Origin: Octopus vulgaris
Lineage: Eukaryota
Direction of reading: 5' to 3'
DNA length: 64,000 bases
Assembly: GCA_951406725.2 (NCBI GenBank)
Contig: OX597822.1
Span: forward strand, 53,692,001 to 53,756,000
The position numbers and the translations under genes are program-made. Of this stretch, positions 1-64,000 are shown piece by piece. Numbering within the stretch: position 1 is the stretch's first letter; each line of letters starts with the position of its first letter. The notes under the pieces were generated by a model, which had not been told where the DNA came from, did no database searches, and worked only from the letters and a program-made list of their open reading frames with translations.

Positions 1-157
1 GAAACTTAACTCTTTCAGGCCCAGATTACTGTAATCTGAGCTTGAACAAGCTAAGTTTCAAGTCATATGGACCCGAATCACGCTGTTTTAAATAATAATG
101 TAATTCTTACTACCTGTGTTGAGTGCCTTTCTCTTTCGTTTGTCCACTCACTCGCAA

Positions 158-219
<62 letters not shown>

Positions 220-222
220 TAC

Positions 223-254
<32 letters not shown>

Positions 255-438
255 CATACATACATATATTATATATGTATGTATATATGTACGTGCATAT
301 ATATATATATATGTGTGTGTGTGTATGTTATATGCATTTATGCCTATATATATATTCACACATGCATATACACTTAGATACATTTTCTTACCCTCTTACA
401 CACATACACTCTCGTTCTCTCTCAACAAAGTACATGTG

Positions 439-476
<38 letters not shown>

Positions 477-1772
477 TGTGTGTGTGTCTGTGTGCAGTAG
501 TCTTCGTCCATTCTAATCAATTACACGGAGCAGCTACTGTCGAATCTTGAATCCCAAAGCCGAAAACAACCAATCTTTGTGTATAACTGTAAAGAACTCA
601 AGAAACATTAGCAGAACACAGTAGAGAAATATGTGTGCCAAGTAATCTGCCGATTTGGTATTTTTTCATCACGTCACTGCCCTAACCGAATGATTCGTTT
701 CATTTAATATCTATTTTGACGTCTCAACGCTTCTATAAACGATGAAATACGTCCCGACCTCTTAAAGTGTCGTTCGAACAACTAATATTTCGATTTAAGA
801 GTCATTCCCATAAGCTCCATTCTTTACTAGGCACGAACTCACAAAGAAAAAATAAATAGTAAATAAAGGGAAATGACTTGGGTAAGAATCGAACATGCAA
901 CACAGCCAGACTTATCAGAGGAAATTGATTGCCAATAATCTCCAACATAACCCCATTAATTCTCTATGCTAGCAGAAAAAAGTACAAATCTACACCATTC
1001 AGTTGGTAGACTTGTTAAGATATTGATATAGTAATGAGAAGGCAGCTAAGTAGTCGCTTGATTTACTAGAAATAACAGCAAATTCCATCAACTCACACTC
1101 TGTCGTTTTCAAAAAAACAGAAGGACGCATTGGACAATGTAGTGTTAAATATAAAATGAAGGGATGGTTACGACTGAAATGTTTTTGATCATACGTCTCC
1201 TCAATCAATGCCACTAGCAACGTATGCTTGTGGAAACATTAAATACGACAGAATACCAACCATTTATCATAAACAGTATCATTCTTTGATTTCTATAGAA
1301 TTACTGAACAACAAAATATACCAACTGATACTATGACAGCTTTTTTGGACGGTTTCTTCCCGCTGTACTTTGTTTTATATTACAAATGTACTATATTGTT
1401 ATAGCTATTTCAGTTTATTTTGGCGATATATTATTGGCATCATATACCGGTATATTCTAAGTAGTATGTGATATGAAGTAATCTATTTGTCTACATATTC
1501 CTATTGTACAATAACGTAACATATTTGAATGTACTATAGTTATATGATATCTAATATATTGTACAGTAACTTATGATACTGGAATATGCTACTCTATAGT
1601 ATATGACACTTGAATGCACTATAGAATATGTGATACTTGAATCCGTTACTTTACTCAAGCATATGATAATTGTTTGTACTGTGCGCAATCATTTGATATT
1701 TAGAGCTGTTATACTCTTAGTATTTTGTATGTATTGTATAGCATATATGATATTTCTATGTGCTGTACTGTA

Positions 1773-2131
1773 GAGGCAGTATGGCCGAATGATTAAGGGG
1801 TTCGCTTTGCAATCACAAAATCCACGATTCGATCCCACTGCGTGATACCTATAGCGTGTCTTATATCATTCCCTAGGATCAACCTAAATTTTGTGAATAA
1901 AATTGAGTAGAAGTAAACTGCGTGGAAACTCGTCGAATGGATGGATTTTTCCCTTTTAATTCAAAGGTACGGCCTTGTCACACACTATGCTCAAATTTTT
2001 TCTACCTGAGAAATACATTAAGGATACATGTGTCCATGGAATACTCAATCACTTATACGGTAAGTCACTGAGCAGATAATTCAGTAGCTCCAACAACTGA
2101 ATCTTGTTCGTCGAATCAGATGGAAATCCAT
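1773..2131 (+). mobile_element. Old, diverged tRNA-derived SINE (family-A-like head joined to family-D-like tail)
   Basis: Degenerate box A/B head (GGCCGAATGATTAAGG...TTCGATCCC). The tail GGCCTTGTCACACT... resembles the reverse complement of 59725-59900. Confidence 0.55.
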
Positions 2132-2653
2132 TTTATTCTAGCATATGATGTTTTAAAAATACATATAGGTAACATCTTTTTACAGTGTATGCAATATCTC
2201 ACGCACCTGTATCAGTTTTTGCGACTGCATTGTTGCAAACAGCATTTCACTTCGTTGGACAGGATATCACTACACTACAGCATAATACAATAAACCGTTA
2301 AGGAGAGATATCGTTATTCAAACAACAGTATGTGAATATTATCACAGTGGGCAATAAATCATACACAGCCATAATAAACTTACCGTGTTACGTGTGATAT
2401 TGAAGATGATATACACATATATTGTATATCAATGTATCAGGATAGCTATTACCACCTTAAAGCAATGTGTTACTGCCACAGAACGCACACTGTAGTACCA
2501 CAATACCATACAGTCAAATTCAATTACAAACGTTATCAATGCTACTTTTCTTGTGACGACATTTTACAACTCTCATGCAAAGCGACAAAATAGATGGTAA
2601 TCAGAGGGAAGGTTGTTGAAGACACAGATCAAAGAAAATTATTCTAAAATTTT

Positions 2654-2700
<47 letters not shown>

Positions 2701-2703
2701 CAG

Positions 2704-2742
<39 letters not shown>

Positions 2743-2790
2743 CATATATATAATTATATACATAGATATATATATATATACATAGATATA

Positions 2791-2822
<32 letters not shown>

Positions 2823-2885
2823 CATACATACATATATATATATACATACATATATATATATATATACATAGATATATATATATAG

Positions 2886-2925
<40 letters not shown>

Positions 2926-3334
2926 ATAGATATATATACATACATATATACATACATATATACATAGATATATATATATATATATACGTAGATATATATA
3001 TATACATACATATATATATATATACATAGATAGATATATATGCATATATATATATGCATACATAGATAGATAGATATATGCATATATATATATATATGCA
3101 TATATATATCTACATATATATATATATACATATATACATACATACATATATATTTATATATATATATATATATACATATATATTCACATATATATATATA
3201 TACATACATATATATTCACATATATATATATATATACATACATATATATTTACACATATATATATATATACATACATATATATTTACATATATGTATATA
3301 TACATATATATTTACATATACATACATATATATT

Positions 3335-3374
<40 letters not shown>

Positions 3375-3725
3375 CTCATATGTGTGTGTGTGTCTGTATG
3401 TATCTGGGTTATTCGGGGTGGTGTACAGGTTTTACACCACTCCGGATTTTGATAAAAACTATGTATTTAGCGTTTTCGTCCCTTTTAGGCATTTATAATG
3501 AATGATTTATTATAGAAAATTCCTACATTTTTAAATATATATGTGAGTTAGTTGAAAAAATATCTGAAGTTGAATCTGTTTTCTTGGATTTTGAAAAACA
3601 GTGATTTGAGAGAAGCTATTTGAGATGTCCTTTGTCATTTTGAAAACATATATATATATATATATGAGTGTGTATACATGCGTGTGTGTGTGTGCGTGTT
3701 ATATGTATGTGTGTGTGTATGTGTA

Positions 3726-3798
<73 letters not shown>

Positions 3799-3937
3799 CA
3801 CACACATAGTTACACATACATACAAATACATATAAAAGGTATGAATTTTGTATAAGAATTCAATCACGATGAATCCGTAAAAGGGACAAAACGTTAAATA
3901 AATGTTTTTTATTCAAATCCTGACTACCTCCTTTTTA

Positions 3938-4206
<269 letters not shown>

Positions 4207-4398
4207 GATATGTATGTATATAGATATGTATATATATATGTATGTATGTATGTGTGTGTGTATGTAGTGCATATATATACATATATATCATATATATATA
4301 TATTATACATACATTTGCATACATATATATGTGTGTATAGATATTATACATACATACATACATACATACATACATACATACATACATACATACATACA

Positions 4399-4429
<31 letters not shown>

Positions 4430-5656
4430 TGGCATTCTGGAAGTTGACGGACTTCAGAATTGATAACAGGTCTATTTCATTGTAGTTGTTCTTGTTGTTT
4501 CTGAATACCAAAGGGTAGGTCCGATGGGTGGAACTGTGGACAAGAGGAGATGATTGACTGAATAATCACACAGTTCCACCATAGTTCATAAAGATTTCTT
4601 GTCATAGTATTTAAGACATTGATGCCCATTTTAAAGCCATTATAGAGTTTTGTGTGGCAATGGATTTGACTGTTTTATCGAGCGTATCCAGCGACTTCTG
4701 TATATACAAGCTCCCAGGGTCTTTAAATCAATACTTTTGTGTTGTGCATGACGGAGTTTTTATGCATGCAACTTATTAAACTATTGGACAAATAGTCATA
4801 TCTCACTGGACTGAAATCTAAGTGTCAAGTGCGAAAACAATCATATTAACTCCTATGAAGGCCAATATCCGATTTTAAATTATTGCGAAAATTGCAAGCA
4901 TAAAAATTACTTGACAAAAATAAAATATAGATTTTCTGCGAGTTACCGCCGTACAGGAAAACTATTATGAAAAGAAAAATGACCAACTTTATCTTACCAT
5001 AAAAAATTTTTTTTGTTTTTTTCTGTTTCGTGTAGTATTAGTTTACATTAAGTTTACATTATAAAAATAAATTGTAAAAAGGGAAAAATAAATCGTGAAA
5101 AATAAATCGTGAAAAGGAAAACGACAAAATGAAATTTGATTGTCAGTTACTCACAAATAGAAAATGCATGATGGTATAAATGCTTTATTGTATACAATGA
5201 GGGAAAGATGTATTTAATATAGCATTGCTTTAAATAAAAAAAAATGATAATAATTTGTGAGAATAATAATAAGAGAAAAACAAAATGATCAAAGATTTTT
5301 GATTTAAAGATTGTAGATCGCTTGAGCAACGGCGGATTGTGGTTTGACCCATAAAAAGTTTCTTTTTTCTTTTATACAGAGTGACATCTACTCTTATTTT
5401 AGGATCTTTAATCTGTTTCTTGAGAATAGTTGTCACTTTTATCCCTTGTCAATTTCCCTATTTATCCGTATTATTTGCTTTTTATTCTTTTTATCGACTT
5501 CAGCAAAAATGAAAACCGAAAGCTGACACACTAATGTTGATTTGAACTTAATAGAAAACCGTTTGACAACCACCTCATCTCCTGAGCCACCGTCCCGCCC
5601 AACGGTTCATTCATAATTCAATATTTCCATTCTTTCAAAATTGATTTTTACCACAC

Positions 5657-5657
<1 letters not shown>

Positions 5658-5734
<77 letters not shown>
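5658..5734. repeat. (AAT)n microsatellite
   Basis: Perfect trinucleotide run. Confidence 0.95.
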
Positions 5735-5738
<4 letters not shown>

Positions 5739-6058
5739 TCTGCAACAAGAGGTCGGATTGATAATAGTTGCTCAAGGGATTTAAGTGACACGTGACTCTA
5801 AAACGACCTCTATACCACTTGTGTCCTTGTAGAAGTCACTTCCTTACATATTCACGTTGACATCCACAAATGTTGCTTTTTTAAATAAATTTCATTTTTG
5901 TTCATGTTTTGCCAATTTTTTCTAGTTTCTTTTCATTTTGCTACTTTTATGTTGAACAATTTTCGAAGTATGAGATGTAACATAAAAATAGTTTTGAATT
6001 ACGGTGCTTTATGATATTGCATGCAAAAACAATATTAACACTTTATACTCATATAAAT

Positions 6059-6164
<106 letters not shown>

Positions 6165-6166
6165 TC

Positions 6167-6209
<43 letters not shown>

Positions 6210-6312
6210 TCATATATATATATATAATATATATATACTCATATATATATATAAATATACTCATATATATATATATATAATATATATATATACTCATATA
6301 TATATATAAATA

Positions 6313-6349
<37 letters not shown>

Positions 6350-6526
6350 AATAGATACATGCATACATACATATATTTATATTTATTTATATATACATGT
6401 ATACATATATATGTGTATATAGATATATATGTATATATATATATGTATATATATATATATGTATATATATATGTGTGTGTGTATACATATGTGCATCAGT
6501 GTGTATACATACATTCATATATATAC

Positions 6527-6583
<57 letters not shown>

Positions 6584-6726
6584 CATATATATTTGTGCAT
6601 ATATTTATATATTTATGCATGCCTATATTTGTATGTATATATGTATATATAAGTGTGTGTGTGTATATATATAATGTCTGTATATATCTTATTATATATA
6701 GATGGATACATATGTATTTACATACG

Positions 6727-6777
<51 letters not shown>

Positions 6778-7323
6778 ACTATACAATAAATGCATACTTA
6801 TATATATTATATATAAACACATATATATTTGCACATGCACACATATGTATGCATATATATATATTTATGCATTATGTATGTATGTATTGTACAGTTTGAT
6901 TCTTGATAGGTTCAGAATGCACTCAATATATTTGAGAATTACGAACGTGTGTGAGTGTGTGCGTGTGTGTGTGATAGAGGGAAAGAGAGAGTGATGGAAA
7001 AATAGAGGCAGAGGGAAAAAAAGTATTTATAAATTTCATGGTTTTGATTTGTAATAAGAGTTTCATGTATAAATATATATGTTTGACTTGGATTCTGTCA
7101 ACCCAGCAGCCTCTTATTTTAATCATCAGACTGTCTTACTGCATATCACATATGGCCGAAAGTGTTGGCATAACCATCGGCCATTTTGTGATAATGTTAC
7201 AAGAGAGCTTTTTATTGAAATAGAGATGTGGCCTCGTGCTCGCCCTAAAATAAATTAAATACATTAATTTGTACATGAAACTCGAGTTGCTGTCACATAC
7301 AATTAAGTTACTGTATATAAAAA

Positions 7324-7388
<65 letters not shown>

Positions 7389-7700
7389 TTATATGACTTC
7401 AGTTAAATAATCATTAAATATTCAATAATAATTATATATATATAAACTCACACGTATATGTGTGTGTACATTTATGTATTTTCATTGGTGTTTTAAAACA
7501 TTATTTAATTTGAATTTTATATAAATAAAATCATTTCTACTGTAGATATTCAGTATTGTATATGCTACATTTACTCCATGACAAACCAGTTATACACTAT
7601 ATTATAGACACACACATATATGTATGCATATCTATGTGTGTGTATGTATACGTATGTAGGTATGTATTTGTATATATTATATGCATATATGTATATATCC

Positions 7701-7735
<35 letters not shown>

Positions 7736-8342
7736 AAATATATATATATGACATTTCCATATACATGGGTGCATACATACACTCATTTACACAAGTCTGT
7801 ATACATACTCACTTACATTCATTCGTACATATTACACAACCACAACATTGCACCCAATTCTAAAAATCCAGTGCAATTTTAGATTTTATTGTGAGCTGAA
7901 AATTTCACAAATGATATCACCGCAATTCCCGTTTCTACTCTTCGTCTGAAGATCAGACACGCGAAACTCGGTGCATCGGTTGGTGCGTGCGTGCGTGTGT
8001 GCGTGCACGTGTGTGTATGCGTGTGTGGAAATGTGCGCCTGTTCGTGTGCGCATGTGAGTGTACGTGTTAATATGTGTGCGTGTTAGTGAATATGTATGC
8101 AGATTGTATTACTAAAAGTGAGGAAGAAAAAAGACATATTCGAAAAACTCTAAAGATATATACATATAATATGTATATATATATATATATATACATATAT
8201 ATATAATATATATACATATACATATGTATAATATATATACATATACATATATATACATATATATATAATATATATACATATACATATATATATATATATA
8301 ATATATATACATATACATATATATACATATATATATATATAC

Positions 8343-8388
<46 letters not shown>

Positions 8389-8599
8389 ATATACATATAT
8401 ATATACATATACATATATATACATATACATATATATACATATAAATATATATATACATACATACATATAAATATATATATATATAGATACATATATATAC
8501 ATATTCATACATACATATACATATATATACATATTCATACATACATATACATATATATACATACATATACATATATATATACATATATATATATATACC

Positions 8600-8674
<75 letters not shown>

Positions 8675-8966
8675 TACACATACATATATATATATACATA
8701 TATATATATATACATATATACATTTATATTCTAAAGTATATATGCACGCTTAAATATCAATTCAGCTACGTATTATACGTGTGTGTGTTGCTATTGATTT
8801 CCAGTGTTTATACGCTTACATGTATTCATATGTACATGTATTCATATATCCATATACCTACCTATATCTCTTTGTATCTATTTTTATCAATGTTTCATAT
8901 ATGTTATATATATATATATACATGTATATATGCATATATATATATATATATATACATGTAAATATG

Positions 8967-8998
<32 letters not shown>

Positions 8999-9014
8999 AA
9001 TATGCATATATACA

Positions 9015-9058
<44 letters not shown>

Positions 9059-9074
9059 AATATGCATATATACA

Positions 9075-9119
<45 letters not shown>

Positions 9120-9557
9120 TGTTATATATTATAGTAAATATTATATGACTATATGTCTATACGGAAATTTTCTTTATTCAACAACGTCCAAAGGCAGATA
9201 AGAATATGAATATATAACTCACTCACATATATGTATATGTATATATGCATGCATACATATATAGACACATACATATATAGATAAACAAGCAGACATACAC
9301 AAACACGCTCACAAATTCAAATATGCCACAATACACTCACGTAGACCCTGTATTTCCACTCTTGTCCGCGCACACATATATCTACGCAATCGCACGCGCA
9401 CGCACTCACACGCACATGTGCGCATGTCTGTGTGTGTGTGGGAGAACACGTTACTTGGCATGAATTCTTCATGTGCAAAAACAACGCTCTGAATACGTTA
9501 TTAGTAACATTACACCGCCCTTAAATATTCAGATAATTCTAAATGACGATGATGATG

Positions 9558-9618
<61 letters not shown>

Positions 9619-9927
9619 CAACAACAACAAAAAGAACAAGAACAACAACAACAACAGCAACAATAATGATAATAATAATAATAATAATAATAATTGCAAG
9701 AAGAAGAATACTTTCATAAGTATATACATACCTACCTATATACATTACATACGTATATACATATATATAGACATATACATATGCATTTATACAAATATAC
9801 ATATATATATATACTAATACATTTATATATCCAACTAATTTAATTGTTAGCAATTTATTATTATTGTTATTATTAAGAAAATATTATTATTATTATTTTA
9901 TTTATTATTTTGTTACTATTTTTTTAT

Positions 9928-9959
<32 letters not shown>

Positions 9960-9986
9960 TTCAGGTAATGTTACAATGATCGCATT

Positions 9987-10164
<178 letters not shown>

Positions 10165-10627
10165 TACATGAGACTCCCTGAAGAAACGAATATATTCTAT
10201 TTGATTTTTCTTTTTGTTTTTTATTCTCTTCTGCCCACTTTTATACACAGCTACCAATATTCCTTGGAATATTTTGTTACTCGTACAATCAATCTTTTGA
10301 TTGACGTATGTGATGGTTTTAAATTGAGATTGTAAATGTTTTGTTGAAAATACACAAATTTATGTATTAAATTCAGTTTGGTTCTTGAAAATATATTGTG
10401 ATTTGTTGTTCTTTTTTTCACTCTATTTTCATATTGTTTGTTGTTGTTGTTACTGCTGCTTGTACTGGCACTAGTTCTGATTCTGGTTTTTGGTGGGAGT
10501 CTGCATTCTATTTTAGAATTCGATAAACTCGATCGATTCATGAGCATCGTCTTAAGCAGTCTCTTCACAAAATATACTCAACTGATTGAAGCAGTTTACA
10601 TGCAAAACTTAACAATCTTTAACCCTT

Positions 10628-10705
<78 letters not shown>

Positions 10706-11274
10706 ACTCGTTCACTCACTCGCTCTCGATCTCTCTTTCTATAATTTCTATTTCTAACAATAATCGCAATTAATTTGACTAACTTCCTCATTTGGATCCT
10801 AGAGCGCAAATAATTCTATATAATTTCTCTCTCATTTGATCCTCTCCGAAACACAACGACCCATAACTTCAGCATGAAACACTGAATTAACCAACGCAAG
10901 CCAACGAAATACCAGTCAGTTCCATGTTGGTCAGTTACAATAATTTACTGTACTTGGTTACATCTAGGTGGGCGAATATGAACCAACGGCCTCAAGACTA
11001 GCTTTTCTGTCACCCATAATCATTTGGACATCCATATCTCTCACCTCTGTCTGTTTTCGCTTTTCTCTCTCTCCTCTCTCTTCTTTCTCTATCTCATCGC
11101 TGTTATCATGTGGACACACAAACACTTGAATAGAGGAGAAACCTATCAGGTAAGAAACTCAGATCTCAGGACAATTCATCAATTAGTAGAATTGCGCGGT
11201 CAGCCTTCATCGCCTGTCACACAATATATAAAAGTTATTGATTACTGGGTCAGCAGGACATTACATACATACAT

Positions 11275-11821
11275 ACATGGTGGATGCCCCCTAGTTATCG
11301 AGTATGGCCATTGCGCGAAGCTTAATCAATGTTGTTATCGTGCAATGTTTGTGCAAGAAGATTTTTTTAAATGAGGAAAGGCTGTGCACTGAGTCAATCC
11401 CACTCACTAAGCAACAGCAGCCATAATCCGAAAAGAAGAACAAGTCAACATCATCGGTAACCACTGAGCCGCAGGTTTTATGTCGGAGTTATCCCAGTTA
11501 CCTGAGTTACCTTCTCCTAGAAGGATGCCCTAACAAAGGCTAGGAGTCCTTCACTCCCAATGATTTAACCGCGCGATCGGGTATTCAGTCCGATTATTTC
11601 TATGTCCCCGCGCATGATACAGGCTTAAGACATTTATTGGATGGTCGTTGACTCTCAAGAGTTCCTCCGCCCTTTGACGGATTTTATTTTCATCCCGCAG
11701 GGTGTACAATAAACACTCTCCTCACCAAGCAAGCTTGGTGGGGTTGCCGGTTTAGTCGCCGACGACCCGACCAGGTTGTACTGGGTTACATGTTACCAGT
11801 AGCACTCGAAAGTTACCTGAC
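11275..11821 (-). mobile_element. Non-autonomous RTE-derived retroelement (5' UTR plus 3' end, no ORF) with (TATG)n tail
   Basis: The minus strand carries an RTE 5'-UTR-like motif (GGGCATCCTTCTAGGAGAAGGTAACTC...AAAACC). Its 3' end TTAAGCTTCGCGCAATGGCCATACTCGATA matches the 3' end at 54865-54912. It is flanked by TATG repeats. Confidence 0.65.
11743..11821 (-). ncRNA. Candidate HDV-like self-cleaving ribozyme at the element's 5' end
   Basis: Manual fold: P1 GUCAGGU/ACCUGGU (7 bp, G1-U wobble), P2 CUGGU/ACCGG, P3 UGUA/UACA, L3 ACCCAG, J1/4 CGGG, P4 UCG/CGA, J4/2 CUAA. L3 is non-canonical and there is an AACA insert between P2 and P3. Confidence 0.45.
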
Positions 11822-11849
11822 ATAAACATACATACATATATATATATTC

Positions 11850-12050
11850 ATAGTTAAATCAAATAAACGAATATTAAAAATAACAATAACAAACAAGTGG
11901 ACGTGCACATGGAATGTATTAGTTTGACGCTTGGTAAGAATAGAGACTTTTTAACGTTTCGAGCATAGCACTTCATCGGAAAGGAAAACGGAAAAGTCCG
12001 AAGAAGGAAAAAATCACCGACAGCACCTGTGTAATTACACACTCACCACA
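11850..12050 (-). mobile_element. Short PLE-derived element with degenerate minimal hammerhead (core CCGATGA)
   Basis: Same layout as 19922-20137. Minus strand 11948-11983 reads CCGATGA-A-GTGC-TAT-GCTC-GAAA-CGTT. Confidence 0.6.
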
Positions 12051-12087
12051 CACATACACACACACATGTATATATATATCATCATCA

Positions 12088-14490
12088 TCATTGTTCGACC
12101 GTGGAATTTACCATGTTGCGCCAGACTTCACGGTCCATCATAGCATTACGGAGGTCCTGTTGCTGGATGCCTGTATCCCTGGAGATTACATCAGGGTAGG
12201 AGAGTGTGCGCCCTCTGGTGTTGCGAGTAGATGGCTTCCAGAGGAGAAGAGTAGAAATTACTTCTTTTTCAGCTCTACAACAATGTCCAGCAAACTGGAC
12301 TCTCCTACCTTTCACAAGAGATGACACAGGTGGTAATTTCCCATATATTTGCATTTTAGTTGGATGGCGCCTCCACGAGAGATTTTGAGCTCTCATAAGG
12401 AGGCGAGTGTAGGTTCCATCCAACCGCCTCTCAAGCTTCTTTGATAACGTCCAGGTTTCTGAGCCATATAGTAGGATTGGTTCGACTGTGGCTTTGAATA
12501 TTTCAAGTTTGAAGTCTCTACTTAGATTTGATGACCAGATCTTACGCATGTCATTACAGGCTGACCAGGCCATACCCTTTCTAGTTAGAAAGTCTTTTCC
12601 AGATGATGATATGTATGACCCAAGATATTTATAATCAGAAACCATATTTAAAGGTGCACTGTTGAGAGTGTGGATGATGCAATCACTGTTGGACAGGCAC
12701 TTGTTTATGTATTCAGTTTTGGCCTCATTGAGGTAAAGACCTACACAATTTGAGGCTTGTTCAAGAGATTGTAAAAGAGACTGGGCATTGGAGAGAGAAT
12801 CACTGATAAGAGCGATGTCGTCAGCAAAGTCAGTGTCTGTCAAGTACTCAGCTGGGTGTCTGGAACTTCTTCTTGGTTTTATTTCAAAGCCCTTGCCAGA
12901 GATGGTATCAACTGACATACGTAGCACATAATCAACAACAATGAGGAAAAGAAATGGGGCGAGTGTGTCTCCCTGCAGTATTCCGGCTCCGATCGAGAAA
13001 GATGATGTTTCTCCATCAGGGGTTAAGATGGTTGAAGACGTATCTGTGTAGAGGACCTTGATGGCAGAAATAATTTTGTCTGGTATCCCATAGAGCTTAA
13101 GGATTTCAAACATCTTGTACCTATCTACAGAATCGAACGCTTTAGAAAAGTCTACAAATACCATTGCAAGATCGCGATTAAATGCTTTTGATTCTTCAAT
13201 AAGTCTGCGCAGGCATAGTATCTGGCTCAGCGTTGAGCGCCCATGTCTGAATCCATTTTGGTTCTTTCGGAGCAAAGGTTCAACAAAAAGGACAAGACGA
13301 TTTAGGATCAGTTTGTTGTACAGTTTTGCAGCAATTGACATTAGAGATATGCCCCTGTAGTTGGTGACGAGGGACAAATCGCCTTTTTTGGGTATTGGAA
13401 TGATTTGAGATTGGTGCCAAATCTTTGGAGCGACAAAGGTGGAAAGTGTGTGGTTGCAGAGGTTAAGCAAAAGTGTGTGAAATCTATCATCCTTCCAAAT
13501 CACAGCCGGAATGTTGTCGGGACCAAATGCTTTCGAGGCTTTTAGTTGCTTGGTGGCTGCTGTTAGTTCAAATATGGTAAAAGGGGAGGTGTTGATGTCC
13601 AGCGTGTCTGATATAGGCACACTTGGGAGAGTGGGGTTATCAGGGATTTTGGCATTCTTCCCAAGGAGGTTTTTAAAATGGGTTGACCAATTTTCTAAAC
13701 GCTTCTTAGCCGATCTCCCTTTAATTCTAATTGATGACCCAGAATTTTTGCCTGATAGGTCTTTGATGGATTTCCAGGCGAGATTGTGTTTTTTACTAAT
13801 GTGCTCTTTCGATAGTTTACTAATTTTGCCATTGATAAATTCGACCTCGGCGTTCAAGTAAGCCTCATCAAGATTCTTCCTGGCAGCTATGAGTTGGATC
13901 TTCAGTGACTGGGATGGAGAACGGTGGTAAGCTAGTGATATAGACTTTAGATGGTTTCTGGCTTCGATGACATTTGGGGAATTAGAAGGTTTGCTCTAGC
14001 CCCTACTCTTCCTTTTGGGAAGAGTAGCCAGTGCAACTTCCTCTGTTGATTTGATGAGGCTGCTGTATACTTCCTCAATGTTCTCAGCATCTATTTCAGA
14101 AGTAGACAGAGATTGAAATTTGTTATAGACCTCAATAGTAAATTGTTTGGACATATCGGGGTTAGATAAGACTTCCTCCCAGTCGATCATTTTGATCGGG
14201 TGAGGCTTAGTTTTTTTGGATGAGCGAAGACTAAGCTTAACGGTAGCTGATACAACTCTGTGGTCAGAGCCGACAGAACTAAAGGAAGAGTAGGATCTCG
14301 AGTCCTTAACACTATTGCGCCATTTCTTTCGAAAGATGAGGTAGTCAATTTGTGCCCTATCACCAAGTGGGGACTCAAATGTCCAAAGTTGACCTTTTGG
14401 TTTCATAAAAGAATTGTTGGAGGTGTAGAGATTAAATTCCTCCAAGAAGTCTTTGAGCATTTCTCCGTTCCGATTGCTTTCCAATGTGTG
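12088..14490 (-). pseudogene. RTE-clade LINE ORF (APE C-terminal part plus reverse transcriptase) with one premature stop
   Basis: Motifs NRNG, QIDY, SDH (APE) and NQNGFR, FVDFSKAFDSV, GILQGDTLAPFLF, FADD, YKYLGS, LLYGSETW (RT). ORFs 13996-14508 and 12088-13857 are in frame, separated only by TAG at 13996-13998. The 3' tail is (TGA)n running into (TA)n. Confidence 0.93.
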
Positions 14491-15089
14491 TAGTAGTGGC
14501 GCGCGCACACATTATTAGCCATTTGAAAAGACTATGGAATTTGCAATTAACTGCACCAGGGTTCCTCTTCCCCAGGGAACCAGACCTAATGGTATACCTG
14601 CGGATGTAGGTCCAGCCCCTGCTTTGCCGGGTCCTGTCTCTGATCATGTTGCACCTCCAAGGGCATCCATTGACGGTGATGCCCTCAATCTTAACAGACG
14701 GGTATCACCTGATGGAGAAGAGTCAGCCCCCAACCAAACAACACCAAACAAACACCTCATCAGCTGTAAAAATCATACTATACTCAGCACCCTCAATGCC
14801 CGCACCCTCGGCTCTCTTGGCCGTCTAGAAGAACTTGGTGCAAATGCAGAATCACATGGCATTGATATAATAGCTGTCCAAGAACACCGATTTTACCACC
14901 CTGACAACATCCTCAAATACCATCAAGTCGGTTCTTATCAACTTGTAACCTCCTCAGCATCAAAGAATACTGTTAATTCAACAGTTGGAGGTATCGGATT
15001 TCTACTTTATCAAAGGCTAGTGATACTCTCTTGAGTATAGAGTCAATCTCACCTAGAATTATGGTGCTTGAGATAGATGGAAACCCAAA

Positions 15090-15096
<7 letters not shown>
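14491..15096 (+). mobile_element. Inverted 5' segment of the same RTE LINE (ATG 14534, APE N-terminus)
   Basis: Encodes STLNARTL...DIIAVQEHR...VGGIGFLL. After a frameshift near 15008 it reads SPRIMVLEIDGNPKTT and ends at (TA)n. It lies on the opposite strand to the rest of the ORF. Confidence 0.88.
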
Positions 15097-15132
<36 letters not shown>

Positions 15133-15154
15133 AACACATACGTATATATGTATA

Positions 15155-15410
15155 TATTGTTTATAGGGAAATCAAAAATAAAAACAAAAACAGGATAAAC
15201 AACAAAAGTAAAAAGAACATACACAGTGAATGTATTAGATTCACTGTGTATGTCCTTCACTGTGAATGTATCAGAAAAAGTTTAAGACGGAAAAAAGATG
15301 AGGTGACGTATCGCACATGATTCTTTATCAGAAAGAGGAAAGAAGGGAAAAGTCCGGAGAGGTGGAAAAAGATAGTCCAAGAAAAATATGTGTGCTGTTA
15401 CACGGCTGAA
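15155..15410 (-). mobile_element. Diverged copy of the short HHR-bearing PLE derivative
   Basis: Same purine-rich layout as the other copies. The core is decayed (CTGATAA...GATAC at 15305-15333). Confidence 0.45.
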
Positions 15411-15421
15411 AAATAACTGGA

Positions 15422-15459
<38 letters not shown>

Positions 15460-15766
15460 ACTGAAAAATAGCTGGTGTTACATTTTAACGCTCAGTGTCT
15501 AAGTTCAAATAAATGTAAAGTAGGTACCAAGTTGAGTAAGATCTCTTGTTGCTTATAACTGATGGCGAATTAATTAATTTCAAAAGTTGAGTTAAAAGTC
15601 GTTGTATGCTAAACTTAGAAATGACTGGTGTTTAATTTATAGGGAGGGGAAGATATCTCTCGACTTCAAAGGACTGAAGTTGTTGGAGTAAACTCTAACA
15701 CATTGATTCTGTGAGACAGTACAATCTCAGTAATAGACGATGTATAAATGATTGTATATCCATGTA

Positions 15767-16330
15767 TCGTGTTGTACGGAAAGTTCGTGTCGATTTATAG
15801 TAGCTTTCCTTTCGACCTATTTTAGAACATGGTTGAGTTCATAAAATAGGATTTGACTACACCTCCATTTAGAGCACAGTTTAAGCTATCTTTTCGTGGG
15901 AGAAGATTTATGGTCCTATAACCTGTGTTAATTCTGTAACCCTTTAAAATGGAAGATAAGAAAGTTTATTTTGGCACTTGATGCTTTGGGAACCAGACAA
16001 AAATTGCTGCAGCTCGGCTGGGATGTGTTATCCCATCCTCCATATTCACCAGATATTTCTCCTTCAGATTTCTACTTATTCAGGTCTCTGCAGAATAGTC
16101 TTAATGGTAAAAATTTCAATTCCTTGGATGACGTAAAAAGATACCATGATGAATTCTTTGCCATGAAACCACCTCAATTCTTGGAAGAGGGTATTTTCAA
16201 GTTAAAGGAAAGATGGAGACGCATTATGCAATAAAATTGTTCATATTTGGTTGATTAAAAATGTAATGGCAAGTATTTATTGACCTTTTCTTTCCTTTAA
16301 AAATCGGCACGAACTTTCCAGACAACCCAA
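15767..16330 (+). mobile_element. Internally deleted mariner transposon
   Basis: Imperfect TIRs (TCGTGTTGTACGGAAAGTTCGTGTCGATTT / AAATCGGCACGAACTTTCCAGACAACCCAA) with TA flanks. The N-terminus MEDKKVYF is joined to the C-terminal LGWDVLSHPPYSPDISPSDFYLFRSL motif. Confidence 0.88.
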
Positions 16331-17537
16331 TATACCTAGTAGAGAAAGTATTGTACTCTTAGATTCAATATAGCCTGCTGTCTATGTGTGGTTTCAATCA
16401 CAAGAGAAAGACGACTGCTTATTTCCAATAGCAGTTTGTCCCGCTCATCCCATACCATTCCTAAATAAATACACTAGGTGTACTTGTTTCTCTTCCTCAA
16501 CCTACCATTATTGTGTCACTCCTTTCAGACCTTTGTTTTCAGTATTTATCCCCAAGAATTATCTTTAAAACCTTTCCCTGCATATTTACACTTAGTGTAA
16601 GGCTTTATCTTTATCGGAGTGCTCGAGAAGTTAAGTAGATGATGCGCCGAATATAACAATTAACAAGAAGTCCAGTAAAAAATATTCATACTGTAAAATC
16701 AAACTTGTGTCACAGACACAGCGAGCCAGGAGTTTCCCTAAAACTTTAAAGCGATTGAACTCCAGCAACTAAATCCGTTGCAGGCTTAACATCACCTGAC
16801 ACTTTGAATACCTTTACTGCATCCCGCTCTGATACATGCCGGCCAGATCTTTGATCTGAGGATAACTTCCTCTTTTCCTCTAACAAGTCACGAAGATTCT
16901 GAGAAAGTTCATGAGTGTTACCCTTTCTTTGAATAACCCCTTAAAATATCGGAATTTTTTTCTCCAGTCCAGGTTTTTACCATATTCTAAGAAAACATGA
17001 TCTCTCCAATATATATGTAGAGAGAAAGAGAGAACGAAAGGGGAAGCCTTAGTAATGCCATGGACACTGACATATCCTTGACATTAATCAATCATAAAAA
17101 AATAATCAAATATTCTTTATTACTTTCTTAATCTATTTGACAGTAAACCAGTGTAGAGCGGGAGATGGCATTTAGAACTGTTCACATGTTACGCAATTGA
17201 TTTTTTTCTACCGTTATCTGAATTCTCTCCGGTGATTTTTTTCCGGGTCATATTTTATCTTTCGTACTGACAATTACATGTCAGATATCATAACACGTAA
17301 AGGTTGGCACAGCGATTCTACAGCGAAGTATCAGAAATGTAGAGCACTAAGGTAAATCTATTTCAACAATAGCTTCCACGTCTTTACGTTCTGAATTCAA
17401 ATCACACATCACTAATTAATGAACATTTTAATTATCTTTCATCCATAAAGCAGCAGTAATATACCAATCTCTGTGAAATGTCTATATTCCTCAACCAAAA
17501 TTACTCTTTGATTTAATTACGAAATCAATAAATATCA

Positions 17538-17700
17538 TAGGCATGGCAGCGTAGTTAAGAAATTCGCTTCGCAATCACATGATTTCGAGTTCAGTTCCAC
17601 AGCACACCACCTAGAGCAAGTGTCATATACTATAGCCATGAGACGACCAATGCCTTATAAGTGAATTTAGTAACCAGAAACTATAAGGAAGCCCATAGTA
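17538..17700 (+). mobile_element. Family-A SINE head
   Basis: Homologous to the head of the complete copy at 37864-38264. Ends in (TA)n. Confidence 0.7.
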
Positions 17701-17701
17701 A

Positions 17702-17754
<53 letters not shown>

Positions 17755-17755
<1 letters not shown>

Positions 17756-18702
17756 ATATAATTATAATTAGGGTTCAGCTAATTGCTTCACCTCATAACG
17801 AATTTAGAAATAGGAGTTAAAATTCCTTTTCTGCTACTATAAGAATCTCCATGACGGTAAACAAACTTTTTTACGAAGGCAAAGAGAAAAACGATGAATC
17901 AACACGACCAGGATTAATTATATAGACGTTTCGAGATTAAAGGGATTTAAATTTTACTTACTTCTCTCTTCAGTATAATATTTCCAATTTATAAAATTTG
18001 AAAGTGCTAGGGCTGAATATGCACACAATCAAGCGACATCATGTAACAGATATCCAACCAACACTTCCAAAATTTACAGAGCCGAATGTGAATACACTAT
18101 TCAAACTCTATACCCACGTGTGTGCTACGAGCAATACCGCAGAAAACTGCAGTATTCTATCATGGAGTAAATTATAATTTTAAATTAATAATAGAAGAGT
18201 AAAATTTATTAATTAAATTGATTAATTGATTAATCAATTAATTAATAATTTTACCAAGTAGATCGGTACGTTAAAATAACCGTAATAGGTAAAATTCACC
18301 ACATAATTATAATTAGGATTCAGCTAATTGCTTCATCACATACCGAATTTAGAAATAGGAATTAAAATTCCTTTTCTGCTACTATAAGGATCTCCATGAC
18401 GGCAAACATGACGGTAAATCACTTTAATCTCGAAACGCCTATATAATTAATCCTGGTCGTGTTGATTCATTGCTTTTCCCTTTGCCTTCGTTATGGAGAT
18501 TCTTATAGTAGCAGAAAAGGAATTTTAACTCCTATTTCTAAATTCGGTATGTGGTGAAACAATTAGCTGAAACTTAATTATAATTATGTGGATAATTTTA
18601 CCTATAAAGGTTATTTTAACGTACCGATCTACTTGGTAAAATTATTAATTAATTGATTAATTAATTAATTAATTTAATAAATTTTACCCTTCTATTATTA
18701 AT
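17755..18702. mobile_element. PLE pseudo-LTR array (direct plus inverted copies) with hammerhead
   Basis: The block at 17755-17858 is repeated directly at 18302-18405. 18186-18400 is inverted at 18492-18702. A hammerhead lies on the minus strand at 17917-17979. Confidence 0.7.
17917..17979 (-). ncRNA. Type I minimal hammerhead ribozyme
   Basis: ATTATA-CTGAAGA-GAGA...TCTC-GAAA-CGTC-TA-TATAAT. Core intact, 6-bp stem I. Confidence 0.7.
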
Positions 18703-18719
18703 GTATATACATGTATATA

Positions 18720-18871
18720 TAGGAGAGTTTACGAAAAAAACAAAAGACGAAGACAGGTGGTGTAGAAAACAAACAGATGTATTAGTATAACGCTCAGGAA
18801 TAGAAAAAGTATTTTACGTTTCGATCCTACGCTCTTCTACAGAAAGTGACACAGAAAAAAGCAAGGAGAGA

Positions 18872-18875
<4 letters not shown>
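18720..18875 (-). mobile_element. Short HHR-type PLE derivative (decayed core CTGTAGA)
   Basis: Closely similar to 35915-36070. Confidence 0.6.
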
Positions 18876-18926
<51 letters not shown>

Positions 18927-18957
18927 GGAGTTAACGCAGGTGTAAACAAATATTTTT

Positions 18958-19043
18958 ACTTTCGACACATGTTTCGAAAATTCCACTGATACTATTCAAA
19001 AGAATAAAGGGTATAAACAATGCAATCTTCTCCTCGGGAAAGT
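18958..19043 (-). ncRNA. Hammerhead ribozyme with one core substitution (CCGAGGA) and long stem II
   Basis: ACTTTC-CCGAGGA-GAAGATT...AATTTTC-GAAA-CATGTG-TC-GAAAGT. Confidence 0.55.
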
Positions 19044-19734
19044 GAAAAAAACGAAACTCGTCAATAAGACATTTTAGCAAAAAATGATGGATTCGTATAG
19101 CGATAGACAGAACGCTATTAATATTGTTTAAAAAAACGTTATATGATATAACGTCATAAGTAGCTAACAGAAAGAGTAAGGATATTAATAGTGAATGTTA
19201 AATATAAAGGAAATTAAAGTTTAAATTATATATAATGATAGAGACTACTTATATGCACTAAATGTATGTTTTTGCCAATGCTTACATCTGTATGCTCGTT
19301 CTATAACAAAAATGAGTAAAGAAAAATAATTCTGAGTGGCCAGTGGCATTTATATGAACAACATAGGCAGACACAGGAATTTTAAGTAACATACAACATA
19401 GAACATAAATCAAAATCATCGCCGCCTCTAGAGGATGTGTCACAATTACCAAATGACAATTGAGAACAGCTTTATATGAGAAGGGGAGGCAACCTCAAGA
19501 ATCTAAAATTGGCATACTATTAAAGAAAAAAGGACAGGCTTATAAGATAAAAGTACAATCGTAGACGCGTATGTCTCCCTCCATAGGCGTCGTCAGCATG
19601 ACAATTATTTTACCCTATCACCAGTGGCCATGTGACATAGACATATAAAAAAATGAGTAGAACACATGACCTACGCATCTTGCATAATTTGAACAAAGAA
19701 TGAGCTAAGAGAAATTACTCAGTGTGGCCAGTGA

Positions 19735-19832
19735 CAAGCCTAGTACTTATTCTACCGATATCTTTTGCCGAACCGCTAAGTAAAAACACAACATCGGTTG
19801 TCAAGCGATGGTAGGGAGACAAGCACAGACAT

Positions 19833-19927
<95 letters not shown>

Positions 19928-20138
19928 ATCCAAACATGAAAACACAAAGAGAAAACACAACAACGTGAGGACGTGGAACAAGTATAGTGTTATTGGATGC
20001 TCAGGAAAGGAAAGAAAGAATGAGGATTTAACGTTTCGAGCGGAGCTCTTCGTCAGAAACATAGGAAAAGGAATGATCCAAGGAAGGGAAGACGAAGGGA
20101 AAAAAATCGCCAACGATACACACGCGGTCACATATTGA

Positions 20139-20208
<70 letters not shown>

Positions 20209-20356
20209 GACGAGCTTTTTTCGGTGTCCGTCTACCAAATCCACTCAGCCCGAGGTTTTAGTAGAAGACACTTGCCCAAGGTGCCACACAGTGGGACTGA
20301 ACACGGAACCATGTGGCTGGGAAGCAAGCTTCTTACTACACAGTCACGCCTGCGCC
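19735..20356 (-). mobile_element. Family-A SINE split by an HHR element inserted in its internal microsatellite
   Basis: Tail at 19735-19860 and head at 20205-20356 both match 37864-38264. Confidence 0.75.
19922..20137 (-). mobile_element. Short PLE-derived element with intact minimal hammerhead (20027-20060)
   Basis: Minus strand GTTT-CTGACGA-A-GAGC-TCC-GCTC-GAAA-CGTT-AAA, with palindromic AACGTT at stem III. Abuts (TA)n. Confidence 0.75.
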
Positions 20357-20389
20357 AGACAACATTAATTCTTACATTATTAAAATCAT

Positions 20390-20605
20390 GAAGACGGCTA
20401 TCTGGTAGAATCGTTAGCAGGCTTGAAAAATGCTTAGGGGCATTTCGTCCGTCTCTACGTTCTGAGTTTAAATTCCACCAAGGTCGACTTTGCTTGTCAT
20501 CCTTTAAGGATCGATAAAATAAGTACCAGCTGAGTACTGAGGTCGATGTAACCGACTTATTCCTACTCTGAAATTTTTGGCCTTGTGCCAAAATTTGAAA
20601 GCAGT
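20390..20605 (+). mobile_element. Family-B (Deu/Nin-domain-like) SINE
   Basis: Matches 61250-61484 in reverse. Contains GTCGACTTTGC..TCATCCTTT..GATCGATAAAATAAGTACC. Confidence 0.75.
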
Positions 20606-21195
20606 TCATTATGACCACTCCGCCTCTAGAGGATTGTCACAATTTAAAAGATGGCATTTAAGACCCGCTTCATTTCCAGTAGCTTAAGCGATCTTATAGT
20701 CAAGCCCTCGCTGGTTCAGCCAGTTTTTACTTACAGTTGTAGAGATCAAGCCAGCAAGGGAGTCTCTATGTTGTTGCCGCTCGATATGCTGAGAATAATT
20801 GTCTAATCATCATTTATTTCAAAAAGAAAAAAACCCTATTGCCCTTAATACGGGAAACAAAGAACCTTTATCTTTCATGTCTTACTGGTTTTACTGCTCT
20901 GTGGCCATGCTAGGGCACCACCTTGACGAGTTTACGCAAACAAATCGACCCCCAGTACTTATTTGTAAATCTGGTACTTATTCTATCGGTTTCAGTTGCC
21001 GAACTGGTAATTTACGAAGATGACCAACACCAGTTGTCAAGCGATGGTAGGGAACAAACACAACACAAAGTACATACACACACATATACACACAGAGACA
21101 CATACATACATAGACACACACACACACACACATACATACACACACATATACACACAGAGACACATACATACATAGACACACACACACACACACAC

Positions 21196-21237
<42 letters not shown>

Positions 21238-21239
<2 letters not shown>

Positions 21240-21636
21240 TAGCAGTATCGCCCGGCGCTGCTCGGGTTTGTAAGGGAAATAACTATATAAGCATTTTTAG
21301 AGAGTTATAGCCAAAAAATAGCAAAAAAATGCATAAAAAATGGAAAAAATATTATGGTAAATTTTTTTTAAATCGTTGACTCATCGTAGACATTTTTAGA
21401 GAGTTACTTCCCTTATATAATAGCGAAAAACATGCATTAAAATGGAAAAAAACGATGGTAATTTTTTTTTTAAATCGTAGACTCATCGTAGACGCGCGCT
21501 AATACCCAGAAAGGCTCGATATGAATCACGACTATAAGATACCCGGTTTTGGTTAAACTGCACCGCAAAATGTGGGAGTAGTTAGGAATCTAAATCGTAG
21601 GAGACAGACACACAACTTGACTTTTATATATAAATA
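21238..21636 (+). mobile_element. Helentron/DINE-like non-autonomous element
   Basis: Starts ACTAGCAG followed by a CCCGG...TCGGG hairpin. Ends ACAGACACACAAC...TTTTATATATA. Inserted in (TA)n. Confidence 0.6.
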
Positions 21637-22122
21637 TATATATATATACTTACACGTAAAATATAGGGTAGTGAATTTTTTAGAAATTTCACTACCACTG
21701 GCCTAGCATGTATAAAAAGTCAATAGACAACATATTCTCAATATAAAATAGTGTACATTTAAACACAAGAGAAAACTGCCTTCAACAGGCAGTTTTTACA
21801 CGCTAGAAGTAGTTAAAACTGCTAAAACCACATTTAAGAGCAATCTTCAATAGGAATGAAGAATATAAACTTTTACCTTGTTATTTTAATCCAGTCAGAC
21901 CTAGGTTTCTAAATTTTTTTAGCAAATAAAATAATTTGCTAAGCGAAAATTTTCATCAATGACCGCGCCGTAACACTAACATATAATTAAGAGACGAATA
22001 ACAGGTGTCTCATCGTTATACATTATAATTTTTCAAATTCACCGCGCAAGCGCAGTTTCAGTCGGCGGTGAATTTGTGTTTAAATGTACACTATTTTATA
22101 TATACTTACATATATATATATA

Positions 22123-22528
22123 TATTTCTTTATTGCGCACAGGGGGCTAAACACAGAGAGAACAGACAAAGGGATTAAGTCGATTACATCGACTCCAGTG
22201 CGTAACTGGTACTTATTTAATCGACCCCGAAAGAATGAAAAGCAAAGTCGACCACGGCAGAATTTGAACTCAGAACGTAACGGCAGACGAAATACCTATT
22301 TCTTTACTACCCACAAGGGGCTAAACACAGAGAGGACAAACAAGAACAGACAAACGGGTTAAGTCGATTACATCGACCCCAGTGCGTAAGTGGTACTTAA
22401 TTTATCGACCCCGAAAGGATGAAAGGCAAAGTCGACCTCGGCGGAATTTGAACTCAGAACGTAACGGCAGACAAAATACCGCTAAGCATTTCGCCCGACA
22501 TGCTAACGATACTGCCAGCTCGCCGCCC
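22123..22528 (-). mobile_element. Family-B SINE dimer (one head, two bodies)
   Basis: The body is repeated at 22123-22296 and 22297-22479, and the head is at 22480-22528. Confidence 0.85.
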
Positions 22529-22612
22529 TCTTATGCATATATATATACTTACTATTATATATATGCATACTTACATATGCGTGTGTGTGTGTGTGCGCGT
22601 GTGTGTGTGTGT

Positions 22613-22651
<39 letters not shown>

Positions 22652-22652
<1 letters not shown>

Positions 22653-22880
22653 GGTGTTGCACTCACGATCGTGGTGCGTTGGGTTCTTGAGCAAAACACT
22701 TCATTTCACTAGTTACTCTAGTCCCCACATTCGATCAGGCGAGAATGTTGACCTACTCGCCTAGCCAGCCGGGTGACGTCGTTCGAAGGCTAAAACGATT
22801 CAAAGTGCACTGTGACTAATGATGTGTAACAACTTCTGATTACCTGAGTGGTCACGTGGTCACGTGGTCATGTGGTCATA
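22652..22880 (+). mobile_element. tRNA/CORE-like SINE with (GGTCACGT)n tail; the same tail recurs at 25415-25535
   Basis: Contains TTCTTGAGCAAAACACTT, and the tail matches 25415-25535. Confidence 0.55.
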
Positions 22881-23544
22881 TATACATACGACAGGCTTCT
22901 TTCAGTTTCCGCTCACCAAATCCATTCACAAGGTTTTGATTGCCCCAAGCCTACAGTAGAAGACACTTGCCAAGTGCAACGCAGTGAGGCAAACCCAAGA
23001 TATGGAGCACTTTTGATCATGGGTTTGTTCAAATTGTGTTGCCTTAGAGCTGAGCAACAAAAAGAGTTGTAAAAGCCAGTCAGACAGATTATCTAAGATG
23101 CGGTAACTTTTATGGAATGTTTGATGTTAAATCTTCAGTGTTAGTATTTTGGTAATAATTAAGTACTTGTAACTATAATCACCGATGCAATTAACTAATT
23201 ATCAAACGTCTACACAGTAATTTTGATAATGATATTGCCTTCATCAAGGAATTAATTGAAGCCATAAATCGAAATCTTGTAAATTTTTGAACCGTGAAAA
23301 AAATGTTAAAATTTGTCAAAATACCAATACTTGACTTAATCAATAATTGCTGTTTGATCACCATTAACACACTACACCTCTTCCCTTTCATTCAGGTACA
23401 CACACAGACACACACACACACACACACATTGATTGCCATTTTCACAACACACACACATACGTACATAGATACATACATACATACATACATACATACATAC
23501 ATACATACATACATACATACATACATACATACATACATACATAC

Positions 23545-24110
23545 AAGGTTGTGCAAAAGTAAAACTGAAGACATCAACCACATTATTACCAACAGCGAGA
23601 GAATGTGTTTTAGATACAGTGGTTAAAACAATCTGGAATAGAACAAGAAAAATAAAGTAAGTACAAGCTGACAAAGTTGACTACATTTAACCGAGGGTTA
23701 AAAGAATATTAATTAAAATAGTTTTAATTTTTAAGTGGAACTTAAAAGTTAAAACTGCCACGAAGTTAAAACAATTGGCTAGATATCGTTGCGTGGGACC
23801 ACAAAGAAACTATATACCTTGCTGTGGAAATCAGCTGCCTTCTGGACACCAATACGGTCATAAAAATGCAGGAGAAAGAGAACGTTTATCGACCCTCGAT
23901 AAGGGGTTTGCAAATCCAGTACCCAGGGTACGCTTTCAGATTCATATCTGCTATCATTTGAATAACTTACTACGTTCCAACCTGTCTGGAGCAATGTATG
24001 GCTGAACTTGGGTCGTTGAGGGAGGGAATGCAACTCTTCAGTTCATACTCTGCACCTAATCTCGAGATCTGGAACGAAAAAAAATCTACAATAATATCTA
24101 AATATTTAAT
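23545..24110 (+). pseudogene. R4/Dong-clade non-LTR retrotransposon 3' fragment (zinc knuckle plus restriction-like endonuclease)
   Basis: RLCKSKTEDINHIITNS (decayed CCHC), then WNLKVKTATKLK..LDIVAWDHKETIYLAVEISCLLDTN...EKENVY...LQIQYPGYAFRFISAII, matching the PD..(D/E) RLE pattern. Confidence 0.7.
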
Positions 24111-24483
24111 AGAAGATGAAGAAAAATGCTTTCCTTCATAACCTTACTACCAAGCAGGTGGCTGGTCAGAATTAACGTTTATCTATTATCTTTTACTTGT
24201 TTCAGTCACTAAGTTGCGTCCATGCTGGGGCACTGCCTTCAAGAACTTTTAATCGAATGAATCGACCGCAGTAGTTATTTATTTTAAGCGTGGTATTTAT
24301 TATATCCGTCCCGTCGCCGAGTCGCTATGTTACAGGAACGTAAACACAACAGCGCACTGGTTGTCAAGTGGGGAACATCAACAGACACAAAGACACACGC
24401 ACACACATATACATATTATTCTTTTACTTATTTCAGTCATTTGATTTCACCATGCTGATATATATATATATATATATATTCAT

Positions 24484-25351
24484 ACAAGCTGACGTACCCG
24501 GTAATTCCCGGGAAAGCGGAGCTTATCCCTTGGTTCCAATCTCATAATTGTTTCGCTAATCCAATAACAACAATACAAAATATGTAGCCCTTAAAACGGT
24601 TTTCGTACATTTACAGAGAATACCAAAGTGTCTTACACAGGATCTTGTTTTAAGGAATTCCCAATAAGTTATGAATACCCAAATTGTAAAGTCAGTTATG
24701 TAATAACATGAAATTAGTTACCTGATAATAAAAATTCAAATAAAGTAGCCCCGAAAAGGGCTTTAATGCGTTCTCGGGGTATATAGAACTTAGGAAGAAA
24801 TACTAATAAGGTATATATACTAAAATCGTAAAGCATGTTACGTAATAACAGGCTAATCAGATAGGAGATAATATGAATTCAAAGTAAATAACTCTGAAAT
24901 GGGCTTTTGTGCGTTCCCAGAGAGTATTACCCTCAGCGGCGCAAGTGTTGGCGTATTTGTGAATATGTCACTAACCGAAATAAGTGGATCTATTGTTTAG
25001 GAAAATTCCATTTACTTGTTTAAGAGTTGTACTGGATAAATTGCGAAAATGATTCTAATAGTTCAAATACTAAGAAATAAGCATACTCAGTTTGATTTAT
25101 ACCGAATGATTTAGGAAAATGAATGGGTTATTTCCCTTGGCTGTTGAAATGAAATATATTAGATATATATGAGGATCCCTTCCAGGGGCCCTATTATCGA
25201 TTTTTTTTTCAACATTCTGAGTATGCCATGAGGTTTCCAGATGTGAGTTCTACTCACGTGTCAAGTTTCATCAAAATCGATAAAATGATGTAGGAGTAGT
25301 TAGCTAACAACTCCACAAACACACCCACAGACAGAATTTCCCTCATATGTA

Positions 25352-25355
<4 letters not shown>
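24484..25355 (+). mobile_element. Helentron/DINE-like non-autonomous element
   Basis: ACAAGC start with a CCCGG-TAATTC-CCGGG hairpin. The 3' part AAGTTTCATCAAAATCG...GTAGGAGTAGTTAG...ACAGACAGA resembles the end of 21238-21636. Confidence 0.55.
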
Positions 25356-25414
<59 letters not shown>

Positions 25415-25541
25415 TGCCTGCTCACTTAGCCAGCGGGCTGGTGTCATATGAAGGCAAAAACAATGCGAAGCGCATTGTGACCAGCGATGTGTAGCAACAT
25501 CTGATAGACTGTTCGGTCACGGTGATCACGGTGATATATAT

Positions 25542-25920
25542 ATATCAGAGTAATGGCGCTAAGCAGTGTTTACGTATAATCACAATTTAGGTTAGTTGCT
25601 AAAGGTAAATACACTGCAATTACCGTGGAGCAAAAATCTCTCTTATGATAAAATAGTGAGAAAATATCCAGTTCTTTCAGTGTCGCCCTCTCTCGGGGAT
25701 CTCAGTAAACTCGAAATATCGATGTCTGAGACTCCCGAGAGAGGGCAACACTGAACGAACTGGGTGTTTTCACACCTTTTAACCATGAGATATGATATTT
25801 TTTTCTCCACAGTAATTGCAATGTATTTGCCTTTAGCAGTTGAAATATGTGACAAACCTATTTCAATTAACCTAAATCGTGATTATGCGTAAACACTGCT
25901 TAGCGCCATTACTCCGATAT
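25542..25920. repeat. Foldback element (~160/190 bp arms) with a further direct copy of the right arm at 26047-26215
   Basis: CAGAGTAATGGCGCTAAGCAGTGTTTACG... versus ...CGTAAACACTGCTTAGCGCCATTACTCCG. ORFs 25643-25855 and 25974-26195 are near-identical. Confidence 0.8.
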
Positions 25921-26219
25921 TTTTTCTCGATTGAGCGATTTACTAGCGCAAATCAGTCAATGTGTTGTATGACTTATATAAAGCTATAAGCTTTATTCAG
26001 CTCGTTCAGAGTTGCTTCTCTTAGGTACATCTCATCGACAAGAGTCACTAAACTCGAAACATCGATGTTTGAAATTCCCGCGAGAGGGCGACACTGGACG
26101 AATTGGGTATTTTCACACCGTTTTACCATAAGAGAGATTTTTTTCTCCACATTAACTGCAGTGTATTTGCCTGTAGCAGTTAAAATATGAGACAAACTTA
26201 TTTCAACTACCTATATTGG

Positions 26220-26284
<65 letters not shown>

Positions 26285-27147
26285 ACGGAGTTCTTTCGGT
26301 TTCTATATACCAACTCCATTCTCAAGGCCCGAGACTATAATGGAAGGCACTTGCTTACGGTTCCACACAGTGAGACTGAACCCGGAACCATGTGGTTGGT
26401 AAACTTCTTACCACACAGCCACGCCTACGCTTCAAAATTAAAAGAGAAAAAGAAAATACACTTACACAGGGAAGGTAGGTTTTTCAAGCTAAGACAGAGA
26501 CTGGCAAACGTAAACTTTACATATGCAATCTGTCAGTGGAACAGTAAAATATGCAAGACTTTCTTGAAGTTTGGTATGTAATAATTAAAAGTGTTGTTAT
26601 GCAAACTCCAATATGAACCTCCTTTGTTTATTTGTTTGTTCTCTCCTTCAAGAAAGAATGTTAGAAAATGAAAGGACATACATACATTTATACAAGTATA
26701 CAAACATATACGCTTTCTCGGCACAGTAAAATGAGATTAAAATAACTCAAGTGAGTCAATGGCGTGGATTTGATAATTAAGTTAACGGCTGATGTACTGG
26801 AACTTTTTAATGAAATTTTCCTTTTACTTGAAGAAAGAAAACAACGCCCTTATGGTAAATATTAGCAGCTTTCAATGTAAAATAAATTTCAATGTGAAAG
26901 AAATTTTAAGAAATTAAGAATTAATTTCTCAAATCGATTTATATGTTTAGAAGGACAATCTGAACTTTGCATATAAGGGACAACTATGGATATACTTCGG
27001 TTTATTAGACTTCGTCGATAATATATAGTTTAACATGTGGAAAGATTTTTATCGCAATTTTTAAAAACATATCATAATTACGTCATTAGACATTTAACAG
27101 TGTTTCTCTTAATGAAACAGCTGTTAAGCACAATTAAAGTATGAACT

Positions 27148-27405
27148 GTGGAGGCGCGTGGCTTAGTGGTTAGGGTGTCAGCATCATGATCGCAAGATTG
27201 TGGTTTCGATTCCTGGACTGGGTGACGCTTTGTGTTCTTGAGCAAAACACTTCATTTCACGTTGCTCCAGTTCACTCAGCTGGCAAAAATGAGTAACGCA
27301 GCGACGGACTGGCGTCCCGGCCAGCTAGGGAACACATACGCCATTGAAACCGGGAAACCGGACCCATGAGCCTAGCTAGGCTTTAAAAGGGCGCATTTAT
27401 TTTTT
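27148..27405 (+). mobile_element. Family-C tRNA-derived SINE (CORE plus V-domain-like); further copies at 49628-49870 (+) and 55320-55435 (-)
   Basis: Box A TGGCTTAGTGG, box B GGTTTCGATTCC, TTCTTGAGCAAAACAC and GCGACGGACTGGCGTCCC. Confidence 0.8.
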
Positions 27406-27446
27406 TTAAAGTATAAACTATATCTGAAATTTATGCTTCTTGCTTT

Positions 27447-27496
<50 letters not shown>

Positions 27497-28443
27497 TTGT
27501 GGTGTGTGTGTGTGTGTGTGTGTGCGCGTGTGTATGTGTGTGTGCACGCGTGTGTGTGTGTACTGAGTAACATCAGAAGCTAAGTTAACCTATTTCTCCA
27601 TAATAGAACCAAGAACACAAAGCGTCGGGTCTTATATATTAACTTATATAATACTCTAACCTCTCTTCCATCAACTGAATTAATTTGAGAAAATACGAAC
27701 ACTATACGTTTCTGCTTTGTGATTTCCCTCACACAACATTCAGTTTTTATATTTAGGAAAAGAATTTATAAACCAACTCCATTCTCAAGGCCCAAGACTA
27801 TAGTGGAAGGCTCTTGCCTACGGTTCCACACAACCCGGAACCATGTGGTTGGCAAACTCCTTACCACACAGCCACGCTTGTGCCTCAAAATTAAAAGAAA
27901 ACAAGAAAATACACTTACACAGGGAAGGTAGGTTTTTCAAGCTAAGACACTGTTTTTCTCAGTACAAAATAATGTGTCGAAATTTATAAATTAGTAGATC
28001 GATTATTGCCCTGCTTTAAACAAATTTAAGTCTGTGTCGAGTAACGAAAACTATATTTATCGAGAGTAGAGAGTGAGATAATCCTCGACCATGGTTGAAA
28101 TTTCATGCTCATCGAAATTAAGAATCGTCCGTAAAAGTTGAGAAGTCTGTATAAACCGTTATGAAAATAAACGGTTTAGCCTTAAGATCAAAACAGTACT
28201 TTAATATAAGTTAATAGCTATAAATTTGTAAAATTAAAGATACACCATTTTTTCTCGGCCCAGATACTTCTCGCAGGCTCTAAAGCACTTACAATTCAGT
28301 CGCTACTATTTAAAATGTTGTCTCTTACTGTTTAAAGGCTGATTAAGATGTCTAACGGTGCAGCACAGAGAATTTCCATGGTCTACAGTACGTATTTTCT
28401 TGTCTCTTAATTTTGAGTTCAAACTCACGCTACATTTTTACAG

Positions 28444-28776
28444 GAAAATGAAGTCTTATCTATACAGAAGCGAATGAATGTTAATTCAGAATCACCAGCA
28501 AAAAACAATGCTTCATTATTAAATTACATTAGTTTTTGTCTGCAGTTTCTTAATTCTTATACCAGTACAATCCAATGTAGCTGGAACAGAGATCTTCTTC
28601 AGCGTGTAAAGATATCTAAGATTTCCAAAATAAATGCCAATAAAATAAAAATAAAAACAAACAGATGCACAGCTTTACTAGCAATAAGCCATGAAGAAGA
28701 AATCTAGGACAGCTCACTTTTCGGATACTTGCCTTCGTCAAGAAAAACAAAAACAAAACAAAATGTAAGCGGCATG
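28444..28776 (+). other. Possible host-gene 5'-UTR exon ending in ATG
   Basis: Branch-like CTCAC, acceptor TTTTTACAG, and ATG|GTGAGT donor in non-repetitive sequence. There is no protein-level support. Confidence 0.2.
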
Positions 28777-29212
28777 GTGAGTAAATAAATTGGCTGACGG
28801 AAGTGGATAGAACGAATTAGCGCTTCTCAGTGGGTGATAAAGATACGACTAGTGGGCATGTCTAGTAATGAGTGCTACTACACTGCTTTTCTCAGCACAA
28901 GGGAGGTTAGTCACGGCAAACAATAGATGTGAAGACTGATGTAGTTACGCGTTTTCTTGTGTGCGCGTGTGTCTTTATAGAGAATAAGTTCTTTATGTTT
29001 CTATATATGTAGGGAAATGTCTGGGCGTATGTTAGCGTATATGTGAGTGTTAGGTGGAGTGAATGAGTGTGGTGTGTGAGACAAGTGGAGGGAGTGGGTG
29101 TGAGGGAAGAAAGGAAGAAATCTCTATAAATCCAACTTCTGTTAAAGCTTATATACGCTTATATATACATGCATACATATATGTGCATGTATGTATATAT
29201 GTGTGTAAATAC

Positions 29213-29258
<46 letters not shown>

Positions 29259-29299
29259 TGCTGCATCTCTTATATATATATATATTGTTATATGAATAT

Positions 29300-29331
<32 letters not shown>

Positions 29332-29914
29332 TGTATACTATCATATGAATATATATGTATGCCTTTGTATATGTATGTGTTTGTGCGCGTGTGTGTATGA
29401 CTGCATGTGTATCTACATGTGTATGTATATGTGCGTGCGTGCGTGTGTATGTATGTATGAATGAATGGATGTGTCATGTGAGATTAGGCTCAACAATTCT
29501 TGACATTCTAACGTTTTCGGCTTTGGTAGTTTCGAGTTGTTCTTCATTCTGCCGAGATGTGGTAAAGGTGACAAAATCCATTATCTGCTAACACTTCTGG
29601 GTAACAGAGTAGAGGAGGGAGACGTGTACAAAACGTTTCTGAAATTTCAACGATAAGCATTAGTTGTTGTATATGATATAATGCAGAAGATAAATACGTC
29701 TGTATATCGTTTTTAGGCATCAAAGCAACCGTTGGAAAAGAGAAGAGAATAGATTACATAAACACATATATACATACATATACATTTATATTGATGTATG
29801 TATATATATATATATATATATGTATATATTTTCATACACAGCTATATATAATTATATATTCAACTGTATGTGTGTGTGTGCATGTGAGTGTATGTGTGAG
29901 TGCATGTGTGTATG

Positions 29915-29984
<70 letters not shown>

Positions 29985-29986
<2 letters not shown>

Positions 29987-31067
29987 GGCTACGATGGGTA
30001 AATTTCGCCATTTTATGTTTTTAAATTCGCGCATGCGCTTTTCTTGTTTTTGATTTTGTCGATTACATATTATAGGATGGTCAGTTGGGCACCGTCTGTG
30101 AGAAAAAGAATACCATAACGCAATTCATTCTCCCAGAAATTTGAAAACGACATGCTGTACTGCTTGGCATTCGCGCCGGTAGCTCCAATACGAGCATTTT
30201 AGAATATTTGGGTGTCAATTTGAGGACAGTGCAATCTGATGACATGCTCCGAGAGTGATAAAAATCAAACATCCAGTCAACATCCAGTGATGGCGACGTT
30301 GTGCATATTACATAAAAATATCTTGAAATACTAAAGAGTAAATTTATTCAATAAAATCGCCATTGGCTGCAACCACGGCTTCCAGACAACTTGGAATCTC
30401 CCATAACTCTTCTGGGCGGTCTCTATGTTTACGTTGGTGAATACTGCCATGATCCTCCTTGCCTTCAGTTCATCTTTGGTGTGTTGCAAGATGTTTTGTT
30501 GGTCTCTCGCTCAACTGCGCCCCACACATAATAATCAAGGGAGTTGCAGTCTGGAGAGTTAGGTGGACAGATGTTAACTGTGATGTGGTCTCAGAAATTG
30601 TCTGACAGCCATGACAAGGTTCTCTTGCTTGTGCGGCATGGTGCAGAATCGTGTTGCCAGACATTGGATCTTCCAGCAGCCACTCTCTTGACCCAGGCAG
30701 CACTACCTCCTTCAGGCACTCGGCGTTGTAGGCCTCCGTATTGAGTCTGAGGCCGTGTGGGAAGATGAATGGAGGCACAACGTCGCCATCACTGGATGCT
30801 GACTGGATGTTTGATTTTTATTACTCTCGGAGCATGTCATCAGATTGCACTGTCCTCAGATTGACACCCAAATATTCTGAAATGTTCATAATGGAGCTTC
30901 CGGCGCCAATGCCAAGCAGTACAGCATGTGAATTGCGTCATGGTAGTTTTTCTCACAAACGGTGCCCAACTGACCCTACTAAACTGTGTAGTAGACAAAA
31001 TCAAAAACAAACAATGCACGTACACGAAATTAAAAATATAGTATCGCGACAATTTACCCATCGTAGC

Positions 31068-31070
<3 letters not shown>
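29985..31070 (-). mobile_element. Tc1/mariner (DD37D/maT-like) deletion derivative with ~300 bp inverted arms
   Basis: The minus strand encodes MPPFIFPHGLRLN...WQHDSAPC...PPNSPDCNSLDYYVWGAVE with frameshifts. Arms are at 29985-30304 and 30775-31070. Confidence 0.8.
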
Positions 31071-31136
<66 letters not shown>

Positions 31137-31169
31137 TGTGTGTGTGAGTGAGTGTGTTTGTGTGTGTAT

Positions 31170-33120
31170 AGCAAATCCCTAAAGAGAAGAACAACAAACA
31201 CAAAAAACACAACAACGCGAGGACGTGGTACATATAAAGTATTAGCAGACGCTCAGGGAAGGAAAGAAAGATGGTTTAACGTTTCGAGCAACGCTCCTTC
31301 TTCAGAAACAGGAAAGTCCAATAGAAAGGAAGACGGAGGAAGAAAATCGCCAATGATTCACATGTGATTACATTTTGAAATGACCAGAAGGAAATGGGTG
31401 AAGAAAAAGTTCTTTCTAAGACAGGTGAGTGTAAGAAATGGAGGTATGTGCGTGCGCACAAGACTGTGTGTGTGTGTGTAATATCACGTGTGTGTGCGTA
31501 TGCCTGTGTATGTGTTGTATGTGTGGTGTGTGTGGTTTTGGCTGTTTATATGTGTGTGTAAGTGAACTTTGTGTCGCTTCATGTTGTAAGAAGGATTCAG
31601 TAGCCTTGTAGCAGGAGTGGCGGTCTTTTGTGTAGTTGTGTGTCTCTTCACATCTGCGTAGGGGAATGGCCAGTAGAAAGAAGTTTGACTGGCACTCTGG
31701 AGTATGTGTGCGTGTGTTAGTGTATGCGCGTATGTGTACGTGTGTGTGCATGTGGTTGTGTGTGTGGAGTATATGTGCGTTCCTCTGGGTGTGTGCGTAC
31801 GTGTGCGTGCGCAAGTGTGTGTGCGTGTATGTGCGTCTGTGTATATGCCCTTGTATGGGTAATTGTGTGCGTATAAGTATGAGTGTGTTGTGTCTGTGGA
31901 AGGTATGCGTGCGTTCATGTGTGTGTATGTGTGTGTATGTGTATATGTGTATATGTGTGTGTGTGCGTGTGAGTGTATGTATGCGTGTACTTGTGTGTGC
32001 GTGTGTATGTGTGTGTGTGTGCGTGCGTATGTGTATCTGAACGAGGGGTTGTGTGTGGAGGTGTATGTGCGTTTCTGTGCGTGTATGTGCGAGCGTGTGT
32101 GTGTGTGTGTGTGTAATTGTGTGTACGTGTGTGCGCGTATGTGTGCGTGTGTGTGCGTGTGTGTGTGTGTAGGAGTGTGTATGTGTGCGTGTGCTTGGGG
32201 TTGTGTGTATGTATGTGTGCGTATGTGTATGTGTGTGAGCGTGTATTTATATGTTGTGTTGCGTGTGTGTGTGTGTATGTGTATATGTGTTTGTGTTCCT
32301 GTGTGTGTGTATATGTGTGTATGTGCGTGTGTGTATGTGTGTGAGCGTGTATTTATACGTTGTGTTGCGTGTGTGTGTATGTGTATATGTGTTTGTGTGT
32401 GTATATGTGTGTGTATGTGCGTGTGTGTATGTGTGTGCGTGGGGTTGTGTGTGGGATTGTGTAGGGGCTTATGTGTGTAGAAAATATGTGCGTACCTGAG
32501 TGTGTGCGTGCGTGTGCGTGCGTGCATGTTCGTGCGTGTGTGATTGTGTGTGTATGAGCGTGTGTGTATGTGAGTGTGTGCGTTGGGTAGTGTTATGTGG
32601 AGGTGTATGTGCGTTCCTGTGTGCGTGCGTGTGTGTGTGCGCGCGTGTATGCGCGTGTGTGCGTGTGTATGTGTGTGCATGTATGTGTGTTGTGTGTATG
32701 TGTGCATGTTGTGTGTGGTGTGTGTGTGGGAGGTATATGTGCGTTCATGTGTGTGTGCGGGTGCATCTATTTTTTCGTGTGTCTGTATATATCCGTGTGT
32801 ATATGTATGTGTACGTGTGTATAGAAATAAAATAAAATATATTAAAATAAGATTAATTAATAAAGGTCGGAAAAAGTGGGAAGGGTAAAAGATGTAAAAA
32901 AAAAATTTACAAAATTAGCAGATGCAAGATAAAAAATAAAATAGTAAAAATTAAAGGGATAAAATAGAAATTAATACCAATTTAAAAAGCAACGCAATTA
33001 AAAAGTTAAACAATACGACGGAAAGAAGATAATAAAAAAAATTGAGAAGGGGTAACAGTGTAAAAAAGTAAGTGGGTATAAGAGAAGATAGAATAATATG
33101 AAATAAAATAAAATAAAATA
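31170..33120 (-). mobile_element. Inverted PLE 3' region: HHR (31274-31309), ~1.4 kb degenerate (CA)n tract and T-rich tract
   Basis: Minus strand GTTT-CTGAAGA-AG-GAGC-GTT-GCTC-GAAA-CGTT-AAAC. Joins the plus-strand PLE ORF remnant at about 33120. Confidence 0.55.
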
Positions 33121-33714
33121 AAGCATTTTCAACTACTTTGCTCCTATATATAATAATGCCTTAAAATTTAGTGGTTTTACTAATAACATTAAATATATAA
33201 AGCAATAATAAATCTCTGAACGAGATATAAACAGTAACCGCTCGACAACGTAAGGTGTACTAGCCATCTGAATGTGGCTAGCCACTGGGGGTGGGGTGTT
33301 ACTGATGCTTTTAGCCCCAGGCGATCAACGTCACCAGATGGACTTTAGACACAATCTCAGTGCCCTTGTGCTATTTGCAAAGGGAGGTCATCCTCCCTCG
33401 AAAACCTAAGTGCTACATACGGACTATAGTTTCAAGGTAATTGCCTCTCGTCAACGCATGGTAAATATATACATAATACTAAATTAAAAACTAAATTGGC
33501 CAATATCATTGGTAATAGGAATCCGATCTCAGATAGCAGGAACTCCCCAATTGATCGCCCCATGTGCTAATAAAATGCATATAATGGGTAAAGTAGAAAA
33601 GAAAAATAATAAAAAATAGTATTTATGGTAGTATCAATAATGATAAGGTTGATAATAGGTTTAATTATGATAATAATAATAATTATTACACACATGTGAG
33701 TGAGAACACTTTGA

Positions 33715-34495
33715 GATATTTTTGGTATCTAACATATGTCAGATTCTGCGAGCGCTGCTTCTGATTGGTCAATCCATGGTGATGACCCGAGGTCACGGTG
33801 ACGGCACTACTTTTGTCATTCATAAGTTACAACTAAACTTCATTCATTACTTTCACGAGCAGGTAGAATGTAGCCATGTAATTAAATAAACATACTATCT
33901 TTTTTATACCAGATATCACTTAAAGTCATATACACATAAAATATAAACATTTCTGGTCGTAATTCAATTTTTTGTTGCCAAAAAAATCACAACATATTTC
34001 GTCTGCTCGTCGATACTCTTGCAGTGCGGGTAGATCTATCAACAAGAAACAGGTCTGAGTATTATTAAAGTTATTGAAGATTCAATCTGTGTTTTGTATT
34101 TCTTGAACGTGAACTTGAATGTTTACAAAATGTTAAACAGTCATCAGTTATCAGTCATTTCACCTGAAAACTTAGCGCTATAAAGTCGGACTATCTTCCT
34201 GCGGCATGACATCATTTACAGTTACACATTGTGACGTCACTGACGTGAAATCAAGCTGTATTCATGCGCGCTTCAACACGATGTGAAGAATTTAGTTATT
34301 GGGTTAATAAAATATGGTCGTTTATTCGTGTGTAATAAATAAAATACCAAATTCATTCCCTATGGATACCGTATTTATTACAATTCGTGGCTTGTAAACG
34401 TATCTAACTCGCTTTCGCTCGTTAGATACGTTTACAAGCCACTCGTTGTAATAAATACGGTATCCATAGGGAACTCGTTTGGTATTCACTATTTA
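33715..34495. mobile_element. Non-autonomous element with a terminal ~65 bp-arm hairpin (Crypton-like architecture)
   Basis: 5' TTCTGATTGGTCAAT motif and a hairpin at 34343-34486 with loop CTCGCTTTCGCTCG. Confidence 0.45.
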
Positions 34496-34968
34496 TAATG
34501 TTACGTTAGGTAACGTTTCAAACATAAATAAAAAATAAAAATAAAAACGGAAATGGCTTCCCATATTGCAATCATAATCTGACAACAACGCAATAGTTGC
34601 CTTAATGACGGTAATAATAATAAATACGAACATAATTATAATGTTAAGATGGTTAAAGTTTCAAATTTGAATAAAAATAAAAATAAAAATAGAAATGGCT
34701 TTACATATTGCAATCATAGTCAAACAACACAGTACAAGGCAGCTTTTAATACTAGATCTAGGATTCGTCAGGTTATTTGGTTTGTCCCACCCTTTTCATT
34801 AAGAGTGAAAGGTCTACCAAAATTATTCTTTAAATTATTAAAAGAAAACTGCCCAAAACATCATAAATATTACTCAATATGCAATAAATCATCTATAAAA
34901 TTAGCTTATTCGGTAACTCCTAACCTCGGATCTATTATCGCTGCAGTGAATAGGAAAAAAATAAAATC

Positions 34969-35393
34969 GGATCTTTTCGGTTTGAACGGCAGTTTTTAAC
35001 ATAATTTCTAGGTAACTAAAAAATTTTAAACTTCGTATACTGGTAGAATGTGTTTATAAAACATCTTTTTTTCTTGGCTTTATTGAGAAAATTCTATAGT
35101 TTGTAAGATATTTGTTGTTGTTTTTTCTTCAATTTCTGCAATTTCAACCAATCAATTACGTCTATTGAGGTAAAAAAAAAAACATTCTGTGCCGTATGAA
35201 TATGTCCCTCGTTTAAGAAACAGATTGGGTTTATTTACATTTGTGAAGAAAAAAAGATACCCTTCCCCCACCCTAACCCTTACCCTAACCCTAAAACATT
35301 GAAATGCAATAGATCGATATTAGGATCATAATTATGGGTGACAATTTTATATGACACCGCTAGAAAAAACTGCCGTTCAAACCGAAAAGATCC
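34969..35393. mobile_element. MITE with 29-bp TIRs and internal CCCTAA repeats
   Basis: GGATCTTTTCGGTTTGAACGGCAGTTTTT / AAAAACTGCCGTTCAAACCGAAAAGATCC. It interrupts the PLE ORF. Confidence 0.8.
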
Positions 35394-35914
35394 ATAACAT
35401 CTTTAAATGATAGAATTGATAATAAGAATGATGATAATAATAAAGATAACACACCTTATGAAATAAAATATGTAAAAGATATAGGATTGGCAGATAATAT
35501 AAATAATAATAAAGGTAAAAATAAAATGAATAAATCTAAAATTAACACGAATAAAAGTACAAATAGTATCATGAATTCTGGCATTGAAACGAAGGGAGTA
35601 ACTGATATACATAATCATGCTATTAGTAAACCCCATAAAAAATGTAATTGTAAATACCCTTTAATATGTCCGGTTAACGGAAACTGTTGCCAGCATAACG
35701 TCATATATAAATGTAGAATTGAAACACCAAATGGTCAAAACAAGATATATATTGGAAGTACGACGAATTTCAAACAAAGATATAGAAGCCATCTGATCTC
35801 CTTTAATAATCCCAAATATAAGATATCAGCGGCATTGGCAACATAGTTTTGGGCTGCAGGCCCATTTAGCCCTCCGCAGGAGCTAACACCAAATCACCAC
35901 GGGGTGCGGCTTTT

Positions 35915-36160
35915 ATATATAGCGAGAATTTACAAAAAGGCGAAGACGGGTGTGTAAACAACAAACAGATGTATTAGTTAAACGCTCGGGAAGTGAGAAA
36001 GTCTTTTACGTTTCGAGCCTACGCTCTTCGACAGAAAGTTACACAGAAATAAACAGAGAGAGAAAATAGAAAAAGGTTTAGTGGTTAGCGATCTATCATA
36101 GCGCTTGCCGGACAGAAGGGTCACACAGGAGAGCTAGGAAGAAGGGGAGATAATAAATAA
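35915..36160 (-). mobile_element. Short HHR-type PLE derivative (core CTGTCGA)
   Basis: Minus strand 36003-36038 reads CTGTCGA-A-GAGC-GTAG-GCTC-GAAA-CGTA. Confidence 0.6.
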
Positions 36161-36349
36161 ATATATATGTGTTTAGATATTTGTATGTATGTGTGTGTAC
36201 AAATTTGTGTATATACGTATATTATACGTGTGAACAAACATGTGTATATACGTATGTATATATATATATACACATGCGTATACATATATACATATATAAA
36301 CACAAATACATAGAGAATAGACAGCTAGACAGACCGACAGATAGATAGG

Positions 36350-36411
<62 letters not shown>

Positions 36412-36428
36412 CATAGATACATAGAAAC

Positions 36429-36492
<64 letters not shown>

Positions 36493-36739
36493 GTAGGTAG
36501 GTAGGTAGGTAGGCAGACAGACAGATATATCTGTACTACGGACGTATGTATGTATGTATGTATGTATGTATGTATGTATGTATGTATGTATGTATGTATG
36601 TATGTATGTATAGCGAATTGGTAAAGTTGTTACAACGTTGGATAAAATGTCTTGCGGTATTTCTGCTAACCCTCTGTGCTTTGAACTCCAGTTTTGCTGA
36701 TACCAGTTGTATTTAATATATCAGAAGACGTCGTCGAGA

Positions 36740-37860
36740 AATTTAAGGAGGACCTATAGAACAATTTAGCGCTAAAAATTAACACCCAAAACAATATTTA
36801 TACCATTCCTTTTCTAGATATAAGCATACAGATTAAAAACAATAGATCCATTACGTTAATTTAAACAGAAGACACAAACAGATGCATGGAGTTAGTGAAT
36901 ACTCATATAACTACAAAATGTTAATGGTAATGTCAGAACGAGAGAAATTTTAGATTCTCTTCCGCAAATGAAACACTTAGTATTGAAATCCAAAAATTAC
37001 AACAATGGATGCTTAAATGGACAATTAGGCTTAGTGACTGATTAACAAAGACAGGAATACACTGCAGCAAATCTATTATACAGTACCCCGACTAACAATA
37101 TGTATTTTACACATAATGTGTAAAGTGTGAATTAAATGCATACCATGTGTAGAACAGATGAACGTATAATAAAAAATACCATAAAACGAAGCACAAAAGG
37201 TGTCACATCAAACCATTAGTTGAATCTAGTAATATAACAAAAACAATAAGATGAAAACTTTCCAGATTAATAACACGCTGCAAGCATGTAAATCTGAGAA
37301 GAAATTTAGAACGACGTATGTAATTTACAAATTTTAGTGTAAAAGTGAAAGTTGAAAACTTCACAATTCCAACAGTTACACTGACCAGACAAGTAAAACA
37401 CTTTCTGATAAAACCCTCTTGAATTATAAAACAAGAGCCGGTTGCAGTACACAACACCACATACTATAAAACAAAACTAGATAGGAAAACATTAATAGAA
37501 AATACTTCCGTACTATATAAAATTCCCTTACAAAAATAGAAAAACTAATTTGAAAGCAATATTAATTATTAATATTAATTATCATTAATTATTAATTATA
37601 ATTAACACACAATTTACATACGTCACAACCACAAATTCTATGACATAGAGCTTCAACGCGCTAACAGTCAATTTCTGATGGGGGAAATTTGTATACGTAT
37701 TAGGCGTCCATACAAAAAGGACAACACAGAAACCAAAACGACTCCCTATCCTGAAGATGATCCTGAGGTGGCATGAAAACGCTAATGAAAATGAATTTGG
37801 GAAATTTATTGTTCCAAACGACTTATAACAATCTGGTACGCAGATACGAAATGTCATTAA
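36740..37860 (+). pseudogene. Heavily degraded Penelope-like element
   Basis: IPFLDISI RT motif near 36805 and an RNLERRM GIY-YIG-like segment near 37300. Many stops. Confidence 0.5.
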
Positions 37861-37863
37861 CAT

Positions 37864-38264
37864 ACTCTTTTACTTGTTTCAGTCATTTGACTGCGGCCAT
37901 GCTGGAGCACCCCCTTTAGTCGAGCAAATCGACGCCAGGACTTATTCTTTGTAAGCCTAGTACATATTCTATCGGTCTCTTTTGCCGAACCGCTAAGTTA
38001 CGGGGACATGAACACACCAGCATCGGTTGTCAAGCGATGTTGGGAGGACAAACACAGACACACAAACACACACATATACATATACACGACAGGCTTCTTT
38101 CAGTTTCCATCTACCAAATCCACTCACAAGGTCGACCAAATCCACTTTGGTCGGCCCGAGGCTATAGTAGAAGACACTTGCCCAAAGTGCCACGCAGTGG
38201 GACTGAACCCAGAACCATGTGGTTGGTAAGCAAGCTACTTACCACACAGCCACTCCTGCGCCTA
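37864..38264 (-). mobile_element. Complete family-A tRNA-derived SINE with internal microsatellite
   Basis: Head TGGCTGTGTGGTAAG...GGTTCAGTCCC, CORE-like CTTTGGGCAAGTG, internal (GT)n, tail GCTCCAGCATGGCCGCAGTCAAATGACTGAAACAAGTAAAAGAG. Many partial copies elsewhere. Confidence 0.88.
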
Positions 38265-38851
38265 TAAAAACAATAAGATGAAAGATTTATTTAGAAGATA
38301 GTCGGTTTTTTTTTTTATATATAACATGTTACGAAGCAAAGCTTTACTCCTTACCTGCAAAGATAAATATTAATTAGATTAAATGTACACTAAGCAACGA
38401 TGATCAAAATAAGGCTGTGCACATTTATAGTTAATACTTTCGTGTAAACGTAAACGTGGCAAGACCTTTCCTGCGATGTGGCGCCCGAAAGAGAAATTCT
38501 TAAAGACAATGTGTGTGAGCACACACCGAGCTGGACTGTGAATGACATCATCGAACTGAAGGGCGCGTGTTTCTACGTGGGGTTTTTTCAACACCGAATC
38601 CGCGCGTGTTTATATATTACACCAAGCACACAGACGCACGTACGCGCACACACGCGCGCGCGCGTACACACACGTTAGAAGTGAGATCGACATTCCAGCA
38701 ACAGCAGATGCATTAAAGAGGAATTTCTTGGACTGCGTGGCTGGATGGGAAGCTGGTGGCGCCTTACTGTCTAGCCGGTCTTTGAAGGTACTTGCAGGCG
38801 AGGATGTGTATGTTATGTATGTATGTATGTATGTATGTATGTGTGTATATA

Positions 38852-38918
<67 letters not shown>

Positions 38919-38921
<3 letters not shown>

Positions 38922-40310
38922 CAAAATAAAAACATGATGCCAAGGATTCAGCGGTACATATGTTTCGGGCCTTTATTAGACGGATTTATAACAATGCATA
39001 ATGTGTGTCTATGGCCTTCTTCAGCCGCGCACAACTACTACCTCAAGGACATGCATTACATCAGAAATTCTACGTTGGGGATGCAAATCCTCTCATTCGC
39101 GTACGACATAATGCGGCAACAGCATAAAAATGAAGCGTCCATCTCGTCCTTCTCTCAATGTAGAATGAGGAAGTTTGGATGTTGAGGTAACATAAATAAA
39201 TGAATAAATAAATATATACATATATAAATACAGACAGACGTGAAGGAACCTGGTAATAAGAGCAAATAGGGATAAAGATGGAGGGGCGAGAATTCAGGAC
39301 GAAGGATAAAAAAATATATAAAAAGTGTAAGTATAGAAAAATATAAAAATGTAGAGTATAAAGACGCGCATATGTACGTACATACATACACTCACATGCG
39401 TTCATATAGGCACACTCGCACTTACACGCATGTACAAGACGAAGTGAATGTCTATGCGTGTGGGCAGGAATATGTATACACCTGCACTCGCGTCCACCCC
39501 CACGCACATGGGGGAGTAGATCGCTATGCCTATACACATGCGTGTACGTATGTACATGATGACCACTTAATACGTTACGAAGAACTAGATAAACGGCTCA
39601 ACAACTCTAATTTACAATACACTAGGTCCCCAGACGCCCCGGTTGATTTATGACACCCAAGGCTTCTACAACCAGAATTTGTCATTTTCCTGACCACCAT
39701 GTTTGGTCCGTAACTACTATATATCCCTTATCCTTATATTCTTTTACATTCCTACACTCTTATACCCTTTATACTTCTGATAATTTTTTTATTTTTTTAT
39801 TTTTTATAACTTTATACCTTTATATTCATTTATATTTTTTTATATTTTTTTATATCTCTTTATATCTTTATACTCTACATTTTTATATTTTTCTATACTT
39901 ACACTTTTTATATGTTTTTTTATCCTTCGTCCTGAATTCTCGCCCCTCCATCTTTATCCCTATTTGCTCTTATTACCAGGTTCCTTCACGTCTGTCTGTA
40001 TTTATATATGTATATATTTATTTATTCATTTATTTATGTTACCTCAACATCCAAACTTCCTCATTCTACATTGAGAGAAGGACGAGATGGACGCTTCATT
40101 TTTATGCTGTTGCCGCATTATGTCGTACGCGAATGAGAGGATTTGCATCCCCAACGTAGAATTTCTGATGTAATACATATCCTTGAGGTAGTAGTTGTGC
40201 GCGGCTGAAGAAGGCCATAGACACACATTATGCATTGTTATAAATCCGTCTAATAAAGGCCCGAAACATATGTACCGCTGAATCCTTGGCATCATGTTTT
40301 TAATTTGATT
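38919..40310. repeat. ~445 bp near-perfect inverted repeat (38919-39364 / 39865-40310): PLE pseudo-LTR with inverted copy
   Basis: Near-identical mirrored translations in the ORF track. An HHR sits in each arm. Confidence 0.9.
40201..40278 (+). ncRNA. Type I hammerhead ribozyme (mirror copy on the minus strand at 38951-39028)
   Basis: GCGG-CTGAAGA-AGGCC...GGCCC-GAAA-CATATG-TA-CCGC. Stem I is GCGG/CCGC, stem III is the palindrome ACATATGT, and predicted cleavage is after A40274. Confidence 0.8.
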
Positions 40311-40380
40311 AATTTACTCCACCACCTACACCACCAAACGGTATATACAGGTGCTTACAATTATCAAGTACTCACCCTGA

Positions 40381-40444
<64 letters not shown>

Positions 40445-40641
40445 GAATGGCGGTGCCCCAGCATGCCCACAGCTCGTGAGCTGAAACTAGGTAAAATATT
40501 TAAAAAATATGTATGTATGTGTATGTATGTATGTATATGTATGTATGTATGTATGTGTGTATGTATATGTATGTGTGTACGTATATATGTATGTGTGTGT
40601 ATATATATGTATGTATGTGTGTGTATAGATATGTATGTATG

Positions 40642-40679
<38 letters not shown>

Positions 40680-40720
40680 TATCTATGTATGTGTGTGTAT
40701 ATATATATATATATATATAC

Positions 40721-41756
40721 ACCAGATGTATGAGTTTTTCCAGATTCTTTTGAAAATGGCCGGTTGCAAGTACCCGGCGATTCTTGAGGGACGCCCCCAC
40801 CCCCAAGTGTCACCTGTGCCTGGAACCAGGCCACATCAAAAAGAACTGTTCCCAGGACCAGAGTAGGGTCCTGGAACAGTTGGTTGTAGAAGAGACCCCC
40901 TCCTCCGGAGGAGTGAGAGATGGAGGTAGAGACCTCCCCGAAAAAGAGGGGGAAAAAAGGAAGAAGGTAGGCAACAATGGTTGCTCACCGAAGGACCCTA
41001 AAACTTCGAGACGGAGGGATGATCCTCCGGTTAAAGCAGAGGAACCACCCCCTCTCGTATCAAAGACAAGAAAAAAGAAGAAAAAGATTGGGACAGTGCC
41101 GGCGGTTAGCAGTACACTGCCGGCATGTCCCGAAACCTCGTCGGTGGGAATTGTGCCACCAACGGAGGAAGCTGTGGCCCCTCTCAGTATAATAAATGAG
41201 GAATTTGTGATCTTCTTTCTTCAACGGGGTCGTAGAGAAATTTATGAGGAATCTGGAAGATTGGGAACAGGCGGTCCTGACCTGCACTGAAAGCCCTGAT
41301 TGGCCTCAATGGTCATGGGGGAAAATTATTTCTACAGGGTGATAGATTCCTTTGCCAAGGTTGAATACAATTATCTCTTATGGGGCACCGTCTTGCGACT
41401 GCAGGCGGCAAGAGATTTAATTGGGGGAGGTAGAGTAAGAGATCTTAATACCTCGATTCGAACATGGAGATTGTTAAGAGGCTTAGCGCCTCAAGTTGGA
41501 TATACTTTGCTGGACTTTTTTTTTTATTGGTAAGAGGCTCAGTGCCTCAATTTGTAACTGTTGTTGTAAGCGGTTCAACATCTCATTTGTGTTTTTAAAA
41601 AAAGAACAATGTTCTCAGGAAGTAACAATCGACGGACGTTGGCTGCTTCCCCCACCAACCACCTCTTTTTTCATTCCATCATCATCATTTGTGTCTGTGT
41701 CCAACCCGCAAGCTTCCATCTCTATTATGCCTTTAAGACAAATGTAATGAAATAAA
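40721..41756 (+). mobile_element. L1/Tx1-like ORF1 (gag-like zinc knuckle) fragment with 3' UTR, no RT
   Basis: [14 protein letters not shown] (CX2CX4HX4C) followed by a basic low-complexity region. Ends in AATAAA at 41751-41756. Confidence 0.6.
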
Positions 41757-41925
41757 GAAGCTTGCTTCACAATCACATGGTTCTGGGTTCAGTCCCACGG
41801 CATGGCACCTTGGGCAAGTGTCTTCTACAATAACCTGGGGCCAATTAAAGACTTGTGAGTGAATTTAGTAGACGGAAACTGAAAGAAGCCCGTCGTATAT
41901 ATATATATATGTATATATATATATG

Positions 41926-41968
<43 letters not shown>

Positions 41969-43080
41969 AAAAAATGAAGTTCGAAAATGCTGCTATATTA
42001 TACAATTTTTTAATTTTTATATATACATTATAACATGTTTCAGTTCCTGAAATGAACCTTATCAAAAAAAGTTATATATAAAAAAAAGACAGCTCATGCC
42101 GTCAAACACAAGAAATTCATTTATAATGCACAACGGAGTCAGACATCTTAGAGTTCATGTATAGTTGATATATAGTTTGAAGTAAGTTCATTCATGCTAT
42201 ATGTTCAAAGTGTTCGATGCAGTGGCCCACGGTGGCGATACGTATTCAATACAAAAAACAGATCAAAGTGGTGGAAAGCAGTCAATACAGAAGATTGATG
42301 TTTCCGAAAGAGCGAGGAATTCATTTTTACCTTAAGCAATTGTGATGACCCATGGTGGGTGTTCGCTGGGTGGTTCTAGTGAGTCTTGTGAATTGCTCGG
42401 TTTTATAATGCCTGTTAGGTGGTCAGTCCAGCGTAGCGTGACGTCATCAACGTTTTGACCAATCGTTTCGTTAGGTGGCTTTAGTCAAGCAGAACGGGAC
42501 GTCATCATCATTTTGACCAATCGCTGTATTATAACTGCCTCTTGTCTGTTTCCTGTCTTGACCAGTCGCTTCGTTAGGTGTATATATATATATACACATA
42601 TATATATACACATATATTGTTATTTGTGTCTGTGTTTGCCCCACTACCACCACCACCAACGCTTGACAACCGATATTGATGTATTTACGTCCTCGCAACT
42701 TAGTGGTTCGGGACAAAGAAACCGATCGCAAGGCAAAATGCCGGGCAAAATGCCGGGCGAAATGCGTAGCCGTATTTCGTCTGCCGTTACGTTCTGAGTT
42801 CAAATTCCGCCGAGGTCGACTTTGCCTTTCATCCTTTCGGGGTCGATAAATTAAGTACCAGTTACGCACTAGGGTCGATATAATCGACTTAATCCGTTTG
42901 TCTGTCTTTGTTTGTCCCCTCTGTATGTAGCCCCTTGTGGGTAGTAAAGAAATAAGAAACCGATCGAATAAGTACTATGCTTACAAAGAATAAGTCCTGA
43001 GTCGATTTGTTCGACTTAATGTGGTGTTCCAGCATGGCCGCAGTCAAATGATTGAAACAACTAAAAGAATAAAAGAATAA
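41757..43080 (+). mobile_element. Family-A SINE split by a PLE pseudo-LTR (41960-42580) and a family-B SINE (42729-42953)
   Basis: Head at 41757-41897 and tail at 42617-43080. The family-B copy is flanked by the 13-bp TSD AAGAAACCGATCG (42716-42728, 42954-42966). Confidence 0.75.
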
Positions 43081-43171
43081 TCAATGCACATACGCTATGT
43101 CTGTGTGATCGATAACATCTACAGCACTAGAGGTGCTTCTAATTCGTAATTTAATGTGTGTGTGTGTTTGT

Positions 43172-43203
<32 letters not shown>

Positions 43204-43824
43204 TCATTTTTATGTACTCATTCATTTATTCAACAGCTGGAAGAACACTTCCGTTTACTTCTCTTCCTCCCTGCACCATCGATTTGATGCTGACTATTTT
43301 GAGGTCTTCTCTGTATTCGCAAAGCCTGCAGACTGGAGATGGTGCTTTTTTTAGCTACTCCATCAATATTTGACTCGGAACACTGAAGGACGAAACAAAT
43401 ACCACATGGTATCTGGTTCCACCCTCTTATTGTTCCACTGCCTTAGATTGGCATTTTTATCGAATCCGAAAGGCTGAAAAGCAAACATGACATTTAGGTA
43501 TTTCTTTTTCTTCACAACCACTTTTTCGTCTGCCTCACACCTCTTTTATTTTTCCTTTATACGTTTCCGTTGGTAAAAAAAGCGTTAAACTATTACAATA
43601 TCTGTTAAAACTTATCTCTCCTATGTTTATTTTCCTTTCTGTTTTTGTTCATTGCTTTCATTACACACATTCACATACGCACACACGTATGTGTGCGTGT
43701 GTAAGTGTATTTTTCTGAAGTTAGGCATACATATATATTCAAACATACATATATACATATACACACGTGTGTGCTGGATATGACAGGAGTGAGAAAGAAA
43801 AAAATTCTAATCGATTATTTCATT

Positions 43825-43867
<43 letters not shown>

Positions 43868-44654
43868 TATCAGCTAGGTTTAATATATTTGCATATTTTC
43901 GCTTTGCAGTTACTATCATCATCATTATTATTACTACTTGCATATAATTTTTTTTTTATTTTTAAGTCAAACATTCTAGTTCCAATGCTAACAACAGAAG
44001 CTGTTTGGAGATATTTTATTAATGCCCACGCATACGTATTCGTATAATTACAATGTAAATGAAATAGCACATATAACTTTGTAAAAGTATTTATGTACAT
44101 TCCTGTCTGATTCACATACAGAACTGTTAAATCATATGTAAAATTAAATTTAAAAAAAAATTCCAATAAAAATAACCACGCTGAAACGTTTCATTATTCA
44201 AATATATGTAAATGCCATTCTATTTAATAGTATATAATAAAACGTTTATATCAATACAGCATAAAGAGGCTATAATTACATACCTGTTTAGTTATTATAG
44301 TATCTGTTTTATGCAGAATTGTTCTCACTGCTAGAAATTTTTACCAAGCGCATATAAAAAGCATTTTTTTTCCTTGTGCAATTTCTTTATCTACAGATAT
44401 ATTCGTGTGAATTGTGTATTTTCATAAATAGCCATCTAAGTAAATGTTATCTTTATATTCTGTTATCTAGATTTAACTGTATACAGTTCTTTTATGTACT
44501 GTTACAGCTATAAAATATCGTATTTTTCTAGAGGCGTGACTTAGTTTCAGAATATAACCTATACTCGGGTATGAGCATTGTCACAAGATGCTCGTATATA
44601 TATGCTTATAGTATATATATATATATATGCATATGTATGTGTGTATACACACAC

Positions 44655-44685
<31 letters not shown>

Positions 44686-45144
44686 TGTATGTATGTATGT
44701 ATTAGTTGATTTACCACACGTGATAAATTACAGGACTCAATATAAATGTAAAGTATTCTTTAATACATTATAACTGAAAGGCTCCAATTTCCAGCATTCA
44801 GACTACACACATGCAAAATGAACACGCACGTATACCCTCAGTGGTTTTAAAGACATTAATTTAAAATGTTACATGAAAGTATTACTTTAAAACATTACTC
44901 AGACAATATAACTTTGTTCGTGTGGAATTTAAGATGTTTATAATATTACTACGATAACCAGAATCGAAATTTAAAAAAAAAAAAACGTGAGTTTGAAGCA
45001 ACTGCTTTTGCACGTGTCGTTCACAAAGGTTTTTAAACGACAGAACATAAATATAGAACTGTAGAACATAAGGATAAGCGTCTTCTTTAAACTAGTCGCA
45101 GCAGCTGATGATCGGGAACGAGTAACTCCGAGTACTGGAAATTG

Positions 45145-46330
45145 GAGCCTTTCAGTTATAATATGTGTTTGCCAACCTAGTCATAGGATATCTAGAAATT
45201 AGTCGTAAGGTACTAGAGAAAAATACGGCAACCCATTCTCCCTCTACATAGAAAATAACTAGAAGAGATACTTGGATGACTGTTTCATTCTTTGCCATGA
45301 AAGTATAGAGAAACTTAAAGAATTTGAAGCACTTATAAATGGACTTGATGTAAACATTCAATTCACGATGGAATCTAGCCATCAACAACTTCCCTTCCTC
45401 AACATCCTCATTAAGAAATCTAACAACGTAAGAGAAACAAATATAAACCCTCGGACTCCAAGCAATATCTACTGTTCAACTCATGCCACCCCAAACACAC
45501 TAGAATGAATATCCCCTTCAACCTAGCAAAAAGGATTTGTACTATAGTTTCTAATGCAAGCACCAGGGACACACGACTACATGAACTAAAGGATACACTC
45601 ATCACCAGGAACTATCCACCATCACTAATTGACATATGCTTTCAACGTGCCCTACAACTCAACATCCACGAACTCAGACATCCCAAATTAAAGAAGGATT
45701 TACAACCAAAAGCCCAACGATAAATCTCCACACGCAACCCTCTTAACAATGAAGCCTTCGACACTATCCTTCAGAACATTCCCCTGCTAAAAAAGGACTA
45801 CAGAATGAACTTAATCCTCCAAACATACACCATCATAAAAAGCAAGAGACAGCCCAAATCTATGAAAAGTCTCCTAACACAAGCCCGAATACGCTCAACA
45901 AAAAAATGTGGAAGACACAACTGTGGGATATGCGTCAATTAAATTGAGGGATCAGAGTTCTCCTTCAAACAGGGACTACGTTTCATAGTGAAAAACAGCT
46001 TTACATGTGCTTCGGAGAACCTGATATATGCACTAATCTGCTCTGGGTGTCAAGAGCAATACATAAAACAAAAACTAATCTACGTCAAAGGATGGCTCTT
46101 CTCAGACCCCAGATCAAAATTCTGAAAAACAGAAAAATGGCATTCAGCCAACACATCGACATTTGCGCCAGTAACAAAAATCGCAGCTTCAGAATTTTTT
46201 CTCTCTATCATTTCAGAGACGATACAACCCGTGACCAACGAATTAGTAAAGAGTCGTTCTTTATTACAAAATACAGACCCCTTTTGAATGCATCTACAAC
46301 AAATGACATATCCAACACGACCTTAGAATA
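45145..46330 (+). pseudogene. Penelope-like element (Neptune-like) RT plus GIY-YIG pseudogene
   Basis: RYLDDCF, IQFTME, LPFLNILI, QYLLFNSCHPKHTRMNIPFNLAKRIC, RNYP, KCGRHNCGIC, FTCASENLIYALICSGC, LRQRM, KESFFITKY. Confidence 0.88.
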
Positions 46331-46422
46331 ACACACACGCAAATATTAAAAACGATACATTCTTCGTCTTCTTCTTCTCCGCCACCTCCTTCCTTACTTT
46401 ATTACTACTGAAGCTGCTTAGA

Positions 46423-46907
46423 ATAGTTATGGATTCTTGTCTATGATTGTTTAAGCAGCAGTAGTAGTAAAGGAAGTGGGTGGCCGAGAATAATAATAAG
46501 AAGAATTATAAAAGAATGCTGGAGTGGTATGATAGTAGTAGGATGTTAAATGGTCAAGTGCCCTGAAAGTGACCTGTTGTGGATGATAGTAGTGATTGGG
46601 ACTGTTTTTAATTAATTCTTGAGGTATCTCTTTTGAATGTATCATTTTTAATAATTTAATATATCCACCTAAATATTAAAAATGATACATTCAAAAGAGA
46701 TACCTCAAGAATTAATTAAAAACAGTCCCAATCACTACTACCATCCACAACAGGTCACTTTCAGGGCACTTGACCATTTAACATCCTACTACTATCATAC
46801 CACTCCAGCATTCTTTTATAATTCTTATTATTATTATTATTCTCGGCCACCCACTTCCTTTACTACTACTGCTGCTTAAACAATCATAGACAAGAATCCA
46901 TAACTAT
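46423..46907. repeat. ~230 bp-arm near-perfect hairpin (46423-46652 / 46674-46907)
   Basis: ORFs 46451-46645(-) and 46682-46879(+) are near-identical. The spacer is 21 nt. Confidence 0.9.
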
Positions 46908-47413
46908 CTCGAACACACAAGAGTAAAAGAAAGGAGAGATAGAGACAGACAGAAGCAAGGAAAATGTCCCTTGTATTTGAATACTATGAAAATATATTTT
47001 TTAACTTTTCGTTTAATTTTTCCACAATTTAATTGTGTTCCATACTTAGAACTGTATGTATGTTCTTACGATTTTTGCCTGCTCGCCGCCTCACAGCACG
47101 TGAATAATTACTGCATGTGCCACGGTAAGACGGAAAACCGGACTCAGCTATTGCAGGTCACGGAACTATCAGGAGAATTGAGTTGAATGAAGACCTGTAA
47201 AGATTATACAAAAAGCTATGGAAGATCTCTTTGTTTGTTACATGAAGAGGATGAAAAGCAGTCGGGATGAAAAATATCCTAGCTGTTCACATCTCAGTGA
47301 GAAACAATTGAGCCAGCAAGCCACATTCATTTAGAGAAATATGTTGCTCTTCCTAACAAAATCAATCACCAAAAATGCACATCAAATAAAAGAACTAATA
47401 TTGATTTCTTTAT

Positions 47414-47814
47414 AAGGTGGCGAGCTGGCAAAAACGTTAGCACGCGTGGCGAAATGCTTAGCGGTATTTTGTTTGTCTTTATGTTCTGAGTTCAAATTCC
47501 GCCGAGATTGACTTTGCCTTTCATCCTTTCGGGATCGATAAATTAAGTACCAGCTGCGTACTGGGATTGATCTAATAGACTAGGCCTCCTCCCCAAAATC
47601 TTTGGGCTTTGTGCCTAGAGTAGAAAAGAATATTGATTTCAAATTTTGGCACAAGTCCAACAATTTCTGAACAGGAATAAGTCGATTACTTATTTTATCA
47701 ACCCAGAAAGGTAAAGTCGACCCCGGGGGAATTTGAAGTCAGATCGTAAAAACGGACGAAATGCCATTAAGCATTTTGCCTGGCCTGATAACAATTCTAT
47801 CAGCTCGCCGCCTT
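47414..47814. mobile_element. Tail-to-tail pair of family-B SINEs
   Basis: Plus copy at 47414-47632 and minus copy at 47632-47814. Confidence 0.75.
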
Positions 47815-48147
47815 AAATACAAAAAATTTATATTTCAATAAATTATTCGTCGATAAAATTACGAAAAACTTAAAACAACATTAATAATACTGAGAATAGA
47901 ATGCTGCTATTATTACGGCAGGTCTTTAAGCAGAACTCCACCATTTACATCGAACAACCACTGCATGAAAGAACCATTATGACACAAAACGATAGGAAAC
48001 ACACTGGTCAGATGTTATCCACGATCGGTCATGTCGCTAGAGAACACCTTGCATAAATAGAAGGTCCCAGCTTTTGGACATTGGATGTCCTGCTGTACCT
48101 GCAGTTACTTTTTCCCAACAGATATACAGCGAAATAAGAACATACGC

Positions 48148-48460
48148 TCAAAATGGATTGCTTCTCTCCCGAGCACAACAAAAAATATCTATTGCTGCCA
48201 GTTTCCTTATTATTAGGTGCGTTTTCATATCGTCTTCCCAATCTTTGCGCTCTTTATTGAAGTTCTGTTCGTATCTTTTAAAGTACGCCTCGAAGGTAAC
48301 TCCTTCGTCTGGTTCATACTTAAATTTTGTTATCGAGTTCGCAATATAATCTGGCCGGAACATCTTTTCGGCATTTTCTGACGATTTACTATTCATTAAT
48401 TACAGAATTTATTGCTTAATAGTGATTGTTATTGTTGTTGCTTCTGCTGTTGTCTTCTTC
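48148..48460 (-). pseudogene. Gypsy (Mag-like) gag N-terminal fragment
   Basis: IANSITKFKYEPDEGVTFEAYFKRYE...W.D..K..LIIRKL, preceded by Gln-rich codons. Confidence 0.65.
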
Positions 48461-48613
48461 TTCTTCTTCTTCTTCTTCTTCTTCTTCTTCTTCTTCTTCT
48501 TCTTCTTCTTCTTCTTCTTCTTCTTCTTCTTCTTCTTCTTCTTCTTCTTCTTCTTCTTCTTCTTCTTCTTCTTCTTCTTCTTCTTCTTCTTCTTCTTCTT
48601 CTGCTTCTTCTTC
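48454..48613. repeat. (CTT)n microsatellite
   Basis: About 50 near-perfect units. Confidence 0.95.
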
Positions 48614-48894
48614 TTTTTCTTCTAATCAGGACTCACGCAATTAGCAACAAAGAATAATCTCTAATTCGAGCCAACTCTAAGTTACAAAGAATGCGTGTGG
48701 CAACTTGAAGATCCACCCACTACACGCGATAGACTGGCAGTTGCACGGGCGCTAAAGCTACGTTGTTATCCTCATTCTGTAAACGGTGGCTTTTAACGGG
48801 TGGAGAGTTAAATCATCCTGGGGTACTGAGGATTCACAATCTAGACTAGGGTCTGAAGGTTTACCACACCATAGTGATTACACCATGGTTCCTC

Positions 48895-49102
48895 TGCTTT
48901 GTGGCAGAAGTAGGAAAAAAAAGTGAGAGACGGTTGTGGTGAAAGAGCACAGCGGGCTTCACACACACACACACACACACAGCCTCGTGGAGCTTAGGTG
49001 TTTTTGCTCAATAAACACTCACAGCGTCCGGTCTGGGAATCGAAACCGCGTTCTTACAACCGTGAGTCCGCTGCCCTAACCACTGGGCCATTGCGCCTCC
49101 AC
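48895..49102 (-). mobile_element. Family-D tRNA-derived SINE; further copies at 54990-55262, 55435-55634 and 59725-60061 (all -)
   Basis: Head GGAGGCGCAATGGCCCAGTGGTTAGGGCAGCGGACTC...GGTTTCGATTCCC, shared among the copies. Confidence 0.8.
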
Positions 49103-49389
49103 TTCTGCTATTGTTCTTACAGTTGTAGCTGCTGTTGTTGTTGCTCTTTCAGTTGTTGTTTTTGCTGTTTTTGCAGCTCGAGCAAACCGGCCAACAATTT
49201 TTCCATATTACGATTTGGTATACCGCAAAATTCGCACAAATTTTTTTGTGAGTTTCGTAACTCTTTGTGGATTTGTTAATTAATCGTGATTTTGTTAATT
49301 CCTCGATGCCACTATTTTAATCCTTTGTTGGACTGTTATCAAGCCCATTCCGGTATAGCAGTATAGTTAGTTGGATAAGCTAGACCACG

Positions 49390-50240
49390 ACTATCTATGA
49401 CCGTCTACTTCGTACTTTCTCCTTATACTGGCAGTATTTATAATGATTATCACATACCACTCATCACGTGGGAGGGGTGTACCATTACTACTATTATACC
49501 CATAAGAGAAACACAAAATGTATATCACCAAACTATTTTCATCGATGATCTGAGGATAAGTTTGGCATGGAAAATATTCAAATGTTGTCCAGACGACAAA
49601 TATGGACATCAACGACCACTCTCCTCTGTGGAGGCACGTGACTTAGTGGTTAGCGTATTGGATTCATGATCGTAAGATTGTGGTTTCAATTCCTAGACCG
49701 GGCGTCGGTTTGTGTTCTTGAGCTTTATTTCACGTTGCTCCAGTCCACTCAGCTGGCAAAAATGAGTAACGCTACGATGGACTAGCGTCCCGTCCAGGTG
49801 GGGAATTTATACGCCATAGAACCGGAAAACCGATCCTTGTGAGTCGGCATGACTCCAAAAGGTAACTTTACTTATTTTACTTACTCTATTTCTTCTACTT
49901 GTAATGATGAATACGTACAAGTATTTCGGAATTAATAAACATTATGAATATGATGGCTTTGTGTGTGAAGCACAGGATTTCACAAGGAGTAAATCAGAGC
50001 CATACGCATTCAGTAAGACCATATCTTTCCCACTGCCGATGCTGGTGCCAACATTTGGGATTCTAAAAGATATTCACAACTTGGACATCAGGACTAGAAA
50101 AATACTAACAACTACTGGTAACATACATGCACAACTAACCTATTAATGTTGTTGAAATTCCAATGAAGGAGCACTGGGTCTAGGTTAGAAACCAGATCGT
50201 TTTCCATTGACAAGAAATTTAGAAATAAAACTAAAGAATA
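49390..50240 (+). pseudogene. Degraded R4/Dong-like RT fragment interrupted by a family-C SINE
   Basis: FIDDLR, YKYFGI and LDIRTRKILT motifs. Confidence 0.55.
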
Positions 50241-51611
50241 ACATACACACATGCATACATACATACATGTACGCACACACATACACACACACATACATAC
50301 GTACACACACACACACACACACACATACTCACAGACAGACAGACAAACAAGAGATAGTGAAGCACTTTAATTTCCAAGACGCGACTGAAAATATCGATTT
50401 TGTAATATTTTTGAGAAAAATATTACACATGTGACCAACAACTAACCTAAAATCTGAAGTTACTACCTTCCAATGAAGTATAATGTTTTTGTTGCTCATA
50501 TCAGTCGTAGGAAAGACTGGTCTATAACAAACATAAAAATGTTTCTTCTGTTGAAAACATATATTTCAATAAAAGCAATATTAGAGAAATATTCACATGC
50601 TAACTTCGTCATATGCACCATAAGAAGTTTGAAATGGTTGTTTTGGACAGGAAAATAACGATTTCTAGTTTTGGCACAAAGCCAGTATTTAACTGGTACT
50701 AACATTATCGACTCCGAAAGGAGGAAAGGAAAAGTCGACCAGGGCAAAATTTGAACTCACAACTTGAAGACGGACGAAATGCCGCTCAGCAATCCGCCCA
50801 GGGTGGTAACGATTCTGCCAGCTCGCCGCCTTTTTATTATTTATTTTTTTCAGTATTTTCATTTTTTTTTTTTTTTTTGGACAGAAAATAATTACAGTTG
50901 TAAAGGCTGGCTACTCAAGCGAAACGAACATATTTTTGGCATTTATTCAAAAATAACTGACAAGAATATCTATGGCTAACTATTTTGAAAGCTTCAGTTT
51001 GTGTACCAGATTTACTTTTATATCAATAATAATAATAGTTACACTTTTTTTTTTTTTTTTTTTTGCTATTGCATTTCCTAGAAGTCGACTCGAAAAGCTG
51101 GGCTTTTCAGGTAAAGAATATGTTCACCTACAATTTCACTCTGAAAATTTATTATATAAGTCAAACAATGAATATACCTTCTTACTTTTTTCACTTGTTC
51201 GGTCATTGAACCGTAGGCCATGCTCGAGCACTGCCTTCATAGACTTTAGGCAAACAGATCGACCCCAGTGCCCATTTTTGAAGTCTGGTACTCACTCTAT
51301 CGCTCTCCTCCGCCAGACCATCGAGCCACAGGAGCGTAAACAAACCAACTCCTGTTGCCATAACACAAATTCACTCATTCACTCATAGATACATACATAC
51401 ATACACAAACACACACAGGATTAAATGAAAAGACAACAAACGGAAAATATGACATACCTGTGTGCGTGTGTGTGAGCGAGATTCCTGGACTGGGCTGCGT
51501 ATTATGTTCTTGAGCAGATCATAATACGCAGCCCGGTCCGGGAATCGAACACGCAGCCTCACAATCGTAAGCTCGGTGCTCTAACCACTGAGCCATGCAC
51601 CTCCACATACG

Positions 51612-51738
<127 letters not shown>

Positions 51739-52070
51739 ATAGATAAGTATATGCATTCCCCCCACCAACATCACTTGACAACCGATGGTGGTGTGTTTAC
51801 GTCTCCATAACTTAGCAGTTCGGCAAAAGAGTCCGATAGAATAAGTACTAGAGCTAATTTCATTGGTATGTGGTCACTTTCTACATTCCAAAACAGTCAT
51901 CCGCACATACTACAAGCAACAGCGTAAACGTGATAAGGGAAATAACTCACGTTTCATTATTAAGAGTATCGTTTCTTTAGAAAAATGAAGCCATTATAGA
52001 GAACTTCAGAGTTGCGTAGATATTTGACTATCTTCTACGCTACTATGAAACTAAAGCACATAAATCTATG

Positions 52071-52834
<764 letters not shown>

Positions 52835-52986
52835 TTATAAATGTATGCGTGTGTGTGTGTATATACATACACACACACACGCATACATTTATAAATATAC
52901 ATACATGTATGAATGTATGAATGTGTGTGTGTGTGTGTATTGTTGTGTTTGGGGAGGGTAATTGTTTTAATGCCTTATTAATCAAC

Positions 52987-53115
52987 ACACTCACTGGGTC
53001 AATTTCCACTCATTTACTTAAGTTTTTTTTTCCTAAAATTGTTGTAAGAAGCAACGAAAATTTTAGAAAATAAAATTAAATAAGTAAAATGATTGGAAAT
53101 TGAACTGGTGAGTGT
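52987..53115. mobile_element. Small MITE (Tc1-like TIRs)
   Basis: ACACTCACTGGGTCAATTTCCA / TGGAAATTGAACTGGTGAGTGT. Confidence 0.5.
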
Positions 53116-53129
53116 ATTAATTAATAAAG

Positions 53130-54325
53130 CATTAAAACAGAATGACTCTCCCCAGATACAACAAAATATGCTTTTTAATCCCAGCAATGTAAAACTCTTT
53201 TGGTTTCAAAGCCAAGAACTCTGAAATGTCAATTTTGACCTCCTCCTGGCTTGCGAAAGTTATGTCCCCCCAAATGATTCTGTAAACTATGAAACAAATG
53301 GTAGTCTGAAGGAGCAAGTTCAGGAGAATAAGGTGGATGAGGAATTTTTTCCCAACCAAGCTCTTCGATCTTCTATGATGTGATCTTTGCAGTGTGGGGT
53401 CGTACATTGTCCTGATGAAACATCACTCCTTTTCGATTCACTAAAGCGGGTCTTTTTTTTTTTATTCAAAGCTTGCTTCAAACGCTCTAATTGCTGATAG
53501 TAGACTTGAGCATTGATTGTTGCATTACGTGGTAACAATTCAAAGTGAATTATTCCTTTGTAATCCCACCAGATAGAGAGAACCTTTTCCCATGAAGTTC
53601 CCTTCTCGGTTGTGGTTGAGCTTTTTTCCTTTTTACCAAGCCACTGTTTACGACGTTTAATATTTCGATAGAAGATCTATATTTCGTCACCAGTCACAAC
53701 TCTATCCAAAAAGGGTGAAATTAGTTCGCGAGAATGGAGAGAAGAGCAGATGTCAACTCGGAATTTGCGGTTGCTTTCGGACAATTCATGAGGCACCCAT
53801 TTTCCAAGTTTAGAAACCTTTCCAAGTTGTTGAAGATGATGATGACCAGTTGTATGATTTGAACTAAGCTTTATTGCTAATTCTTCAACTGATAATGCAG
53901 GATTTTCAAGTCATGCCTCAAGGACCTTATCATCAAACTCAACTGGGCGTTCTGATCGAACTTCATCTTCAAGGCTGAAATCTCCACTTCTGAATTTTGC
54001 AAACCATCTTCTGCAAGTTCTTTTATTCAAGCATTCTTTCCCATAAACTGAGTGTATGTTTCGAGCGCTTCGGCAGCAAAGTTTCCCTTTTTGTATTCAT
54101 AATGCATTATGTGCCTCAAATGCTCTTTGGATACTTCCATGTTAGAAAGGGTTTTAATCAAAGAAATTTTAACTCTATTATTCTGTAAAATAATATTTAA
54201 TTAGTATAAATGTACACAAATGCATAAAAATGATTTTTAATTCCATTAGACATTCTAAAATACTATTAAATTTTCATTCAATTTTAAAATGGGTAAAATC
54301 AGACAGAACTTATGGGATGATCTGA
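53130..54325 (-). pseudogene. Mariner transposase pseudogene
   Basis: ATG at 54140, then MEVSKEHLRHIM...WFAKFRSGDFSLED, WVPHEL, VTGDE, HQDNVRPH, YSPELAPSDYHLF. Frameshifts present. 5' TIR near 54297-54325. Confidence 0.88.
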
Positions 54326-54539
54326 TATATATTCATAGATTTATGATATATTACATAGATATATCACATAGTTTTGCGTATTTTTGTGTCATAGTTACAT
54401 AGAAGATAGTCAAATACTTATGTTGCTATATATAATGGTTTAATGTCAAATGTATGTATGCATGTATGTATGAATGTATGTGTGTGTGTATGTATGTATG
54501 TATGTATGTATGCATGTATGTATGTATGCATGTATGTAT

Positions 54540-54912
54540 GATGCTGACATGCAGTGTCTGTGCAAGACCCTGCCTCAGTAAAGCTGGACTCAAGAGTCAT
54601 CTTCGTAGTCATAAAGCGAGACAGATGAGTGACAACCTGGCCACTGGTGGTGGTGTAACACACCATACTAATCATATCTGTCGGGCATGTGGAAGAGAGT
54701 GTAATTCGGCAGGAGGACTTAAACGACATGCAAAGGTACATGAAGCCCAGTTACAACTACAGCCGGCTATTACCGGTAAAGGTTTTAGTTGCCAGTTCTG
54801 TACAAGACATTGTAGATCTTTAGCTGGGCTAAAAAGTCACATTCGATCACAGCACCAGTAACAGTTAAGCTTCGTGCAATGGCCACATTCGATAGAGAGG
54901 GGACAGCCATAA
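54540..54912 (+). mobile_element. 3' end of an RTE-like LINE encoding three C2H2 zinc fingers
   Basis: CSVC..SKAGLKSHLRSH, CRAC..SAGGLKRHAKVH and CQFC..SLAGLKSHIRSQH. Short 3' UTR shared with 11275-11325. (TATG)n on both sides. Confidence 0.7.
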
Positions 54913-55664
54913 TGCATGTATGTATGTATGTATGTATGTATGTATGTATGTATGTATGTATGCATGCAGAGAGAGAGAGGAGTGGTAATACGCGTACCCT
55001 TAACGTAGTTCTCGGGGAGATTCAGCGTGACACAGAGTGTGACATTGTTGCACTCTGAAATACAGGTAAGACAGAAACAGTAAGAAAGAGTGAAAGAAAG
55101 TTGTGGTAAAAGTGTACACCAGGTTTCGCCACCACCCCCTGCCGGAGCCTCGTGGAGCTTTAGGCGTTTTTGCTCAATAAACACTCACACCTGGTCTGGG
55201 AATCGAAACCACGATCCTACGACCGCGAGTCCGCTGCCCTAACAACTGGAGCATTGCACCTCGTATGTATGTATGTATGCAGAGAGAGAGAGAGGAGTGG
55301 TAATAAAAAATTTTTTTTATTTTTATTTATGCGCCCTTTTCAAGCCTAGCCACGCTCATGGGCCCGGTTTCCCGGTTTCTGTGGCGTATGTGTTCCCCCC
55401 AGCTAGAAGGGACGCCAGTCCATCGCATCGTTACTCAAGAAACAGGAAGAAAGACTGAGAGAAAGTTGGGGCGAAAGAGTACAACAGGGATCTCCACCAC
55501 CCCCTGCCGGAGCCTCATAGAGCTTTTATATGTTTCCACTCAATAAATACACACAACGCCCGGTCTGAGAATCGAAGCCGCGATCCTCCGACAGCGAGTC
55601 CGCTGCCCTAACCACTGGGCCATTGCGCATCCACAGTAATAAGAAATAGCGATGACAAAAGAAT

Positions 55665-55905
55665 AAATTATTATTCTTATGCACTTCATTAGCTTGCAGC
55701 TATTTAGGCCATAAGACTCAGTGGACTCATATTTGAGTGCCTGAATAACACATAGCTTCATCAGAACCTGGAATATGAAATGCGATTTACACTTCATATT
55801 CGAGGCTCTGATGAAGCTATATTTTATTCGGGCACTCAAATATGAATCCGCTACATCTTATGGCAGAAACACCTGTAAGCTAATGAAGTTGATAAGATAA
55901 TCATT
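55665..55905. repeat. Foldback with a hammerhead in each arm; plus-strand core intact at 55805-55880
   Basis: GCT-CTGATGA-AGCTATA...TATGGCA-GAAA-CACCTG-TA-AGC. The left arm is a diverged mirror. Confidence 0.7.
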
Positions 55906-56135
55906 TCTTCCTCATTTACTCCTCATTTATTCCTTTATGTGTTTGTGTTTGTGTGTTTATAATGTATACATATGTTTGTAATGTATGTATGTATGTATGT
56001 ATGTATGTATGTATGTATGTATGTATGTATGTATGTATGTATTATGTATGTATGTATGTATGTATGTATGTATGTATGTACGTGCATTATATATATAGTT
56101 ATGGTATGTTAACTATATATATATAATATATAGTG

Positions 56136-56400
56136 AAGGCGCATGGCTCAGTGGTTAGAGCGTTGAGCTTAGGATCATGAGGTTGTGAGTTCGAATCCCG
56201 GACCGGACTGCGTGTTGTGTTCTTGAGCAAGACACTAGGCTGTAGAAATGAATTGCGACGTCACAGATGCCACGCTGAATCAGTTGTTGTCTTTCCCTTG
56301 GATAACACTGGTGGCATGGAGAGGGGAGGCCGGTATGCATGATCGACTGCTGGTCTTCCATAAACAACCTTACCCGGAAGGTGTACGGTTGGACAGTTGA
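56136..56400 (+). mobile_element. tRNA-derived SINE (head also at 51525-51605, minus strand)
   Basis: TGGCTCAGTGG box A, GAGTTCGAATCCC box B and TTCTTGAGCAAGACACT. Confidence 0.7.
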
Positions 56401-57106
56401 TTTTTTTTTTTTTTTTTTTTTTTTTATTTTGTATTATTTTATTATCTATATTATTTACATTTGACGGATATTTGTCCTCATCTTGTTTGAAGGCTGGAGG
56501 GTATATCAGCCGAAACGTTGTGTTCACAACAAACAAGATGACGACAAATATCCGTCAAATGTAAATAATGTACATAATTCCTCATCTCTTAAATATAGAA
56601 CTGAGTTATTTTTTAATCGCTGCAATTCTTTCAATGCAACGTAGTTCTCCCAAAATACAGGCATTTGATTATGCGGCTGTTTGTTTACATAATGAGATCT
56701 AGTTCCTTCCTCAGGCCATATGCGGGTGTTGTCTCCGTTGGTTTAAAATCGTCGGTTTAAAATCGTCGATTTCGAGACTATCTCCTCCATCCGTCGTGGT
56801 TTGAATTTAGTAGTAGCAGATAGACTCATGGGTGGTGTGTGGGGCTAGAGTGCGTTTGGCGAACTGCTATGGAATGGTAGTAAATGGTTATTTTGTTACT
56901 ATATATATTAGTTTCATTTCTATTACTTTCAAAATGTATTTATGTACATGTATGTATATGTATGTATGCAGGTTTGTATATATATATATATGCGTGTGTG
57001 TGTATGTGTGTGTGTGTGAGTGTGTGTGCGTGTGTATATGTATGTATGTATATATAGGTGTATATACATATATATATATATATATGTATATGTATATATG
57101 TGTATA

Positions 57107-57155
<49 letters not shown>

Positions 57156-57195
57156 GTATATATGTATATGTATGTATGCATATGTATGTATATGC

Positions 57196-57249
<54 letters not shown>

Positions 57250-57310
57250 TATTATGTATATATATATATATTTATGTATGTATATTTATGTGTGTATACA
57301 TATGTGTGTA

Positions 57311-57359
<49 letters not shown>

Positions 57360-57439
57360 TAATCAAAATAAAAACATGATGCCAAGGATTCAGCGGCACA
57401 TATGTTTCATTTGTATATATATGTATGTATATCTATAGG

Positions 57440-57800
57440 AACGGGCGTAGTGTGTGCAAAGAAGCTTGCTTGCTTGCTTGCCAACCACACGGTTCCGGCT
57501 TCAGTCCCTGGGTAAGTGTCTTCTACTATTCCCTTGGGTTGTCCAAAGTGGATTTGGATCACGGAAACAGAACGAAGTATGTCCAATATGTGTGTGGGGG
57601 GGGGTATTTGTGTCTGTGTTTGTTCCCCCCACCATCGCTTAGAAGCCGATGTTGGTGTAACCTAGCGGTTCGGCGGAAGATATCAATACAATAAGCACCA
57701 GGCTTACAAAGAATACTTCAGGGGTCGATTTCTTCAACTAATAGACGCTGCTCCAGCATGGCCACACTCAAATGACTGAAACAAGTAGCAGAGTAAAAGA
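57440..57800 (+). mobile_element. Family-A SINE, diverged
   Basis: Head, internal (GT)n and tail all match 37864-38264. Confidence 0.75.
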
Positions 57801-57869
<69 letters not shown>

Positions 57870-58491
57870 TATATAATATAATATAATATAGATTGGACAT
57901 GGGCGATCGTTGTATTCTTTTTTTGTCTTGAGGGTCACAGCCACACGGCTGGGTGGATTCAAGTGAAAAATGGCACACATGTGCAGACGGGTGCATACAT
58001 TGGAATGCGGTTTGTATTTTTTTCCTAGCCCCCATACTTACTGAGAAAATCGATTAAAACTTTTTCTAATGGAATTCCCCTGATGTTCCGCCATTAAAAC
58101 AACCAGTTGCTCACACAGCCGACATATACCATTTCGCAAGCAACAAGGGGATATACAGGATGACAGTCAGCCAAAACTTTCGCTATGCTGTCTCTCTTCT
58201 TTCACCTCTTTGTGGGGTCAATAATCTTAATCTTTAATTACAGTTTCTCATTCAAACTACATAATAGGCAGAATTGTCGGATTAAGACAGTAGGGTGTTT
58301 TGAGGGAGATTTGGCTGCTATTTCTACCAGGTCTAGCAGCCATGTAGAGGTCTGAACTTAATTTTCATTCACATAATTGCATTTCAAAAATTTAACATTA
58401 TCTTTTCCATAAATCAACTATTGTAAACAAATACACACGCGCAAGCACGCGCAAGCACGCGCAAGCACACACACACACACACGCACACACA

Positions 58492-58572
<81 letters not shown>

Positions 58573-58951
58573 TTCATATATCTTCTTTCAATTTCTGCTC
58601 TCTGCAAATAAAATTTTTACGGATACAACTGCTTTCAAAAATAGGGATTAATGTATAATTTCTTTCTATGTTCATAATTAAATCAATGTTTCAATAATTA
58701 AACAGAGGTCCAATAGAATAGCTCTCAGAAACAGACTACGTACAAATTCGTCCTTCACAACTCCTGAAGCTGTTTTCTGACAAGGCGGGGGTGGGGGGAG
58801 TCAGGAAATTTTCATACGGCTGGAGGCTCCAATCGAAACAGGGGACCCGAAATGATAAGGTTGAGAAACGCTGTTATAGATTATGCTTAATCGAAAACGA
58901 TCACAGCCACATCATCCAAACGGGACCGGTTGAAACCGGGCTTAGCTGCTA

Positions 58952-59019
<68 letters not shown>

Positions 59020-60266
59020 CGGCAAATATTTATTGCAACGTCATGTTGTAAGATGTGAAAGATGAAAGAAGAACAGTGATCGAAGTTGTAAAGAAGTATA
59101 TATTTACCGTTACTTTAATATATGCCATACCACGACGGATAGGCTAGTGTAATAGTATAACACAGTTCATAAAACATGCAAGGTAAAGAATATTAATTTC
59201 GGCCTGTATATGTGTGTGCACGATCTCATAGTAGTATATATATTGAGATATTGTAACGTTACAGAGAAAAGAAAGTGAGTTAGTGAAGGTGAGTGGTGGG
59301 ACGGAACAACTGCTTCGTTGGTGAGTTACCATAGTTGTCCCTTTGTACCTTTTTCTTCAGAGACGGAGTTTTGTTCAGCCGGTCAGCCAGACTCGGTTCT
59401 CACTAACTGATTCTGGCTTACGGAGTTCTTGGTTTTATAACTATTCAAAACCAGCCAGAAGAATAGACATATTGTTGAGAACAATGGATTTCGTTGGCGG
59501 TGTTTTATCTTTAGTCTAGCTTTTGGTGGCCTTGAAGAAGTTAGAAGAGTCAAGTGGCAAAGACATTATTCTGCTTAGCGAAGGCATCTAGCAAATGTAA
59601 CTATTATCACTCACTGAGAAACTATTGTTTCACCGTGAGAAAAGTGCTGTTGAACTGTTAAGTGAAATTTGGCAATCGAGGTTCGTCCACGCTACGCCTG
59701 CATGAAGCCACTACATATATATTATGGAAGCACTCCGTCAGTTACGACGATGAGGGTTCCGGTTGATCCGAATCAACGGAACAGCCTGCTCGTGAAATTA
59801 ACGTGTAAGTGGCTGAGCACTCCACAGACACGTGTACCCTCAACGTAGTTCTCGGGGATATTCAGCGTGACACAGAGTGTGACAAGGCCGGCCCCTTGAA
59901 ATACAGGTACAACAGAAACAGGAAGTAAGAGTGAGAGAAAGTTGTGGTGAAAGAGTACAGCAGGGATCACCACCATCTCCTGCCGGAACCTCATGGAGCT
60001 TTTAGGTGTTTTCGCTCAATAAACACTCACAACGCCCGGTCTGGGAATCGAAACCGCGATCGTGTGACATATATATATTATAGCCACTGTTCGGCAAAAG
60101 ACACTCATACAATAAATACTAGGCTTACAAAGAATAAATCCTGTAGTCGGTTTTTTCGACCAAAGGCAGTGCTCCAGCATGGCCGCAGTGACATGACTAA
60201 AACGAGTAAAACAATTTGAAAATTATGTCATTTTAATCCCGAGCCAGGCCGGGTGTCTCTGCTAGT

Positions 60267-60348
<82 letters not shown>

Positions 60349-60667
60349 CAAAAACGGGGAAGGCCGGTTTATGGGATTACTTTAGGTCTACCGTCCATAA
60401 AGGGTTTGGCTTTATGGCGTATCGTCAGATCCCAAAAACCTGTCGGCTCATTACCTCTTTAATGAGCCGACAGGTAATGTCGGATCATTACCTCTTTAGA
60501 ATATGGAGGGGGAAATGCCTCACTACTCAAGGCATTTCGCCCTCCATATTTTAAGAGGTCGTGAACGAACAGGTTTTTTGAGATCTGGCGCGATACGCCA
60601 TATAGTCAAACCCTTTATGGTTGGGAAACCTAAGGCAATCCCATAAACCGTCCTTCACCATTTTTAA
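60349..60667. mobile_element. Foldback MITE with internal secondary hairpin
   Basis: GAAGGCCGGTTTATGGGATT... / ...AATCCCATAAACCGTCCTTC. Internal hairpin ACCTGTCGGCTCATTA/TAATGAGCCGACAGGT. Confidence 0.75.
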
Positions 60668-60834
60668 CATATATTACCCTACATGTTACAGTGTGCTTCT
60701 TGTTTTTGGATTTGTGTTACATACATACATACATACATACATACATGCATGAATGTATGTATGTATGTGTTTACGTTGTTGATGTGTTTACACCTCCGTA
60801 ACTTAGCGACTTGGACAGACAGACAGAGTTAGAT

Positions 60835-61484
60835 ATTCTTTTCTATTCTAGGTACAAGACCCAAAATTTGGGGGGATGGAACCAGTCGATTAGAACGACC
60901 CCAGTACGCAACTGGTACTTAATTTATCGACCCTAAAAGGATGAAAGGCAAAGTCGACCTCGGCGGAATTTGAACTCAGAACGTAAAGACAGATGAAATA
61001 CCTATTTCTTTATTACCCACAAGGAGCTAAACACAGAGGGGACAAACAAGGACAGACATAGGTATTAAGTCGATTACATCGACCCCAGTGCGTAACTGGT
61101 ACTTAATTTATCGACCCCGAAAGGATGAAAGGCAAAGTCGACCTCGGCGGAATTTGAACTCAGAACGTAAAGACAGATGAAATACCGCTAAGCCTTTCGC
61201 CCGGCGTGCTAACGTTTCAGCCAGCTCGCCGCCTTCTGTAGACAAAATACCTATTTCTTTACTACCCACAAGGGGCTAAACATAGAGGGGACAAACAAGG
61301 ACAGACAAACGGATTAAGTCGATTACATCAACCCCAGTGCGTAACTGGTACTTGATTTATCGACTCCGAAAGGATGAAAGGCAAAGTCGACCTCGGCGGA
61401 ATTTGAACTCAGAACGTAACGGCAGACGAAATACCGCTAAGCATTTCGCCCGGCGTGCTAACGCTTCTGCCAGCTTGCCGCCTT
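60835..61484 (-). mobile_element. Family-B SINE multimer (three bodies, two heads) within one 14-bp TSD
   Basis: AGACAGAGTTAGAT at 60821-60834 and 61485-61498. Confidence 0.85.
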
Positions 61485-62489
61485 AGACAGAGTTAGATAA
61501 TAAAATAGCAATGATTTGAGCTTCTACTGACTTCCAGAACGTTCTTTCAGAAAAGCACTTGAAATCGCCCCGTGTTTGTGCCGCGGGCGTGTTGGCTTGC
61601 TTCAGTAGGTTCCATTGAACCTTGTGGTGTGCAACCAATTGAGTCACTCGGTGTTGAACCCATGTGTATTTTTCTTTTCCTTTTTTTATTTTCTTTCTTT
61701 ATCCAGTTTTCGATTCTTTTTATTTTCTTTTTTCTGTCTTTTTCTTTCCATGTTCCTCTCTATCCATTTTTTTCTCCCGGTTTTGGGTTCATATTTTTAA
61801 TGTGGTTTTGTATTGAATATGTATTATATACATGCGTGTTATATTCCAATAATATTTCGTACATGTATAAATGTTTAGTTTCGCATGTAGTCTGATTTCA
61901 ACCTATAATTGATTCGCGTCTGCTTCGTTATAATTTTACCTTAGCTTGATATATGGCAATACGTTATCCACTTATAGTTTTTCATCGTCATAGCACCTAA
62001 ACTTACTTATAATTTCATTTGGTTACTAATTTTACTAATTTTACGTCGCTTTGACGTAGTTGTTAGTGCAGCAATACGATTTAATGTAGAAACAGAGTTC
62101 GAATCTCGTAGATGATATTACAATTTCTTTTCTTCTCTCATTCTTCTATAATATTAGTAAGATAGTGGACTACTATCTAAAATGTTTTTTTTTTATATGA
62201 CTCATCCCATATTTTAAAGAGTGTTTTTGTTGTTTTTTTAAACGTGCGTGTGGAGCACTTAATATATTTGTATTCTGTTGAATGATCAGATAGTCTTGTA
62301 GCAAGGTTCCTGCTGAGTTTTGAACCATCACTCACGGAATTTCTAAGCTCAAGCCTACGAGACCAACATTATCGCATAAAAGGCAATACGTTGAATATTC
62401 TTCATGAATATGATTCGGCCAATCAGCACAGGCTGACATATTATGGTTGATGCGGCGAACTTCGAAGGAAATGTGTAAAAGCGAATCAT

Positions 62490-63900
62490 AAATGGACGAC
62501 AATGATATTAAACTTGATGCGAGAGAGAAATTAAATTATATTGCCGAAACATTAAATCTTATAACATCTACGGCCGGAATAGAACGTGACAACAGAGAGA
62601 AAATTATATCTGGTGCACAAGAAACTGCTTGTTAACTGTCCGGACCTTATTTCTTCATAGATCTAATGTAGTGCTTAATATGGAACGACTCTCGAGTGTA
62701 TGGATCGAGGATCAGAATCGGTGCATTATACCAATAAACATGCCAAAAGTCTATATGATTTGCAGAAAAAGGAAGGTGAAACTTCTAATGAAAAACACCT
62801 TTTCAGCTAGTAATGGCTGGGCTGAAATGTTTAAGAGGCGTATGAGTTTGTACAATGTAAAATGACTGATAAAACTGCAAGCGCTGATACAGAGACTGTT
62901 ACTAATTATCCTGAGTAATTGAAGAAAATGATTAGTGAAGGGGGCTACACACCAGAGCAAGTTTAAAATGTAGATGCAACTGCACTTTTCTTGAAGCGCC
63001 TGCCCGCTAGAATTTTTATTTCTCGAGAAGGAAAATCAACACCATGATTTTAAAGCTTCCAAAATCGTCTGGCAGTTCTTTGAGGATGAAATGCTGCTGA
63101 TATTATGAAATTAAGACCCCTATTTGTGTATCATTCCGAAAATTCAAGGGCTTTGAAGGGTTACACAAAGTTTAATCTACCTCTGATTTGATGTTCGAAT
63201 AAGAAGGCATGGATGACTAAGAGTGGTTTACAAATGTTTTTTGTTCTACAGTAGAAAGATACAGTGCCAGGTATAATATTTCCAATAAAACGTTAATTCT
63301 TTTAAAAAATGCACTGAGCCATCCAGTGAACTTAGACGACCTTTCTGATAATGTGAGAATAGAATATATCGCCAAGAATACAACTTCGCTGTTACAGTCA
63401 ATGGGTTGGGATGTGATAGCTAACTTCAAGACAGATTATATTTGAATTTTCAAACAACTTATGAAATCAATTGACATGGAAGATAAACCTAGAGATGGAG
63501 AGTTCTGGATGAAATCCAAAATAATGGATGCTGTTGATAATATACCTAAGTCATGGGATGAAGGGAAACATTCAACTTTGAATAGTGCTTGGAAAATATA
63601 TATGGCCAGACTGTATCCGTAACATTGTAAGTTTTCCTGAATCAGAAAGTCTACATAAAATTCAGAAAGATATTGTAACACTTGCAAAGGATATAGGATT
63701 TGAAGAAGTCATAGAAGATGATATAACTGAGTTATTAGTGTCCCAGAGAGAAGGTTTATCTGTTAGCAAAAGAAGCAGAGGATGCAAACGAAACTACAGG
63801 AATTCCACCAATGCCACTTAAATTGATTACAAAAATTATTTTCCTGGGATTAACCAACATAACTCCATGCGGTATCTGCAACTGTTATCAATATTTGAAG
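62490..63900 (+). pseudogene. Tigger/pogo transposase pseudogene
   Basis: FSASNGWAEMFKRR, GGYTPEQVxNVDATALFLKRLP, FKASK, NKKAWMT and NTTSLLQSM motifs, with stops and frameshifts. Confidence 0.85.
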
Positions 63901-64000
63901 ATAGAATAATCAATATTTGAAGATAGAAAAAGAAAAGCCATCACAGAGATAAATTACATAACCCCCTGCCCGCAGAGTCTGATAACTCTCTTTTGTTGTC

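What the first reader, a model, noticed from the sequence alone, without database searches (positions are those of the whole stretch)
11743..11821. HDV-like pseudoknot starting exactly at the 5' nucleotide of a non-autonomous RTE element
Seen in sequence: the minus strand, from the element's boundary with TATG repeats, reads GUCAGGU aacuuucgagugcua CUGGU aaca UGUA acccag UACA ACCUGGU cggg UCG ucgg CGA CUAA ACCGG. This gives a 7-bp P1 with G1-U wobble, P2, P3, a possible CC/GG P1.1, a short P4 and a C-U-A-A J4/2, in HDV order. Established: HDV-like ribozymes process the 5' ends of R2 and some RTE retrotransposons. Inference: this is a ribozyme-headed, ORF-less retroelement family that cuts itself out of read-through transcripts instead of using a Pol III head. 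Caveats: L3 lacks the canonical U20, and a 4-nt insert separates P2 from P3.
Basis: partly seen in the sequence, partly recalled or inferred. Interest (0 to 1): 0.75.

Follow-up and report, generated by a model that had tools for sequence, protein, structure and literature searches.

The report
Portable RNA head on RTE retrotransposons

Summary
The element is real: window 11278-11823 (minus) belongs to a family of >1,000 copies. It consists of nt 1-~508 and the last ~48 nt of a 4.2-kb autonomous RTE LINE found in this genome, a known design (bipartite non-autonomous RTE). The head is inherited from the LINE. It also sits on about ten other LINE families and five metagenome families, some with only 25-30% endonuclease identity. 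Its outer hairpins covary strongly. This fold is non-canonical: interrupted P1, 4-6 nt between P2 and P3, purine instead of U20. A rival fold stacks better, and the core is too invariant for covariation to decide. No Rfam match. Self-cleavage about 60%; HDV-like register about 45%. The scan noted similar ribozyme-headed mini-RTEs in other genomes; no look-alike of this sequence.

The parts
11278..11823 (-). Whole element: bipartite non-autonomous RTE copy (~546 nt; family ~555 nt), 95.7% to the family consensus
11826..11838 (-). Upstream copy of a 13-nt target-site duplication inside TATG microsatellite (ambiguous because the target is a simple repeat)
   Evidence: row L001
11263..11275 (-). 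Downstream copy of the target-site duplication / microsatellite tail
11822..11825 (-).
11639..11823 (-). Conserved ~190-nt structured head module, shared with other LINE families in this genome and in metagenome contigs
11815..11823 (-). Predicted P1 5' strand (A-2 U-1 G1, unpaired U2, C3-U7)
   Evidence: inference
11803..11814 (-). Variable J1/2 hairpin (P1.2-like) with two-sided changes between families; first pair broken in this copy
11795..11799 (-). Predicted P2 5' strand (in the rival fold part of a 6-bp hairpin with 11779-11784)
11791..11794 (-). 4-nt insert between P2 and P3 (6 nt in L167/L168); last two bases invariant; non-canonical for HDV
11777..11790 (-). Predicted P3 and L3 (purine at the U20-equivalent position; invariant C..G.U)
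11771..11772 (-). Site of the private 7-nt deletion (family nt 51-57), which removes the distal P1 3' strand and the first G of the invariant GG; this copy is predicted inactive
11756..11770 (-). Predicted P4 (3 bp, nt 59-61 with 71-73) and its loop
11752..11755 (-).
11747..11751 (-). Predicted P2 3' strand
11639..11740 (-). Downstream hairpins of the head, with strong covariation
11326..11638 (-). Rest of the RTE 5' UTR, including the CTAGGAGAAGG motif at 11510-11520 (112 occurrences in the RTE alignments of PMC5786205's supplement)
11278..11325 (-). 3' tail, 91-93% identical (consensus 93-100%) to the last ~45-48 nt of the autonomous partner LINE

Best explanation
The stretch is the deletion-damaged head of a bipartite non-autonomous RTE element whose conserved ~190-nt 5' RNA module likely folds as a non-canonical HDV-like double pseudoknot and would cut itself out of read-through transcripts 5' of the purine at 11823. 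Shown: the element is the 5' UTR plus 3' tail of an autonomous APE-RT LINE; the head is shared across divergent LINEs; its outer hairpins covary; copies begin at R-T-G. Inferred: the partner's protein binds the 3' tail and copies the RNA by target-primed reverse transcription into TATG/AT/GT repeats, adding 0-3 non-templated bases. Also inferred: P1 is R(-2).U56, U(-1)-A55, G1-C54, a 1x3 loop, then C3-U7 with A46-G50. The invariant G57/G58 form P1.1 with C38/Y37, a 3-bp P4 follows, and C74 (11755) is the catalytic C. This copy, lacking nt 51-57, would not cut.
For: Partner: 3 of 20 loci are full-length LINEs and 2 more have an inverted 5' end, each carrying element nt 1-~508 at 95-97%, with Exo_endo_phos and RVT_1 domains. 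5' boundary: 11 of 19 tail-anchored element copies start at nt 1, the other 8 at scattered sites. R-T precedes G1 in 17 of 25 non-microsatellite junctions against a background of 0.23, p~2e-6 (one of the 25 is a false anchor). R-T also ends the extra bases beyond the duplication in 11 of 13 copies that have extras (my count) and stands at 2 of 4 inversion junctions, where no target DNA is adjacent. That R pairs with exactly the base before the invariant GG, as HDV geometry demands. L167/L168 have two more bases on the 5' strand and still pair AUG with CAU. The revised descriptor fits 7 of 16 family rows plus L170, always starting at AUG, and 0 of 5,000 shuffles. J1/2 carries a covarying hairpin, as in fast HDV-like ribozymes (PMC4908430 passages). 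RTE 5' ribozymes are reported (PMC5786205, PMC6765202 passages, citing Ruminski 2011).
Against: No cleavage or RNA 5'-end data. The U20 position is A or G; U-to-A mutants were inactive and G/G was 470-fold slower in the antigenomic HDV ribozyme (PMC3386971 section 5). P1 is interrupted and longer than 6-7 bp, P2 is 4-5 bp with wobbles, and 4-6 nt separate P2 from P3. A rival fold has better stacking, -41.7 against -32.6 kcal/mol, and explains invariant U21, A22, C30, A31. Pseudoknot-free folding picks the rival hairpin in 4 of 5 heads and P3 in none. Covariation of the revised core is weak (14-38 of 500 shuffles as high on four measures, 424 of 500 on the fifth). Its best pair (60-72) is probably CpG decay: 10 of 11 copies of that family keep C60. 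Single copies do not favour either fold (37 vs 28 of 63; 8 vs 10 of 17). No Rfam ribozyme model hits. A purine start also fits a Pol II start site.
Confidence: 0.45

Rival explanations
1. The head is a structured but non-catalytic 5' module: an internal Pol II promoter that starts at R(-2), plus RNA structure that protects the end, helps translation or is bound by the RTE protein. The HDV-order pairing is incidental.
For: A start on a purine after a pyrimidine fits an initiator (general knowledge). The rival fold is more stable. The HDV signature U.G pair is missing. A ~70-nt 5' module shared by unrelated LINEs and SINEs was proposed as a promoter (PMC4758252 section 10).
Against: A G at -3, expected if a cap were reverse-transcribed, is rare (1 of 65; that RTE copies caps is not established). 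Spacing downstream of the start varies with hairpin length. R(-2) pairs right next to the invariant GG.
Confidence: 0.35
2. The head self-cleaves at its 5' end but through the rival fold: a three-way junction (3-7/46-50, 8-19, 21-26/38-43), a CAUG/CAUG pseudoknot (30-33/54-57) and a 58-83 hairpin with a UAAA bulge. That would be a ribozyme of no described class.
For: 91.7% paired in 13 families; best stacking energy; 0 of 1,500 shuffles fit its descriptor; core 83-95% identical across families with 25-55% endonuclease identity, one decayed copy 69%; precise 5' end.
Against: No covariation beyond shuffles (92-438 of 500); its descriptor fails the old family, L165 and L170; no recognisable catalytic motif; leaves U34, A35, C44, A45 unexplained.
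Confidence: 0.15
3. One reading: a 7-bp P1 from the G at 11821 with cleavage there.
For: Fits the window copy, 0 of 3,000 shuffles; G1 can pair with U52 or C52 in 11 of 13 representatives.
Against: Needs a deletion present at 3 places genome-wide; without it pair 2 is U.U and no conserved G follows P1 (P1.1 15% paired); the conserved boundary lies two bases upstream.
Confidence: 0.05

Closest known systems
Bipartite ORF-less non-autonomous RTE LINEs (RTESINE1/2, WALLSI3, MAR4_MD, Bov-A; Kojima 2018, PMC5786205, passages and supplement search)
   Same: 5' UTR joined to the 3' end of an RTE partner, microsatellite tail, no Pol III head; the paper notes that such elements keep the LINE's 5' end and links this to 5' ribozymes.
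   Different: The head motifs were not found in that supplement as part of such a module (only the downstream CTAGGAGAAGG motif is common). No structure is described there.
R2 SIDEs and R2 5' HDV-like ribozymes (PMC3414825 abstract; PMC3774820 passages and sections 12, 15)
   Same: Ribozyme-headed internally deleted elements; in many R2 lineages the cut lies upstream of the apparent junction; P2 mismatches and a reduced P4 are tolerated.
   Different: R2 P1 is 6-7 bp and uninterrupted near the cut, with a conserved L3 G.U pair; R2 is site-specific in 28S rDNA. Here P1 is 3+5 bp with a loop, there is a P2/P3 insert and activity is untested.
Pr77 hallmark of L1Tc/NARTc/ingi/RIME/SIDER (PMC4035085 passages; PMC3383444 search listing)
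   Same: A short 5' module shared by otherwise different LINEs and their short derivatives, with both promoter and HDV-like ribozyme roles and a reported refolding switch.
   Different: 77 nt, canonical HDV core, trypanosomatid ingi clade. This module is ~190 nt, with added hairpins and a non-canonical core.
LP-SINE head shared by Nimb, I and RTE-9_CPB LINEs (PMC4758252 section 10)
   Same: A 5' module exchanged between LINE families and used as the head of non-autonomous elements in molluscs.
   Different: ~70 nt, proposed promoter. This head's motifs were absent from the 4 supplement files searched (file 1 and figures not seen), so identity is not excluded but not indicated.
Twister T-variants at the 5' end of Perere-3 (PMC8501958 passages)
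   Same: Non-LTR element whose 5' end is made by a ribozyme, with the junction bases next to the duplication.
   Different: Products begin with AA and carry twister consensus; no twister model hits here.

Membership tests
Bipartite non-autonomous RTE element | 5' part matches the 5' end of an autonomous LINE | tested here: met
   nt 1-~508 at 95-97% in 5 of 20 partner loci
Bipartite non-autonomous RTE element | 3' end matches the same LINE's 3' end | tested here: met
   last 37-48 nt at 93-100% in 20 of 20 loci
Bipartite non-autonomous RTE element | No ORF, no tRNA-derived head, many dispersed copies with duplications | tested here: met
   duplications clear in 8 of 43 copies, the rest lie in simple repeats or show none
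Bipartite non-autonomous RTE element | Partner belongs to the RTE clade | tested here: inconclusive
   APE and RT domains and the RTE UTR motif; no RT tree with named references was built; the WNVRT-type start as an RTE sign is recalled
HDV-like ribozyme | Helices in the order P1, P2, P3, P1.1, P4 with the first base pairing next to P1.1 | tested here: met
   revised register only: 7 of 16 family rows plus L170, 0 of 5,000 shuffles; not met in the window copy
HDV-like ribozyme | Continuous 6-7 bp P1 | tested here: not met
HDV-like ribozyme | P2 stacked directly on P3 | tested here: not met
   4-6 nt insert in all families
HDV-like ribozyme | L3 U.G trans wobble (U20.G25) | tested here: not met
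   G invariant, partner A or G; signature per PMC3386971
HDV-like ribozyme | P1.1 C-G pair | tested here: met
   C38-G57 13 of 13; 37-58 11 of 13; invariant, so no covariation
HDV-like ribozyme | Catalytic C and A in J4/2 | tested here: met
   C74 and CUAA conserved in all 13 rows; role untested
HDV-like ribozyme | Covariation of core helices | tested here: inconclusive
HDV-like ribozyme | Match to an Rfam HDV-type model | tested here: not met
HDV-like ribozyme | Mg2+-dependent self-cleavage at the P1 5' end | not testable with these tools
   needs bench assay
Twister, twister-sister, pistol, hatchet, hammerhead | Match to the family's model or core motif | tested here: not met
   no Rfam hit at E<=10 or E<=1; by eye the bases after P1b vary freely

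The most novel reading that the evidence does not exclude
A previously undescribed ~190-nt self-cleaving RNA module, either an HDV-like ribozyme with an interrupted P1, a P2/P3 insert and a purine in place of U20, or a new fold. It is portable: swapped as a unit between LINE lineages with 25-30% endonuclease identity in several animals, perhaps also onto a non-RTE element (L167/L168), and it defines their RNA 5' ends.
Probability: 0.3. Interest if true: 0.8.

Novelty: new variant of a known kind. Interest (0 to 1): 0.5.

Why it matters
How RTE elements get full-length RNA 5' ends (internal promoter or ribozyme) is noted as open in PMC5786205, and RTE UTRs are being engineered for gene insertion (PMC13708176 passages). 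A near-invariant core with a predicted cut site and catalytic C makes this a one-afternoon test. If it cuts, it widens the HDV rule set or adds a ribozyme class that current Rfam models miss. If it does not, it is still an undescribed structured 5' module exchanged between retrotransposon lineages. The element design itself is ordinary.

Tried and rejected
Rfam scans of the window and of heads: no ribozyme family. ARAGORN: no tRNA in 4 of 4 loci. The neighbouring LINE at 12088-14500 is not the partner: different tail, no head match. L077/L111 looked like the partner (tail 78% over 49 nt) until the true one was found. One search seemed to favour the rival fold (0 of 500 shuffles), but two helices were misregistered and the signal came from hairpins common to both folds; redone. 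The 60-72 two-sided change was first taken as support for P4, then discounted as CpG decay. The first 29 copies were found with a query that held 9 flank bases, so they were left out of the junction counts. Alignments A1 (two rows on the wrong strand) and A3 (L168 misaligned) were not used. Sequencing runs: no RNA holder listed, contigs only; laying four runs showed the family at high depth in two other organisms but cannot show 5' ends. Viral and prokaryotic collections gave no homologue (the one genome hit is chance). 8 of 15 metagenome hits were chance matches. Pfam gave nothing for the short frame behind the L168 head. Ruminski 2011 and Webb 2009 were not held, so whether this head is among their RTE ribozymes could not be checked. 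Literature searches showed no description of this module; Repbase and Dfam were not searchable.

Full report
Numbering. G at 11821 is nt 1 of the family; A at 11823 is -2. Up to nt 50 the window position is 11822 minus n; from nt 58 it is 11829 minus n.

1. Observation. A genome search gave 1,129 candidates; the 40 scored include 39 other copies at 93-95%. A 16-letter head pattern has 2,534 matches against 75 for its control (related families included). All 29 other aligned copies carry bases after ACCTG that the window copy lacks. The deleted form occurs at 3 places, and the other two do not share the window copy's other changes; the intact core has 1,837 exact matches. So the 7-bp P1 and the following GG come from a private deletion.

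2. What the element is. Thirty loci anchored on the tail were 19 element-type copies and 11 3' fragments of a LINE with the same tail. Of 20 loci of that LINE, 3 are full length (~4.2 kb) and 2 have an inverted 5' end; these 5 carry element nt 1-~508 at 95-97%, and all 20 carry the tail. Its frames have endonuclease and RT domains. The UTR motif at 11510-11520 is frequent in published RTE alignments. The element is thus an internally deleted RTE derivative. No ORF or tRNA was found. This class is described in PMC5786205 (passages), and ribozyme-headed examples in PMC3414825 (abstract) and PMC4035085 (passages).

3. The head is a shared module. The first ~190 nt also head other LINE families in this genome (A, B, C, D and F with endonuclease frames; E, G, H, I and an older short family without one seen). 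A metagenome pattern scan gave 15 hits, 7 of them true homologues in 5 families. Endonuclease identity to the partner is 38-55% within the genome and 25-30% for L164 and L165, while the heads are 66-94% identical and the core (nt 19-83) 83-95%, with one decayed copy at 69%. The scan pattern fixed 18 core bases in the metagenome hits, so these cannot test variation there. Five outer helices covary strongly: 10 of 20 pairs with two-sided changes, 0 of 500 shuffles as high on all five measures (related sequences can beat this control, and I chose the helices from these sequences). The head is therefore very likely a folded RNA under selection. Rfam has no match.

4. The 5' end. 11 of 19 tail-anchored copies start at nt 1; 8 are truncated at 34, 49, 52, 98, 160, 215, 421 and 440. 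In 65 anchored copies of 87 tried, chosen without flank in the query, -1 is T in 62 and -2 is A or G in 58. Outside microsatellites R-T stands there in 17 of 25 against a background of 0.23, and -3 is more mixed. Where extra bases lie between the duplication and nt 1 they mostly end in R-T. Two of four inversion junctions also show R-T. I infer that the RNA begins at R(-2) and that up to three non-templated bases are added. Non-templated A addition plus target microhomology could explain part of this: 5 of 25 show TT.

5. A revised HDV-order fold. With R(-2) as first base, P1 is (-2,-1,1)/(56,55,54), a 1x3 loop, and 3-7/50-46. P3 (32-35/42-45) abuts P1. The invariant G57 and G58 follow P1 and can pair with C38 and Y37. 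A 3-bp P4 (59-61/71-73) starts after GG and ends before C74; CUAA leads to P2 (23-27/78-82). J1/2 holds the variable hairpin. This is 90.9% paired. The descriptor fits 7 of 16 family rows and L170, always from AUG, and 0 of 5,000 shuffles; the 9 misses have ambiguous consensus ends or are single damaged copies. In L168 the 5' strand is two bases longer and the predicted fold still pairs AUGG with UCAU. The window copy does not fit.

6. Against it. The core barely varies, so covariation is weak, and the 60-72 change is probably CpG decay. Three HDV features fail: continuous 6-7 bp P1 (PMC3774820 and PMC4908430 passages), P2 stacked on P3, and the L3 U.G pair, where U-to-A was inactive in HDV (PMC3386971 section 5). 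A rival fold (3-7/46-50, 21-26/38-43, 30-33/54-57, 58-62/79-83, 63-66/71-74) is 91.7% paired without covariation, about 9 kcal/mol better in stacking, and preferred in part by pseudoknot-free folding in 4 of 5 heads. Each fold leaves some invariant bases unexplained; a switch between them, as reported for L1Tc (PMC4035085 passage), is possible. A Pol II start at R(-2) explains the boundary equally well.

7. Verdict. I do not file it as a member of the HDV-like family, because three defining features were tested and not met. The element design is known; the module and its fold were not found in the searches listed, but Ruminski 2011, Webb 2009, Repbase, Dfam, figures and one supplement file of PMC4758252 were not seen. 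Earlier scan notes e1-8157735 and e1-8169143 describe similar mini-RTEs with unusual folds in other genomes (unchecked, not counted as support); a look-up by sequence found nothing. Other papers seen: PMC6765202, PMC8501958, PMC13282606, PMC13708176 (passages). Interest 0.5; new variant of a known kind.

Noticed in passing
window 12088-14500 (-): A different, damaged APE-RT LINE (634-aa frame with RVT_1, E 5e-31) with a (TGA)n tail lies 250 nt from the element; it lacks this head.
   Followed up: partly
L167 / L168, about 230-700 nt behind the head: The head precedes a short element with a WNING-type endonuclease start and an (ATT)n tail, which resembles CR1/L2-group ends (recalled, not tested; Pfam blank). 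It would be module exchange beyond RTE.
   Followed up: partly
L031, L034, L039, L052 and about 20 more of L031-L060: Another autonomous RTE-like family begins with a G run and a long hairpin followed by GCUAAU or GCUUAU; my HDV descriptor and model R1 did not fit it.
   Followed up: partly
L074:355-830, L132-L160: An older short family (about 70% pairwise, 463 candidates) with the same head, so the head has seeded short derivatives more than once.
   Followed up: partly
L207, L213, L269, L275, L292, L294, L296: A second deletion junction of the same partner, keeping about 100 nt more; also L066, a short derivative of family A with its own duplication.
   Followed up: partly
L047, L212, L250, L253: Copies with an inverted 5' part, as in twin priming.
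   Followed up: partly
L072, L104, L127, L301, L302: Short tandem duplications of the first 20-30 nt of the head, suggesting template re-starts at the RNA 5' end.
   Followed up: no
head nt 5-8 with 184-187 (window 11814-11817 with 11643-11646): RNAalifold pairs the two ends of the module; conserved but without covariation, and it competes with P1.
   Followed up: no
window 38920-40309, 46423-46907, 18181-18705, 25542-25920: Long inverted repeats (99% over 445 nt; 96%; 84%; 72%), probably foldback or MITE-like elements.
   Followed up: no
window 54865-54928: An isolated 3' tail fragment like the element's, 82%.
   Followed up: no
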